Shown here: in pieces, positions 1 to 64,000 of the stretch
Numbering within the stretch: position 1 is the stretch's first letter
Layout of the letters: each line of letters begins with the position of its first letter
Assembly: GCA_965261395.1 (NCBI GenBank)
Contig: OZ253462.1
Span: 6,240,001 to 6,304,000, forward strand
Reading direction: 5' to 3'
Source: Candidatus Latescibacterota bacterium
GTDB lineage: Bacteria > Latescibacterota > UBA2968 > UBA8231
DNA: 64,000 bases
Position numbers and translations under genes: made by a program
Notes under the pieces: model-generated
What the model was told of the DNA's origin: nothing
What the model saw: the letters and a program-made list of their open reading frames with translations, nothing else
Databases searched by the model: none

Positions 1-58
1 CGAGGGAGACCCTTCATAAGTGGTAGAAGCCGCATTCAACGAAAGAGGAGTATTTCGG

Positions 59-2518
59 ATGAAAAAGTTGCCGTTGTTCTGCATGACCTTCTTGTTGGTC
101 GGCGTCCTGTTTGTGCAGGGCAGCCGCGCTGAAGACTATACCCTCTGGGGACTGCCCGACGGTGCCCGCGCCCGCTTGGGTAAAGGCACCATCTCATCGG
201 GCTTGGCCTACTCACCCGATGGTACGCGGATAGCAGTGGGTAGTCGCGTGGGAATCTGGCTCTACGATGCCCATACTGGTACCGAAGTAGCCCTGCTTGA
301 AGGCCATACGGAAGGTATCACTTCGGTTTTGTTTTCACCGGATGGGTTGACCTTGGCCAGTGGCAGTTATGACGAGACGATCCGGTTGTGGGATGTGTCC
401 AGCGGCCAACCAAAGGCCACCCTCAAAGGCATAGGCGGTATCACTTCGGTTTTGTTTTCACCGGATGGGTTGACCTTGGCCAGTCTCTCAAATGGGGTTT
501 CGCCATCTGGGGATAGTTACCAAACCAGTGATGGCGCGTCCCTGACGACTATGATTTGGTTGTGGGATGTGTCCAGCGACCTACCGGTCCTGCTTGAAGG
601 CCATGCGGGCGGTGTTACTTCGGTTTTGTTTTCACCGGATGGGTTGACCTTGGCCAGTGGCAGTGGGGACGGTAGGATTCTGCTGTGGGATGTGTCCAGC
701 GGCCAACTACAGGCCACCCTCGAAGGCCATACGGACGGTGTTACTTCGGTTTTGTTTTCACCGGATGGATTGACCTTGGCTAGTGGCGGTGGGAGCCCTT
801 CGTATGGGGGGAGCGGTAGGGACGATAGGATTCTGCTGTGGGATGTGTCCAGCGGCCAACTACAGGCCACCCTCGAAGGCCATACGGGCGGTGTTACTTC
901 GGTTTTGTTTTCACCGGATGGGTTGACTTTGGCCAGTGGCAGTTATGACAAGACGATTCGGTTGTGGGATGTGTCCAGCGGCCAGCTACAGGCCACCCTC
1001 GAAGGCCATTGGGTAGGGTCGTTTTCGTTTTCGCCGGATGGATTGACCTTGGCCAATGGTGGCACTTCGGATGAGACGATTCGGTTGTGGGATGTGTCCA
1101 GCGGCCAGCTACAGGCCACCCTCGAAGGCCATTGGGTAGGGTCGTTTTCGTTTTCGCCGGATGGATTGACCTTGGCCAATGGTGGCACTTCGGATGAGAC
1201 GATTCGGTTGTGGGATGTGTCCAGCGGCCAGCTACAGGCCACCCTCGAAGGCCATACGGACGGTGTTACTTCGGTTTTGTTTTCACCGGATGGGTTGACT
1301 TTGGCCAGTGGCAGTTATGACGGTACGATCCGATTGTGGGACGTATCCAGCAGCCAACTAAAGGCGACCCTCGAAGGTCATACGAGGGCTGTCAATTCAG
1401 TTTTGTTTTCACCGGATGGATTGACCTTGGCTAGTGGCAATGGGGACACGCCTTGGATTTTCAGTGCGGCCAGTAGGGCCGGTACGATTCGGTTGTGGGA
1501 TGTGTCCAGCGGCCAACTAAAGGCCACCCTCGAAGGCCATACGAGGGCTATCGATTTAGTTTTGTTTTCACCGGATGGGTTGACCTTGGCCAGTGGCAGT
1601 TATGACGGTACGATCCGATTGTGGGACGTATCCAGCAGCCAACCAAAGGCCACCCTCGAAGGCCATACGGGTACGGGCATCGTCGAGTCGTTTTCGTTTT
1701 CACCGGATGGGTTGACCTTGGCCAGTGGCAGTAGGGACACGCTTATTGTCGATAGTGTCATTAGGGACAGGGCCGGTACGATTCTGCTGTGGGATGTGTC
1801 CAGCGGCCAGCTACAGGCCACCCTCGAAGGCCATACGGGCGGTGTCGAGTCGGTTTTGTTTTCACCGGATGGGTTGACCTTGGCCAGTGGCAGTTCAGAC
1901 GGTACGATCCGGTTGTGGGATGTATCCAGCGGCCAACTACAGGCCGTCCTCGAAGGCCATACGGGCGGTGTCGAGTCGGTTTTGTTTTCACCGGATGGGT
2001 TGACCTTGGCCAGTGGCAGTTCAGACGGTACGATCCGGTTGTGGGATGTATCCAGCGGCCAACTACAGGCCGTCCGGCGAATGGTTGGAAAGTTCTTGGC
2101 TTGGTTCGGGTTGTGGGATGTGTCCAGCGGCCAACTACAGGCCACCCTCGAAGGCCATACGGGCGGTGTCGAGTCGGTTTTGTTTTCACCGGATGGGCAG
2201 ACCTTGGCCAGTGGCAGTTCAGACGGTACGATTCGGTTGTGGGATGTGTCCAGCGGCCAACTACAGGCCACCCTCAGAGGTCATAGTATGGACGATGTCA
2301 GTCTATTTTCGTTTTCACCGGATGGATCGACCTTAGCCAGTCGCGGTTTCTTCAGTAGGGACGGTACGATTCGGTTGTGGGATGTGCCCAGCGGCCAACT
2401 ACAGGCCACCCTCGAAGGCCATACGAGTGCTGTCAATTCGGTTTTGTTTTCACCGGATGGGCAGACCTTGGCCAGTGGCAGTTCAGACGGTACGATTCTG
2501 CTGTGGGATATACCCTAG
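59..2518 (+). CDS. Secreted WD40-repeat beta-propeller protein, C-terminal tail lost
   Basis: Signal peptide MKKLPLF..GSRA after RBS gaggag; roughly 17 GH..SVLFSPDGLTLASGS.DGTIRLWD repeats. The stop TAG sits where the paralog at 42464 has TAC. Confidence 0.9.
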   Translation: MKKLPLFCMTFLLVGVLFVQGSRAEDYTLWGLPDGARARLGKGTISSGLAYSPDGTRIAVGSRVGIWLYDAHTGTEVALLEGHTEGITSVLFSPDGLTLASGSYDETIRLWDVSSGQPKATLKGIGGITSVLFSPDGLTLASLSNGVSPSGDSYQTSDGASLTTMIWLWDVSSDLPVLLEGHAGGVTSVLFSPDGLTLASGSGDGRILLWDVSSGQLQATLEGHTDGVTSVLFSPDGLTLASGGGSPSYGGSGRDDRILLWDVSSGQLQATLEGHTGGVTSVLFSPDGLTLASGSYDKTIRLWDVSSGQLQATLEGHWVGSFSFSPDGLTLANGGTSDETIRLWDVSSGQLQATLEGHWVGSFSFSPDGLTLANGGTSDETIRLWDVSSGQLQATLEGHTDGVTSVLFSPDGLTLASGSYDGTIRLWDVSSSQLKATLEGHTRAVNSVLFSPDGLTLASGNGDTPWIFSAASRAGTIRLWDVSSGQLKATLEGHTRAIDLVLFSPDGLTLASGSYDGTIRLWDVSSSQPKATLEGHTGTGIVESFSFSPDGLTLASGSRDTLIVDSVIRDRAGTILLWDVSSGQLQATLEGHTGGVESVLFSPDGLTLASGSSDGTIRLWDVSSGQLQAVLEGHTGGVESVLFSPDGLTLASGSSDGTIRLWDVSSGQLQAVRRMVGKFLAWFGLWDVSSGQLQATLEGHTGGVESVLFSPDGQTLASGSSDGTIRLWDVSSGQLQATLRGHSMDDVSLFSFSPDGSTLASRGFFSRDGTIRLWDVPSGQLQATLEGHTSAVNSVLFSPDGQTLASGSSDGTILLWDIP

Positions 2519-2670
2519 ATCACCCCTCGGCATCAAAAGCCATTCACGTTTCACCGTCGTAGCCTGATAACCGTTCAATTTGCCCGCAGGTGCCCCCGCC
2601 CGCTTGGGCAAAGTCTTCATCTATGATGTGGCCTATTCACCCGATGGTGCATGGCTGACAGTGAGTACCC
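2519..2670 (+). pseudogene. Remnants of the WD40-to-CTD linker and of a WD40 module cap
   Basis: atcacccctcggcatcaaaagcc resembles 46922 atcaccccctcggcaccgaaggcc. LPAGAPARLGKV..VAYSPDG resembles the cap LPEGALARLGKG..VTYSPDG. Confidence 0.7.
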
Positions 2671-2950
2671 AACTCGCCGACCTGCTCGACCGGCCCGGTG
2701 TGCGCGAGCACGGCTGGGAGATGCGCCTAGTGCGCCTGTATGCGCCGCCAGCGGGAGAACGAGCGGATCGGCGCATTTATCCGCCAGTTGCAGGATAAGT
2801 ACAAAGCCGAGGTCGCCGTCTTCGTGGATTGGTAGCGGCTATCTTGACAGCCCTAGGTTTTGGACCCTACCTAATAGTTTTTGCATCCACTCATGCAGCA
2901 AGCGCCGCGGCAAGGGCGGGCCGCTGGCGAGCGAGGGAGAACGCGAAGCG

Positions 2951-5900
2951 ATGAAGAGCCACTCCGCTGTGCAGATCCTCGTCGGCCTAGCACTGAGTTG
3001 GGCATTGGCCGAGGCCCAATCGGGCTATCAGATCGTCGGCGACGAAGTCGTAGTCGAGCGGGCCAGCCACTGGCAGCGGTGGTCTATTCCCACCCATCTG
3101 GCGCGCATCCAAGAGGACGGCTCGGTGCGGGCGCACGCCCTGCGGACGGTCTTCAACGTCCTAGACGATCCCGGCTTCAAGCGTCCGATCGTCATTAGCA
3201 AGTCCGAGCCGCGTATCGGCACCATCGACAGCACCATGCAGTTCGACGTGTTTGGCGAGCCGATACGGAACACGCTCAACGAGCTGGTCTTCGACTATTG
3301 GGTGCGGCCCGGTATCAGCCGAGTGGGATCCAATCCTCAGCTCGCGGCCAACATTCTCGACGGCGACCCCACCACGTTTTGGGAGCCAGACCCGCGCGAC
3401 CCCATTGAGCAGTGGTGGATCGAGGTGGACTTGGGGAGGGTGGTGCCGGTGGAGCGGCTCAAGCTCCAGTTCGTTGATGAGTCGCTCGGGGATCCTTTCC
3501 TGCGCTTCATCATGCTGCTGTCGGACCGGCAGAGCGCGCTTTTGCACGAGTCGAATAGCCGCATCGGCTTCCAGCTTTTCATCCCGCAAGACGCGCCCAA
3601 TACCACGCAGCGCGAATACATCTTCGAGAGCGAGCACACCAGCCCCGAACTCCCCCCGGCCACTGGCGTGGTCAGCGACAAGGAGCTCGTGGAGAGCTTG
3701 CGCCGCTCGCCCGAGTGGACCGGGCGGAAGATCGAGACGATCCGCATTGTCATCACGGATACGCGCGGCGGCCGGGCCGAGCAGATTGCGCAGGAGGCGT
3801 GGGAAGCCCTGGCGGAAGCAGAGCGCGGGGATATCGTCTATTTTGCGCGCGACGTGGCCGGCCGCGAGGAGCCGGTGGACGAGGCCACCTATCAGGCTTT
3901 AGAGGCCCAGCGCCAAGGGCGGCGGGATTTCTACCGCCGCGAGTTGCCGCGCCTAGCCGGGGTCGAAGCGCACGGCTGGGGCGACAACTTGGCGATCAAC
4001 CTGATTGAAAACGGCGGCTCGTACGTGCTGACGACCGATGGGACCAATACGCTGCTTGCGTTCGACGGCGCCGCCAGCACTGGATTTTCACACCAGATCC
4101 GCAATCCGAAAAACCCCACCGCCAACGTACTGACCATAGATATGGGAGGCATTGTGCGCTTGGCTCAGACCCGCTTAGTGGGCAGTAGCCGGGGCTACAT
4201 CATGCGCGCCTCCACGGGCGAGCGCGACGCTCAGGGCAATCTCAAGTGGCAGCGCATCAGCCCGGAGGAACGCGAGCGCAATATCTTCACCGGCCACTTC
4301 CTCGACATCGCCGACATTCAGGACCCGCCAGTTTTGACCCGCTTCCTCGACATGGTCACCATCGGCCACGTGCCCCCGGGATTTAGGGCCACCGGCCCGG
4401 GCGGCACCGGCCACATGAACCAGTTCTGGTCGTATCATCATGAGCTCATGCTGCTCGCCGAAGGTCCGCCGGCCGAGGTGGTACTAGAGTCGGATCTGAT
4501 CGAGTTGCCGGGGTTGGTGGGCTTGGGCGCGGTGCGCTGGGAGGCGAGCACGCCCCCGGGCACGGATGTGGAGATTCGCACCCGCACCGGCGACCAGCTT
4601 TTGCAGCAGATCCGCTATTTCGACAAGACCGGCAACCAGAAGACCGCGGCCGAGTACAAGACGCTGGCCGGTTTTCTGAAGGGGCCTTCGGACACGACCG
4701 TGGTGGTGGGGCCGGGCTGGAGTCCGTGGAGCCAGCGCTACTTGCAGCCGGGGGACTTGGCCACTTCGCCGGGCCTGCGGCGCTTCATGCAGATTCAAGC
4801 GCGTCTCAAAAGCAGCGGCCAAAACGCGCCGGCCTTGCACCGCATTGCGGTGGCGTTCCACCAGCCGGTGGCCCAGTATCTGCGGGCCGAGGTGTGGCCG
4901 ACCGCAGCCGCGGCTGGGGTGCTCGACACTTTCTCGCTCTACGTGCAGCCCAACTTTTTGCAGCAGCCGGCCGCTGTGCGCAGCCCGGGCTTCGACCAAC
5001 TGCTCTTGTACGCGGAGCCGTCGTTTGCGCTAAAGATCGTCGATGTGGCCATGGGGACCGAGGCCGAGCTGTTGGCTGAGACGCCGGTCCAGTGGGGCGA
5101 CGAGCTAACGGTACGCGCCGAGGGCGATTCGCTGTGGCTGGAATTCCCGCAGACCGTGCAGGACGCGCCGACCGACGTGCTCACGCCGGTGTACTACCGG
5201 TCGGTTGTCCCCGGCGATGAGGTGCCCACTGGATTGGATCGCAACCTGTTGACCTTTACCTCGCATAGCCTCTTGCCGGATGCCGAGCGGGGTGCCGTGC
5301 GCTACTTCCGGCGGCTGGCAAACGGTAGCTTGGCCGAAGTGGACGCCGCGGACTACGACGCGCTCAGCGCGGACGAGCAAGGGCCGGTGCGCTACTTCCG
5401 CAAGGTGGTCGGGCTGGGCGATCAGGTGCCCTTTGACGCGGCTGGCGACAGCCTCGACGAGCGGGGCTACGGCCGGCTGGGCAGCCAGCGCGGTTGGGTG
5501 GTGGGTCGCGGTCGGCTGTTGCGCGTGCGCTTTGCCGGGCGGGTGTACCTGCAAGGGACGCGGATGCAGGTCGCCGTGCGGCAGAGCCAGCCGGCGACGC
5601 CTTGGCAGGGGGCCGACGGAGGCGACGCGACGGCCTTGAGTCCGTCCAAGAGCCTGTCGATTGGCGCGCAAGGGGCGCGGGCCACCATCGACGATATTGC
5701 TATCGCGCCCAATCCGTTTACTCCCAATGGCGACGGGATCAACGAGACTGCGGAGATCGACTTTTCCCTGTTCCGCGTCCAGGTCGCACGGCCGTTGACC
5801 CTTCATCTATATACGCTGGCCGGACGGCGGGTGCGGCAGTTGGTGGGGCTGGCCACCGGCGGGCCGCAAAAGTTTAGATGGGACGGGAAGGACGAGGCCG

Positions 5901-6007
5901 GGCAGGTAGTACCGCCGGGGTTGTACTTGTGTCAAATCGCAGTGGAGGCAGATGCAGCAGGAGTCGGAGGGACGACCCGCACCCGCCTCATCGCCGTTGC
6001 ATATTAA
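2951..6007 (+). CDS. Secreted protein with discoidin-like region and C-terminal FlgD-Ig/CHU_C-like domain
   Basis: ATG at 2951 after gagggag; signal peptide; ILDGDPTTFW..WIEVDLG discoidin-like motif; PNPFTPNGDGINE..WDGKDEAG..PPGLY..AVAY tail. Confidence 0.8.
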   Translation: MKSHSAVQILVGLALSWALAEAQSGYQIVGDEVVVERASHWQRWSIPTHLARIQEDGSVRAHALRTVFNVLDDPGFKRPIVISKSEPRIGTIDSTMQFDVFGEPIRNTLNELVFDYWVRPGISRVGSNPQLAANILDGDPTTFWEPDPRDPIEQWWIEVDLGRVVPVERLKLQFVDESLGDPFLRFIMLLSDRQSALLHESNSRIGFQLFIPQDAPNTTQREYIFESEHTSPELPPATGVVSDKELVESLRRSPEWTGRKIETIRIVITDTRGGRAEQIAQEAWEALAEAERGDIVYFARDVAGREEPVDEATYQALEAQRQGRRDFYRRELPRLAGVEAHGWGDNLAINLIENGGSYVLTTDGTNTLLAFDGAASTGFSHQIRNPKNPTANVLTIDMGGIVRLAQTRLVGSSRGYIMRASTGERDAQGNLKWQRISPEERERNIFTGHFLDIADIQDPPVLTRFLDMVTIGHVPPGFRATGPGGTGHMNQFWSYHHELMLLAEGPPAEVVLESDLIELPGLVGLGAVRWEASTPPGTDVEIRTRTGDQLLQQIRYFDKTGNQKTAAEYKTLAGFLKGPSDTTVVVGPGWSPWSQRYLQPGDLATSPGLRRFMQIQARLKSSGQNAPALHRIAVAFHQPVAQYLRAEVWPTAAAAGVLDTFSLYVQPNFLQQPAAVRSPGFDQLLLYAEPSFALKIVDVAMGTEAELLAETPVQWGDELTVRAEGDSLWLEFPQTVQDAPTDVLTPVYYRSVVPGDEVPTGLDRNLLTFTSHSLLPDAERGAVRYFRRLANGSLAEVDAADYDALSADEQGPVRYFRKVVGLGDQVPFDAAGDSLDERGYGRLGSQRGWVVGRGRLLRVRFAGRVYLQGTRMQVAVRQSQPATPWQGADGGDATALSPSKSLSIGAQGARATIDDIAIAPNPFTPNGDGINETAEIDFSLFRVQVARPLTLHLYTLAGRRVRQLVGLATGGPQKFRWDGKDEAGQVVPPGLYLCQIAVEADAAGVGGTTRTRLIAVAY

Positions 6008-6077
6008 TGTGGGGCCGATCGGCCGATTGATGCCGCGCCCCGTCCGTCGCAGTGGCTGGTAGATGTTGCATATCAAT

Positions 6078-6105
6078 GTAGGGGCGACCGGCCGGTCGCC
6101 CCTAC
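6078..6105. repeat. REP-like perfect 28-bp palindrome
   Basis: gtaggggcgaccggccggtcgcccctac is self-complementary, starts with GTAG and is intergenic. Confidence 0.75.
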
Positions 6106-6119
6106 CAAAGGAGGTTGTT

Positions 6120-8783
6120 GTGAGACCAAAGACCGGATTGTATTGCGGTCTCCTATTGTTGTGGAGCGCGGTCGGCGCGCCAACCGTTGCGCAGGGCCAG
6201 TACGGGACGCGCTTGGGCTTGCAGCTCGGCGACCAGACTAGTCTCGCGCCCCAAGGCCCAGGGGTGTCTCTGAACGCGCTCGACCCGGCCGTGCGCCGTT
6301 GGTACGTGCCGCAGGAGCTGTACAGCGAGTACCAATGGCGGCAGTGGGAATACACCAACTATGCGCGCAATCCGTATGCGCGCTACGTGGAAACAACCTT
6401 GGAGGGCGATTACTTCTACGATCTGTACGGCAATTTCCTCACCCGTGGCTGGCTGATTTTCAACAACTCGCAGAGCAAGCCCCAGCAGTTCGGCAACGTG
6501 CTGTTCAAGTCCTCCCGCTTCCAGAACTGGTTTTCCGAAGTCGTGGTGGCCCAAGACAACAAGGGCCAATACTTCTACACCTTGACGGCGAGCAGCCGCC
6601 TGCGCTCGGTGCTGTCGCCGATGGTGTTTGCCAAGGCCCGCATGGACGGCGTGCAGTTCGACCTCGCTACCGACCGCTACGAAGCCACCTTTTTGTTTTC
6701 GCGGCTGAGCAATCCAGGTGGCGGCACGACCGGGGACCGCGAGGTGCTGCGGACCAACAACACCATCTTGGCGGGCGGGCGATTGGGGGTCCAGCTCGGC
6801 GACTTTGCGGAAGTCGCGCTGCACATGGCCAACGCCCACCAGTCGCATACCTTGCTCGACAAGCAGGCTGGCAACCCATTCGCCGGCTCGCTGACCATCG
6901 GGCAAAACAAAACCATCTCGCTGGTCAAGCTGGTGCTGCGCGACGACTCGCCCGAAGACGGCGTGGGCGGCGCGGCGTTTTTTCCCGATGCGTCGGACGT
7001 GCAGATCACCTATCGCGATGGCTCGGCGGAATCGGGCAAGGCCATTGGCTTTGAGCCGGTCATCGAAGGTGGCTTCTTGCAGCAGGGCTTTGTCGCGGCC
7101 AACGGGCCGGAGGAGATGCGGCTGGTGTACGACTTCGACAGTCCGGCCTTTGTCGATCAGGCCCGTTTTGCCAAGGACGAAATCGCCCAAGTCGAATTCC
7201 TGCTGACGCTGGGCAACGACTACCAGGTTTGGATGACCTCGGACCGCCAGATCAACCTCGATGGCCAGGAGGTCTTGCTGCTCGTCGCGCAGGCCGAGGG
7301 CAATGTTCAGGACATCACCAATTTGCAGACCATCCGCTTCGAGTACGGCCTGCCCACGGCGACTCATATCTTTGGCGGCAGCGTCGAGTTGCAGGATCTG
7401 CGGGGCTTCGACGTGTACGGCGAGTACGACCTGAGCTGGAGCTATCGGAAGTACCCCAACGTGCTCAAGGAGACCCACGAGGCCTTCTCAGGGATTGGCG
7501 GCCGGCCCTCGGCACCCGCTTGGATGGTCAACGTGTCCAAAAAGGCCGCTCCCTACTTCGCCTTCGGTGAGTTTTACAGCATGGATCCGCGCTACAACAC
7601 CCAGACCTTTATCACCTCGGGCACTGGGGATTTCGACTACGACAACGAGCGCGGCTTGGTCGATTTGGTCGATGACAACGACGATCAGGACAAATTCCCG
7701 GACAACGTGCGCTTCGACTTTCTCAGTGGCGATCAGCAGGTCTTTCCGGGCTGGGATCAAAACAACGACTTCGTGCCCGACTTCAACCAAAACGACACGT
7801 TCGTGCGCTCGAATACCGAGCCGGACTACGAGGAGGCTTTTCTGCGGTTTTACGTCGATCGGCCCGAGTTTCTCTTTGGCGTCGATATGAACAACAACTT
7901 TTGGGTGGATCAATACGAAAACGACGAGGAGCCGGATTATCCGTATCGCCGGGATCACCGGGGATTCAACATCCACCTCGGGGCCGACATCACGCCACGG
8001 GCGCGCTTGGTGGTGGGCGCACTGCGCGAGGGGCTGATTTCCTCGGCGCGCAAAAACGAGAGCAATTACCTGATGTTCACCTGCGAGCGCGATGAGTCGC
8101 GGCTGGGTCGCTTCCGGGTGTTTGAGATGAGCAAGTTGGTCAAGGACGACATTCCCAACCCGTTGTTGCAGTGGGCACCCGACAATACGCTGCGCGGCGG
8201 CGAGCTGACCAAGGTCGAGGACCCGCTGTTGGCGCGCGACACCTGGGTCAATCAGCTTTTTGTCGGCCACAATCTACAGGTGGCGGCGCTCTTTTTGACC
8301 ACTAAGATGCACTGGCTCTACTTCCATCAGCAGATGGAAAAAGCCCAGCGGCAGCAGTACGGCTTGGCACCTTCTGACTTCTTCTTCGGCCTGATCAACA
8401 AAGCGAGCTATCGCTTCCAACTCGGGGCGTGGTCTTTGGAGCCGCGTTGGAAAAGCGAGCTACGCAAGCAGAGCCGCAGCTTGCTCTCACTCAATAGCCA
8501 CACCAGCCTGATGGAGCTGTTTTCGGGCTTGGTGGAGACGCAGGTCTTGCAGGTTACTAAGCTCCAGGCCGGGGTGGAGTATGCGATCTTCAACGATTTC
8601 GACGCCAACGACTTCGACTTCGACGCGGTGACCGTAGCCGTCCAGTTTAGCAATGAGTCCAACTATCTCGGCTACAAGCTCCGCGCGCTGACCGGCATGA
8701 AAGTAGAGCGCAAGCAGTTCACTGGGCAGCAGGCGCGGACGACCAACGAATCCTTTGTGACGATTTACGCGGGGCTGAACTAG
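6120..8783 (+). CDS. Large exported protein, putative outer-membrane beta-barrel with Asp/Asn-rich Ca-binding motifs (paralog of 13979..16708)
   Basis: GTG after aaggagg; signal peptide; DDNDDQD and DQNNDFVPD motifs; alternating beta-strand pattern at the C-terminus ending FVTIYAGLN. Confidence 0.7.
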   Translation: MRPKTGLYCGLLLLWSAVGAPTVAQGQYGTRLGLQLGDQTSLAPQGPGVSLNALDPAVRRWYVPQELYSEYQWRQWEYTNYARNPYARYVETTLEGDYFYDLYGNFLTRGWLIFNNSQSKPQQFGNVLFKSSRFQNWFSEVVVAQDNKGQYFYTLTASSRLRSVLSPMVFAKARMDGVQFDLATDRYEATFLFSRLSNPGGGTTGDREVLRTNNTILAGGRLGVQLGDFAEVALHMANAHQSHTLLDKQAGNPFAGSLTIGQNKTISLVKLVLRDDSPEDGVGGAAFFPDASDVQITYRDGSAESGKAIGFEPVIEGGFLQQGFVAANGPEEMRLVYDFDSPAFVDQARFAKDEIAQVEFLLTLGNDYQVWMTSDRQINLDGQEVLLLVAQAEGNVQDITNLQTIRFEYGLPTATHIFGGSVELQDLRGFDVYGEYDLSWSYRKYPNVLKETHEAFSGIGGRPSAPAWMVNVSKKAAPYFAFGEFYSMDPRYNTQTFITSGTGDFDYDNERGLVDLVDDNDDQDKFPDNVRFDFLSGDQQVFPGWDQNNDFVPDFNQNDTFVRSNTEPDYEEAFLRFYVDRPEFLFGVDMNNNFWVDQYENDEEPDYPYRRDHRGFNIHLGADITPRARLVVGALREGLISSARKNESNYLMFTCERDESRLGRFRVFEMSKLVKDDIPNPLLQWAPDNTLRGGELTKVEDPLLARDTWVNQLFVGHNLQVAALFLTTKMHWLYFHQQMEKAQRQQYGLAPSDFFFGLINKASYRFQLGAWSLEPRWKSELRKQSRSLLSLNSHTSLMELFSGLVETQVLQVTKLQAGVEYAIFNDFDANDFDFDAVTVAVQFSNESNYLGYKLRALTGMKVERKQFTGQQARTTNESFVTIYAGLN

Positions 8784-9848
8784 ATGCACCGGCTAGCAGC
8801 CATATTGGCCCAGCGCGGGCGCGTCTGGCCAAAGGCCGCGGTCTTAATCGCGCTCAGTATCGGTCTCAGTGCGTGCGATGGGAAATCGCCAGGGGAGCAA
8901 CACTACTGGTCAGGCCATGCATACCAAGAGCAGGGCATGAAAGCCAACGCCCTGCGCGAGTACCGGAGTGCAATCGAGGTAGGGATTGATTCTCCCGCCG
9001 CCTATTACGCGCTCGGAGCGCTCTATGGCGAAAAGGACGAGCACGGCAAGGCCATTGCTGTGTACCGCGAACTCGTGGAGCGCTGGCCCGGAGAACGTCG
9101 CGCGCAGGAGTTGCTGGCGGCCCGCTATGTAGATGCCGGGCAGTCGGTCGCAGCCGCCAGTCTCTATCGGACCCTGCTGGACCAAGGTGGCGATCCCGCC
9201 GCGTTGCTCGGTTGCCTAGGCGACGCACAGAGCCTGAGTGGCGACCTGCAGAGTGCCGCCCAGTCCTACGGCGACTTGCTGGTGCTGCGTCCCGACAGCA
9301 GCCGGGCCCGGTACCAGCTAGCGCGCATTCACGAGGCCGAAGGCCGGGTCGAACCGGCGATTGCGGCCTACGCTGAGCTGTTGGGCCAAAAGTCCTATGC
9401 GCGGCAAGCGGCCTTGGGGCTGGCGGACCTCCTCATTGAAATGGACCGCCGCAGCGGCGAGTTGGGCCGCGCAAGGGCAGAGGGCTGGTGGCGGCAGCAA
9501 GGGCTGGTCGGGGAGGAAGCCATGCAAAAGGCGGAAGCGCAGCTCGAGGCCGCGCTGGGGGAAAGGCCCGATTCAAGCGCCGACTTATGGGGGCTGGGCA
9601 AGCTGTTCTTTTGGCAGGGGCGCTACCAAGAGGCCCTCGTCTGTGTCGCCGCGCTGGCTGAGACCACCCCGGATGACTATCGGGTGTATTTCTTTCTGAG
9701 CAAGCTCTACGGACTGCTGGGCGAGGAAGAGGCCGCACGGGAAGCTTTTGCCCAGTACCAGCACCAAGAGCAGCGCGCCAAAGTCGCCGCGCGCGTCCAA
9801 ACCGAGAGAGACGTGTTGCTGAAACAATTGTCGGGGAAAACGCCATGA
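8784..9848 (+). CDS. TPR-repeat lipoprotein
   Basis: Lipobox-like LSAC; TPR-like repeats AYYALGALY, ARYQLARIH, VYFFLSKLY. Confidence 0.8.
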   Translation: MHRLAAILAQRGRVWPKAAVLIALSIGLSACDGKSPGEQHYWSGHAYQEQGMKANALREYRSAIEVGIDSPAAYYALGALYGEKDEHGKAIAVYRELVERWPGERRAQELLAARYVDAGQSVAAASLYRTLLDQGGDPAALLGCLGDAQSLSGDLQSAAQSYGDLLVLRPDSSRARYQLARIHEAEGRVEPAIAAYAELLGQKSYARQAALGLADLLIEMDRRSGELGRARAEGWWRQQGLVGEEAMQKAEAQLEAALGERPDSSADLWGLGKLFFWQGRYQEALVCVAALAETTPDDYRVYFFLSKLYGLLGEEEAAREAFAQYQHQEQRAKVAARVQTERDVLLKQLSGKTP

Positions 9849-11893
9849 AAGCCGCGTTGCTGATTGGAGTCCTAACTGCGTGCTTGGTGCAACCGCTAGC
9901 GGCCCGACAAATCCTGCTCATCGGGCAGGACGGGCAGATTTCGTGGACCGGGCGGGTCGAAGGGGCCGAGGGCATCTCGACTATTCGGCCCGAGCACCGC
10001 TCCTTTCTCGACCCCAACATCACTGAGATAGGCCATGCGCCGGCCGACTTGATCGAGTTTGACAGCGCGGATTTTCCGGGCAGCATCTTGCCGCGACGGG
10101 TGGGTGCCGAGCAGAATTTGGCCACAGAAGTGCTGGAGCGCGGCGGCTCGCTGCGCGCACCGACCGTCTTCGACCTGACCGCCTTGCAGTTACAGGTGAT
10201 TTTCGAGGACATGCTCGCGGCCGATCCGACCGGGCAGGCATTCGAGCGCAAAGAAGACGACATTTTGGGGACCCAGATCATTCTCGACCTAGGCGCGCGC
10301 TTTGGGGTCAATCGGGTGCGCTTCTTCCCGCGCAACACGGTCTTTCTCTCGCCCGGCACCCCCTTTCAAAACGACTTTTTGAAAAACTTTGAAGTGGAGA
10401 TCAACGACGGCTTGGTGCTGACCAACTCGGGCAACCCGATTTGGGAAACCTATGCCGTGCGCGACGACAACAGCGACCGGATCACCGAAGTGCTCATCGA
10501 CCCGCCGCGCTACATCCGCTTCATCCGCCTGCGGGCCATGTCGGCCATTCCCTTTGAGATCGAGAAGCTCCAGGTCTTTGGCGAGGGGTTCTTTCCGACG
10601 GCGCGCTATATCTCGCCGATCATCGACATGGGCAGTCCGGCCAATTGGGGCCTCATCCGCACCTTGCAGCAGCAAGTAGGCGCTGCGGACATGGCCGACA
10701 TGCAGTTGCGCACCCGCAGCGGCCACGACCCCAGTCCCCTGGCGTACACCCGCAAGCAGGTGGCTCTGCAAGATGCCCCTGAGATCCCGTTGTCCGTGGG
10801 CAATCCGGGCGAGCCGCTGCTGCGCAACGAGTACTTAAAGCTGCCCGAGCGCGGGCGTCAGGGCGACGATTGGGAGCGCGGCTCAGTGCGCGACGACTTG
10901 GCGAATTGGAGCCCGTGGACCTCGCCTTATGCGCTGGAGGAGCTGGCTGCGGGCACGCAGATTCTCTCGCCTGGCCCCAGCCGCTACTTCCAATTTCGCG
11001 TGGAATTCCAGAGCCAGCACTTGGAGGCGAGCCACATTCTCCAACAGATCGGCCTCGAATTTTCCTCGCCGCCGCTGGCCGATGCCCTCATCGGCGAGAT
11101 CTTCCCCCGCGAGGTTCCGGCCGCGGCGGACGTGCCCTTTGTGTACGCGGTGCGGGCGGAGATGGAGAGCGATCAAGTGCAGGGTTTCAACAGCTTTGAG
11201 GTGTTTACTCCGAGTCGCGTGGGCCGCGTCGAGCGGATCGAGGTTATCGACGCCAGCGGCCAACAGGTGCTCGACCACGCCTTTGCGGTCGCCGATGGGG
11301 TTACAACCGAAGGCGAGGTCGCTATCACCGCCATTGACGACCAGCGCTTTGCAGTAAGTTTCCCGGCCATAAACCAGCACGACGCCGTGCTGAAAATCCA
11401 CTTCGTCAGCCGGGTGCTGGCCTTTAGCACTCGCTTTGGCGGTCGCGCCCTGCTGCTAGAGGAGGATGCCTTTCAGGGTATTACTCCGGGCAACGCGGCC
11501 TTGTTGGAGGAGAGCGACGTGGCGACCGAATCGGGGACGACGGTGCTGAGCCGGGCGGTGAACCAGGGCAGCTTGATCGGCCACTTCGCCCTCGGCAGCG
11601 AAGTCTTGACGCCCAATGGGGACGGGGTGAACGATGTCCTCGACGTCAATTTTGAGGTGCTGGCGGTTATCGGCAAAGCGCGGATTGTGATTGACCTGTG
11701 GGATTTAGGGGGTCGGCGGGTGCGCCGCCTCTTTGAGGCCGAGGGGCAAAACGGCGTGTACGACGCCGTGCATTGGGACGGTACAGATGAGCGGGGCCAG
11801 CGCGTTGCCCCCGGCATCTACTTGGTGCGGACCGAGGTGCAAGGGGATGCGCGCAGCGGGCAGACGGTGCGGACCCTGTGCGTGGCGTACTGA
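9845..11893 (+). CDS. Secreted protein with C-terminal FlgD-Ig/CHU_C-like domain (paralog of 2951 and 11894)
   Basis: ATGA overlap; signal peptide; shared NRVRFFPR, RTRSG, WSPWT, SPGPSRYFQ motifs; TPNGDGVND..CVAY tail. Confidence 0.8.
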   Translation: MKAALLIGVLTACLVQPLAARQILLIGQDGQISWTGRVEGAEGISTIRPEHRSFLDPNITEIGHAPADLIEFDSADFPGSILPRRVGAEQNLATEVLERGGSLRAPTVFDLTALQLQVIFEDMLAADPTGQAFERKEDDILGTQIILDLGARFGVNRVRFFPRNTVFLSPGTPFQNDFLKNFEVEINDGLVLTNSGNPIWETYAVRDDNSDRITEVLIDPPRYIRFIRLRAMSAIPFEIEKLQVFGEGFFPTARYISPIIDMGSPANWGLIRTLQQQVGAADMADMQLRTRSGHDPSPLAYTRKQVALQDAPEIPLSVGNPGEPLLRNEYLKLPERGRQGDDWERGSVRDDLANWSPWTSPYALEELAAGTQILSPGPSRYFQFRVEFQSQHLEASHILQQIGLEFSSPPLADALIGEIFPREVPAAADVPFVYAVRAEMESDQVQGFNSFEVFTPSRVGRVERIEVIDASGQQVLDHAFAVADGVTTEGEVAITAIDDQRFAVSFPAINQHDAVLKIHFVSRVLAFSTRFGGRALLLEEDAFQGITPGNAALLEESDVATESGTTVLSRAVNQGSLIGHFALGSEVLTPNGDGVNDVLDVNFEVLAVIGKARIVIDLWDLGGRRVRRLFEAEGQNGVYDAVHWDGTDERGQRVAPGIYLVRTEVQGDARSGQTVRTLCVAY

Positions 11894-13969
11894 ATGAAAG
11901 GAGACGTCGTGCTGAATAGGATAGAGCGGATGGGCTGGCTGAGCGCGGTGCTGGCGGTGGCTTGGACCACTAGTGTGTGGGGACGCGGCGAATTTCGCCT
12001 CGGCGGCCCAGATGGCAATTCTTGGCAGGCCCTAGTCGCCGAGCAGACGGCTGCGTACGTGCTGCTCGACGCCGAGGGCGGCATCGTCGAGGAGGTGACC
12101 ATTGGCGCGGTCGCCGATGAGGTCAGTGTGCGCTTTAACACCGCGGGCGTCGATACCTTGATTGATTTTGCCGATGGCGGCCTGCGGCCGGTGTACATCG
12201 ATCCGAGCGCAAACCTGGGGCTGTCGATCAAGGAGCGCCAAGGGCACTTTTACACGGCCAGCATTTACGGCGGCACGCACTTGGTAACCGACTCCCAGCC
12301 CTTGCAGTTTCTCGTCGACGGCGATCCGACGACCGCCATGTTGGTGCGAGTGCCCGAGCCGCCGCGCTTGGCCGGCCGCAACAATCCCGGAGTGGTCAAG
12401 AACAACGTCATTCACTTGGGGGCCGAGCTGCCGATCAACCGCCTCCGCTTCTTCCCCCGGCCTGGGTTTGAGGACAACTACTTGGCTTGGTACGAAATCG
12501 GCGTGGCCGACCGCACCGCGCCGTTTTGGGACAGCAACTTTGACCGTAGCCAGCGCGGCAAGCGTTGGTACATGGTTATTGACGCGGCCTTGGGTGCGCC
12601 CAACGACCCGGCCTTTGACATCTTGGCGCGCAACCGCGAAAGCCTCGACGTGGTGGTGGATTTGCGCTTCCCCACCCGCGACCTCAAGTGGGTTGCCATC
12701 CGCCCGCTCGACCCCGAGCGTGACTGGGAAATCGCCGAGTTCGAAATCTATGGCGAGGGCTTTGTGACCCGGACGACGTACCGCACCCCGATCATGGATT
12801 TTGGCCGCGAGGTCGCCTGGAGCAAAATTCGCTGGCAAGGCGAGGTGCCCGAGGGGACTCAGCTTTTGCTCCGCACCCGCACGGGCAACACGCCGCAGCC
12901 CAACATCTACCGCACCATTGGCCCGACCGGCACCCTCGAAGTATCGACCCTCGACGAATACCTGACCCAGCTCGGCCTTCGGCGGTGGGACAATGTGGAG
13001 TTGGGCTACGACCTAGAAAATTGGAGTTCTTGGTCCGCGCCCTATGAGCTCGCCGCTGGGCTGCGGCAGACCGAACTGCCGGCGGATTTGTGGCAGGACG
13101 GCACGCCGGTGCTGTCGCCGAGTCCAGCGCGCTACTTCCAGCTAGAGGCCATCCTGCTCGCCAGCGGCGACGCGGCCCCGCGCATCGACCACATGTCCCT
13201 GCTGTTCTCCGAGGATCCAGTGGCCCAAGAGGTGGTTGGAGAGATTTGGCCGATCTCCACGCAGAGCTTTGCGGCCGAAACCTTCACCTATGTGGTGCGC
13301 CCGGTTTTGCGCGCCAGCGACTTGGGCTTTGACCGGCTGGAGATTTTCACTCAGATCCCGGTGGAACGAGTGCATTCGGTGCTCATCGACGGCGAGGAGA
13401 TCAGCGACCGCTTCCCACCCGAGATCCAAGACGACCGCCTGATAGTCTCGTTCGACCGCTTGGTGGGGCCGCGCGACAACGAGAAGCGGATTGAGGTGGT
13501 TTTCGACGCCAAGGTCTTGCGCTTTGGCGCGGACTTCAGAAGCTGGGTGTACGACAGTGCCGAACCCGAACTCAAGCAGCAGGTCGCCCCGGGCAACGCG
13601 ACGTTCCGCTTTGGCGGCGACGTAGTATCGGTGCGCACGCCCATGGGCGGCGGCCTCATCCGCAGCGTGCAGGCCACGCCGGCGACCTTTACGCCCAACG
13701 GCGACGGCGTCAACGACCAAGTCGCGATTGCCTACGAATTGCGCGACTTGGAGAGCCTGCGGCAGATCCGCTTGCGAATCTACGACCTGTCCGGTCGACT
13801 GGTGCGCCAAATCGCGGCTAGCACCGGCAGCGGTAGCTTTGCCCAAACCTGGAATGGGCGCGACGAAGAGGGCGCACTCGTGCCGCCCGGCATGTACCTC
13901 TACCAGCTCGATTGGGACACCGACAAGGGCCGCGAAGTGGCCAATGGCGCAGTGGGCGTGGCGTATTAG
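11894..13969 (+). CDS. Secreted protein with C-terminal FlgD-Ig/CHU_C-like domain (start may be GTG 11909)
   Basis: NRLRFFPR, RTRTG, WSSWS, SPSPARYFQ motifs; FTPNGDGVND..GVAY tail. Confidence 0.8.
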   Translation: MKGDVVLNRIERMGWLSAVLAVAWTTSVWGRGEFRLGGPDGNSWQALVAEQTAAYVLLDAEGGIVEEVTIGAVADEVSVRFNTAGVDTLIDFADGGLRPVYIDPSANLGLSIKERQGHFYTASIYGGTHLVTDSQPLQFLVDGDPTTAMLVRVPEPPRLAGRNNPGVVKNNVIHLGAELPINRLRFFPRPGFEDNYLAWYEIGVADRTAPFWDSNFDRSQRGKRWYMVIDAALGAPNDPAFDILARNRESLDVVVDLRFPTRDLKWVAIRPLDPERDWEIAEFEIYGEGFVTRTTYRTPIMDFGREVAWSKIRWQGEVPEGTQLLLRTRTGNTPQPNIYRTIGPTGTLEVSTLDEYLTQLGLRRWDNVELGYDLENWSSWSAPYELAAGLRQTELPADLWQDGTPVLSPSPARYFQLEAILLASGDAAPRIDHMSLLFSEDPVAQEVVGEIWPISTQSFAAETFTYVVRPVLRASDLGFDRLEIFTQIPVERVHSVLIDGEEISDRFPPEIQDDRLIVSFDRLVGPRDNEKRIEVVFDAKVLRFGADFRSWVYDSAEPELKQQVAPGNATFRFGGDVVSVRTPMGGGLIRSVQATPATFTPNGDGVNDQVAIAYELRDLESLRQIRLRIYDLSGRLVRQIAASTGSGSFAQTWNGRDEEGALVPPGMYLYQLDWDTDKGREVANGAVGVAY

Positions 13970-13978
13970 GCTGGAGAA

Positions 13979-16708
13979 TTGGCGTTGACTAGGGCTATTC
14001 ACTGTGAGAAGCTGTCTGTAAGCCCCCGGCGGACGTTTGCCTTCTGCGCCGCGTTGCTCGGCCTCGCCCTGGCCGACGGGGCTTACGGTGACCGCTTGGG
14101 ATGGCAACGGGAAGTAGCGCAAAGCCCGGAGGTGTACCTCGACGCCCTCGACCCGGCCCTGCGGCGCTGGTACGTGCCGCAGGTGATGTTTGCCGAATAC
14201 CCGTGGCGGCAGTGGGAGTACACCAACCGCGCACGGCTGCCGTATCAGCGCTACGTGAACATCGACTTGGAGGGCGATTACTTCTACGATCTATACGGGA
14301 ACTACCTGACCCAAGGCTGGCTGATCTTCAACACGGCGCAGAGGCGGCCCGAGGAGGCCGGTAGCTCCCTGTTCAAGACCCAGCGGTTTGCGCAGTGGTT
14401 CAACCAGCTGGTCATCGCCGGCGATCACAAGGGCCAATATCACTACGCGCTGACGGTGAGCAACAACCTGCGGACGACCTTGACGCCGCTGTCGTTTTCC
14501 AAGCCGCGCCTGAACGGCATGCAGATCGACCTCGCCACCGACAAATATCAACTGACCTTTCTCCACTCGCTGGTCACCGGCCCGCGCGGTTTGCAGGTGG
14601 AGGAGAGCCGCTTTACGGACGCGACTTCTCTCGTGGGAGGGCGGTTCACGGCCCAGCTAGGGGATTTCGTGGAGTTGGGCGTACATGCGGTCAACGCCCA
14701 CCAGACCAACAGCGAGTCGGATCAACTCGTAGAGACTCTGTACAAAGGCGGGCTGAACGAGCAGCAGAACGAAACCATTTCCCAGATCGCGATCGCCTTG
14801 CGGGACGACTCGCCGGAAGACGGCCGCGGCGGTGCCGCGTTCTTCCCAGACGCCTCAGACGTGATTATCACCTACCGCGACGGCACGGTGGAGTCGGGCC
14901 GCGACATTCGCTTTGGTCCGGTGATCAGCGGCGGCTTGGAGCGGCAGGGATTTCTCACTGCGGATGGCGACGGGCAGATCAGCCTGCTCTACGACTTTGA
15001 CAGCGCGTCGTTTGTCAACCGCGCCTCGGCCGATAAATCCGAGATCACGGTGGTAGAATTTCGCCTCGTGCTGGCCAACGACTACCAGATCTGGATGAGT
15101 TCGGACCAGCAGTTGGGGGAAGGCGGCGGCTTTGTAACGGTCGGTCGGCCATCGAGCACGTTTAGTTGGACGGGCGAGCGCAGCATTAGCTTGGGCGACG
15201 TATTCGGGGCGGATGTGGAGGACCCGGTTTTCTTGCTGGTGGCGCAGGCCGAGGGCAATGTGCAGGACATATCCAATCTGCGCACGGTCCGCTTTGAATA
15301 CGGCCTGCCAACGGCCACAGCGGTCGCCGGAGCCACGCTCAAGGTGGAAGACGTGCTTGGCTTCGACCTGTATGGCGAATACGACCTGAGCTGGGGCTTC
15401 CGCAAGTATCCCAATGTCGCCGAGGAGACGCACACTTCCTCAGCGGGCATTGGCGACCGGCCCAGCGCGCCGGCGTGGATGGTGAACCTGAGCAAGCACC
15501 TGGGGCGGCTGTCGCTGTTCGGGGAAGTGTATTCGATCGACCCGCGCTACAACACCCAGTCCTTTGTCACCACGACCTCGGGCCTCGATTACGCCCGGCA
15601 GGGCAACCGCTTTGACTTAGTGGAAGACAACGACGATCAAGACCGCTTCCCCGATGGGTTCCGCGCGGATTTTTTGGTCAACGACCGCTTGGTCTTTCCC
15701 GGCTGGGACCTCAACAATGACTTGGTGCCCGACTTCAACCAAAACGACAACCGGGTTAAGGCCAACGCCATTCCAGATTACGAGGAGCCGTTCCTGCGCT
15801 TCTTGGTCGATCGGCCGGAGTTCCTCTTCGGCGTGGATATGAACCACAACTTCTGGGTCGATCTATACGAAAACGACACCGAGCCGGACTACCCCTACCG
15901 CCGCGATCAACAAGGCTTCAACGTCTATGGGGGCATCGACCTGAGCCAGCACTGGCAGCTCAAGGTGGGGGCCTTGCGCGAGGAGCAGATTTCGGCAGAT
16001 CGCAAAAACCACAGCACGTATTTGCAGCTAGGCTACGAGCGGGCTTGGCCGCGGGTGGGTCGGGTGCGGCTCTTTGAGATGAGCCAGTTGGTGCAAGACG
16101 ACATTCCCGATCCGATTTTGCAGTGGCAGCCAGACAACACGCTGCGCGGCGGCAAGCTCGTGCATATCGACGATCCGCTGTTGGCGCGCGATGCTTGGGT
16201 CCACCAGCTATTCGTCGGCCATAGCCTGACCAGCGACGCGCTGTTGGTGATGAGCAAGCTAAACGGGGTCGTCTTTGCGCCGCGACAGGGCGATGCGTCG
16301 GACTTCTTCTTTGGCTTGGTCAACAAGGCCAGCTATCGCCGCACTTGGCGCGGGCTGACCCTAGCGCCGCGCTGGAAGAGCGAGTGGCGCCAACAGAGCC
16401 GGTCGCTGTTTGACCAGGAGGAGCGCACGACGCTGATGGAGCTGTTCTCGCTGCTTTTGGAGACGCAATTATTGCAGGCCACGCGGGTACAGGCCGGTGT
16501 CGAGTACGCGTTGTTCAACGACTTCGACCGCGATATGGAGAGTTTCGACTCCCTGAGCTGGGCCTTGCAGTTGGCGACCGAGTCGGCCTATTTGGGCTAC
16601 CGGATCCAGGCGTTGGCCGGCTTTGTGGTAGAGCGCAAGGCGTTTGCGGAGGCAGAGGCCGCAACGACGACCGAGACCTTTGTCACGCTATACGCCGGCT
16701 TGCAATAG
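13979..16708 (+). CDS. Large exported protein, putative outer-membrane protein (paralog of 6120..8783)
   Basis: Long shared blocks (LDPA.RRWYVPQ, LEGDYFYDLYGN, DRPEFLFGVDMN); ends FVTLYAGLQ. Confidence 0.7.
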   Translation: MALTRAIHCEKLSVSPRRTFAFCAALLGLALADGAYGDRLGWQREVAQSPEVYLDALDPALRRWYVPQVMFAEYPWRQWEYTNRARLPYQRYVNIDLEGDYFYDLYGNYLTQGWLIFNTAQRRPEEAGSSLFKTQRFAQWFNQLVIAGDHKGQYHYALTVSNNLRTTLTPLSFSKPRLNGMQIDLATDKYQLTFLHSLVTGPRGLQVEESRFTDATSLVGGRFTAQLGDFVELGVHAVNAHQTNSESDQLVETLYKGGLNEQQNETISQIAIALRDDSPEDGRGGAAFFPDASDVIITYRDGTVESGRDIRFGPVISGGLERQGFLTADGDGQISLLYDFDSASFVNRASADKSEITVVEFRLVLANDYQIWMSSDQQLGEGGGFVTVGRPSSTFSWTGERSISLGDVFGADVEDPVFLLVAQAEGNVQDISNLRTVRFEYGLPTATAVAGATLKVEDVLGFDLYGEYDLSWGFRKYPNVAEETHTSSAGIGDRPSAPAWMVNLSKHLGRLSLFGEVYSIDPRYNTQSFVTTTSGLDYARQGNRFDLVEDNDDQDRFPDGFRADFLVNDRLVFPGWDLNNDLVPDFNQNDNRVKANAIPDYEEPFLRFLVDRPEFLFGVDMNHNFWVDLYENDTEPDYPYRRDQQGFNVYGGIDLSQHWQLKVGALREEQISADRKNHSTYLQLGYERAWPRVGRVRLFEMSQLVQDDIPDPILQWQPDNTLRGGKLVHIDDPLLARDAWVHQLFVGHSLTSDALLVMSKLNGVVFAPRQGDASDFFFGLVNKASYRRTWRGLTLAPRWKSEWRQQSRSLFDQEERTTLMELFSLLLETQLLQATRVQAGVEYALFNDFDRDMESFDSLSWALQLATESAYLGYRIQALAGFVVERKAFAEAEAATTTETFVTLYAGLQ

Positions 16709-16783
16709 TTGGTTGTATTTGGCGAGTCATTTGACTACATTTGCAGTTCATCGTTCATCGTTCATCTACCCAAGGAGGTAGCT

Positions 16784-17716
16784 ATGAAGCGTCTTTTTAC
16801 CTGTGGCCTTACGGCAATTGCCCTATTGGCCTTTGCGCTAGCCGCCGGGGCGCACGAGCCCCCGGGCGAGGTCTTCCTCGCCGTGCAGTTCCCCGATTCA
16901 CATGTGCCGAACATCGACGGATTTGACGACGATTGGTCGGCGGTGCCGCTCGAAGTGTACGCCGTTCCCAGCTCGAGGCTCTTTTCGGTGCATGGCTTTG
17001 CTGGCGACGACGTGTCGCGCGGCGGCATGGATCCGGCCTCGATGCAGATCCGCCACATCTTAGGCTGGAATGACTCGCGCAACGAAATCTATGTGACGAC
17101 GAAGATATTCGATAACAAGCACACGATTACCCGCCAAGACTTAGGCTCCTATTGGTGGGACGATAGCATTGAGATCGAGTTCAATCCGCGGCACGACTAC
17201 TTGCCCAAGCCCGAAGACGTGGTGACGCACCACAAGTACTCGTTCGCGTTCCCGCCGCTCAACGGCAATTTCGGCCCGGCCCTGCAAACGGCTGCGGTCA
17301 GTAGCGCCGACGTCGAAAACCCGACGCTGTTGTCCAATGGCAGCCGTTGGTACTACTGCACCTATAGCTTCGAGGGCGAAGAGTACGGCGAGAGCACGTA
17401 TATCTACGAGTTCCGCACGATTGCCATTGATTCGTATCCCAGGCCCACCGAGGAGAATATCACGGAAGATCAGGTGATTGAGCACGACCTGACCGCGGGC
17501 GAGGTGATCGGCTTTTCGATTTTCGTCAGCGACGTGGACGACAGTGCCGGCGATGCCGACAACCGCGTCGGTATGTGGGCGACGACTCCGACGACCTGTT
17601 GTCACTCTTCGCAGGACCTGCTCATCTCCCCCATGGACGACACCATTGATTGGGGCGAGGCGACTGCGGTTGAAGCGCAGAGCTGGGGTCGGATTAAGCA
17701 CCAGTATCAGCAGTAA
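16784..17716 (+). CDS. Secreted CBM9/DOMON-like sugar-binding protein with AVEAQSWGRIK C-terminal motif
   Basis: RBS aaggagg; signal peptide; PNIDG..DDW, WWDDSIEI and IGFSIFVSDVD motifs typical of CBM9-like folds. Confidence 0.65.
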   Translation: MKRLFTCGLTAIALLAFALAAGAHEPPGEVFLAVQFPDSHVPNIDGFDDDWSAVPLEVYAVPSSRLFSVHGFAGDDVSRGGMDPASMQIRHILGWNDSRNEIYVTTKIFDNKHTITRQDLGSYWWDDSIEIEFNPRHDYLPKPEDVVTHHKYSFAFPPLNGNFGPALQTAAVSSADVENPTLLSNGSRWYYCTYSFEGEEYGESTYIYEFRTIAIDSYPRPTEENITEDQVIEHDLTAGEVIGFSIFVSDVDDSAGDADNRVGMWATTPTTCCHSSQDLLISPMDDTIDWGEATAVEAQSWGRIKHQYQQ

Positions 17717-17738
17717 TACCCGGTTCCGCACCCCTTGC

Positions 17739-17773
17739 AAAGCCCGCTTGCCCCTATGGCAGGCGGGCTTTTT
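17739..17773. terminator. Rho-independent terminator, probably bidirectional
   Basis: Hairpin aaagcccgcttgcc-cctat-ggcaggcgggcttt plus T tail, between convergent genes. Confidence 0.85.
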
Positions 17774-17778
17774 GCGTC

Positions 17779-18513
17779 TTACAGCCCGAGTAGGCCGCGG
17801 GCATTCTCGCCGAGGATGAGGCGCTTGGCGTCGTCGTCAATGGCCGCGGTGATGATCTTGCCAAGCTGCGGGCGGGGGTCCATCAAGGGAGTATCCGAGC
17901 CAAAGAGAACGCGGTCGGCTCCGGCCTTGGCCACCAGCTCTTCGACGACGCCTGGGGTGCGGAAGGTCGAACAGGTTTCGAGGAAGTAGTTGGGCAAGCG
18001 CTGGGCCGCGGCAATGGCTTGGCCGCGATACGGCTCGATGTTGCCGGAGTGGCCGGCGACGAAGCGGGCGTTGGGGAAGCGCGCAGCCGCGCGGCCAAAC
18101 TGCGCGGGCGCGGCTGTTGGCTCGCCGCCTGTGTGCGCCAAGATTGCGAGGCCGCGCTCAGCGGCAAACTCGTAGATTGGATCCCAAGCCGGGTCATCGA
18201 GCGGAAAGGGCGTATAGGGCGGGTAGATTTTGATCGCCCGGAACCCGAATTCGTCGATGGCCCGTTCCAACTCGGGCTGCACAGTGTCGGGGCAGGTGGG
18301 GCACACATAGGCGAAGCCAATGAAGCGGTCGGGGTGGCGGGCGACAAAAGCCGCTGTCTGGTCGTTGCCGGGTTTGCCGTCGGGATGGAAGATGTTGAAG
18401 ACGCAGCTTTTGTCGATGCCCACCGCATCCATGGCGCGCAGCATCTCGGCCGGGTCATCGACCATGTCGAGGGCATCCCAGCGGCCTACGTGGCCGTGAA
18501 AGTCGATAATCAC
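17779..18513 (-). CDS. Amidohydrolase family protein (Amidohydro_2)
   Basis: IIDFHGH, AIKIYP, LAHTG, GHSG and RVLFGSDTP motifs. Confidence 0.9.
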   Translation of the reverse strand: MIIDFHGHVGRWDALDMVDDPAEMLRAMDAVGIDKSCVFNIFHPDGKPGNDQTAAFVARHPDRFIGFAYVCPTCPDTVQPELERAIDEFGFRAIKIYPPYTPFPLDDPAWDPIYEFAAERGLAILAHTGGEPTAAPAQFGRAAARFPNARFVAGHSGNIEPYRGQAIAAAQRLPNYFLETCSTFRTPGVVEELVAKAGADRVLFGSDTPLMDPRPQLGKIITAAIDDDAKRLILGENARGLLGL

Positions 18514-19289
18514 GCGGCACCTCCGAGAATGCGTTCTAGATTGCCCGCGGTCAAAGCCGCGAGCGCGTCGTCGTCAATGGCTAAGTGGTGCAGGTAAAAG
18601 AGCATTGGCCCCATGGCGTAGCGCGGATAGTAGGAGCCGTAGAGGAAGCGCTCCACGCCAAATTCGCCGATCAGAGCCTCGATACCACCCAGATTCTCAA
18701 AGCGGCTTAGCTCCAGCACCGCTTGGGGCAGTGCCCTGAGCAGGGGGCGCAAGGCGAGGGAATGCATGTAGTGAGCGCCGAGGAGCACTACCTGGACATC
18801 TGGGAAGCGGCGCAAGGTCTCCATAACTTCGGCGACCGGAGTGTCGGCCAGCGAGAGCCACAGGGGGATGCGCTCGGCCGCCAGCCAAGCGAGCAACTCA
18901 CCGTAGATCCAGTCGGCAAAGGGGACGCGGCACGCCTCGGTGTTGTGCAGGCGGACGCTGGAGACCTCGCCCGCGGCGTGAAGCGCTTGCAGTTGCGCCA
19001 ACGAGTCTGCGCCCGGCCCGGCGACCCATTGGGGGACGAGGCCGTCGCCACGCCAAGCGCGCAGGGCTTCGTTGCCCTCAATCGCGCTGATGGTTTCGCC
19101 TTGGAGGTGATAGATCAAGCCGCGCTCCACGCCGTGGCGCTGCATTTCCGCCCGCAAGCCGGCGGCGTCGGCAAACGGCGAGGGCCGGTCGTGGCAGTGG
19201 CCGACGCCGATGTTGGCGTCGAAGACCGGGACGCGGGCGCGGAAGCTCAGGTGCCCGCTGTTTTGCGTCGAGATCGGCTGTGATGCCAT
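18510..19289 (-). CDS. Amidohydrolase-fold protein with degenerate metal ligands
   Basis: VFDANIGVG replaces D-x-H-x-H; RFLYGSYYP and GNLERIL motifs; 4-bp overlap with the previous gene. Confidence 0.75.
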   Translation of the reverse strand: MASQPISTQNSGHLSFRARVPVFDANIGVGHCHDRPSPFADAAGLRAEMQRHGVERGLIYHLQGETISAIEGNEALRAWRGDGLVPQWVAGPGADSLAQLQALHAAGEVSSVRLHNTEACRVPFADWIYGELLAWLAAERIPLWLSLADTPVAEVMETLRRFPDVQVVLLGAHYMHSLALRPLLRALPQAVLELSRFENLGGIEALIGEFGVERFLYGSYYPRYAMGPMLFYLHHLAIDDDALAALTAGNLERILGGAA

Positions 19290-19307
19290 GGCATTTGGCT
19301 CGCAGGG

Positions 19308-20141
19308 CTAGGAGATGTTTTCGCGCTGCTTGACGATGTCTTTGTATTCGTAGTACGGAGCCAATTCGAGCAGGTCAATCGTCTCGGGGTCGAGCCGCTG
19401 GCGAATGGCGTCTGGAAATGGGCGGCGCTGGCCGGTGAGCATGTGCTGGACGTTGTAGCGCAAAATCAGGAAGCGACGGTCGCGGTCGCGGGGTTTCCAG
19501 GTGAGCGCGCCGTGCATGAGGTGCTCGGGCATGATGACGACATCGCCGGCGCGGGCGCAGACATTGTGAACACCCGGGGGCACGGTGTCGGCGACGTAGT
19601 CCGCGTCGCCTTCGGCACCTGGGTAAAACATCCCTTGGGGCCGGTCGAAGTGGGCCTTGTGCGAGCCGGGCAAGATGATGAGGCCGCCGTCGCCGGGAAA
19701 GACATCGCTCAAGTAAAAAAAGAAAATGAAGTCCGTGCAGCGGACCTGGCCGTCTTCGATGTAATAGCGCCGCACATCGGGCCGTTTGGAGGGTTGCCAT
19801 CCGGCGTGCAGGTAGTGGAAGCCGTGGCCGTGGCGGTTATAGCCGAGGGTGCCGCCATTGAGGCGTGGCCGGCGGTCGGTGAGTTCCATGAGGATCGGCC
19901 AAGTCGCCGGATGCCGGGTGAGCACTTCGAGGCTTTGGTCAAAGGCAAAGCCGTGCTGATAGCCGGTGAGGTCGCGGCGCGCGAGGTCCGCGCCGAATTC
20001 AGGCGGCCACTCTGCGGGCGGCATGCTGATGTAGCGGTCGGCCGCTGCCTGGGCGGGCGCGAGCTCCGCTGGGCTAAGCACGTCGCGCAAGTGGAGGTAG
20101 CCGGTCAAATCGAAGAAGTAGCGTTGGTCGGGTGTCATCAT
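19308..20141 (-). CDS. Phytanoyl-CoA dioxygenase (PhyH) family protein
   Basis: YFFDLTGYLHL, GGLIILPGSHK and AGDVVIMPEHLMHG motifs. Confidence 0.85.
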   Translation of the reverse strand: MMTPDQRYFFDLTGYLHLRDVLSPAELAPAQAAADRYISMPPAEWPPEFGADLARRDLTGYQHGFAFDQSLEVLTRHPATWPILMELTDRRPRLNGGTLGYNRHGHGFHYLHAGWQPSKRPDVRRYYIEDGQVRCTDFIFFFYLSDVFPGDGGLIILPGSHKAHFDRPQGMFYPGAEGDADYVADTVPPGVHNVCARAGDVVIMPEHLMHGALTWKPRDRDRRFLILRYNVQHMLTGQRRPFPDAIRQRLDPETIDLLELAPYYEYKDIVKQRENIS

Positions 20142-20204
20142 GGGGGTGGGCCTTTGTTTGGGATGGGTAAGATAGCCGTTGCAAGGGTGCCTTTCAAGCT
20201 CATT

Positions 20205-22199
20205 TCACTGGAACACAATCCCGCCTAGATAATTGTTTTGCATGCCGGTTACATAGTCGATGAGTACCCAAGTCCCGGCCACTACGGCCTCGCCTAAGAC
20301 CAGCCCTAAAAAGAAGGGTTTGAGACGATTGAAGAGCGTCAGCCCTCCGTATTTGAGCACGACGCTTTTGATGATCCAGGCGATGAAGACGCTGAACCAC
20401 ATCTTGCCGAAGACGCAACTGACCGGAAACCCCAGCGAGTGGAAGGGCCACCACAGGAACCGGTACTGGACGGCCATCAACCCGCCCATGATCGCCGCGC
20501 CAGTGCCGATGTGCATCCACGTACTCGGCCGCGGCTCGAACGGATTGAGAATGCTTTTCTCCATGAACCGATAGGGATATTGCGCGACATTATCAAAATA
20601 AAATCGCGACAAATTAATGGCCCCGTACTGGTAGCCTAGATAGAGAGTCAAGGTAACGACGCAGCCCAGCGTCAAGATGATCACCGCGACCGTGGCACCA
20701 AAGAGGCGACGGCGATGGGGCAGGCTGATCTCGGTGACGAGTTTCAGGCCGTTGGCGCAGGCGCTCATCATTAGTATCAAGGTATCCACGCTCCATGCAT
20801 AGCTCAGGGCCATGCCAGCCATGCCCTTAGTGCCCAACAAGGTGCCCCCGACATTGGCGACGACGAAGTCCGGCCCATTCGTCGGCGGAAACATCGCCGC
20901 CACCCCACCTTGCGCGACGACGCGGGCGATGGTCATAAATCCGATAAAGGCACCAAAAAGCAGCAGGGGGACAAAGAGCAGCGGAATACCGGATTGCCAG
21001 AGCCAGACGCCCATCGTCAGGAAGCTGATGATAGCTCCCCACACGGCGACTCGGTAGGACATGATTTCATCCGCGTCGGTTACGTCCGGTGCTCCGAGAA
21101 AAGCCTTGCGCAGCACGTCCCTGATGTGCCCTCTACCCACCCAAAGCGACCCCACCACCAAGACGATCATGCCGCCCATGGCTTGGTGGATGATGATCGG
21201 ATCGGTGTACTGGCTGTACGCGCCCATGGTCTCGTCCCTGCCCCCCCAAGCCAGCATCCTCAACAACCCGCGCTGCACCACATTCACGATGTGAAAAAAG
21301 ACCAAACCCAAGGCTATGTTCTGCGGGACGAAATAGGAGAAGCCCACCATCGACAGGCTTAGATACAGACTCAGCGACACCGCACCGCGGAACACCGACA
21401 AGCCATCGAGCGAGACACTGACGGTAGGAACGACCACAAAGTAGTTGTGCAAGGCGTTGATCGAGGCCAGGACAAAGGGGAGAGAAAAGCCCAGCCACAT
21501 CAACCCACTGCGGAACAGGGGTTTGATGGTCCGTCCGCGGCCGTCGTCGGCGATCATGGCTAAGGGAAGCTGGACCATGGGATAGGCCAAGCGCTCGCGC
21601 TCCACCCACTGCCTCCGCACGATCACCATCAGGCAGACCATAGCCAGAAAGAGGGCTAGGCCGAACACGGCCCAGTAGAGCATGGGGGCCGCCCAGATTG
21701 CCCACGGCACGGCCCCGGTCGGGTCGCCTTCGTAAAAGCCCCAGATGGCGTCGCGGCTTTGGGGCACCGGCCAATCGGGCATGTAGGGCTGGACGATCTC
21801 GGCCCAACCGTTTTCTGGCGTGGCGTAGTAATAGGCCCCGGTGATTACCGGCAGGAGTTGCGCGGGCAGGCCGCGGCTCGACAGGGTGTTGGCCAGCAGA
21901 ATCAGAAAGAAGGCCACGGCCAATTCGCCGCGCTGCAAGGGCAGGCGCGGATGCAGCAGCTTTAAGAGCGGGTTTAAGAGGACGACCAGCACAAAAAAGA
22001 GAAAGATCGCCGCAGGAGTCAGATTCCACACGGCCAGCCCAGAGCCTTTGACGATCATGTCGTTGTAGGTCGAGCCAAGGCCGATACAAACGGCACCGAG
22101 CAGCCCGACGATCAGCGCCTTGGGCGTGCATCCCTTGGTCGTCGGTGGCGAGCGCTTGAGCAAAGTATTCTTCCCGCGAAGAGTAAAGTTCTCCCCCAT
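20205..22199 (-). CDS. Polytopic membrane protein, DUF6785/DUF6784-like putative transporter
   Basis: Many TM segments; RRQWVERERLAYP, WWPFHSLGF and LKPFFLGLVLGE motifs. Start uncertain (22163 or 22199). Confidence 0.75.
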   Translation of the reverse strand: MGENFTLRGKNTLLKRSPPTTKGCTPKALIVGLLGAVCIGLGSTYNDMIVKGSGLAVWNLTPAAIFLFFVLVVLLNPLLKLLHPRLPLQRGELAVAFFLILLANTLSSRGLPAQLLPVITGAYYYATPENGWAEIVQPYMPDWPVPQSRDAIWGFYEGDPTGAVPWAIWAAPMLYWAVFGLALFLAMVCLMVIVRRQWVERERLAYPMVQLPLAMIADDGRGRTIKPLFRSGLMWLGFSLPFVLASINALHNYFVVVPTVSVSLDGLSVFRGAVSLSLYLSLSMVGFSYFVPQNIALGLVFFHIVNVVQRGLLRMLAWGGRDETMGAYSQYTDPIIIHQAMGGMIVLVVGSLWVGRGHIRDVLRKAFLGAPDVTDADEIMSYRVAVWGAIISFLTMGVWLWQSGIPLLFVPLLLFGAFIGFMTIARVVAQGGVAAMFPPTNGPDFVVANVGGTLLGTKGMAGMALSYAWSVDTLILMMSACANGLKLVTEISLPHRRRLFGATVAVIILTLGCVVTLTLYLGYQYGAINLSRFYFDNVAQYPYRFMEKSILNPFEPRPSTWMHIGTGAAIMGGLMAVQYRFLWWPFHSLGFPVSCVFGKMWFSVFIAWIIKSVVLKYGGLTLFNRLKPFFLGLVLGEAVVAGTWVLIDYVTGMQNNYLGGIVFQ

Positions 22200-22280
22200 C
22201 CCTGCCCGCGTTTTGCTTCTCTCTTGACAATGCCCGTAGCCGCGCACGACCTTCCGCATACACAAACAGGAGACCCTATT

Positions 22281-23537
22281 ATGGAAAAAGTACCGCTTTG
22301 CGTCGTCGGTTGCGGCGGCATGGGCCATCGCCACATCATGGCCTACAAAGTGTTGGAAGAGAGCGGCATTGGCAATGTCGAATTGATGGCCGTCTGCGAC
22401 GTGCGCCGGGAGAACGCCGAATTTGCCGCCCGCGAAGTGCAGCGGCTGTTAGGGCGCGAGCCGCTGGTCTTTACGGATATGGACTCAGTGCTCAAGCGCG
22501 ATGATATCCTAGCCGTCGATATAGTTACCGACGTCTCCATGCACCACCAAGTGGCGGTGCCGGCCCTCTTGGCTGGCAAGCATGCGCTGGTGGAAAAGCC
22601 CCTCGGCATTACCATGCGCGCCTGCCAAGCCATGATAGACGCGGCCCGCGTTGGCGGCGCGGTGCTGGCCACAGCCGAAAACTACCGCCGCGACCCGCCC
22701 AACCGCTTGGCGCGGGCCGTCGTTGAGTCCGGCCTGCTCGGGGATCCCTTTTTGATGGTACAGGCATCGGCCGGTGGCAGCGACCGCATAACCATCACGC
22801 CTTGGCGTCACCTCAAGGAGAAGGGAGCCATTGGCTTGGACATGGGCGTCCACTACGGCGACATCATCCAATATTACATGGGAGAGTACGCGCACGTCTT
22901 CGGCGGTGGCTTCATCGTCGAGCCGGTGCGGCGCAAGCCGGAAGGACTCGAGGATCACCCCCTCGAATCCTACCGCGAGCGGGTCAAGACCTACCCCGAT
23001 ACCGTAGAGGCCACGGGCGAGGATTCAGTGGTCGCGCTATACAGGATGCGATCCGGTGCGCTGGCGCAACTCGTGCTGGTGGCGGGTCGCGGCGGTCGGG
23101 GACGGGAGCGCAGCGTCCACGGCCGCTGGGGTGCGCTCTATTCCCCAGGCGACCGCAATGGCCGACCCGTGGTGCTGCGCTTGGAAGGCAAGGAGCTAAA
23201 AGGCCGCGAAATCCTCTCGCTCCTGCCGGATTTTCACCTCGACGAGATCACTGAGCGCCTCTTTGGTGCCGACGGCGTAGAATACGATCCGTCCGCAACA
23301 TCCTTCTACGAAATCGACTCCCGACACTTGGCCATCGAGTACCACGACTTTGCCCAAGCCATACTCACCGGCGGCCAACCCGAAGTGGATGGCCTAGGCG
23401 GGATGCAGGCCGTAGCGGCGATTGTGGGAGCCTATGAGTCGGCGCTCGCCGAGCGTTCGCTGTCTATGGAGGAGATTCTGAGCGGAGCCGTGCGGGCCTA
23501 TCAGCAGGACATCGACGAGGCTCTTGGGCTGGCCTAA
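22281..23537 (+). CDS. Gfo/Idh/MocA family oxidoreductase
   Basis: VVGCGGMG, HALVEKPL and LDMGVH motifs; RBS aggag. Confidence 0.9.
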   Translation: MEKVPLCVVGCGGMGHRHIMAYKVLEESGIGNVELMAVCDVRRENAEFAAREVQRLLGREPLVFTDMDSVLKRDDILAVDIVTDVSMHHQVAVPALLAGKHALVEKPLGITMRACQAMIDAARVGGAVLATAENYRRDPPNRLARAVVESGLLGDPFLMVQASAGGSDRITITPWRHLKEKGAIGLDMGVHYGDIIQYYMGEYAHVFGGGFIVEPVRRKPEGLEDHPLESYRERVKTYPDTVEATGEDSVVALYRMRSGALAQLVLVAGRGGRGRERSVHGRWGALYSPGDRNGRPVVLRLEGKELKGREILSLLPDFHLDEITERLFGADGVEYDPSATSFYEIDSRHLAIEYHDFAQAILTGGQPEVDGLGGMQAVAAIVGAYESALAERSLSMEEILSGAVRAYQQDIDEALGLA

Positions 23538-23604
23538 GAAGATCCGCAGATGAACGCAGATGAGCACCGATGTAGGGTGACGTTGTTCGGGGCGTACACG
23601 GCCT

Positions 23605-24627
23605 CTAAAGGGTCGTTATCATTACCCAAAACGGTTTACTGCCCACGTCGTAATCCGCGATGGGCTGTAGTGCGCCGCTGGTTGCATCGACCCGATAATA
23701 GGTCATGCGGTCGGCGGCTTCCCCGGCGCAGTACAGGTACGTGCCGGTTGGGTCGATGTTGAACGAGCGCGGGCTGGCCGGCACTGGGTAGTGCCCAAAC
23801 GGGCTGAGCGCGCCCTCGGCGTCGATGTGGTAGCCGACGATGCTGTCGTGGCCGCGATTGGATGCGTAACACCACTGGCCATTGGGGTGGACTTCGACGT
23901 GGGCGGTGTTCCCGCCGTCGGCGTAGTCCGCGGGCAGGGTCGAAATGTCTTGGAAGATGGAGAGGGTGCCGCGCTCGGCGTCGAAGCGGTGGGCGGTGAG
24001 TGTGTTGGCCTGCTCGTTGACAATGTACGCGACATCGCCGAGCGGGCGGAAGCAGATGTGCCGGGGGCCAGGCTCGCCCGCCGGCGGAGCCAGCACAGGT
24101 GGGTCGTTGGGCGCGAGTTGGCCGGTGCTGGCGTCGAAGCGGAACTGGCTGGTCTTGTTATTGGGGCAGACGTGGGGCACAAAGACAAAGCGCTCGTCCT
24201 CGGTCAGCAGGACGGCATGTGCCCTGGGGCCGGTGTCGATGCGCTGGACGAGGTCGCCGATGGCTCCGTCGTCGTCTAAGCGGTGTACCGTGATGCCGCC
24301 CCCTTCGTAGTAGGCCGTCAGCAGGAAGCGACCGGCGCGGTCGGTAATCAGGTGCGCGGGGATGTCGATGCCGGTATCCACCTTGTTGATCAGGGTTAAT
24401 TCCCCCGATGCGGTATCGAGGCGGAAGCTGGCGAGGGTCGTGGACAGGACGTGGGCGTCGTAGAGCACGGGGCGCGACGGGTGCAAAAAGAGCGCGCCCG
24501 AAGGGCCGTGCGCTGGGCTAGTGGCGCGCAGCTCCAGCGCGCCCGATTGGGGGTCGAGGTCGTAGAGTTTGATGGCTTCGTCGCCGGTGAGCGAGACGAA
24601 GACGACGGGTCGTTCTTGTGCGGTCAT
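23605..24627 (-). CDS. Lactonase family 7-bladed beta-propeller (6-phosphogluconolactonase-like)
   Basis: GPRH, YASNRGHDSI and SPRSFNIDP motifs; RBS aaggag. Confidence 0.9.
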   Translation of the reverse strand: MTAQERPVVFVSLTGDEAIKLYDLDPQSGALELRATSPAHGPSGALFLHPSRPVLYDAHVLSTTLASFRLDTASGELTLINKVDTGIDIPAHLITDRAGRFLLTAYYEGGGITVHRLDDDGAIGDLVQRIDTGPRAHAVLLTEDERFVFVPHVCPNNKTSQFRFDASTGQLAPNDPPVLAPPAGEPGPRHICFRPLGDVAYIVNEQANTLTAHRFDAERGTLSIFQDISTLPADYADGGNTAHVEVHPNGQWCYASNRGHDSIVGYHIDAEGALSPFGHYPVPASPRSFNIDPTGTYLYCAGEAADRMTYYRVDATSGALQPIADYDVGSKPFWVMITTL

Positions 24628-24705
24628 TGAGGTTTGCTCCTTTGAGGTTTTGCGCCGAAACATAGCCTCTTGTTCCGGGTGCGACAAGGGGTATACTACC
24701 TTACC

Positions 24706-25902
24706 ATGACCACCCCCCACCGCCAAACGACGATCATCGTGCTCTTCAGCTCGTTGACGGTCCTCGCCAGCATGGGGATCCGCCAGTCGTTTGGCCTCTT
24801 TCTACAGCCGATTAGCGACAGCTTGGGCTTGGGGCGCGAAGTGTTTAGCCTAGCCATAGCGCTACAAAACGTGGTCTTCGGCCTGCCCCTATTCGGGATG
24901 ATCGCCGACCGCTATGGGGCGCGGTGGGTCGTGCTCGGGGGCGCGCTGCTCTACGCGGCCGGGTGCCTGCTGGTGCCAGCTAGCAGCGGCCCGCTCGGCT
25001 TGTATCTGACGCTGGGACTCATCATCGGACTGGGGCTTGGCAGCACGACGTATGTGGTCGTGCTGGGGGCCGTCGCCCGAGTCGTCCATCCGGCAAATCG
25101 CAGCACGGTGTTTGGCATCGTCACCGCGGCCGGTTCGTTTGGCACCTTCGCCTTAGTACCCGGGGTGCAGTGGGCGATTGTCCACGCAGGTTGGCAGGCG
25201 TCCTTTGTGGTCAGCGCGGCCCTAATTGCCTGGGTGGTGCTTTTGGCTTTTGGCTTTCCGCGCCGGTCCAGCGAACACGCGGCCCGGCCGCACAGCGAGG
25301 GCACGCTGCTGCAAGCGCTGGTCAGGGCGCGGGGCCATTCGGGCTATTGGTTGCTCAACGCGGGGTTCTTCGTCTGCGGTTTCCACGTCGCCTTTATCGC
25401 CACGCACCTGCCTTCGTTCCTCACCGACAACGGCCTGTCGCGCATGACCGGAGCCACGGCTTTGTCGCTGATTGGTCTGTGCAACATCTTCGGTTCGTCT
25501 TTGTTCGGCTGGCTGGGCGACCGCTACCGCAAGAAATATCTGTTGAGTGCGCTCTACTTCAGCCGCGCCGTGGTCATCGGCCTGTTTCTCTTCGTCCCTC
25601 TGACCAGCTTTTCCGCCTTGCTCTTCGGTGGCCTAATCGGCTTCTTGTGGCTGGCCACCGTGCCGTTGACCAGCGGGACCGTGGCGCAGATATTCGGGGC
25701 GCGCTACCTGTCAACGCTCTACGGCATTGTCTTCTTTAGCCATCAGGCCGGCAGTTTCTTGGGCGTCTGGCTGGCTGGCCGGCTCTACGACGCGACTGGG
25801 TCGTACGATCCGGTCTGGTGGCTGGCGATTGCCCTCGGCGTGGCGGCGGCGCTGCTCCACCTGCCGATTGCCGATCGGCCGGTTGAGGACGAGGCCCACT
25901 AA
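24706..25902 (+). CDS. MFS transporter
   Basis: About 12 TM segments; ADRYGARWV, FFVCGFHVAFI and LWLATVPLT motifs. Confidence 0.9.
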   Translation: MTTPHRQTTIIVLFSSLTVLASMGIRQSFGLFLQPISDSLGLGREVFSLAIALQNVVFGLPLFGMIADRYGARWVVLGGALLYAAGCLLVPASSGPLGLYLTLGLIIGLGLGSTTYVVVLGAVARVVHPANRSTVFGIVTAAGSFGTFALVPGVQWAIVHAGWQASFVVSAALIAWVVLLAFGFPRRSSEHAARPHSEGTLLQALVRARGHSGYWLLNAGFFVCGFHVAFIATHLPSFLTDNGLSRMTGATALSLIGLCNIFGSSLFGWLGDRYRKKYLLSALYFSRAVVIGLFLFVPLTSFSALLFGGLIGFLWLATVPLTSGTVAQIFGARYLSTLYGIVFFSHQAGSFLGVWLAGRLYDATGSYDPVWWLAIALGVAAALLHLPIADRPVEDEAH

Positions 25903-25937
25903 GGTGCGTTGGGCAGCGTCAGTAGAAAATACGGGTC

Positions 25938-25966
25938 GTCGGAGCCGACCTGTGTGCCGCTCCGAC
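25938..25966. repeat. REP-like hairpin
   Basis: gtcggagc..gctccgac; similar to 27190-27216. Confidence 0.5.
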
Positions 25967-26100
25967 ATGCCAAGCACTCTATCATTTCGTTTTCGGCCCA
26001 TTTTTTGCCGTCAAACTGGGTTGCTTGTAACCTATCAGTAATGGAAACGGTAAAACCACGCTCTTTTGCCTTGCTCTTTTGCCTTAAAGGAGGATGGGCG

Positions 26101-26283
26101 ATGGGAGTGGATAGAAAATTTCCAGACCTCCATCACAAATATGCTGTGTCACACCGTTTGAAGAATCCAGGCGACGGAGCGTTAAGCCGCCAGAATGAAG
26201 AAGGTGTATACTATAGACTGGAAGACCGAATTGGCCATTTGGTAGAAGAATTTCGAGAACGATGCGCTCCAACAAAACCCTAA
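26101..26283 (+). CDS. Small hypothetical protein (60 aa)
   Basis: aaggagg RBS 7 nt upstream, preceded by a 13-bp tandem duplication gctcttttgcctt (26060-26085). Confidence 0.45.
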   Translation: MGVDRKFPDLHHKYAVSHRLKNPGDGALSRQNEEGVYYRLEDRIGHLVEEFRERCAPTKP

Positions 26284-26302
26284 CCCTTTTTTAGAGTGTG
26301 CC

Positions 26303-26923
26303 ATGTCCGCGAAAAAAGTGCCCAACCCAAAAGACGAGCTGCTTGAAATGCTGGACTCGAAGTACCGCAGCGAGCCTGAGAAGTTCCGTTCATATCTGCC
26401 TGAAGTAGCCCAAGCACTTGACAGCCTCAACCCCCCTCGTCGTCCAGGTAGGTCGCCGTTTGGCCTGACGGAGCGGGAGCGGCGACATCACCAACAGGCA
26501 TTGGCGCGAATCATGGAGGCGGAAGGCACACCATCCGCAGAGCAGGCATTCAAGGGCTTGGAACACTGCGCGACCCTGATTCAGGACGATGGCCTGCCGG
26601 AGGAATACAACTACGGAACCCTAGTGAAGCTGTTCAGAGCCGCCGTTGGCAAGTCCCCTAGCTCTTTTCGTGCACAGGAGACGATTGCTGTCGCTGCCGA
26701 CTGCTCGCCGACGGACGCTGTCGCCAAAGTCTCGCTCATAAAGGGCGTTTCCCTCGACCTCGACCGGGGAATGCGTCTCGTATCCATCACCGTCTTGCCT
26801 AGCAAAGTCCGACAGCGACGCAAGTTGCTCGCCTTCGTCGGCATAGGGCAGGACGCCAAATCCGACGTCGCCCTCCGCCACGACGAATACTTGGCCGAAC
26901 AGGATCCCCATGCCTCTTCCTGA
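26303..26923 (+). CDS. Hypothetical protein with antitoxin-like C-terminus
   Basis: C-terminal LAFVGIG..SDVALRHDEYLAE resembles antitoxins that precede PIN toxins; overlaps the PIN gene. Confidence 0.55.
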   Translation: MSAKKVPNPKDELLEMLDSKYRSEPEKFRSYLPEVAQALDSLNPPRRPGRSPFGLTERERRHHQQALARIMEAEGTPSAEQAFKGLEHCATLIQDDGLPEEYNYGTLVKLFRAAVGKSPSSFRAQETIAVAADCSPTDAVAKVSLIKGVSLDLDRGMRLVSITVLPSKVRQRRKLLAFVGIGQDAKSDVALRHDEYLAEQDPHASS

Positions 26924-27128
26924 AAAGGTTATCATAGATACGTCCGCCTTCTATGCCCTCATGTCGGCCAATGACTCCTTTCACCGGCGGGCCGCCGATA
27001 CCTACGAGCGGCTAATCGACCGGGAACAGGAGCTTTGGACTACGTCCTACGCCTTGGTGGAAACCATGGCCCTAGTTCACCGACGCCTCGGCTTCGCCGA
27101 GCGCAGCCTTCCCGTCATTCCTCGCTGA
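26910..27128 (+). pseudogene. vapC: Truncated VapC/PIN toxin
   Basis: VIIDTSAFYAL..D.FH..TTSYALVET N-terminus; only 72 aa, C-terminal acidic residues missing. Confidence 0.75.
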
Positions 27129-27189
27129 TCCGCCCTGCGATAGAATACGTCCGAGCCCCTATCGCACACGGCACCACAACGCGCAGACC

Positions 27190-27216
27190 GTCGGGGCCGA
27201 CCTGCGCGTCGGCCCT
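27190..27216. repeat. REP-like hairpin
   Basis: gggccgac-ctgcgc-gtcggccc. Confidence 0.55.
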
Positions 27217-27288
27217 AAACCGGCCCCAGCTTTCCTTTCGCCCATCGCAATTATCAACGCAAGTGAACTCAACACACAGGAGGACGTT

Positions 27289-27828
27289 ATGGCCGCTAGC
27301 TTCAAGGAAATGACTGGATTTTTCAGGGAAATTGGTGCTGCCGACGTAGGGCATACCAACAAGACCTACTTGGCCCACTGCATCGGCGTGTACGGCGATA
27401 TGAAGAAGTGGGGAGGCGACGATGTGATGTGCCATGCCGCGCTCTTTCACTCCATATACGGCACCGAGCTGTTCCAAGATTTCGCTCTACCTGTTGAGCG
27501 CCGCGACCAAGTGCGGGCACTGATCGGCGAGCGGGCCGAATACTTGGCGTACGTCAATTGCGCCATGGTGCGCGATACCTTTGACGCCGCTGTGGAGCAG
27601 CACGGTGTTCCCTACGTGCTGCAAGACCGCTTGACCGGCAATCCCATCGAGATGACCGAGCAGGACTTCAACGACCTAGTAACGATTCACCTGTGTGACT
27701 GGCTGGAGCAGGTGGCGCGGTGGGGCCAATGGGACTATCGCCGCGAGGCATTCGAGAGCATGGCGCAGCGCTTGGGTGGCATCGCCGAGGAGCGGTTCGC
27801 CGAGGTTTTTGCTGGCCGCCTCAAATAG
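27289..27828 (+). CDS. DUF6817-like (HD-like) protein
   Basis: GH..KTYLAH, AALFHSIYGTE, VRALIGERAE and DWLEQ motifs; RBS aggagg. Confidence 0.75.
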   Translation: MAASFKEMTGFFREIGAADVGHTNKTYLAHCIGVYGDMKKWGGDDVMCHAALFHSIYGTELFQDFALPVERRDQVRALIGERAEYLAYVNCAMVRDTFDAAVEQHGVPYVLQDRLTGNPIEMTEQDFNDLVTIHLCDWLEQVARWGQWDYRREAFESMAQRLGGIAEERFAEVFAGRLK

Positions 27829-27839
27829 ACAGTGGTTAG

Positions 27840-27990
27840 GGGACTTTGATCTGTCCGGCCATAAAACCCAACCGACGAGACGCCGCCGTTTGGTCAGCTC
27901 GCTTGCGGACGAGGGTTTTGAGGTAGCCCCGGACCAATGCCGACACGGATGTGCCCAACTCCGCCGCCCGAATGCGGGCGAGCCGATGGG
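27840..27990 (-). pseudogene. Internal fragment of the antitoxin gene at 33771-34016
   Basis: Near-identical to about 33832-33982. Confidence 0.75.
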
Positions 27991-27996
27991 TCTCTC

Positions 27997-29550
27997 TCAC
28001 CCCCGCTCCACGTCAAACGTCGCGACATTGCGCTCATCCTTGCTGAACTCCACGCCAATCAGGTGAATCGGCTGCTCCAAGGCTCGGTAATTGTCCGCGT
28101 AGCGCCGCTCCTGCAACTGCGCCAATGCCGCACCCGCTGCCGACAACTCGACCACCTTAAACTCAAACAGATAGACATGGCCGTTGAATAGAACCGCCAT
28201 GTCCAAACGACCGTGGCTGCTGCTGTCCTCCACGGTGATGTCCAATCCCAGCGCGGCGAAATAGGAGTAGAACACGCTGGCGTAGTACCCCTCGTAGCCG
28301 GCGATGTCGTTGTTAGTGTACCACTCGTAGGGAATGCTGGCGAAAAAGGCGTGGAACAGCGTCTCTAGTCCGGCGAAGTCGTTGGCTTCCAACAGCCGGT
28401 AGAGCTGGATGCTGTTGGCCATCTGCCGCGTCGAGTCCTGCACCAAGTAGCGCAGCAGGCTGCGGTTCAGGCTCTGCCGTACCTCCCGGTTGGGATAGTC
28501 CAAGCGATAAAGCATCTCGCCGCCCAGTTCCTCGGCGTCGGTTATCGTGAGGTAGCCGGTCTGGAACAGTAGCGCCTCGGTGGCGATATGATCGACGTCA
28601 AAGGTCGAGAGCAACTCGTCGCTGCCGACCATTTCACCAAGTTCTAGGGAACTGACGTGGCGTTTGCTCAGCGTTTCGACTAAAAACGTCGGCGTACCGG
28701 TCTCAAACCAATGAGCTTTGAATTCGCGGTTGCGAAACAGCAGCAGGATGTCGAATGGGTTGTACACCTTCTCGTCGCCGAGCCAACGATAGCCGTTGTA
28801 CCAGTCGCGGATTTGGTCTCGGTCGAGGCCGGGCAGTTCCGGTGCGAACACGGCGTCCAAATCGGCGTCTGAGTAGCCGCAGATCGCTGAATACTCCGGT
28901 TCAAGGGTAATGTCCGTGAGATTGTTGAGGCCAGAAAACAGGCTGACCTTGGAGAATTTGCTCACCCCGGTGATGAACGTGAAGCGGACGTGCGCGTCGC
29001 TGTCCTTGATGACCGCGTACAGGCCGCGCAAAAAGTCGCGGTTGGCGCGAGCTATATCCGGCACCTCCAGCGCATCTAAAATCGGCTTGTCGTATTCGTC
29101 GATCAGCACGGCCACCGGCTGCTCGGTTTGGCTGTGCAGTGCCTCCAACAGGTGCGCGAATCGCTCCGGTCCGGTGGGGTAGTCCGATGCCACACCCGTG
29201 CGACGTTCAACCGCGTCCAATTGCGCCATCAGATTTGTCTCCACGTAGCCGGGCACCTTGAAGTTGCCGCTGCCAAAGCTGAGCCGCAGGACCGGATGGC
29301 GCACCGACCAATCCCAACGGTCGTGGATGGACAGCCCCGCAAACAGCGGCTCGTTGCCCTCGAACACCTCCTTGAGCGTGTCCAAGAATAGGCTCTTGCC
29401 GAAGCGCCGGGGATGCGACAGGAAGTAGTGCTTGCCCTCGTTGAGCAGCCGACGAATGTAGGCGGTCTTGTCAACGTAGTAGCACTCGCGCTCGCGAATC
29501 TCGCGGAAGGTCTGAATGCCGATGGGGAGCAAGCGTTTGTTCATGGCCAT
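27997..29550 (-). CDS. AAA-ATPase-like protein with C-terminal PD-(D/E)XK nuclease domain
   Basis: LPIGIQTF, YYVDKT, PRRFGKSL, LIDEYDKP, YPNREV and GRLD..FEFK motifs. Confidence 0.9.
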   Translation of the reverse strand: MAMNKRLLPIGIQTFREIRERECYYVDKTAYIRRLLNEGKHYFLSHPRRFGKSLFLDTLKEVFEGNEPLFAGLSIHDRWDWSVRHPVLRLSFGSGNFKVPGYVETNLMAQLDAVERRTGVASDYPTGPERFAHLLEALHSQTEQPVAVLIDEYDKPILDALEVPDIARANRDFLRGLYAVIKDSDAHVRFTFITGVSKFSKVSLFSGLNNLTDITLEPEYSAICGYSDADLDAVFAPELPGLDRDQIRDWYNGYRWLGDEKVYNPFDILLLFRNREFKAHWFETGTPTFLVETLSKRHVSSLELGEMVGSDELLSTFDVDHIATEALLFQTGYLTITDAEELGGEMLYRLDYPNREVRQSLNRSLLRYLVQDSTRQMANSIQLYRLLEANDFAGLETLFHAFFASIPYEWYTNNDIAGYEGYYASVFYSYFAALGLDITVEDSSSHGRLDMAVLFNGHVYLFEFKVVELSAAGAALAQLQERRYADNYRALEQPIHLIGVEFSKDERNVATFDVERG

Positions 29551-29569
29551 TTCTCCTTGGGTCGGTCCC

Positions 29570-29669
29570 TCAGACCGCTTGGATGGGGCCGGGATGGCAG
29601 GAGACGGTAATGTTTTTCACGTTCATCGCCTTGCAGATGCTGTGTTTTACAGTGTATGGATAGGGCGAT
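29570..29669 (-). pseudogene. Fused remnant of vapC 3' end and antitoxin 5' end/promoter
   Basis: Matches 33673-33704 joined to about 34000-34065. Confidence 0.7.
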
Positions 29670-29926
29670 TGGTGTGCAACGGCACCACATCTGACCAGCC
29701 GCCATACATACATCTACTTGACGAGTAATCACATCGGCGATCTTCCCTAGCAAGACGCCGAGCGGTTCGCCGAGGTGTTCGCGGGCCGTCTTAAATAGGT
29801 ACAGTGGTCAGTAGTTAGTAGAGTAGAGCTAGGTCGCGGGGCACAGCCCACTGGACTGGCCAGACGCTCAATCAAATTGATTGGGCATTGAGGTCGTAGA
29901 GTTTGATGGCTTCGTCGCTGGTCCTA

Positions 29927-31366
29927 CTAGCCAGCAGCCTCGGCAGCAGCCGAAAGTTTTGCTACGTCAAATTTTGCGCCGTTAATGGTTATCGTCCCTG
30001 TAGCATAAAGGCCGTCGGCATCGACCGAAAACTTCATATCGAGTATCAACTCGGCCTCATGCGATCCAGAAAGGGTAACCTCTCCGCTCAGCGGAATGGG
30101 CGTCTGATCCAAGCCGACACTCAAGGCTCCGTTGACTATCAGCTCGCCATCGGGCGAATAATCCTGCAACGTCCAGTCGTTGTCGGCGATTTCTACTGAG
30201 CCGCCGCCCCGCCCTGGCACCGACGTCGTACCGGGAACCAGCGCGGAGAAGAAGATGTCCGTAAGACTGGAGACCAACGTGCTGTATAAGCCAATGATTT
30301 CAGGCGTTATCTCGACCGCAAAGCCCGGCCCGCTTTCTTCGACGTGGATTTCGATTTCCGGCGAGACGAAATCGGCATGGCCTCCGTGGTTGATTTTGAT
30401 GCGGATGGTGGTCTGGCCTTCCGCTAGGCCGATGATGTGAAAAGCCCAAGCATTGTTCTCGGCGTGATGTTCGACGTCGGCGATGCTCTCGTCGGTAATT
30501 TCCCAGTCAAGGGCGTAGTCATCGTCTTCGTCTGGGGTAAAGAGATCGCCGTCTTCGGCGATAAAGCGCACGGACAACAGGGCCGTTTTCAAGCCGTGGC
30601 CGACCTCAATCTCGCCGGTCACCTGACCGCTTTCAACGCGCACGATTTCAGTGCCGCTATCGCGTACAATCAGGCCGATGGCCTCGGCGTGTTCTTCTTC
30701 GTGCTCGGTATCGACGGGGGTGTTGTCAACACGCTCATAATCATCGTAGTAGTAGCCTCCATCCCCAGACTCCCACCCTAAAGCAAGCCAACCGTCAAAC
30801 ATCTTTATTTCATGGTCCCAACTCGGCCGAGTCTTAGTCTCTATCTCATCAAAGACCCGTAAATCCAGCAGCTCCAGCGTTTTTTCCCCTTTATACTCTT
30901 TCGTTTCTACGTCCCACATTCGGAAATAGGTTCCAATATGGTTGAATGCCCACTTACCACCGTCCGCATAGTACACGCCCATTTTACCGCGTCGCTCGCT
31001 ATAAAGGCTGGGCAAACCCAAATCGGCAAGTGCTGGATCATCCCAATCAGATGGGGAATAATACGAAAGCAGCGTGTAGTCGTAATACGTTACGCCCGGT
31101 TCGCCCGTTGGATTTGGGTCGGGCGCAAGCTCTATCCGCAACGTGTCCGCGGTCGAGATGTACTCACTGCCCCACCCATCACAGGCTGGACAATCAACAC
31201 TAAACCGACCCTGACCTGACCATGTACCCGCTATGCCCAAAATCGGCATCGGGCATTGTTCGGCCACAGCCTCGGTACGCTTGGCGGCACTAGGCGAAGT
31301 AGGACGGCCTACGTCACAGCCTAAGAAAACGGCGAAAGCGACAAGGGCTACGGTTACTTTATGCAT
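29927..31366 (-). CDS. Chimeric lipoprotein with His-rich middle domain
   Basis: Lipobox VFLGC; HEEEHAE, HHAE and HGGHADF segments. Confidence 0.7.
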   Translation of the reverse strand: MHKVTVALVAFAVFLGCDVGRPTSPSAAKRTEAVAEQCPMPILGIAGTWSGQGRFSVDCPACDGWGSEYISTADTLRIELAPDPNPTGEPGVTYYDYTLLSYYSPSDWDDPALADLGLPSLYSERRGKMGVYYADGGKWAFNHIGTYFRMWDVETKEYKGEKTLELLDLRVFDEIETKTRPSWDHEIKMFDGWLALGWESGDGGYYYDDYERVDNTPVDTEHEEEHAEAIGLIVRDSGTEIVRVESGQVTGEIEVGHGLKTALLSVRFIAEDGDLFTPDEDDDYALDWEITDESIADVEHHAENNAWAFHIIGLAEGQTTIRIKINHGGHADFVSPEIEIHVEESGPGFAVEITPEIIGLYSTLVSSLTDIFFSALVPGTTSVPGRGGGSVEIADNDWTLQDYSPDGELIVNGALSVGLDQTPIPLSGEVTLSGSHEAELILDMKFSVDADGLYATGTITINGAKFDVAKLSAAAEAAG

Positions 31367-31384
31367 GGTTAATCCCCTTTGGAC

Positions 31385-31469
31385 GTGGGTGAGTTTCAGC
31401 GGCTGTGATCGCCGCAACCTGCGGCCAGCAGCCATCGAGATAGGCACAGGGCACAAAAAAGGGAGTGGG
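31385..31469 (-). repeat. Conserved leader repeat R1 (R2 = 32109-32122 plus 32875-32950)
   Basis: Aligns with the spliced flanks of the group II intron; both copies lie upstream of minus-strand cargo genes. Confidence 0.7.
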
Positions 31470-31531
31470 TCAGGAAATTGGAGGCCGCTTTGGCGCGGTT
31501 TTTGCCAAGCATAGAAAGCCCCGACGATGGC

Positions 31532-32083
31532 TTACTTCGGCGTACATTTGAGAACTTGATCGACATATAGCGGATCTTTCGACACGGCAGCACCGTCCTC
31601 CTCCCCCAAACTTTTCATAAATGCAAGCATCTCATTATCTATCGCTGTCGGCTTGCGCCAAGTGTTATCTACCACCTTGCCGCCGGCAAGTGCCATAACA
31701 TGTCTAGGAATTTCGATCAAATAGCCGGCCGGGTCATCTGGCCCAGCATGAGACTCAAGCCATGTTTCAAGAAGTTGGTGCGCCCAAGAATACTCGACGT
31801 TGAAAAATTGCCTGAGAATGGGGCTGTGTTCGTGTTTGTCTGTGAAGAGCACTCTTTCATCGAGAATTTCGGCGGCCCGCTTTTCCCCAAAATGGGCGAC
31901 CATCCGTTGCGCAGTGCCCGATTCTACTCTTTTAGACATTATCTGTGCGGCCATGTCGCCAGTGGAAAGCCCTGTCAGGGCAGATAGGGAGCAAACGCCG
32001 CAACCTTTATGTCTGCCGTTGACCGAGTGGAGCTTTACAGCTTGTTCTAGGTCGGGGGAATTGATAGAATTACGGAAGACCAT
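31532..32083 (-). CDS. Hypothetical protein, possible papain-like (Cys/His/Asp) fold of phage/MGE type
   Basis: GCGVCSLSALTG..HVMALAGGKVVDN; RBS aaggag. Confidence 0.55.
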   Translation of the reverse strand: MVFRNSINSPDLEQAVKLHSVNGRHKGCGVCSLSALTGLSTGDMAAQIMSKRVESGTAQRMVAHFGEKRAAEILDERVLFTDKHEHSPILRQFFNVEYSWAHQLLETWLESHAGPDDPAGYLIEIPRHVMALAGGKVVDNTWRKPTAIDNEMLAFMKSLGEEDGAAVSKDPLYVDQVLKCTPK

Positions 32084-32122
32084 CGACCGTCTCCTTTCGA
32101 TTGGGGTAGTGGGTGAATTTGA

Positions 32123-32874
32123 GTGCGACCTGAAAGTCGCTTAAGATGAGTGAAGCAATGCTTCTGGTCCAGTGTATAGGACCATTGCCAGTCTCCCATG
32201 CGTTCTGAGTAATCAGAAGGTATGAAGCGGAGATGAAAAGCCCAATGCCAAGTAGTCGTAAACCGAAGCAGGGCAAGGCAAAGACCGAACGGGTGAACGA
32301 AAGTGAATCTATGCAAGCCTCGTCAACCCAGCCATCGGCTAAGCGGCTAATGCCGATGTATGAGCCATACGTGAACAATGGATTTCAAACGCCACTATGG
32401 ATACACCACCGGCTCCGGGGTATAGTAGGCACCCAACCCGGTCACATCTCACTTATGCGGAACAGGAAAACCCCAAAGAGGTCTGCGTAGGCAGTAACTC
32501 AACCGCAAGGAAGGGCTAACTCCTCCGTGGGAGCAGGATGCCACAAGAAGCGAATGCCATCAACTGAAAAGTAAGGGGAACACATAACCCGATGGATAGG
32601 GCATTGCCCAACTCGAAAGGGTGCTGACGTGTGGCAGGTGAATCGACCTTGAACATGGATTCAAAAGACTTGAATCAGATACCGATGCGCAGTGCGTATC
32701 CTATAATGGAAAACGTGAGCAGAATATCTGAAGGATACCCTAAAGTCTGGAGGAAACCTGACGAGGAAGCGGGAGCACAAGCTTCAGCCCGGTTTGCTTG
32801 AGCCGTGTGCGGTGAAAGTCGCACGCACGGTTCTGAGGGGAGGGGGACGTGGCGACATGTCCCCCTTACCCGAC
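32123..32874 (+). ncRNA. ORF-less group II intron (IIB-like), 752 nt
   Basis: 5' GTGCG; domain V gagccgtgtgcggtgaaagtcgcacgcacggttc (32800-32833, AGC triad, GAAA loop); domain VI hairpin with bulged A, ending cccGAC; short domain IV and no RT ORF. Confidence 0.9.
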
Positions 32875-33003
32875 ACTTTAGCGGCCGCGATCGTCGCGAC
32901 CGGTGGCCAACAGCCGTCGAGAAGGCACAAAAGAAAAAAAAGGTAGTGAGATAATCCCTTAAAAAAGGTTTCCGTTAGACTCTTAGAGGCCGAGTCGGTT
33001 CGG

Positions 33004-33561
33004 CTATTTTAATCCTAGATCTTCCAGTATATCTTTGAAAGGTTTGTGTCTTCGGATCCCCTGAATTACTCTATCCATTTTATCGCTCCACTGATCTCGT
33101 GGATATTTATTGATCTTCCGAAATAAGTTAGCAAAGCTTCCAATTGAACAACCGTAACGGTCTTCAATTACAAAGATAATGAGTTCGATAAGACGGTCCC
33201 ATCCGATGACACTACTTATAATTTCTTGATACTTGATATAGCTGGATAGGTGTTTTATATCTTTATCGCGGAATCCAAATTTGTTGGCAATCTGAAGGTG
33301 GGTTTGATTCCAGTCTAACTGTCCTCTGATATGAAGAATCATCATTCGTTGAGAGTCTTTGAGGTTATGTGGTTCATTTAGAAAACGATAGAATTCTCGT
33401 TCTTCATCCGTTTTGGCGTTTTCATACAGATCATGCTTGCGAGCCTCCTCTTTTAGTTTTAGTCCTCCTAGCGCGCCTAAAATTTTGGGATGCTGAGCAA
33501 GCATTCGTTGAGATTCTCTTAGGTCGTTCTTTGTAACATCAGATATTTCATATTTAGACAT
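33004..33561 (-). CDS. AT-rich hypothetical protein
   Basis: 185-aa ORF; RBS aagggag; composition visibly more AT-rich than the host genes. Confidence 0.65.
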   Translation of the reverse strand: MSKYEISDVTKNDLRESQRMLAQHPKILGALGGLKLKEEARKHDLYENAKTDEEREFYRFLNEPHNLKDSQRMMILHIRGQLDWNQTHLQIANKFGFRDKDIKHLSSYIKYQEIISSVIGWDRLIELIIFVIEDRYGCSIGSFANLFRKINKYPRDQWSDKMDRVIQGIRRHKPFKDILEDLGLK

Positions 33562-33596
33562 GATCTTTCTCCCTTTCTGATCAGTGGGTTGATTAT

Positions 33597-33637
33597 CTAG
33601 GTAGCTTGCTGAGGATGCTGAATAGCAGGCTACCTAG
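33597..33637. other. 14-bp stem hairpin upstream of the AT-rich gene
   Basis: ctaggtagcttgct..agcaggctacctag, with one T-G pair. Confidence 0.55.
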
Positions 33638-33672
33638 GGCGATTTAGGGGCGAGTAGAGTTTTGCCGGTTCG

Positions 33673-33774
33673 TCAGACCGCTTGGATGGGGCCGGGATAG
33701 CAGGCCACCTTGTCGTCCGTGGTAAACAGCGTAACGTTTTCGACTTGTGCTTGCGCGATCAGCAATAAAGTCAT
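33673..33774 (-). pseudogene. vapC: Internally deleted VapC/PIN toxin (33 aa)
   Basis: MTLLL joined directly to IAQAQVENVTLFTTD..YPGPIQAV, i.e. PIN N- and C-termini fused; ATGA overlap with the antitoxin. Confidence 0.75.
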
Positions 33775-34016
33775 GCGTTCCCCCCGAACATCTTCTCTAT
33801 CCCCGGTCCGCCCATGCTGTCGAAGTCGTCGGGAACTTTGATCTGTCCGGCCATAAAACCCAACCGACGAGATGCCGCCGTTTTGTCGGCTCGCTCGCGG
33901 ACGAGGGTTTTGAGGTAGCCCCGGACCAGTGCCGATACGGATGTGCCCAACTCCGCCGCCCGAATGCGGGCGAGCCGATGGGTTTCTTCATCTACAGATA
34001 CGGTGATGTTTTTCAC
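33771..34016 (-). CDS. Antitoxin, RHH-type N-terminus with VapB-like tail
   Basis: KNITVSVDEE..ARIRAAELGTSVSALVRGYL..RRLGFMAGQIKVPDDFD; GTG after aaggag. Confidence 0.8.
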   Translation of the reverse strand: MKNITVSVDEETHRLARIRAAELGTSVSALVRGYLKTLVRERADKTAASRRLGFMAGQIKVPDDFDSMGGPGIEKMFGGNA

Positions 34017-34087
34017 GTTCATCTCCTTGCAGATGCCGTACTTTACAGTGCATGGATAGGGCGATGCCGAGGTTTTTGCTGGCCGCC

Positions 34088-35584
34088 TCAAATAGATACT
34101 GAAAACAGCTTGGCTTTGTACAGGTGAAAGCGGAGGCCGACGTTTTCGCCTGCTAGGGCCGATAAGTCGGCACGGCCCCGCCAGCGCGCCGCCTCGGAAA
34201 TGGAATCGCCGGTGAGGGAATCGGCCTCGGCGAGCGAAAAGCCGGGGTGGGCTTCTACGGGCTGGGGAGGCGTGTGAATGGTCTGGACGATTTCGGCTTT
34301 GATCCAGCCGTCCGGGGCCGTGCGAAAGTTGAGCAACAGTTCGCGGCCGCAGCAGGGCCGCTCGATGAGCGTGACCCGCCCCTCGCCTTTGGCCTCTATC
34401 CCCGCGAGCCGATCCGGTTCCCAACAGGCCCAGCGAAATTCCCCATCCTCGGGGTACGACGCGGCGCCGCGGCGGAGGAAGTCGTGGCGGCGTTGGTAGC
34501 CTCTAAAAGGCAGCCGCCAAGTGCCGTTGGCAACGATGAGATTCGGGCTGGCGTAGAGTTGGCCATACGTTCCCCCCTCATAGGTGCGGTCGATGATGGG
34601 CTGGCGGAAGGGCCGGATCCATTGGTGGTTATCGTAGCTGACCGCGAGCTGGACATCGACCGTAGAGGCGATCCGATGATATATCGACGGAAACATCAGG
34701 TAGCGCGGCTGCGTGCCGGGGTACGGCGTGTAGCAGGGGTTGTAGATGTCGTCGTCGAGCGCGTCCAAGGGGTCGGGCAGGAGGCAGGGGCGCGGCTCGG
34801 CCAAGGCTGCAAACTGCGCGCCCGCGACGCGGCGCACCAAGCGCCGGCGGCCGATGTTGCCGCGCAAGTACGCCACATATTGCTCCTGGTGAGGATCGTA
34901 AATGCAGAGGTTGTGGGTGTCTAGCTGGGTTGCGCCGGCGTCGAAGACGGGCGCGCTGAGGTTGTGCCAGTGGATGCCGTCGGCAGAGGTCGCGCCGAGG
35001 AGCTGCTGCCGAATCTCAATCCCTCGCGCCTTTTCTCCGGCCGACACATCGCCCAAGTCGCGGGCCGCGAGCAGGGCCTTGAAGCGCGCGGAGTCCATTT
35101 CCGGGTCGGGCTGGCCGTCGCGGAAGTAGTGCGCCCCCGGGCCGACGGCCTTGTAGCGCTCGGCCGCCGGGGCACTGGGGTCGATGAATACCCAGCCGAG
35201 GGGATGGTCGCGGCCCGCGCTGAGGATGTTGTTGCAGGTAGAGCCTTCGTACTCGCACAATCCCAACTCCGGTCGCTGCCAAGTAAAGCCGTCGTCGCTT
35301 TCGGCGTAGCAGACATACGAGCGCGAGATGTCGTCCAAGCGTTGCACGCCGTACCAGAGGCGGTAGCGCCCTTCGTCGTGGAGCATGGCGTTGACGTGAA
35401 GATTGGCTCCTTGCTCCCAAGGGCGCTCCTTGTGGAAGAAGACCGCGGACTTACGCGCCAGCTCGGGCACGAGTTCAATGCCTTGGGGCGGGTCCTGCGA
35501 CCAGACGGTGCCGTCGTCTTCGAGCTTGCGGTGGGAGGGCCAGATGCCGTACCAGTCGAGGAAAGGCGTGGGTTGGGGTTGCAT
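34088..35584 (-). CDS. Five-bladed beta-propeller glycoside-hydrolase-like protein
   Basis: YRLWY..CYAESDDGFTWQRPELG, SADGIHW, DTHN and DVQLAVSYD motifs. Confidence 0.7.
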   Translation of the reverse strand: MQPQPTPFLDWYGIWPSHRKLEDDGTVWSQDPPQGIELVPELARKSAVFFHKERPWEQGANLHVNAMLHDEGRYRLWYGVQRLDDISRSYVCYAESDDGFTWQRPELGLCEYEGSTCNNILSAGRDHPLGWVFIDPSAPAAERYKAVGPGAHYFRDGQPDPEMDSARFKALLAARDLGDVSAGEKARGIEIRQQLLGATSADGIHWHNLSAPVFDAGATQLDTHNLCIYDPHQEQYVAYLRGNIGRRRLVRRVAGAQFAALAEPRPCLLPDPLDALDDDIYNPCYTPYPGTQPRYLMFPSIYHRIASTVDVQLAVSYDNHQWIRPFRQPIIDRTYEGGTYGQLYASPNLIVANGTWRLPFRGYQRRHDFLRRGAASYPEDGEFRWACWEPDRLAGIEAKGEGRVTLIERPCCGRELLLNFRTAPDGWIKAEIVQTIHTPPQPVEAHPGFSLAEADSLTGDSISEAARWRGRADLSALAGENVGLRFHLYKAKLFSVSI

Positions 35585-35590
35585 GGTGAG

Positions 35591-36622
35591 TTAACCTCGG
35601 GCGTTTGCGCCGGTTAGGTCGCTGAGGAGGACCAACTCGCCGCCGCTTTCGGCCGAGGCATTGGCCCCCAAGACAGCGGCTAGGCTGTTGAGGGAAGGGA
35701 CATAGGGGCTGCGCGGCATGGACGGATCGCCGGCTTGGACGGCGGCGATAAAGGCGCGGGCTTGGGCGAAGAAAGCTCCACGCGATTGCGGCTCTTCTGG
35801 GGCCTCCCACACTACCTCACCGTTTTCCGTCACTTTTTGTGGATTCCACTCGATGATTGAGTCGTCGCTGACGACGAGGATTTCGCGTTTGGAGTACGAG
35901 ACATTGCTCATTACCCGCGAGACGCTGGCGTTGGCGGTTATGCGCCCCTTGAAGCGGTAGTTGACGTTGTACACATGGGGCAAGTTCATCGGCTCGATGC
36001 ACTCTTCAGGCAGCGATTCGACGTAGAAGGCCGAGACCGCCTCAATGTCGCCGAGGAAGTAGCGCAACAGGTCGACGCTGTGGATGGTGTTTTCGACGAA
36101 GGAGCCGCCGCAGAGTTCGTAGCGGCTGGTCCAGTAGCGAATCGGCTGGCCGCTGTAGAAGTTTTGGATTTGGGCGTGGCGCGGAGTGCGCTGCTGCAAC
36201 AACTCCAAGGTCGGCGCGGAAGAAGGCTCGTAGCGATAGACGAAGCCGACTTGGGATACGATGCCGGCTTTTGCGACGGCGGCGTTGAATTCGGCGGCTT
36301 GCGCTAGGTCGAGGGTCTGCGGCTTTTCGACGAAGAGGGCGACGCCTTGGTCGGCGGCGATAAGCACTTCGTCGGTGTGTACGGTCGGCGGAATGCACAA
36401 GTAAACCGCGTCGAGTTCCTGCTCTGCGAACATCTGGTGATGGTCGGTATAGGTCGAGCGAGGCTTGTAGACGGCCGCTTGTTCACGGAGGGTTTCCTCG
36501 CTTTTGTCGCAGAATGCTTGGAAGACGACTTGGCCTTCCTCGGCGAGCGCAGCTAACGCCGGGAGGTGCGCCCTTTGGGTGATCCAGCCGAGGCCGATAC
36601 AGCCGACGCGGACGGGTTTCAT
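35591..36622 (-). CDS. Gfo/Idh/MocA family oxidoreductase
   Basis: VGCIGLGWI, LFVEKP and ENTIHSVD motifs. Confidence 0.9.
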   Translation of the reverse strand: MKPVRVGCIGLGWITQRAHLPALAALAEEGQVVFQAFCDKSEETLREQAAVYKPRSTYTDHHQMFAEQELDAVYLCIPPTVHTDEVLIAADQGVALFVEKPQTLDLAQAAEFNAAVAKAGIVSQVGFVYRYEPSSAPTLELLQQRTPRHAQIQNFYSGQPIRYWTSRYELCGGSFVENTIHSVDLLRYFLGDIEAVSAFYVESLPEECIEPMNLPHVYNVNYRFKGRITANASVSRVMSNVSYSKREILVVSDDSIIEWNPQKVTENGEVVWEAPEEPQSRGAFFAQARAFIAAVQAGDPSMPRSPYVPSLNSLAAVLGANASAESGGELVLLSDLTGANARG

Positions 36623-36636
36623 CTGCAATTTCCTTC

Positions 36637-37539
36637 TCAAAGGGTGAGAGCTTCGATGCGGGCGATGAGTTCGGGAGACAAGGAGCGGCCGTCGGAAACG
36701 GCAACGGAGACTTCGAGTTCGTCTATGGTTGCAGCGCCGGTGAGCAGCACCGAAACCTGGGGATCCGACAGCAAGTAGCGCAGCCCGTGGTCGGGCATGT
36801 CGCCAGGCTCGTCGGCGAGCAGGGCTTCGACTTTTTCGAGTTTGGGATAGAGTTCGGCAAAGCGGCCGGTCTCCTGCCAAGCGTCGCGCTTAGAGCCGAG
36901 CAGGCCGGCGTGCAGTGGCGAGGCGAGGATGATGGCGACGTCGCGGTCGGCTGCGGTGGGCAGGAGGATCTCCTTGGCCGTCTGCACCAACAGGTCGTAT
37001 TTGAGAAAAGTGATCACCGAGACAAAGGCGTCAGTCTCGGCGAGGACATCGCGCATTAGCACTAGGTCCGAGCCGGTCAGGCCGATGTGTTGTGCGAGTC
37101 CCTGCTCGCGAATTTCGAGCATGGCCTCTAAGGCGCGTCCCCGGCCGAATATCCCTTCCCAGCCCGCCTGCTCGGACTCGTGGAGTTGTAGAAGATCCAC
37201 TGAGTCGCGCTGCAAGCGCAGGAGGCTGGCTTCAAACCCTCGCCAAACTGTGTCGCGGGTGTAGTCGAAAGGCGCGGGATAATAGCCTACCTTGGTCGCC
37301 AGATAATAGGGCGCGTCAACGCCTTGGAGGGCGTGGCCGAGGACCTTTTCGCTGCGGCCTTGGCCATAGAGCGGGGCGGTGTCAAAGTAATTGATGCCCA
37401 AGTCGAGGGCGTGCTCGACCATGGCGACCCCGTGTGCCACCGGTAGGAGGCCGTATTCCGGGCGTCCGTAGAACCAAGATCCGCCCATGGCGATTTCGCT
37501 GACTTGCCAGTTCGTTTTGCCGAATCGTCGGTATCGCAC
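36637..37539 (-). CDS. Aldo/keto reductase
   Basis: GINYFDTAPLYG, ATKVG and DLLQLHE motifs. Confidence 0.9.
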   Translation of the reverse strand: MRYRRFGKTNWQVSEIAMGGSWFYGRPEYGLLPVAHGVAMVEHALDLGINYFDTAPLYGQGRSEKVLGHALQGVDAPYYLATKVGYYPAPFDYTRDTVWRGFEASLLRLQRDSVDLLQLHESEQAGWEGIFGRGRALEAMLEIREQGLAQHIGLTGSDLVLMRDVLAETDAFVSVITFLKYDLLVQTAKEILLPTAADRDVAIILASPLHAGLLGSKRDAWQETGRFAELYPKLEKVEALLADEPGDMPDHGLRYLLSDPQVSVLLTGAATIDELEVSVAVSDGRSLSPELIARIEALTL

Positions 37540-37592
37540 GCGTGTACTCCGCTGTTGGGGCTAAATGGAATGAAGTAAGTTAGACACGGCGA

Positions 37593-37624
37593 CGGCCGCT
37601 CGCCACTAGATAGGCGAGCGGCCG
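37593..37624. repeat. 12-bp perfect inverted repeat between divergent genes
   Basis: cggccgctcgcc-actagata-ggcgagcggccg. Confidence 0.55.
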
Positions 37625-37635
37625 GTCACCTCTAC

Positions 37636-38436
37636 GTGGAGACGGCGATGCGCTACAGCTATATGGTAATTGACTTTGCGGATCTCGGGGGCGATTTCGC
37701 CGCCGGGTTGGACTTCATTCGGGCCTGTGGGTACGAGGGCGTCGAGTTGAACTTGACCCCCGAGGTACTCGGTCAATTAGACGCGATCGAACGCGCGGTG
37801 GAGGCGTGCGGCTTGGTGGTGCCGTCGCTTTTGACCGGGGCGGCCTATGCCGAGGGGCTATGCTTGAGCGTGGCCGATCCGCATCGCCGCGCCGGTGCCG
37901 TCGCTAGGCTGCGGGAGTACCTGCCGATTGCCCAGCGTTTCAACGCCCTGCTCGTCGTCGGGCTTTTGCAGGGTTTGCGTGCGGATGAGCCCGACGCCGA
38001 GGTGGCCAACGAGCGCATTGCGGCCGGCCTGCGCGAAGTGGGCGTGGCCGCCCAAGACGTTGGCGTGGACCTGGTCGTCGAGCCGATCAATCATTTGCAA
38101 GTGGGGTTTAACAATTCCGTCGGCGAGGTGCGTGCCTTGATTGAGCGCATTGGCGTGCCGGCTTTTAGGCCGATGGTCGATACGATTCACATGAACATTG
38201 AAGAAAAGTCGCTGACTCAGCCCATTTTCGACTGCGGCGACGCGTTGCGGCACGTCCACTTGTGCGAGAGCAACGGCAGCGTGCTGGGCAGCGGGCACCT
38301 CGACTTCAAGGCCGTGCTCGCGGCCTTGGACGCCATTGGCTACGCGGGTTTTGCCTCGGTCAAGGTCTATCGCCAGGCTAGCTTGCGCGAAGCTGCGCCC
38401 GCGAGCTTGGCGTACTTGCGCGGGCTAGCCGGCTAG
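37636..38436 (+). CDS. Sugar phosphate isomerase/epimerase (xylose-isomerase-like TIM barrel)
   Basis: GYEGVEL, VEPIN, DTIHMNIEE, HVHL and GSGHLDF motifs. Confidence 0.9.
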   Translation: METAMRYSYMVIDFADLGGDFAAGLDFIRACGYEGVELNLTPEVLGQLDAIERAVEACGLVVPSLLTGAAYAEGLCLSVADPHRRAGAVARLREYLPIAQRFNALLVVGLLQGLRADEPDAEVANERIAAGLREVGVAAQDVGVDLVVEPINHLQVGFNNSVGEVRALIERIGVPAFRPMVDTIHMNIEEKSLTQPIFDCGDALRHVHLCESNGSVLGSGHLDFKAVLAALDAIGYAGFASVKVYRQASLREAAPASLAYLRGLAG

Positions 38437-38798
38437 CGGGCCGCCCAATACCCGATGAATACGGCGGGAATACCCAGCAGCAGTTGCAGCCCAATGTGGA
38501 CTAAGGCGGCTGGCACCTGACCCGCGCGCAGTATTTGCGCGGTCTCGTAGGCCACGGATGAAAAAGTGGTGAAGCCGCCGAGGAGGCCGACGAAGAGGAA
38601 TAGACGGACTTGGGGGCCTAGGTATTGACGCTCTTCGGCCAAGCCGCCCAAAAAGCCAATGACTAGGCAGCCGACCACATTGACCACGAGGGTGCCGTAG
38701 AGCGTGGTGCCCAACAGGCGCAGGGTCCCCAGGGAGACCAAGTAACGCAGCACCGCTCCAATGAAGCCGCCGCAGCCCACCAGTAGAATGCGATCCAT
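38433..38798 (-). CDS. crcB: Fluoride efflux channel CrcB/FluC
   Basis: GGFIGAVLRY, GTLVVNVVG and GLLGGFTTFSS motifs. Confidence 0.95.
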   Translation of the reverse strand: MDRILLVGCGGFIGAVLRYLVSLGTLRLLGTTLYGTLVVNVVGCLVIGFLGGLAEERQYLGPQVRLFLFVGLLGGFTTFSSVAYETAQILRAGQVPAALVHIGLQLLLGIPAVFIGYWAAR

Positions 38799-38872
38799 GA
38801 CGTGCTAACAAAGACATCACCATTCGTGTGGGCAAGCGGTGTAGGGACAATAATCTTTGCACGGAGGAAAAC

Positions 38873-39673
38873 ATGCCCGAGCGGACGCACGACCTAGGAA
38901 AAGTGAAAGAGGAATTTTTCGCGCAGGGGTATTCCCTAGTCGAAGATGCCGTAGAACCCGAGATGGTCGATCGGTTGGAGGCCGCGGCCCGGCGGGTGTG
39001 GGCCAAGGTGCGCGCTGGCGAAGTGGATGTGGCCGGCAACGGCCCGGAGGCCACGGCTATTTTCGGCGTCATTGCCCCGGAATTTGGGGAGCCGGTCTTT
39101 GCCGAGCACTTGGCGTCCCCGGCAATCGAGCGCTATGTCAAGGCTTTTTTGGGGCCGGACTTGCGCATGGGGCACGTGCATCTGTGGTGCGCCGACAAGG
39201 GCTACGACACGGGCTGGCACCGCGACATTGGGACGGGTAATCAAGACGGTGACGCGGAGCGGGAAATGGCGCTTATCACCCAGCCGATGACGGGTTTGCG
39301 GTGGCAATTGGCGCTCGTTGACGATCCCTGTCTATGGCTGGTGCGCGGCAGCCATCTGCGGCCGCGCACGCCCGAGGAACACCACGCCTTAGCTGTGGAT
39401 AGGAAGGTCGATATCACCGGCCAGAAGAACATTTTTTTAAAGAGGGGTCAGGTGCTGTTCTGGAGCGGTTATACGATTCACCGCGGCCGCCAACCAGCGC
39501 ATCTGCCCCAGCGGCTGAGCATGACGGGCGCGCTGATGATCTACCGGCCGGATGAGCCGCAGACGGAGGTGGACGAGCGCTTTCGCTGGAAGCTGGCCGA
39601 CAACGTGCGCGCTGCGCTGCCGCCGAAGGCCCAGCTTTACTACGACCGCTGGCGCGCCCTGCAAAAGGCCTAG
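38873..39673 (+). CDS. Phytanoyl-CoA dioxygenase (PhyH) family protein
   Basis: WHRD, VRGSH and TIHRG motifs; RBS ggagg. Confidence 0.85.
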   Translation: MPERTHDLGKVKEEFFAQGYSLVEDAVEPEMVDRLEAAARRVWAKVRAGEVDVAGNGPEATAIFGVIAPEFGEPVFAEHLASPAIERYVKAFLGPDLRMGHVHLWCADKGYDTGWHRDIGTGNQDGDAEREMALITQPMTGLRWQLALVDDPCLWLVRGSHLRPRTPEEHHALAVDRKVDITGQKNIFLKRGQVLFWSGYTIHRGRQPAHLPQRLSMTGALMIYRPDEPQTEVDERFRWKLADNVRAALPPKAQLYYDRWRALQKA

Positions 39674-39871
39674 ACGCTATCTGAAACGCCGGTGAGCCGT
39701 CCGACGCCGTGTCTTGGTGGTGGGCAATCACATACGGGCGCGGGGATGACGTTAAATTTTTTGACGCAACGGACATTCCCTGACCGCTTCGGGTTTATAT
39801 TTATCCGACGGAGGATTGAGCCATCCCGACACCGACATGGACGCAAATCGAAATTACAGGAGGATGACCCC

Positions 39872-42283
39872 ATGAAAACCCTCATTTTTTGGTTCTCCTT
39901 TCTGTCGTTGCTCAGTCTCATCTACTCGCCGCTAGCCGTCGCCCATGAGTCGCCTTCGTCAGCCGATAGCGTGCATTCCCGCGAGCATCGCCCTGCGGCC
40001 AAGCGGCTGGCGGATCTGAACGTGAGCGAATCCCGCACCGTGCGGCTGATTTACTTTTTGCCCAATGACCGTCCGTTTCGCGTCGAGGTAGTTGATGCAA
40101 TGAAAGCTGTGATTCGCCACGTTCAGACCTTCTATGCCGAGCAGATGCAGGTGCATGGCTACGGCGACGGAACCTTCCGCTTTGAAACTGACGAACAGGG
40201 TGAACCGCTGGTGCATCGCGTGGATGGTCAACACCCTGATAAGCACTATCTCGACGATACGAATGGTACTGTGTTTGAGGAGATTGGACAGGTGTTTGAT
40301 CTCCGTGCGAACATTTACTTCATCGTCGTTGACAATAGTACAGATCTTACTAATAGACAGGCGGCAGGTAACGGAGGCAGGTATGAGAAAAATAGTGGAT
40401 ATGCCTTTTATACAGGCGGATCAATGCTTGCTGCCAGAAAATCTGCCAGCAGATCGCTGTATGCTGGCGAATATTCCTTTTACGTGGCTCTCCATGAACT
40501 TGGCCACGCCTTCGGACTGCATCACGATTTCAGGGATGGTGCGTACATCATGTCGTATGGCCCACCAGGATGGAATCGGTTGTCTGCGTGCCATGCCGAA
40601 TATCTGGCTGTGCATCCCTACTTTAATCCCGATACCCCAATTCAGGAGACATCACCGCCCACTACCGAACTCATTTCGCCACACGCATCCGGCAGGGGAA
40701 CAAGCGCCTCCGTCCAGCTTAAAGTCAGAGATTCTGAAGGGGTTCATCAGGTGCTCCTCACTAATAGCGGCAGCACTAGGAGAGCATGTCGTGGATTGAC
40801 GGGTGAAAAAGATGCCGTCGTTGAATTCTATTATTACGACGTTATTCCACCTGATGGCGTTACGAGTCTTCCCAACCCCGCTGCACATCGGATTGCGGTA
40901 CATGCCGTTGATCTGGGTGGGAATGTGAGGAAGGCGTCTTTTGTTCTTGATGTGTCTAAGTGGCCGCGCCCCCAGCCTCAAATGCTAGAGAAAATCTCCG
41001 GCGATGAGCAGCAGGGACCGGCTGGCGTTCAACTGGACGAGCCGTTCGTGGTTTCGGTGCTGGATCAAAACGGCTCGGCGATTGCCGGGGGGGCTGTCGT
41101 CACCTTTTCGGTCATCGCCGGTGGGGGGACGCTCTCGGTTGAGACCGCCACCGCCGATGCTAGCGGCCAAGCCGCTACTAGGCTGACGCTGGGCAGGGAT
41201 CCGGGACCGAACACCATTGAGGTCACCGTCGCGGGGTTTGAACCGGTGACCTTTACGGCTACCGCCATCGAGCAGGAGATCACCGTCGTTGATCAGGCGA
41301 TGCCCCAGACCTTGACGAAGGTCTCCGGCGATAGCCAAGAAGGCCCGGCCAGCACGCAACTAGCCGCGCCGTTTGTCGTTTCGGTGTTGGATCAAGCTGG
41401 CTCACCCCTTGCCGGGGTGTCCGTCACCTTTTCGGTGACCGCAGGCGGCGGGCTGCTGTCGTCCACCACCGATACCAACCCTTGTACTGTTGAGCCATCT
41501 ACGTCGTCGACCACGGCTACCACCGATGCCAACGGCCAAGCTGCTACTAGGCTGACGCTGGGCAGCGACGCGGGGACGAACACGGTTTCGGCCACGGTTG
41601 CGGGGCTTGAACCGGTGACCTTTACCGCTACCGCCGCCGAGCAAGCAATGCCCCACAGTCTGACGAAGGTCTGTGGCGAGGACCAAGAAGGCACGGCCGA
41701 CATACTACTGGATGAGCCGTTTGTGGTTTTAGTGTCGGATGAAGATGGTGCGGCGATAGCCGGGGTGGTCGTATCGTTTTCGGTGACTGCTGGCGGGGGG
41801 ACGCTCTCGGCGGCCACGGCTACCACCGATGCCAACGGCCAAGCTGCTACTAGGCTGACGCTGGGCAGCGATGCGGGGACCAACACGGTTTCGGCCACGG
41901 TTGAGGGGCTGGAGTCGGGGACCTTCACCGCTACCGGGCAAGAGTCGCCCTTGGTTAGTCTCTTCGACGCTTTTTTGGGGGGTGGCAAGCGGGTGGCTCT
42001 GCCCGACAGCCCGCAGTTGGCGCAAAACGCGCCTAATCCGTTCAACAGCCAGACAGTTCTTGCCTACTTCTTGCACGCGCCTGGTCCGGCGCGCCTAGAA
42101 GTGTTCGCGTTGACGGGTCAACGGGTGGCGGTCCTCCACCAAGGGCCGCAGCAGGCCGGCTACCACCGGCTCCGTTGGAATGGTCGCGACGACGCGGGTC
42201 GCCCCGTGGCCAGCGGCATGTACCTGTATAGGCTAGTGACCGACGAAGTCGTTCTGGCACGCAAGCTCGTGCTGCTGCGGTAG
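39872..42283 (+). CDS. Secreted metzincin-like protein with three Big_1 Ig-like domains and FlgD-Ig/T9SS-CTD-like tail
   Basis: Signal peptide; [12 protein letters not shown] plus IMSY Met-turn; KISGD.Q.G..TTDANG.A.T.LTLG repeats; [20 protein letters not shown] tail. Confidence 0.85.
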   Translation: MKTLIFWFSFLSLLSLIYSPLAVAHESPSSADSVHSREHRPAAKRLADLNVSESRTVRLIYFLPNDRPFRVEVVDAMKAVIRHVQTFYAEQMQVHGYGDGTFRFETDEQGEPLVHRVDGQHPDKHYLDDTNGTVFEEIGQVFDLRANIYFIVVDNSTDLTNRQAAGNGGRYEKNSGYAFYTGGSMLAARKSASRSLYAGEYSFYVALHELGHAFGLHHDFRDGAYIMSYGPPGWNRLSACHAEYLAVHPYFNPDTPIQETSPPTTELISPHASGRGTSASVQLKVRDSEGVHQVLLTNSGSTRRACRGLTGEKDAVVEFYYYDVIPPDGVTSLPNPAAHRIAVHAVDLGGNVRKASFVLDVSKWPRPQPQMLEKISGDEQQGPAGVQLDEPFVVSVLDQNGSAIAGGAVVTFSVIAGGGTLSVETATADASGQAATRLTLGRDPGPNTIEVTVAGFEPVTFTATAIEQEITVVDQAMPQTLTKVSGDSQEGPASTQLAAPFVVSVLDQAGSPLAGVSVTFSVTAGGGLLSSTTDTNPCTVEPSTSSTTATTDANGQAATRLTLGSDAGTNTVSATVAGLEPVTFTATAAEQAMPHSLTKVCGEDQEGTADILLDEPFVVLVSDEDGAAIAGVVVSFSVTAGGGTLSAATATTDANGQAATRLTLGSDAGTNTVSATVEGLESGTFTATGQESPLVSLFDAFLGGGKRVALPDSPQLAQNAPNPFNSQTVLAYFLHAPGPARLEVFALTGQRVAVLHQGPQQAGYHRLRWNGRDDAGRPVASGMYLYRLVTDEVVLARKLVLLR

Positions 42284-42463
42284 CTTGATAGCTTCTACGG
42301 GGGACCGCGCCCAAAGTCAGCCGAGGAGGGCCTCGATGGAATGGGGTTGCACAGGCTGGGTAAACTTGGGGCACTGCAATGAACGATGACCGAAAAAGTG
42401 TTTCACCTTTGAGAGGGGTTCTATGTTTTCTGCATCGAATGCAATAAAAGGAGTCTATCTCAA

Positions 42464-45400
42464 ATGAAAAAGACCTTGCTGGCCAGCATTGCCTTGTTGG
42501 CCAGCGTCCTGTTTGTGCCGGCCATTCACGCCCAAGACGAGCCACTTACCCGCTTGAATTTGCCCGAAGGTGCGCTCGCCCGCTTGGGCAAAGGCCGCAT
42601 CGGTTCGGGCGACCGGGCGGTGACCCATTCGCCGGACGGTACGCGGCTGGCGGTGGCCGGCGGGATTGGTATCTGGCTCTACGATGCGCACACCGGCGAC
42701 GAAGTCGCCCTGCTTACGGGACATACGGATAGGGTCACTTCGGTGTCGTTTTCGCCGGATGGGACGACCATAGCCAGCGGCAGTGCGGACGAGACAGTAC
42801 GGTTGTGGGAGGTGGCCAGCGGCCAAGAAAAGGCGACTCTCGCAGGGCATACGTCTTCGGTTACTTCGGTGTCGTTTTCGCCGGATGGGACGATCTTGGC
42901 CAGTGGCAGTGCGGACGAGACAGTACGGTTGTGGGAGGTGGCCAGCGGCCACGAAAAGGCGACTCTCGCAGGGCATACGTCTTCGGTCGCTTCGGTGTCG
43001 TTTTCGCCGGATGGGACGACCTTAGCCAGTGGCAGTGCGGACGGCACGGTACGGTTGTGGGAGGTGGCCAGCGGCCACGAAAAGGCCATCCTGAGAGGGC
43101 ATACGGATGATGTCGCTTCGGTATCGTTTTCGCCGGATGGGACGATCTTGGCCAGTGGCAGTAGGGACTGGACGGTACGGTTGTGGGAGGTGGCCAGCGG
43201 CCAAGAAAAGATCACCCTTGCAGGGCATACGTATTGGGTCTATTCGGTATCGTTTTCGCCGGATGGGACGACCTTGGCCAGTGGCGGTGGGGACGAGACG
43301 GTACGGTTGTGGGAGGTGGCCAGCGGCCAAGAAAAAGCTACCCTGAGAGGGCATACGTGGGCTGTCCTTTCGGTGTCGTTTTCACCGAATGGGACGACCT
43401 TAGCCAGTGGTAGTTTGGATGGCACGGTACGGTTGTGGGAGGTGGCCAGCGGCCAAGAAAAGGCGACTCTCGCAGGGCATACATATTGGGTCTATTCGGT
43501 GTCATTTTCACCAGATGGGACTATCTTGGCCAGTGGCAATGGGAACCGGACGGTGCGATTGTGGGAGGTGGCCAGCGGCCAAGAAACAGCCACCCTCGCA
43601 GGGCATACGTCTTCGGTTACTTCGGTGTCGTTTTCACCGGATGGGACTATCTTGGCCAGTGGCGGTGCGGATGGGACGGTGCGATTGTGGGAGGTGGCCA
43701 ACGGCCAAGAAACAGCCGCCCTCGCAGGGCATACGTCTTCGGTTACTTCGGTGTCGTTTTCACCGGATGGGTTCACCTTAGCCAGCGGCGGTGCGGATGG
43801 CACGGTACGGTTGTGGGAGGTGGCCAGCGGCCAAGGAAAGGCCATCCTCGCAGGGCATACGGATGGGGTCTCTTCGGTATTGTTTTCGCCGGATGGAGCT
43901 GCCTTGGCCAGCGGCAGTGCGGACGGCACGATCCTGCTGTGGGAAGTGGCCAGCGGCCACGAAACAGCCACCCTCGCAGGGCATACGGATGGAGTCCTTT
44001 CGGTATCGTTTTCGCCGGATGGGTTCACTTTAGCCAGTGGTAGTGCGGACGGCACGATACGATTGTGGGAGGTGGCCAGCGGCCACGAAACAGCCACCCT
44101 CGAAGGGCATACGTCTTCGGTTACTTCGGTATCGTTTTCGCCGGATGGGTTCACTTTAGCCAGTGGTAGTGCGGATGGGACAGCGCGGTTGTGGGAGGTG
44201 GCCAGCGGCCACGAAACAGCCACCCTCGAAGGGCATACGTCTTGGATCTATTCGGTATCGTTTTCGCCGGATGGGACGACCTTAGCCAGTGGCAGTGCGG
44301 ACGGCACGATCCTGCTGTGGGACATGGAACCCTACATCATTTATACCCGCTTGAATTTGCTCGAAGGTGCGCTCGCCCGCTTGGGCAAAGGCCGCATGGG
44401 TTCGGGCGACCGGGCGGTGACCTATTCGCCGGACGGTACGCATCTGGCGGTGGCCAGCGGGATTGGTATCTGGCTCTACGATGCACACACCGGCGACGAA
44501 GTTTCCCTGCTTACGGGACATACGTGGGCTGATGTCCTTGCGGTATCGTTTTCGCCGGATGGGGCTACCTTGGCCAGTGGCAGCGATGACGAGACGGTAC
44601 GGTTGTGGGAAGTGTCTACCGGCCAAGAAACAGCCACTCTCGAAGGGCATACGGATAGGGTTTATTCGGTATCGTTTTCGCCGGATGGGACGGCCTTAGC
44701 CAGTGGCAGTGCGGATGGCACGGTACGGTTGTGGGAGGTGGCCAGCGGTCAAGAAAAGGCCATCCTGAGAGGGCATACGGATGGGGTTTATTCGGTATCG
44801 TTTTCGCCGGATGGGACGACCTTAGCCAGCGGTAGTAGGGACCGGACGGTACGATTGTGGGAGGTGGCCAGCGGCCAAGAAAAGGCTACCCTCGAAGGGC
44901 ATACGTCTTCGGTCACTTCGGTATCGTTTTCGCCGGATGGGACGACCTTAGCCAGTGGCAGTTGGGACGCCACGGTACGATTGTGGGAGGTGGCCAGCGG
45001 TCAAGAAAAGACTACCCTCGAAGGGCATACGTCTTGGGTTTATTCGGTATTGTTTTCGCCGGATGGGACGACCGTAGCCAGCGGCAGTGAGGACGGCACG
45101 ATACGATTGTGGGAAGTGGCCACCAGTCAAGAAAAAGCCAGCCTCAAAGGGCATACGGATAGGGTTTATTCGGTGTCGTTTTCGCCGGATGGGACGACCG
45201 TAGCCAGTGGTAGTAGGGACGGCACGCTACGGTTGTGGGAGGTGGCCAGCGGCCACGAAAAGGTCAGCCTCAAAGGGCATACGTCTTGGATCTCTGCGGT
45301 ATTGTTTTCGCCGGATGGGGCGATCTTAGCCAGTGGTAGTGCGGACGGCACAGTGCGGTTGTGGGAGGTGGCCAGCCGCCAAGAAAAGGCTACTCTGAGA

Positions 45401-47260
45401 GGGCATACATCTTGGGTCACTTCGGTATCGTTTTCGCCGGATGGGGCTACCCTGGCCAGCGGCAGTGAGGACGGCACGCTACGATTGTGGGAGGTGGCCA
45501 GCGGCCTAGAAAAAGCCACTCTTGAAGGGCATACGGATGGAGTCCTTTCGGTATTGTTTTCGCCGGATGGGGCTACCCTGGCCAGCGGCAGTGCAGACGG
45601 CACGCTACGATTGTGGGAGGTGGCCAGCGGCCTAGAAAAAGCCACTCTTGAAGGGCATACGGATGGAGTCCTTTCGGTATCGTTTTCGCCGAATGGGGCT
45701 ACCCTGGCCAGTGGCAGTAGGGATGGGACGGTACGGTTGTGGGAAGTGGCTAGCGGCCAAGAGAAGGCTACCCTGAGAGGGCATCTGTCTTGGGTTTTTT
45801 CGGTATTGTTTTCGCCGGATGGGACGACCTTGGCCAGTGGCAGTGCGGATGGGACGGTACGATTGTGGGAGGTGGCCAGCGGCCTAGAAAAAGCCATCCT
45901 GAGAGGGCAAACGTCTTGGGTCCATTCGGTATCGTTTTCACCGGATGGGACTGCCTTGGCCAGTGGCAATGGGGACGGTACGATCCTGTTGTGGGACATG
46001 GCACCCTACATTACTCACACCCGCTTGAATTTGCCTGAAGGTGCGCTCGCCCGCTTGGGCAAAGGCCGCATCGGTTCGGGCGACCGGGCGGTGACCTATT
46101 CGCCGGACGGCACGCGGCTGGCAGTGGCCGACGAGACTGGTATCTGGCTCTACGATGCGCACACCGGCGACAAAGTCGCCCTGCTCACGGGGCATACGGA
46201 CGGGGTTTATTCGGTGTCGTTTTCGTCGGACGGGACGACCTTGGCCAGTGGTAGTGATGATGGCACGGTACGGTTGTGGGAAGTGGCCAGCGGCCAAGAA
46301 ACAGCCACCCTGAGAGGGTCAGATAGGGTTTATTCGGTGTCGTTTTCGCCGGATGGAACTACCTTGGCCAGTGGTAGTGATGATGGCACGGTACGGTTAT
46401 GGGAGGTGGCCAGCGGCCAAGAAACAGCCACCCTGAGAGGACATACGTGGCCTGTCCGTTCGGTGTCGTTTTCGCCGGATGGAACTACCTTGGCCAGTGG
46501 CAGTGTGGACCGGACGGTACGGTTGTGGGAGGTGGCCAGCCGCCAAGGAAAGGCCACCCTGAGAGGGCATACGGATGGGGTCTATTCGGTGTCGTTTTCG
46601 CCGGATGGGTTCACTTTAGCCAGTGGCAGTTGGGACGGCACCGTACGGTTGTGGGAAGTGGCTAGCCGCCAAGAAAAGGCTACCCTCGAAGGACATACGT
46701 CTTCGGTCTATTCGGTATCGTTTTCGCCGAATGGGAGGACCTTAGCTAGTGGCAGTTGGGACGGCACGGTACGGTTGTGGGAGGTGATCAGCGGCCAAGA
46801 AAAGGCTACCCTGAGAGGGCATACGGATGGGGTCTATTCGGTATCGTTTTCGCCGGACGGGACGACCTTGGCCAGTGGTAGTGCGGACAGCACGATCCTG
46901 CTATGGGACATGGCACCCTACATCACCCCCTCGGCACCGAAGGCCACTTACGCTTCGCCGCTGCCGGCGCAGACGGCATTGCTGGCCAACTACCCCAACC
47001 CCTTCAACCCCGAAACCTGGATTCCCTTTCAACTGCACGCACCAGCGCCAGTGCGCCTGAGCATCTACGATGTCCGGGGGGCACTGGTGCGGGAAATCGA
47101 CCTAGGCCATCGGGCGGCGGGCCGGTACCTAACGAGCGCCGGTGCCGTCCATTGGGATGGCCGCGATCAGATGGGCCAGCGGGTCGCCAGCGGCGTGTAT
47201 CTGTATCGATTGCAGGCCGGCCCGATTGCTCAGGTGCGCAAGATGCTCCTCGTCAAATAA
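42464..47260 (+). CDS. Secreted three-module WD40 protein with FlgD-Ig/T9SS-CTD-like tail
   Basis: Three capped modules of 13, 12 and 6 WD repeats; [28 protein letters not shown] tail. Confidence 0.92.
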   Translation: MKKTLLASIALLASVLFVPAIHAQDEPLTRLNLPEGALARLGKGRIGSGDRAVTHSPDGTRLAVAGGIGIWLYDAHTGDEVALLTGHTDRVTSVSFSPDGTTIASGSADETVRLWEVASGQEKATLAGHTSSVTSVSFSPDGTILASGSADETVRLWEVASGHEKATLAGHTSSVASVSFSPDGTTLASGSADGTVRLWEVASGHEKAILRGHTDDVASVSFSPDGTILASGSRDWTVRLWEVASGQEKITLAGHTYWVYSVSFSPDGTTLASGGGDETVRLWEVASGQEKATLRGHTWAVLSVSFSPNGTTLASGSLDGTVRLWEVASGQEKATLAGHTYWVYSVSFSPDGTILASGNGNRTVRLWEVASGQETATLAGHTSSVTSVSFSPDGTILASGGADGTVRLWEVANGQETAALAGHTSSVTSVSFSPDGFTLASGGADGTVRLWEVASGQGKAILAGHTDGVSSVLFSPDGAALASGSADGTILLWEVASGHETATLAGHTDGVLSVSFSPDGFTLASGSADGTIRLWEVASGHETATLEGHTSSVTSVSFSPDGFTLASGSADGTARLWEVASGHETATLEGHTSWIYSVSFSPDGTTLASGSADGTILLWDMEPYIIYTRLNLLEGALARLGKGRMGSGDRAVTYSPDGTHLAVASGIGIWLYDAHTGDEVSLLTGHTWADVLAVSFSPDGATLASGSDDETVRLWEVSTGQETATLEGHTDRVYSVSFSPDGTALASGSADGTVRLWEVASGQEKAILRGHTDGVYSVSFSPDGTTLASGSRDRTVRLWEVASGQEKATLEGHTSSVTSVSFSPDGTTLASGSWDATVRLWEVASGQEKTTLEGHTSWVYSVLFSPDGTTVASGSEDGTIRLWEVATSQEKASLKGHTDRVYSVSFSPDGTTVASGSRDGTLRLWEVASGHEKVSLKGHTSWISAVLFSPDGAILASGSADGTVRLWEVASRQEKATLRGHTSWVTSVSFSPDGATLASGSEDGTLRLWEVASGLEKATLEGHTDGVLSVLFSPDGATLASGSADGTLRLWEVASGLEKATLEGHTDGVLSVSFSPNGATLASGSRDGTVRLWEVASGQEKATLRGHLSWVFSVLFSPDGTTLASGSADGTVRLWEVASGLEKAILRGQTSWVHSVSFSPDGTALASGNGDGTILLWDMAPYITHTRLNLPEGALARLGKGRIGSGDRAVTYSPDGTRLAVADETGIWLYDAHTGDKVALLTGHTDGVYSVSFSSDGTTLASGSDDGTVRLWEVASGQETATLRGSDRVYSVSFSPDGTTLASGSDDGTVRLWEVASGQETATLRGHTWPVRSVSFSPDGTTLASGSVDRTVRLWEVASRQGKATLRGHTDGVYSVSFSPDGFTLASGSWDGTVRLWEVASRQEKATLEGHTSSVYSVSFSPNGRTLASGSWDGTVRLWEVISGQEKATLRGHTDGVYSVSFSPDGTTLASGSADSTILLWDMAPYITPSAPKATYASPLPAQTALLANYPNPFNPETWIPFQLHAPAPVRLSIYDVRGALVREIDLGHRAAGRYLTSAGAVHWDGRDQMGQRVASGVYLYRLQAGPIAQVRKMLLVK

Positions 47261-47358
47261 AGGCCGGCCGTGCCCGACATAAACACAAACTGCCCTGCAG
47301 GAACCTAAATCCATGAAAACCTCTTTAGCATCATGTATGACAAAGACAAGGAATATCA

Positions 47359-47835
47359 ATGATGGCAATCGTTCTATTATTTGCACTGGCGTCCAGTGCT
47401 TTTGCGGATGAATACACGCCGGTTGACTGGATCCAAGTAACTGAGGATGGAGGAATCGAAGTGAAGCTGGGTTTTTTCAGCCTCGGCACAGGAAATTCGG
47501 GGTGTTTAGAGATCGGAGATATGACCATTAATGACGTTATCTACTCTGTCGGCGCTAGCTGGTGGCAGATGCGCAAAGGAGAGGATTCCGAATGGATCGA
47601 TATTCCAGGAACAGAGCGCACCGGCGCAATCTGTGGCATTGGCATGACTCTGGATATGCCGGGCGAGTACCGACCGGTTGCGGAAGTCACAGTCGATGGC
47701 GTAATGAGGAAATACACGAGTGGGAACACCCTAGTAGTAGCTGGCGATCCCGAGTCAGCGGTCGAGGAGGCAGGAGACGAGTCAGCGGTCGAGGCCGTCA
47801 CTTGGGGATTCCTCAAATCGAGGGCGATGCGCTGA
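47359..47835 (+). CDS. Small secreted protein with AVEAVTWGFLK C-terminal motif
   Basis: Signal peptide ..SSAFA; terminal motif shared with 16784..17716. Confidence 0.7.
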   Translation: MMAIVLLFALASSAFADEYTPVDWIQVTEDGGIEVKLGFFSLGTGNSGCLEIGDMTINDVIYSVGASWWQMRKGEDSEWIDIPGTERTGAICGIGMTLDMPGEYRPVAEVTVDGVMRKYTSGNTLVVAGDPESAVEEAGDESAVEAVTWGFLKSRAMR

Positions 47836-47869
47836 CCTAGGCGACGACTTCGAGCACACTGCAGCAGGA

Positions 47870-48155
47870 CCTTAGCCGTGGATAGGAAGGTCGATATCAC
47901 CGGCCAGAAGAACATTTTTTTAAAGAGGGGTCAGGTGCTGTTTTGGAGCGGTTATACGATTCACCGCGGCCGCCAACCGGCGCACCTGTCCCAGCGGCTG
48001 AGCATGACGGGCGCGCTGATGATCTACCGGCCAGACGAGCCGCAGACAGAGGTGGACGAGCGCTTTCGCTGGAAGCTGGCCGCCAACGTGCGCGCTGCGC
48101 TGCCGCCGAAAGCCCAGCTTTACTACGACCGTTGGCGCGTTTTGCAGAAGACCTA
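47870..48155 (+). pseudogene. Duplicated 3' part of the phyH gene (39387-39672)
   Basis: About 285 bp near-identical; differences are mostly synonymous. Confidence 0.85.
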
Positions 48156-48185
48156 TGGACACTAAAAGAGTTTTAAAACAGTCTT

Positions 48186-51100
48186 TTAGGAACGTTTGAT
48201 ACCCAACTTGCTCATTTTGCTGTACAGCGTAGAAGATGGCACTCCCAGCAGAGCCGCCGCGCCTTGTGCCCCCTTGACCTGCCAGTTGGTGGCGGTGAGC
48301 ACTTCGAGAATATAGCGGCGTTCAAATTCAAGTAGAGGTACTATTTCGTGTTGAGGAACGGATGAAGCCTGTCCTTTAAGGCCGAGAACGGCGTTTATAA
48401 TATCAAAACCGTACTGCATGAGATCGGCCACTTCGATTTGCGACCCCTTGCACGCTATGACTACCCGCTGTATAAAATGCTCCAATTCCCGCACATTCCC
48501 TGGCCAATCATAAGCGTGCAGTATCTCCATAACCTCGGAACTCAAGGAGACGGGTTGCCTGCCCAAGTATGCTGCCACGCGATTCTTGCAAAACTCGACT
48601 AGGGCCGGTATATCCTCCTTGTGCTCGCGCAGGGGTGGGATGTAAAGCGGAAAAATTTGCAGGCGCAAATACAGATCCTCGCGAAAGTCACCGGTCTGTA
48701 CCATCTCCTTTAGGTCGCGACTGGTCGCGACCACCATGCGCGTTTGCGCTCTCAGCGTCTGGTTGCCGCCAACGCGCTCAAACGCGCGCGCTTCTAATAA
48801 GCGCAAGACCTTGTCCTGCATCTCCAAGGTCATCTCGCCGATTTCATCCAAAAACAGGGTGCCGTCTTTGGCCTGTTCCACCTTGCCTACTTCGCTGGTG
48901 GAAGGCTCGTCTTCGCGACCCAAGAGTTCTCTATCGCCCAACTCTTGGGACAAGGCCCCGCAGTTGACGTGTATAAAGGGGCCCTTGCTATAGGCACTCA
49001 ACGCGTGTAGTGCCCGCGCCGCCAACCCCTTACCCACACCCGTTTCGCCTAGCAGTAGTACGGCGAGATCGGAGGGTGCCACCTCCGTGAGTTTGGTTTG
49101 AAACTGACGCAAGGCCTCGCTCTGGCCGATCAGCACGGTCAGATCGGAGGGTGCCACCTCCGTGAGTTTGGTTTGAAACTGGCGCAGGGCCTCGCTCTGG
49201 CCGACAACTTTTTTGCCTCTATTGAGTGAGGCCGATAGGGTCTCGATATGCGCGTCTGGTTTTACCGCAAGCTGCGTCTGCGCCGTTTCTGAGTAATTGA
49301 GATCTCGATCTATCGCTCGGACTTGAAAGGTGTAGTCTCCCGGCGGCAGGTTTTGATAACAGGCCTGTAGCTCCCGAGTCGCGGGACCCCAGTCGGCGTC
49401 GTAGCCCTGCAAGCGGTACACATAGAGCATATCGCGGGGATGGGTGGAAAAACTTAGGCCCTTGTACTCGAAGACCACCGGCTGTCCCACCGTGGACAGG
49501 CAGACGTCCTCTGCGTTCCCATAGACCTGATCGGTGGTAACCCGGATGAGACGAATCAGGGGCGGCGTTTGCCGGGGTCGGTAGCGTATAATGGAACCCG
49601 CGACCGTGCCAAACCAGAAGGTTCCATCGCGATCTTCGAGTATTCGACAAACCGGTCCTATATGGGGTGACTTGATAGTCTGGAAAAGCCGACCATCGTA
49701 CTGAGCCACCGCCCTGTCGGTACCGATCCAGAGGTGTCCTCGCGCATCCTCAAACAAACAGTGGGTGCGGTTGCTCGGCAGACCGTCTTCGGTGGTGAAG
49801 GTGCGGAAGGTGCTGCCATCAAAGTGACTGAGACCGTTCGCAGTGGCGATCCACAGGTTCTCATCGCGGTCTAATAGCAGGTCGGTGATGTTGTTGTCTA
49901 GCAGCCCGTCTGCAATCCCATAAAATGTAAGGCCCTCTTTGGGATGCCAGCGAGCCAAGCCTGGGCCGCTATCTAGGCTATCGCTACTAGTCAAATGGAA
50001 ATAGATTTCGTTATTGCGCGTGGCAATCACCCTGCCAATGCGGCTGTACGGTATTTTTTTGTCATCCTCCACAAAAATGGTTTGGAGCTGCTTGCCCCGC
50101 TGGTAAACGATCTTTAGTGGGCTAGTATAAAGTCCGCTTATTGACTTATGGTCGTTTTCCCAATAGCCGAAAAGGAATTGTCCTTCCCGGTCTTGGGCGA
50201 TTGCGCTGACAGTTTTTCCGCTTAAGCATGCGATTGGTTCTCTTTTCTTTAGTCTCTGTCCGTCGTAGCGGAACAGGCCCCTGTAACCGCCAAACCACAG
50301 GTCCCCGTCAAGGTCCTCGTAGATGGCGAAACAGTTGCTGATGTCGTTGCCATGCTCGATCTCTACAAATACAAAGTGCTCGCCTTCGAGGCGGCCGACG
50401 CTTTTTGGGTCGGGTTGGAGATTGAGAGACGCATACCCTATCCATATATCGCCTTGCCGGTCTTGCACTATCTGTGAGACCTCGCCCGTGTTTTCGGGGC
50501 GCTTCGCACCGAAGTCGAAAACGCTGATACTATGCGCATCGTAAACCCCGACACCGCCCCACGTGGCGAACCAAAATCGATCCTCGCGATCGCGGAACAC
50601 GGCTTTGACTATGGGATGGGGCAGGCCATCGGTAGGCGCAAACCTGCTGAAGCCGTCACCGTCCTGGTAGAGCACCCCTTGCGAGGTGCAGAACCACGCC
50701 CGTCCCTCCCGGTCGCATTGAATCTTGCGGAGGCCGCCAACCAGATCTACCTGAATAGACTGAAAGGCACCATTCGCATAGCAGTAGAGTGTGTCTCGAT
50801 TGCGCGGCAGACCAATCCACACCTTGCCGGTATGATCCTGTCCCAAGACGTAGCTGATGTGGGCTTGGGGAAAACCATCTTCCTCTTCATAGCGGTGGAA
50901 GGACTCGCCGTCGAAGCGGATGAGATAGTCAAATCCAAACCACAGATGGCCGGCGGGATCTTGGGCAATGCCCCGACATTGGTTGGGCCACTGAGGCGAA
51001 GGAGGCTGCTGGTAGTGCTGCAGGTAGAGCGGGATCAAGTCGTGGAAAGCCGTGCCGTCGTAATATCCCAAGGTACCCTCGCCACCACACCATATACGGC

Positions 51101-51446
51101 CCCGCCGGTCTTCATAGAGAAATTCCACGCAGCGGCCTAAAATGCCGTCGTCCTCCAAATGGTGGAAGGAGGTGCCATCGTACCAACAGACGCCATTAAT
51201 CGTGGCAAACCACAACCGCTCCTGACGGTCTCTATGAATGAAAAAAACCTGGTTACTACAAAGACCGTCCTGTTGGGTAAACGTGTAGAACTCGTCCCCG
51301 TCAAAGCGGCTGGCCCCGTTGTCCCGCGTGGCGAACCAGATATACCCCGCGCTATCCTCGGCGATGTGTTCAATGCGCAGCGATGGCAGGCCCTCGTCTA
51401 TGGAATAGGTCTTCCAGGTACCCATGCGGCTAAGTGGCTTGGTCAT
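48186..51446 (-). CDS. Reg_prop beta-propeller/Y_Y_Y sensor fused to sigma54-activator-type AAA+ and Fis-HTH, GAFTGA motif absent
   Basis: DGL.SN..I.ED..G.LW repeats; YVYRLQGYD..YQNLPPGDYTFQV; GETGVGK; FLDEIGE; WPGNVREL; AAALLG..STLYSK. Confidence 0.88.
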   Translation of the reverse strand: MTKPLSRMGTWKTYSIDEGLPSLRIEHIAEDSAGYIWFATRDNGASRFDGDEFYTFTQQDGLCSNQVFFIHRDRQERLWFATINGVCWYDGTSFHHLEDDGILGRCVEFLYEDRRGRIWCGGEGTLGYYDGTAFHDLIPLYLQHYQQPPSPQWPNQCRGIAQDPAGHLWFGFDYLIRFDGESFHRYEEEDGFPQAHISYVLGQDHTGKVWIGLPRNRDTLYCYANGAFQSIQVDLVGGLRKIQCDREGRAWFCTSQGVLYQDGDGFSRFAPTDGLPHPIVKAVFRDREDRFWFATWGGVGVYDAHSISVFDFGAKRPENTGEVSQIVQDRQGDIWIGYASLNLQPDPKSVGRLEGEHFVFVEIEHGNDISNCFAIYEDLDGDLWFGGYRGLFRYDGQRLKKREPIACLSGKTVSAIAQDREGQFLFGYWENDHKSISGLYTSPLKIVYQRGKQLQTIFVEDDKKIPYSRIGRVIATRNNEIYFHLTSSDSLDSGPGLARWHPKEGLTFYGIADGLLDNNITDLLLDRDENLWIATANGLSHFDGSTFRTFTTEDGLPSNRTHCLFEDARGHLWIGTDRAVAQYDGRLFQTIKSPHIGPVCRILEDRDGTFWFGTVAGSIIRYRPRQTPPLIRLIRVTTDQVYGNAEDVCLSTVGQPVVFEYKGLSFSTHPRDMLYVYRLQGYDADWGPATRELQACYQNLPPGDYTFQVRAIDRDLNYSETAQTQLAVKPDAHIETLSASLNRGKKVVGQSEALRQFQTKLTEVAPSDLTVLIGQSEALRQFQTKLTEVAPSDLAVLLLGETGVGKGLAARALHALSAYSKGPFIHVNCGALSQELGDRELLGREDEPSTSEVGKVEQAKDGTLFLDEIGEMTLEMQDKVLRLLEARAFERVGGNQTLRAQTRMVVATSRDLKEMVQTGDFREDLYLRLQIFPLYIPPLREHKEDIPALVEFCKNRVAAYLGRQPVSLSSEVMEILHAYDWPGNVRELEHFIQRVVIACKGSQIEVADLMQYGFDIINAVLGLKGQASSVPQHEIVPLLEFERRYILEVLTATNWQVKGAQGAAALLGVPSSTLYSKMSKLGIKRS

Positions 51447-51736
51447 TAGAAAATACCCTTGTCACGCCCTGTGGGCGCGGTGAATCCGCTTCGATACTCG
51501 AAAAATAATCCTACCCACGCAGATATTCAACCATACTCCCGATGGGCGTTTTGAAACCAGCTTTAGGGACGACGGTGTCTAGTGCTCGAAAAACGCTCGA
51601 CGCTAGGGCAACTTGGCAGCCTACAAAGCGGCTCGATATGGGTTTTGGATTGCTTCTTACAACGACCTGAGTCTTAAGAAAGAATTAAAATGTAAAATGT
51701 AATATAGAGTAAAAAATATATGACACGTTTATCTGT

Positions 51737-51786
51737 CTTTATTTAGGGGCGATATACCGTCCTTTATTTAGGGGCGATATACCGTC
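51737..51786. repeat. 25-bp perfect tandem direct repeat
   Basis: ctttatttaggggcgatataccgtc occurs twice. Confidence 0.85.
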
Positions 51787-51827
51787 CAATATTTTGCCTA
51801 AAAGTACCCTGTATTAAAGAGATAAAT

Positions 51828-51843
51828 TGGTATAAATATTGCA
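51828..51843 (+). promoter_or_regulatory. Putative sigma54 -24/-12 promoter
   Basis: TGGTATAAATATTGCA has GG-N10-GC spacing and is divergent from the activator gene. Confidence 0.6.
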
Positions 51844-51988
51844 GAGTACATTACGCGATAAAATGATATTGCAAATGCTCAAATATTCGTAAGGTCAATT
51901 GCGTAACAAATTGTAATATTTGTTATTGACTTCTTTTGAGTAGGAACTTATCTCTAAAAGAATCCACGACCCTCCCTACTCTTCATTC

Positions 51989-52067
51989 CGCCCCGTGGCC
52001 AGCGGCACTTACCTGTATCGGCTGGTGACGGACGAGTCGTCTTAACGCGCAAGCTCACCCTGCTGCG
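51989..52067 (+). pseudogene. 3' remnant of a FlgD/CTD-tailed gene
   Basis: Encodes RPVASGTYLYRLVTDE/..TRKLTLLR with a 1-nt deletion; matches the ends of the 39872 and 55212 genes. Confidence 0.8.
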
Positions 52068-52124
52068 TCGATTGGAGCGGTGCACCAAGATTTGCTACCA
52101 CGACAGTTCAAAGGAGATGACGCT

Positions 52125-54737
52125 ATGAAAGCAGCAATTGGATGTCTCGTCGGATTAGTTTTTGGAATCTCGGCGTCGGCGGAGCCGCTGCTTGAGGGTC
52201 GGGTGCGACTGGAATCTGGACAACCCGTCGCCGACGCGCAGGTGCAGCTATTCGATTTGACCGACCTGCGGCGGGGAGCCATTGCCCGCGCCATGACCGA
52301 TGGCACGGGGTATTTCGCGCTGCCGTTAGCGGCCTTGGGGGGGCGGGCGCTGCCGGCGCGGTTCGCGTTGGGGCCGAATTATCCCAATCCATTTAATCCC
52401 TCGACGATCATTCCCTATCAACTGGCGGCTTCGTCCCAAGTGCGACTGGAGGTGTTCAACCTGCTCGGGCAGCGCATAGCGACGTTAGTGGATGAGGCGC
52501 GACCGGCGGGCTTTCACACGGCGACGTGGCACGCGACGGATAGGGCGGGTCGGGCGGTAGCAGCGGGGGTGTATATCTACCGGATGACGGTAGGCGAGGA
52601 GCGCCAGACGGGGCGGATGGTGCTTATCGACGGGCAGGCCGGGATTCCGGCGGCGGGGGCCGCAGGGCCGATGCCGATGCAGGCGTCCGCTTTGGAGCGA
52701 GTGGAAGCGGATGCAGGCGTCTATGGGTTGACTGTTTCGGGCGAGGGCTTGGTCGCGTATGTGAACCCGGCTTTTCGGGTGGGGGTTGATGAGGCGGATA
52801 TCGTGGTTGAAGAACACAGCGGCAGGGCGCGGATGAAGCTGGCGGCAGGCGGGATTTTGGGGGATGTGAACAACGATGGGCAAGTCGATGCCTCTGACGC
52901 GCTGTATATATCGCTGTATAGCAGGAATCCGTCTGTTATTCTCCCCAACAACGGTGACATTTCCCTCGGCGATGTAAACGGTGATGGCAGGGTCGATGGA
53001 GCCGACGTCGTGCTGTTGGTCCGCTATCTTGCTGATCCGTCCGATCCGGCGTTGCCGTCAGGGATCGGCGAGCCGGTGGGTGCGACCACGACCACCGCTT
53101 CGCAAGTGTGGAAGATGTACTGGACGGATTGGGACACGGAGAAGATCCAGCGTTCCAACCTCGACGGCAGCGGTGTGGAAGACCTCGTCACCACCGGATT
53201 GAGGAGCCCAAGCGGCCTCGCGTTGGATGTGTCCGGCGGCAAGATGTACTGGACGGATGCGAACGCGCGCAAGATTCAGCGTTCCAACCTCGATGGCCGC
53301 GGCGTAGAAGATCTCGTCACCAGAGGATTGGGGTTTCCAATCGGCATCGCGTTGGATGTGTCCGGCGGCAAGATGTACTGGACGGATGGGCGCTCGCTTC
53401 GAGGAGGCGACGGCGAGATCCGGCGTTCCAACCTCGATGGCCGCGGCCGCGAAGATCTCGTCACCAGAAGATTGGATTGGCCATACCGCATCGCGTTGGA
53501 TGTGTCCGGCGGCAAGATGTACTGGACGGATAGGAAGAGGCAGAAGATCCAGCGATCCAACCTCGACGGCAGCGGTGTAGAAGATCTCGTCACCAGAGGA
53601 TTGATGAGCCCAGGCGGCATCGCGTTGGATGTGTCCGGCGGCAAGGTGTACTGGACGGATTCGGGCACGCAGAATATCCAGAATTCGGGCACGCAGAATA
53701 TCCGGCGTTCTAACCTCGACGGCAGCGGTCTGGAAGACCTCGTCACCAGAGGATTGAGGAGCCCACTTGGCATCGCGTTGGATGTGCCCAGTGGCAAGGT
53801 GTACTGGACGGATTCGGGCACGGCAAAGATCCAGCGATCCAACCTCGACGGCAGCGGTGTAGAAGATCTCGTCACCAGAGGATTGATGAGCCCAGGCGGC
53901 ATCGCGTTGGGTCTTGTGCCCGTCGAGGCCGGTACGGATTTGGCGGTGGAGGCATCGGTCCGCGATACCCGCCTGACACCGGGACAATCGTTCAGGCTGT
54001 CGGTGACGGTGCGGAACCGAGGGGCCGAGCAAGCCGCGGCCACGACGCTGCACTACTACCGTTCGGACGACGCGACGATTTCCACCCAGGATACCCGGGT
54101 AGGTACCGATCCGGTGGGTGCCCTGGCCGCTTCCGGCTCCAGTGAGGAGTCAATCAGCCTGACGGCCCCCTTGAGTGAAGGCACCTACTACTACGGGGCT
54201 TGCGTCGAGAGCGTCAGCGGCGAGAGCAACACTGACAACAACTGCTCCAGTGCGGTAACCGTCACCACAGAAAGAGTATACACAAGGTCAAGGTCCTTTC
54301 GTGCTAATTTCAGTTATGATCCTATCATTGAATCCCTTGGTTATCGGATCACGTCAGAAGACATTGACGATGGTTTGTTAGGTTTGTCAGATGTTGACGT
54401 GGGAATACAATACGAGCCTTCTTTTTCTACTCTTGGGACGAGACATGTAAAAAAAGTGACATTTAGCTACAACCTAAGAGTAAGCCCAACAATACCTTTA
54501 AATACTACACTACGGGCTACAATTGTTTATGAGATCCTCCTAAAGGACGCTTCTTTTACGAATCGTGTTGTGGCAACTTATACTGTTTCATTAGTGGTTG
54601 TTGTTGGTAACGATGGCAGCAGTAGTGCCAAGGTAATCGCAGGAGACGCGGAGTCGTCGGAGCCGGTCCGCAGGCAGGAGAGTCTGTCCCCGTCATCCAC
54701 ACTGATCAACCGAAAACAATCGCTCGAACAACCCTAA
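52125..54737 (+). CDS. Secreted protein: N-terminal FlgD-Ig, dockerin-like, YWTD propeller, CARDB-like, variable tail
   Basis: NYPNPFN near the N-terminus; [10 protein letters not shown]-type motif twice; six YWTD..RSNLDG repeats; [13 protein letters not shown]. Confidence 0.85.
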   Translation: MKAAIGCLVGLVFGISASAEPLLEGRVRLESGQPVADAQVQLFDLTDLRRGAIARAMTDGTGYFALPLAALGGRALPARFALGPNYPNPFNPSTIIPYQLAASSQVRLEVFNLLGQRIATLVDEARPAGFHTATWHATDRAGRAVAAGVYIYRMTVGEERQTGRMVLIDGQAGIPAAGAAGPMPMQASALERVEADAGVYGLTVSGEGLVAYVNPAFRVGVDEADIVVEEHSGRARMKLAAGGILGDVNNDGQVDASDALYISLYSRNPSVILPNNGDISLGDVNGDGRVDGADVVLLVRYLADPSDPALPSGIGEPVGATTTTASQVWKMYWTDWDTEKIQRSNLDGSGVEDLVTTGLRSPSGLALDVSGGKMYWTDANARKIQRSNLDGRGVEDLVTRGLGFPIGIALDVSGGKMYWTDGRSLRGGDGEIRRSNLDGRGREDLVTRRLDWPYRIALDVSGGKMYWTDRKRQKIQRSNLDGSGVEDLVTRGLMSPGGIALDVSGGKVYWTDSGTQNIQNSGTQNIRRSNLDGSGLEDLVTRGLRSPLGIALDVPSGKVYWTDSGTAKIQRSNLDGSGVEDLVTRGLMSPGGIALGLVPVEAGTDLAVEASVRDTRLTPGQSFRLSVTVRNRGAEQAAATTLHYYRSDDATISTQDTRVGTDPVGALAASGSSEESISLTAPLSEGTYYYGACVESVSGESNTDNNCSSAVTVTTERVYTRSRSFRANFSYDPIIESLGYRITSEDIDDGLLGLSDVDVGIQYEPSFSTLGTRHVKKVTFSYNLRVSPTIPLNTTLRATIVYEILLKDASFTNRVVATYTVSLVVVVGNDGSSSAKVIAGDAESSEPVRRQESLSPSSTLINRKQSLEQP

Positions 54738-54753
54738 AACGGAGATGATATCT

Positions 54754-55212
54754 ATGAAGTCCTGTATCGGCATTTTCATCGGCCTGCTGCTGAGCGTTAG
54801 CGTCAGCGCAGAATCGCTCCCTGAAGGTCGGGTGCGGCTGGAATCTGGACAACCCGTCGCCGACGCGCAGGTACAGCTATTCGATTTGACCAACCTACGG
54901 CAGGGAGCCATTGCCCGCGCGATGACCGATGGCACGGGGTATTTCGCCCTGCCGTTAGCCGCGCCGACGGGACGGGCGCTGCCGGTGCGGTTCGCGTTGG
55001 GGCCGAATTATCCCAACCCGTTCAATCCGTCCACGATTATTCCTTACCAGCTACCGACCGCTACCCATGTGCGCTTGGAGGTGTTTAACCTCCTGGGACA
55101 GCGCATAGCGACGTTAGTGGATGGGACGCGACCGGCGGGCTTTCACGCTCCACCCATGCGGCGACCACCGGCGCGCTTCTCCGCGGGCGGCGGCCGAAGA
55201 AAGGAACATTGA
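54754..55212 (+). pseudogene. Truncated paralog of the 52125 N-terminus
   Basis: Same [16 protein letters not shown] sequence; homology ends after PAGFH, inside the FlgD-like domain. Confidence 0.65.
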
Positions 55213-57881
55213 TGAAACGGCATTGCCTCACATCGTACCCCTTTTTCGCGTTAATCGGCTTCATTCTTTCGCCGCTGGCGGTGGCCCATGCGTCGTCCCC
55301 GCCGGCCGATAGAGTGCCTTTATGCCCACCGTTCGATTACGAGCAGCAGGAGCGCGGTCACCCCCGCCCTGCCGGCAAGCGGCTGGCGGGTCTGAACGTC
55401 GGCGAACCGCGCACGGTGCGGCTCATCTACTTTCTCCCGAATGATCGCACGCCCCAGCAAGACATAGACGCAACGATGGATGAGTTGATAAAAAACGTAC
55501 AGCTATCGTACGAGGAGGTGATGGAATACCACGGGTTCGGCAGAAGAACCTTTACATTAGAAACCGATGCAACCGGTAAGGCTGTGGTGCATCATGTGAA
55601 GGGGAAGTTCAACGATGAGTATTATCATACGGACACTTTCCGCAAAGTCATCGACGAAGAAACGGCTGAACAGTTTGACCTGTCAGCGAATATCTACCTC
55701 GTCGTGCTAGATGTAAGTAACGCAGTCATCGACGGCTATTGCGGGCAAGGCACATCTTTTGGCCCCGAAGGTGGAGCGACGCTCATACCCGCTCCCAACA
55801 GTGCCCGCCAACGCGAACGCGGCTGGAGTTGTTTCAATGTTGCCGTTGCTGCCCATGAACTCGGACACGCCTTTGGATTGGCGCACGATCACTTCAGAAA
55901 TGCCACGCGCAGTCCGTCTTCATATCACACCGACTGGATGGTTACATCGTTCTGTGCTGCCGAATGGTTGGATGCTCATCGCTACTTCAACAGGGGCCAA
56001 ACCTATCCGCAAGCAGACGAACCAACCACAATTCAGATGCTTCCACCGCTCGCAGTTCCACCGAACGCTATCCGCCTCCGCTTTGAGGTAACCGATCCAG
56101 ATGGACTCCATCAAGCGCAGTTGCATAACAGCACTGGTGAGGCCATTGATTGTCAAGGGTTAGACTTAGACGGCGAAAGTGCCTCCGTTGAATTTGTCAC
56201 GCCTGAAGCAACAGAAGGGGTGACGCTCCGGGTTGTCGATGTGTATGGAAATGTCACAGAGCAATGGCAGCCAATCGATATTACGGCGCTGCTTCCCCCC
56301 GAAGTCGTGTCGATACCCGATGCGAATTTAGCCGCAGTGGTGCGGGAAGCTCTCGACCTGACACCGGGAGATGCCATCAGCCAACTGGATATGTTAAGAT
56401 TGGGGGGGCTTGAAGCCAACGGTCGCCAGATAACAGACCTTACCGGTCTTGAGTATGCAGTTAATCTAAAGGGGTTGCTCCTTGGCGATAATCAGATTAG
56501 CGACATCACACCCCTAGCGGAATCAACCATCATAGAGGGGTTGGAGCTTTACAACAACAACATCTCGGATATCTCATCGCTGGCAGCGATGACCAATCTG
56601 TCAGGTTTGAATCTCGACGGCAACTCGGTATCGGATTTGTCGCCCCTAACAGAGTTAATCAACCTGCAGAACTTGTTGCTTTGGGAAAACTCGGTATCGG
56701 ATATCTCGCCCTTGGCGGGGTTGACCCACCTGCAGAACTTGGCGCTTGGGGGCAACTCGGTATCGGATATTTCGCCCCTGGTAGGGTTGACCCACCTAGG
56801 AGGGCTAGATCTCTGGGACAACCCTCTCAGCTACACCTCCATCAACACACACATCCCCGCTCTCCAGAGGCGAGGGGTAACCATACATTTCGACGTACAT
56901 ATTCCCCATAGCCTGACGAAGGTCTCCGGCGATAGCCAAGAAGGACCAGCCAGCACACAACTAGACGAGCCTTTTGTCATTTCAGTGTTGGATCAAGACG
57001 GCTCACCCCTTGCCGGGGTGGTCGTCTCCTTTTCGGTGACTGCTGGCGGGGGAACACTGTCGTCCACCACCGATACCAACCCTTGTACTATTGAGTCATC
57101 TACGTCGTCCACCACGGCTACCACCGATGCCAACGGCCAAGCCGCGACTCGGCTGACGCTGGGCAGCGACGCGGGGACGAACACGGTTTCGGCCACCGTG
57201 GAGGGGCTTGAACCCGAGACCTTTACCGCTACCGCTGCCGAGCAAGCAATGCCCCATAGCCTGACGAAGGTCTGCGGCGATGACCAAGAGGGCACGGCTG
57301 GTGCACAACTGGACGAGCCGTTTGTGGTTTCAGTGGTAGATGAGGATGGTGCGGCGATGGCCGGGGTGGCCGTATCGTTTTCGGTGACCGCTGGTGGGGG
57401 AACGCTGTCTGCTGCCACCGCCACCACCGATGCCACCGGCCGCGCTGCTACCAGACTGACGCTAGGTAGCGATCCGGGGACGAACACGGTTTCGGCCACC
57501 GTGGAGGGGCTGGAGTCGGTGACCTTTACCGCTACCGGGCAAGAGTCGCCCTTCGCTAGTATGTTCGACCTTTTTGGGGGTGGCAAGCGGGTGGCCTTGC
57601 CCGATAGCCCGCAGTTGGCGCAAAATGCGCCCAATCCCTTCAACAGCCAGACGGTTTTTGCCTATTTCTTGCCAGCCCCTGGTCCAGCGCACTTAGAAGT
57701 GTTCACATTGACCGGTCAACGGGTGGCGGTCTTACACCAGGGGCTGCAGCAGGCCGGCTACCACCGCCTCCATTGGGACGGTCGAGACGACGCAGGTCGC
57801 CCCGTGGCTAGCGGCATGTACCTATACAGGCTGGTAACTAATGAAGTCGTGTTGACGCGCAAGCTCACCCTACTGCGTTGA
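55212..57881 (+). CDS. Secreted metzincin-like protein with internalin-type LRR, Big_1 domains and FlgD/CTD-like tail
   Basis: [12 protein letters not shown]; IPDANL cap and [14 protein letters not shown] repeats; Big_1 repeats; PNPFN..RKLTLLR. Confidence 0.88.
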
Positions 57882-57903
57882 TCGTACCGTGCGGAACAGC
57901 TCT

Positions 57904-58056
57904 CAATTGTTTGCTGAGCGCTTTGGATAGGTAGCCTCGATCGGCCACCAGCTTGCCAAATAGCTGTTGAACCAAAGCGGGTACGGGTTTTCGGTCATCG
58001 ACATTGCCCGGCGTCAGCGCCAGATTGAGCAGTTGTCCTTGGTCATTGAAGACTAC
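57904..58056 (-). mobile_element. IS982-family transposase fragment
   Basis: [37 protein letters not shown] resembles the IS982 DDE core; no element ends visible. Confidence 0.75.
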
Positions 58057-58072
58057 GTAAGGAGATGACGCT

Positions 58073-60301
58073 ATGAAAGCAGCAATTGGATGTCTCGTCG
58101 GATTAGTTTTTGGAATCTCGGCGTCGGCGGAGCCGCTGCTTGAGGGTCGGGTGCGGCTGGAATCTGGACAACCCGTCGCCGACGCGCAGGTGCAGCTATT
58201 CGATTTGACCGACCTGCGGCAGGGAGCCATTGCCCGCGCGATGACCGATGGCAGGGGGTATTTCGCGCTGCCGTTAGCCGCGCCGACGGGGCGGGCGTTG
58301 CCGGCGCGGTTCGCGTTGGGGCCGAATTATCCCAATCCATTTAATCCCTCGACGATCATTCCCTATCAACTGGCGGCTTCGTCCCAAGTGCGACTGGAGG
58401 TGTTTAACCTGCTGGGACAGCGCATAGCGACGTTAGTGGATGAGGAACGGTCGGCAGGGATGCACACGGCGACGTGGCACGCGGTGGATAGGTCGGGTCG
58501 GGCGGTAGCAGCGGGGGTGTATATCTACCGTATGACGGTAGGCGAGGAGCGCCAGACGGGGCGGATGGTGCTTATCGACGGGCAGGCCGGGATTCCGGCG
58601 GCGGGGGCCGCAGGGCCGATGCCGATGCAGGCGTCCGCTTTGGAGCGCGTGGAAGCGGATGCAGGCGTCTATGGGTTGACCGTGGCAGGCGAGGGCTTGG
58701 TCGCGTATGTGAACCCGGCTTTTCGGGTGGGGGTTGACGAGGTGGATATCGTGGTTGAAGAACACAGCGGCATTCCGCGGATGAAGCTGGTGGCAGGCGG
58801 GATTTTGGGAGATGTGAACAACGATGGGCAAGTCGATGCCTCTGATGCGCTGTATGTGCTGCTGTATATCGAAGGCAGCTCCATCGCTCTCTCTAGCAAC
58901 GGCGACATTTCCCTCGGCGACCTAAACAAAGATGGTACGGTTGATTTCGCTGACGCCGTGCTCTTTGTCCGCTATCTCGCTAATCCATCCGATCCGGCGT
59001 TGCCGTCAGGGATCGGCGAGCCGGTGGTTGCGACCACCGCTTCGCAAATGTGGAAGCTGTACTGGACGGCTCGGGGTAAGATCCAGCGTTCCAACCTCGA
59101 CGGCAGCGGCGTCGAAGACCTCGTCACCACCGGAGTGGGGACCCCAGAAAGCATCGCGTTGGATGTGTCCGGCGGCAAGATGTACTGGACGGCTTGGAAT
59201 AAGATCCAGCGTTCCAACCTCGACGGCAGCAGCGGCGTCGAAGACCTCGTCACCGCAGGAGTGGGGGCCCTAGAAGGCCTCGCGTTGGATGTGTCCGGCG
59301 GCAAGCTGTACTGGACGCAGGATTCGGGTCAGATCCGTCGTTCCAACCTCGACGGCAGCGGCGTTGAAGACCTCGTCACCACAGGAGTGAGGGCCCCAAA
59401 TGGCCTCGCGTTGGATGTGTCCGGCGGCAAGCTGTACTGGACGGATCGGCTCGCGGATAAGATCCAGCGTTCCAACCTCGACGGCAGCGGCGTCGAAGAC
59501 CTCGTCACCTCAGGGTTGGACGAACCAGACGGCCTCGCGTTGGATGTGTCCGGCGGCAAGCTGTACTGGACGGATGGGAAATATAGCACGGCTAAGATCC
59601 GTCGTTCCAACCTCGACGGCAGCGGCGTCGAAGACCTCGTCACCACAGGAGTGAGGACCCCAGAAGGCATCGCGTTGGATATGTCCGGCGGCAAGCTGTA
59701 CTGGACGGATCAGCTCGCGGAAAAGATCCAGCGGTCCAACCTCAACGGCAGCGGCGTCGAAGACCTCGTCACCACAGGAGTGAGGACCCCAGAAGGCATC
59801 GCGTTGGGTTTTGTGCCCGTCGAGGCCGGGCCGGATTTGGTGGTGGAGGCATTAGTCAGCAAAAGCGTCCTGACGCCGGGGCAGCCGTTCACCCTGTCGG
59901 CGACGGTGCGCAACCGAGGCGACGAGCAAGCCGCCGCCACGATGCTGCGCTACTACCGCTCGGACAGCGCGACCATTGACGCCACCGATACACAACTCGG
60001 CACGGCCGCCGTGGACAGCCTTGCCTCCCTTGCTGAAAGAGCCTACTCGATTGACTTGACAGCTCCGACGAGTGAGGGGAGGTACTACTACGGGGCGTGT
60101 GTCGAAAGCTTCGCCGGCGAGCGCAACATCAACAACAACTGCACCGATGCAAGTGTGGTCGTTAGACGTAAACGCCAATCATCCTCATTACCCCAATGTT
60201 ATATAGGTAAGACACTCTTCGGAGGACAGAGCTGTATAACCTCAGACGGAAGAATACTTACCTGCGATCCCGGCAAAATTTGCACAGTAGTCTCTCAGTA
60301 G
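58073..60301 (+). CDS. Paralog of 52125: FlgD-Ig, dockerin-like, YWTD propeller, CARDB-like, Cys-rich tail
   Basis: First ~250 aa near-identical to 52125; YWT repeats; different tail. Confidence 0.85.
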
Positions 60302-60419
60302 CCGGCGATCCCGAGGCAGAGGACGAGACAGCCGTCGAGGCCGTCACTTGGGGAATCCTCATTTATGACCGTTTTAAGGGCAGTTAACCCTTTTGCTTGG
60401 GAGCCCTAAGGAGGACGAT

Positions 60420-60878
60420 ATGAAGGCACTAAGCGGATGTCTCATCGGCTTAGTTTTCATTGTCTCGGCGTCGGCGGAGCCGCTGCTTGAGGGTCGGGTG
60501 CGGCTGGAATCTGGACAACCCGTCGCCGACACGCAGGTGCAGCTATTCGATTTGACCAACCTACGGCAGGGAGCCATTGCCCGCGCGATGACCGATGGCA
60601 GGGGGTATTTCGCGCTGCCGTTAGCCGCGCCGACGGGCGGGGCACTGCCGGCGCGGTTCGCGTTGGGGCCGAATTATCCCAACCCGTTCAATCCGTCCAC
60701 GATTATTCCTTACCAGCTACCGACCGCTACCCATGTGCGCTTGGAGGTGTTTAACCTGCTGGGACAGCGTGTTGCGACGTTGGTGGATGGGACGCGACCG
60801 GCGGGCTTTCACACTCCACCCATGCGGCGACCACCGGCGCGCTTCTCCGCGGGCGGCGGTCGAAGAAAGGAACATTGA
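60420..60878 (+). pseudogene. Truncated FlgD-type paralog, copy of 54754..55212
   Basis: Same truncation junction [25 protein letters not shown]. Confidence 0.65.
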
Positions 60879-63800
60879 TGAAACGGCATTGCTTCACATC
60901 GTACCCCTTTTTCGCGTTAATCGGCCTCATTCTTTCGCCGCTGACGGTGGCCCATGCGTCGGACTTGCCGACCGGCAGCGTGCCTTTCTGCGCGCCGTTC
61001 GATTACGAGCAGTGGCGGCGGGAGCACCCTCGGCCTGCAGGCAAGCGGCTGGCGGCTTTGGACGCCGGCGAACCGCGCACGGTGCGGATGATCTACTTCC
61101 TGCCCAATGACCGCCCATATAGCGCAGCGGTATTCGGTTCGGTGAAAACAAAGATGCGCCAGATGCACACTTTTTTTGCCAATCAGATGTCCGCGCATGG
61201 ATATGGATCTGAGGGATTTCGCTCTGAAAAGGATGCTGCCGGCCAACCGCAGGTACATCGCGTCAATGGACAACATCCCCTGAGTCATTATTTAGAAAAC
61301 GACACCGCTGGCGCCATACTGGAGGAAATTGATTCGACCTTTGATATAGAGTCGAATATTTATTTCATCGTTATTGATACGAATGGCTCTGGAATCCGTT
61401 CAGGCGACCGGCTCTTTGATGGCGTTGGATCAGCATCGACGAAAAAGGGAGGCTTTGCGTTAGTCCCTTCTAAAAACAGTCTTGGGAGAGAATCCAATCT
61501 TGGGACAGATGCCCACGAACTGGGCCATGCCTTCGGTCTATATCACGATTTCCGTAACGACTCCTACCTGATGTCGTATGGATTCGTACCCGATAGGCTG
61601 TTCGACTCTGATCAGCTATTATCCGCTTGCAACGCTGACTTCCTCGCTGTGCATGCGTACTTCAATCGCCAAATCCCTACTGACACTGGGACACTGCACA
61701 CTATTGAAGAGTTGACTTCGTCTCCTATACATACAGCCGACCGGACAAGTGTCCCTGTCCGAATCAAAGTGCGCGATCCAGATGGATTGTCTCAGTTGAT
61801 GTTGTTGGCCCAAACAAAACGCCCGCATTTTGCCGAGGGATTTCAGGAAGTCAAGGATTGTCATGGATTTGACGGCCAGACAGATCACACCTTTGAATTC
61901 GATTATGATGGGGTTGTTCCATCTCTACCAGAGTCGGATTTCTACAGTTTCAGAGAACAATCCCTGATCGTCCAAGCCCTTGATGCTTTAGGTAATAGCG
62001 GTTTTTCTGATCGCTTTGAACTGATAAACAACAAGTTCAGGTCACCGATCGCTGATTTTACGGTTCCCATAGCTGAAGATGGGTTTATTTCTTCAATAAA
62101 TTTCTCTCCGGAAGGGAATCTTTACGCCTTCCAAGTGTCTCATGACGACAACAGGCTCAAACTGTTGAACGTGTCAACAGGACGATCTATCGCCAGCTTC
62201 CCACCTCGGGGGCATATTGATATACTCGCTTTTTCTGCCGATAACAAGTGGATGGCTTTAGAATCTGATGAGTACAACATTGAAGTGTGGGACATAGAAA
62301 ACATAAGGCGTCTTGTTACCATAGATGCCCCACATGAAGGAGACGCGTTCGGGTCTCCTGCGAAGATTGCTTCTTTAGTTTTTTCCCCCGATGGCAAGCT
62401 GTTGGCATCCGGCGGTTGGAGCGATTATGCCGTTCATCTATGGAATACAGCCAGAGGCGACCATGTCTCTACCCTTCCCAACAGTAACCGGGGCCCGATA
62501 CTATCTCTGGTTTTTTCCCCTGATGGCAAACTGTTGGCATCATTCAACAGCCGCGGCACGGTTAAGGTGTGGGACATAGCCTCAAGAAAGAATGTTGCCA
62601 CGATCAGGGCACATGAAGGGCCTGGGCCCTTTGATGTTTGGTCCTTTGATGGTTTGTCCTTTTCTGACGACGGCAAGCTGTTGGCGTCGGCAGGGGCATG
62701 GCGCGGTGACGACATAGAAACCTCGGAGATCAAGTTGTGGGATGTGGCCACAGGAGATCAGGTTGCCAGCCTTCCAGGCAGTGCTCCTTTGGTCTTTTCC
62801 CCTGATGGCAGGTTCATAGCATCAGGATCGGCGGCGCAGGCCAGATCGATTGATCTAGATGGGATAGAGGGAGGAATCACTCGAGGCAGTATAGTCGGCG
62901 GCGGATCGGTTAAGCTGTGGGATGTTAATACATGGGAGCCTGTCAACAGTTTTCCTACATTGTGGTATATTACCGAATTGGCTTTTTCTTCCGATATGAG
63001 ATTATTGGCAGAGAGTTCACTTTCCACAGTACGACTGTGGGATTTATCTGAGTGGACGAGGTCCCCTCCTCACAGCCTGGTGGAAACCTCCGACGATGAG
63101 CAACAGGAGACCGAGCAGGAGACCGAGCAGGAGACCGAGCAGGAGACCGAGCAGGAGACTACCACCGACGGGCAATCTGTGTCCCAGACCTTGGCTAAAG
63201 TCTCCGGCGAGGGCCAAGAAGGTCCGGCCAGCACACAACTGACTGAGCCGTTGGTGGCTTCGGTGGTGGATCAAGACGGCTCACCCCTTGCCGGGGTGGA
63301 CGTCACCTTTGCGATAACCGCAGGCGGAGGGATGCTATCAGCCACCACTGATACCAACCCTTGTACCGTTGGGTCCTCTACGTCGTCCACCACCGCCACC
63401 ACCGATGCCAACGGCCAAGCCGCGACCCGGCTGACGCTGGGCAGCGAGCCGGGAACGAACACGGTGGAGGCCACCGTCGAGGGGCTGGAGCCGGTGACCT
63501 TTACCGCTACCGCCGCTGAGCAAGCAATGCCCCATAGTCTGACCAAGGTCTGCGGCGATGATCAAGAAGGCACGGCCGGTGCGCTACTAGCCGAGCCGTT
63601 TGTGGTTTCGGTGGTAGATGAGGATGGTGCGGCGATGGCTGGGGTGGTCGTGTCGTTTGCGGTGACCGCAGGCGAGGGAACGCTGTTGTCTGCTACGGCC
63701 ACTACCAATGCCAACGGCCGTGCTATGACCTGGCTGACGCTGGGCAGCGAGCCGGGAACGAACACGGTGGAGGCCACCGTTGATGGTCTGGAGCCGGTGA

Positions 63801-64000
63801 CCTTTACCGCCACCGGGCAAGAGTCGCCCCTCGCTAGTCTTTTCGACACTTTTTTGGGGGGTGGCAAGCGGGTGGCCTTGCCCGATAGCCCGCAGTTGGC
63901 GCAAAACGCCCCCAATCCCTTCAACAGCGAGACGGTTTTGTCCTACTTCCTGCTGGAACCGGGTCCGACACATTTAGCAGTATTCGCACTGACTGGACAA
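60878..64000 (+). CDS. Secreted metzincin-like protein with WD40 repeats, Big_1 domains and FlgD/CTD-like tail (runs off the window)
   Basis: Absent from the ORF track because no stop falls in the window; ATG 60878 is in frame with the terminal PNPFNSETV; [28 protein letters not shown] repeats. Confidence 0.85.
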   Translation, partial: MKRHCFTSYPFFALIGLILSPLTVAHASDLPTGSVPFCAPFDYEQWRREHPRPAGKRLAALDAGEPRTVRMIYFLPNDRPYSAAVFGSVKTKMRQMHTFFANQMSAHGYGSEGFRSEKDAAGQPQVHRVNGQHPLSHYLENDTAGAILEEIDSTFDIESNIYFIVIDTNGSGIRSGDRLFDGVGSASTKKGGFALVPSKNSLGRESNLGTDAHELGHAFGLYHDFRNDSYLMSYGFVPDRLFDSDQLLSACNADFLAVHAYFNRQIPTDTGTLHTIEELTSSPIHTADRTSVPVRIKVRDPDGLSQLMLLAQTKRPHFAEGFQEVKDCHGFDGQTDHTFEFDYDGVVPSLPESDFYSFREQSLIVQALDALGNSGFSDRFELINNKFRSPIADFTVPIAEDGFISSINFSPEGNLYAFQVSHDDNRLKLLNVSTGRSIASFPPRGHIDILAFSADNKWMALESDEYNIEVWDIENIRRLVTIDAPHEGDAFGSPAKIASLVFSPDGKLLASGGWSDYAVHLWNTARGDHVSTLPNSNRGPILSLVFSPDGKLLASFNSRGTVKVWDIASRKNVATIRAHEGPGPFDVWSFDGLSFSDDGKLLASAGAWRGDDIETSEIKLWDVATGDQVASLPGSAPLVFSPDGRFIASGSAAQARSIDLDGIEGGITRGSIVGGGSVKLWDVNTWEPVNSFPTLWYITELAFSSDMRLLAESSLSTVRLWDLSEWTRSPPHSLVETSDDEQQETEQETEQETEQETEQETTTDGQSVSQTLAKVSGEGQEGPASTQLTEPLVASVVDQDGSPLAGVDVTFAITAGGGMLSATTDTNPCTVGSSTSSTTATTDANGQAATRLTLGSEPGTNTVEATVEGLEPVTFTATAAEQAMPHSLTKVCGDDQEGTAGALLAEPFVVSVVDEDGAAMAGVVVSFAVTAGEGTLLSATATTNANGRAMTWLTLGSEPGTNTVEATVDGLEPVTFTATGQESPLASLFDTFLGGGKRVALPDSPQLAQNAPNPFNSETVLSYFLLEPGPTHLAVFALTGQ
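63104..63159 (+). repeat. 12-bp coding tandem repeat (EQET linker)
   Basis: caggagaccgag about 4.7 times. Confidence 0.85.

Follow-up and report, generated by a model that had tools for sequence, protein, structure and literature searches.

The locus and the intron boundaries

The window—the whole 64,000-nt stretch of DNA analyzed here—belongs to a Candidatus Latescibacterota genome (G000) that is assembled as one contig of 6.55 Mb, with a marker completeness of 95.3%. Within it, minus-strand ORFs of 183 and 185 aa lie on either side of a plus-strand intron, Int1, which splits one copy (R2) of a genus-specific repeat of roughly 60 nt; another copy, R1, is uninvaded (Table 1). The locus was compared with 168 genomes of the phylum and with 30 other genomes of the same genus; in what follows, sister genomes carry G-numbers and related introns L-numbers.

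Table 1. Features of the Int1 locus, in window coordinates
Feature	Position	Strand	Basis or remark
R1, uninvaded repeat copy	about 31383..31439	+	nhmmer, E 7.1e-12; ~25 nt upstream of the ATG of a minus-strand gene at 29927-31369
183-aa ORF (the "cargo gene")	31532..32083	-	AAGGAG ribosome-binding site; ATG at 32083
R2, left half	32105..32122	+	alignment with 20 other repeat copies and the intact G140 orthologue
IBS2 (TGGGT, 32110-32114) and IBS1 (ATTTGA, 32117-32122)	32110..32122	+	5′ exon; complementary to EBS2 and EBS1
Int1, ORF-less group II intron, 752 nt	32123..32874	+	Rfam; full-length homology to sister-genome copies; empty G140 locus
Domain I (DI)	32123..32466	+	consensus fold of eight members; closing stem, columns 7-10/417-420
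EBS2, ACCCA (AACCCA with 32325)	32326..32330	+	unpaired stretch 3′ of the Id stem
EBS1 loop, ATTTCAAACG (EBS1, TCAAAC at 32385-32390)	32382..32391	+	complementary to the exon end
Domain V (DV), 34 nt	32800..32833	+	RF00029 alignment; invariant paired columns in six ORF-less copies
Domain VI (DVI), bulged A at 32868 (7th base from the 3′ end)	32837..32871	+	RF00029; consensus fold
R2, right half (3′ exon)	32875..32921	+	nhmmer, E 1.1e-11; BLAST to two other G000 copies
185-aa ORF, other side of Int1	33004..33561	-	ORF list

What kind of element interrupts the repeat? A sequence-only reading of this DNA had described an ORF-less group II intron with an intact 5′ end, DV, and DVI, and the Rfam models bear this out. 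RF00029 (DV/DVI) matches positions 32798-32874 on the plus strand over model positions 1-77 of 77 (68.1 bits, E = 2.8e-11), and RF02012 (group-II-D1D4-7) matches 32164-32255 with 39.3 bits against a gathering score of 34. The termini of Int1, GTGCGAC at 32123 and CCCGAC ending at 32874, fit GUGYG...AY and are conserved in its relatives, and DVI carries the bulged A. The same reading had seen no IEP, and this held on closer search: the only ORFs of at least 60 aa that overlap Int1 measure 85, 89, and 102 aa, and tblastn with the IEPs of three relatives recovered no RT remnant in Int1 and no IEP remnant in DIV. The sole tblastn match to Int1 below E = 0.01 involved the over-long L041 ORF, whose residues 1-47 overlie ribozyme sequence upstream of its RVT_N domain.

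The boundaries follow from sister genome G140, in which the orthologous locus is uninterrupted—...GGGGTAGTGGGTGAATTTGA runs straight into ACTTTAGCGGCCGCGATC—and the 5′ flank is identical to that of G000 at 155 of 163 positions (95%). In G000, the sequences on the two sides of Int1 (..GGGGTAGTGGGTGAATTTGA at the 5′ end, ACTTTAGCGGCCGCGATCG.. at the 3′ end) are the two halves of one repeat. The uninterrupted G140 site thus fixes both splice sites and excludes a target duplication, and it dates the event, be it the insertion in G000 or an exact loss from G140, to after the two species had split. Int1, present in G000 as one copy, is confirmed as a complete ORF-less group II intron with exact boundaries.

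How is the intron placed relative to its neighbors? It had been described as antisense and about 40 bp upstream of a cargo gene, which is accurate: the ATG of the 183-aa gene lies 39 nt from the 5′ end of Int1, on the opposite strand, and the G140 orthologue of this gene adjoins the empty site. Because Int1 is antisense to both neighbors, splicing could not remove it from their mRNA. It does move the remainder of the upstream repeat 752 nt farther from the 183-aa gene, a spacing that could alter expression of the gene. None of the 183-, 185-, 480-, 498-, and 206-aa proteins of the neighborhood scored meaningfully against a family in Pfam, NCBIfam, or PADLOC.

An HMM of the repeat core finds exactly four copies in G000: R1, R2, and two distant ones. 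With one copy as BLAST query, the repeat is present in 12 of the 30 other genomes of the genus, with weak matches elsewhere in the family. Usually there are 2-4 copies per locus, spaced 450-1050 nt apart, each copy lying 20-110 nt upstream of a small opposite-strand ORF. The core consists of GGTAGTG, 8-9 variable bases, TTTGA, and then CTTTCAGCGGCCGCGATCGCGGCGACCGGCAGCCAGCAGCCG, and the IBS2/IBS1 sequences fall in the variable stretch. The two halves of R2 and the uninvaded paralogue R1 are as first described, including the TGGGTGA-GTTTCA claimed for R1, which reads TGGGTGAGTTTCA. R2 is 6 nt longer than R1. Since the extra bases also occur in other copies, they point to a deletion in R1; TTTGA-(A)CTTT(C)AGCGG is present both in other repeat copies and at the G140 empty site, and a target-site duplication is for that reason rejected as their source.

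The intron family and its exon-binding sites

How widespread are relatives of Int1? BLAST matches to it occur in 18 of the 168 phylum genomes, G000 included, and in 12 of the 30 other genomes of the genus. Across the 31 genomes of the genus, RF00029 recovers 17 DV/DVI copies, which are spread over 11 genomes and include two of a different intron type. Both ends could be defined for 12 relatives, a number that leaves out the 5′-truncated ORF-less L038. Among the ORF-less relatives, L035 (813 nt, in G140) looks intact, as distinct from L036 (790 nt), whose 5′ end is mutated to GGTCG, and L037 (509 nt, in G143), which begins with ATGCG and has an internal deletion of ~240 nt that includes the EBS region; L039 measures 802 nt, and L044 and L047 carry large unrelated inserts. 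Decaying family copies are found in G143 and G125. The ORF-bearing relatives are L041, which interrupts the gene of a solute-binding protein in sense orientation, L042, L043, and the identical pair L045 and L046. Finally, L040 (4158 nt) diverges inside DI as if disrupted by an insertion. In a tree of the family, 1 of 10 branches is well supported, and one versus several ORF losses are not separated.

The IEPs of L041, L042, and L045 combine RVT_N, RVT_1, GIIM, and HNH domains and pass TIGR04416, the NCBI model for group II RT/maturases. Among proteins of solved structure, the T.el4h maturase/RT (6ME0, E = 1.1e-120) is their best match; we take it to be of the IIB/chloroplast-like (CL) class, which would place the Int1 family there. 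Judged from the IEPs of these relatives, the Int1 lineage is thus a IIB, chloroplast-like one in circulation within this genus. Two sites in G145 hold copies, L045 and L046, without a single difference along their 2393 nt, which indicates that the family has recently been mobile.

Has the ribozyme itself been preserved? The RNAalifold consensus for DI, from eight family members, contains 78 pairs, 45 of them with at least one compensatory double change, and the consensus fold of DII-DVI, from six ORF-less copies, contains 104 pairs, 46 of them compensatory. In the same six copies DV is invariant, and DVI combines compensatory changes with one unpaired A. Every conserved helix of the family fold is retained in Int1. 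The nearest relative of Int1 is L037, to which it is 77% identical in one segment of 415 nt and 80% in another of 66 nt; Int1 and L035 are 68% identical, and the fold is kept in both through compensatory changes.

Both exon-binding sites had been proposed before any folding, EBS1 in a loop at about 32379-32394 and EBS2 as ACCCA at about 32325, and folding DI strengthened both assignments. They fall in a terminal loop and in an unpaired stretch, respectively, of the covariation-supported DI fold of the family, and the EBS1 loop is the sole hairpin loop within the distal Id stem of Int1. TCAAA of this loop pairs with TTTGA, covering 5 of the 6 bases of ATTTGA as claimed, and EBS2 forms 5 bp with TGGGT, so that pairing of Int1 with its own site is imperfect, at 5/6 for EBS1 and 5 bp for EBS2.

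The relatives support these positions. The aligned EBS1 loop matches the intron's own exon end at 6 of 6 bases in L036 (TCGTTT/AAACGA), L041 (TGAAGA/TCTTCA), and L042 (CTGTAG/CTACAG), and at 5 bp, one of them G-U, in L046; the aligned EBS2 stretch forms 6 bp with the own exon in L036, L039, and L044 and 5 bp in L035. Anchored EBS1 pairing of at least 5 was found with the own exon for 5 of 9 introns, as compared with 7% of intron/foreign-exon pairs. EBS2 of Int1 forms 5 bp with its own exon and at most 3 with nine other exons, and as AACCCA it is unlike that of all nine relatives compared. The EBS1 loops of L035, L043, L044, L045, and L047 have no convincing match to their own exons, and the exons of L039 and L045 match a neighboring DI loop; the EBS1 loop assignment is thus not uniform across the family. 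For EBS3, no alignment column was complementary to the first 3′-exon base in all seven introns tested.

Helper proteins and RNA libraries

Does G000 encode a protein that could move Int1? The earlier statement that such introns are mobilized in trans by related IEPs does not describe the present state of this genome. Its single contig has no GIIM match and one RVT_1 match, which lies inside a second intron of another lineage that splits ssb in sense orientation. An IS with a UPF0236-family transposase gene has in turn split the IEP of this second intron (RVT_1, Intron_maturas2, and AI2M-type HNH), and the cognate IEP query recovers from G000 only this ssb-intron RT fragment, at 38% identity. 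By GIIM, RVT_1, and cognate IEP queries, no related intact IEP-bearing intron was found in G000. G140 and G143, each also a single contig, have no TIGR04416 match and one RF00029 match apiece; the marker completeness of the helper-less genomes compared is 93-95%. Of the siblings and RT-bearing parent that the first reading looked to, siblings exist, and RT-bearing relatives occur in sister genomes only. With G000 helper-less now, Int1 is probably immobile here, and helpers may have been lost recently. Mobilization of Int1 in trans would belong to the past and not to the present.

According to one review, an ORF-less intron in bacteria almost invariably has a related, IEP-bearing intron in its own genome, C.te.I1 being the sole known exception (PMC4424553). 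As that source names one exception, the copies in G000 and G140 lengthen what it presents as a very short list.

Is Int1 represented in RNA? About one-quarter of the words in 2.1 kb of sequence surrounding Int1 occur in six metatranscriptome runs labelled as sponge, and four of these runs, from three studies, were examined at the level of contigs. Each of the four contains one contig (705, 698, 676, and 649 nt) that aligns to 32118-32821 and departs from the window at 2-5 bases; word depths are about 139, 95, 104, and 10, depth being a poor measure of expression. The Int1 sequence, or a copy at least 99% identical to it, is thus present in RNA libraries. The 2-5 differences mean that the contigs may stem from another strain or copy, and DNA could be included. 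All of them stop in DV, in sequence common to many other introns. Among the contigs listed, none extends 31 nt or more into either exon and the joint 32122>32875 is absent; such contigs cannot show ends, strand, or splicing, and they are silent on splicing either way. The genes flanking Int1 have almost no contig cover in these libraries. Scans for promoters and terminators at the locus gave results at chance level, with three promoter-like sites for Int1 on the plus strand compared with 2.5 expected by chance. Taken together, an intact-looking ribozyme and its presence in RNA libraries suggest that Int1 is probably still transcribed and may excise itself. It is this pair of features—an absent helper and an intron found in RNA libraries—that makes the locus noteworthy.

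Possible repeat targeting, origin, and known parallels

Is Int1 specialized on the repeat, as the sequence-only reading had proposed? The part of this claim that stands concerns L037 of G143, the nearest relative, which is inserted at the equivalent point of a different repeat copy, with ..GGTAGTGTATCCGTTTGA before and AAATTAGGCCGCGAT.. after it, among neighbors—a tRNA gene and other ORFs—unlike those of Int1. The two invaded repeats are of different subtypes, GTGGGTGAATTTGA and GTGTATCCGTTTGA (the L037 flank ends in GTGTATCCGTTTGA), and their 3′ halves have diverged. Furthermore, GTTTGA is the perfect partner of the Int1 EBS1, and the Int1 EBS2 fits the GTGGGT(T) repeat variant, which several copies carry. 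The rest of the claim is weaker than proposed. Among the 12 relatives whose 5′ junction is defined, 11 have unrelated flanks, though their EBS sequences differ too, and only 2 of 15 family DV/DVI copies in the genus lie within the repeat. Of the four G000 repeat copies, the EBS of Int1 fit R2 only, and R1 partly; the loss of L037's own EBS region is one point against repeat targeting. We also searched metagenome contigs for the junction of an intron 3′ end with the repeat. The pattern, found in at least 119 stretches, was unspecific, and none of 80 loci compared was Int1-like. Repeat targeting is therefore plausible for the Int1/L037 sub-lineage, for which two insertions are in evidence.

How did Int1 come to lie in R2? 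The reading that we favor, at a probability of roughly 60%, is that it is a nonautonomous IIB ORF-less intron that retrohomed into R2 by means of a protein supplied in trans and is now probably immobile. The Int1 RNA would have paired its EBS2 and EBS1 with TGGGT..ATTTGA on the plus strand of R2 and inserted itself by reverse splicing at the junction of 32122 with the base that is 32875 today, and the RT/maturase/HNH protein of a related intron, acting in trans, would then have made the DNA copy. Bearing on the order of ORF loss and insertion are the empty G140 site, the lack of an IEP remnant in DIV, and the poorly resolved tree.

An alternative that we regard as unlikely, yet the best of those considered, is that Int1 is an inert relic with no preference for the repeat: the two repeat insertions would be one old event spread together with the repeats, or chance, and the RNA would be read-through or a by-product. 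Several observations fit this. Int1 is single-copy in a genome with no helper RT; L037 is decayed, with its altered 5′ end (ATGCG) and a ~240-nt deletion that removed the EBS region; L036 has a mutated 5′ end (GGTCG); and 11 of 12 relatives lie in unrelated flanks. Moreover, the repeat lies at differences in gene content, with G000 and G140 diverging right of its core, so that units of repeat plus intron could be moved by recombination. However, the orthologous site in G140 is empty within a flank 95% identical, which makes the G000 insertion a separate and fairly recent one, and the invaded repeats belong to different subtypes with diverged 3′ halves. An EBS2 that differs from that of nine relatives and matches the GTGGGT(T) variant likewise argues against a relic indifferent to the repeat, as does the retention of all conserved helices in Int1.

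Could the ORF-less lineage instead persist independently, with selection keeping it in genomes that have no group II RT, either through maturase-free splicing or through a role in the host, such as that of an abundant structured or antisense RNA in the leader of the adjoining gene? G140 and G143, one contig each, do combine a family copy with the lack of any group II RT (the G140 copy looks intact, the G143 copy is decayed), and G000 is without a cognate or intact RT. The fold has been preserved by compensatory changes between Int1 and L035 at 68% identity, RNA contigs cover Int1 at word depths of ~95-139 in three of four runs, and C.te.I1, for which splicing in the absence of a maturase has been proposed, offers a precedent, described as the sole known exception (PMC4424553). 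Against this, splicing of Int1 is not required by any host gene, since it is intergenic and antisense; family copies occupy non-orthologous sites in each genome, as one would expect if the element moves and not if it serves the host in a conserved way; and some copies (L036 and L037) are decaying. The covariation, for its part, may date from a time when a helper was present, and contig depth measures expression poorly. We consider this improbable, distinctly more so than a relic, and we think no better of its bolder form, in which the ORF-less lineage would be an autonomous RNA element, abundant in sponge metatranscriptomes and persisting with an intact, compensated fold where group II RTs are missing (G140 and, in effect, G000), that either splices without a maturase or has been co-opted as a structured or antisense RNA at a leader repeat marking exchangeable modules.

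Finally, targeting of an integron type—in which the repeat would be attC in an integrase-less array (CALIN) and Int1 would resemble the IIC-attC introns that insert antisense into attC—has in its favor the antisense orientation, small unannotated one-strand genes of low G+C with antitoxin-like fragments nearby, and repeat copies 450-1050 nt apart at several loci, but it is very improbable and largely refuted, as is class IIC-attC membership: the repeat has neither inverted R′′/L′′-L′/R′ boxes nor a conserved hairpin on either strand, it lacks the GTTRRRY/RYYYAAC cores of the attC consensus, it occurs in 2-4 copies per locus only and stays with the downstream gene and not the upstream one, no integrase family was found among the 46 window ORFs scanned, and Int1, unlike class IIC, has EBS2 and a full-size DI.

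How does retrohoming by a now-missing helper compare with what is known? The closest likeness is to the ORF-less introns of Thermosynechococcus elongatus (the TeI family), which, as described by Mohr, Ghanem and Lambowitz in 2010 (PMC2882425), are IIB ribozymes without an IEP that derive from an RT-bearing family, as Int1 appears to be. They also resemble Int1 in target specificity that diverges via the EBS and in insertion into repeated or nonessential DNA (PMC2882425), and the IEPs of the Int1 family are close to the T.el4h RT (6ME0, E = 1.1e-120). That report places the helper IEPs of T. elongatus in the same genome, with 28 copies (PMC2882425), whereas G000, G140, and G143 each have one copy and no cognate helper, and trans-mobilization of Int1 is what we infer. 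C.te.I1 of Clostridium tetani, the "independent" ORF-less intron (see also PMC3919590 and PMC4024640), is alike in being an ORF-less, intact-looking ribozyme in a genome that, in the account cited, has no usable IEP gene (PMC4424553). That intron sits in sense orientation inside a coding gene and is documented to splice, in alternative ways as well (PMC4424553); Int1, in contrast, is intergenic and antisense to its neighbors, and its splicing is putative. A lineage that recurs at one kind of sequence context also has counterparts, as reported for EcKTE56.groEL at the groEL stop codon (PMC12584367) and for the class IIC-attC and IIB introns associated with integrons (PMC7923331). Those introns, as described, carry their own IEP, unlike Int1, and the context of Int1 is a genus-specific leader repeat, neither attC nor terminator, with two insertions documented.

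Int1 is a further case of a type of mobile element that, though uncommon, is already established in bacteria, and these findings leave the current understanding of group II introns unchanged. What the genus offers is a natural series, from RT-bearing introns (two of them identical in G145) through intact ORF-less ones without a helper (G000 and G140) to decaying copies (G143 and G125), together with a clean pair of occupied and empty sites (G000/G140). It is therefore a convenient system in which to ask how long a helper-less ribozyme survives and whether splicing persists.

The intron also draws attention to the uncharacterized leader repeat that it entered. As a structured RNA the repeat is rejected, its consensus fold reaching -0.3 and -5.8 kcal/mol on the two strands with a covariation term near 0. 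Its codon periodicity is weak (third-position excess, mean entropy 0.85 vs. 0.70). One gene-sense frame, encoding the peptide GCWLPVAAIAAAE.Q..LP, is open in all 22 copies, and a start codon is absent in 11 of the 22. The G000 and G140 sequences run collinear on the left side of R2 but are no longer related immediately right of the R2 core, so that the repeat marks a border between exchangeable segments. The repeat stands where sister genomes differ in gene content.

A genus-specific repeat at the Int1 insertion site

The repeat split by Int1, the ORF-less group II intron of the window, is a genus-specific element of ~60 nt that lies upstream of small ORFs, with two to four copies per locus. 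It marks points at which the gene content of sister genomes differs. One of its reading frames is open in 22/22 copies and gives the peptide GCWLPVAAIAAAE.Q..LP. No RNA fold was found for the repeat. It is not attC-like, and the possibility that it is an attC site was rejected.

Features of the window, of its source genome (G000, contig C1) and of related loci
Feature	Location	Remarks
Repeat copy R1	window 31383-31439	uninvaded
Repeat copy R2	window 32105-32122 + 32875-32921	split by Int1
Other repeat copies, G000	G000:C1:813367-813444; G000:C1:6408087-6408149	
Repeat copies, further loci	L065-L094	
Ribozyme inserts in Int1 relatives	L041:4266-4825; L047:1426-2041; L044:3685-4354; L043:3768-4178; L042:6590-7010	
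RT-bearing introns, sister genome G145	L045:4744-7136; L046:4869-7261	identical; 2393 nt each
Group II intron in ssb, G000	G000:C1:2311948-2315970 (locus L006:5949-9967)	minus strand; lineage other than Int1's
Partial repeats	window 27790-27995; 29563-29798; 33666-34095	85-95% identical
WD40-repeat genes	window 20-2518; 42464-47260	very large

Targets and inserts of the Int1 family

How do relatives of Int1 in sister genomes recognize their targets? In G145, the two identical RT-bearing copies (loci L045 and L046) have inserted at two sites, and the loop of ribozyme domain DI that pairs with the exon end is not the same at both. This difference points either to a relaxed choice of target or to an additional EBS1-like loop. 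A TATAAC-like hexamer lies ~10 nt upstream of most relatives (positions -16 to -11 of the 5' exons of L035, L036, L044, L045, L046, and L047), which its pairing with their GGTTG-type EBS2 explains in part; the hexamer also resembles a -10 promoter box. Several relatives (L041, L042, L043, L044, and L047) carry inserts of 410-670 nt within DI or DII, and those of different relatives are unrelated to one another.

In the RNA-library run X15, a contig with a loose end at window position 32874 joins a family-type DVI 3' end (..CCCGAC) directly to an intron 5' start (GTATGAACTTAAGTCGC..). Its source is a relative of Int1, not Int1 itself, and the junction could be that of an intron circle, a tandem copy, or a twintron.

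Group II intron within the ssb gene

The ssb gene of G000 is interrupted ~20 codons in by a second group II intron, in sense orientation. The intron-encoded protein has RVT_1, Intron_maturas2, and AI2M-like HNH domains, and its reading frame is in turn split by a UPF0236-family transposase gene that lies on the opposite strand. If ssb is essential and has no other copy, splicing of this intron would have to proceed in the absence of an intact maturase.

Other repeated sequences in the window

The low-G+C segment containing Int1 is bracketed by three partial repeats. In each of them, the 3' end of a DUF6817 gene occurs together with an RHH antitoxin-like ORF and with a PIN-like C-terminal stub. 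The second of the two WD40-repeat genes consists of a 126-nt unit repeated ~30 times in tandem, with 78-91% identity between units.
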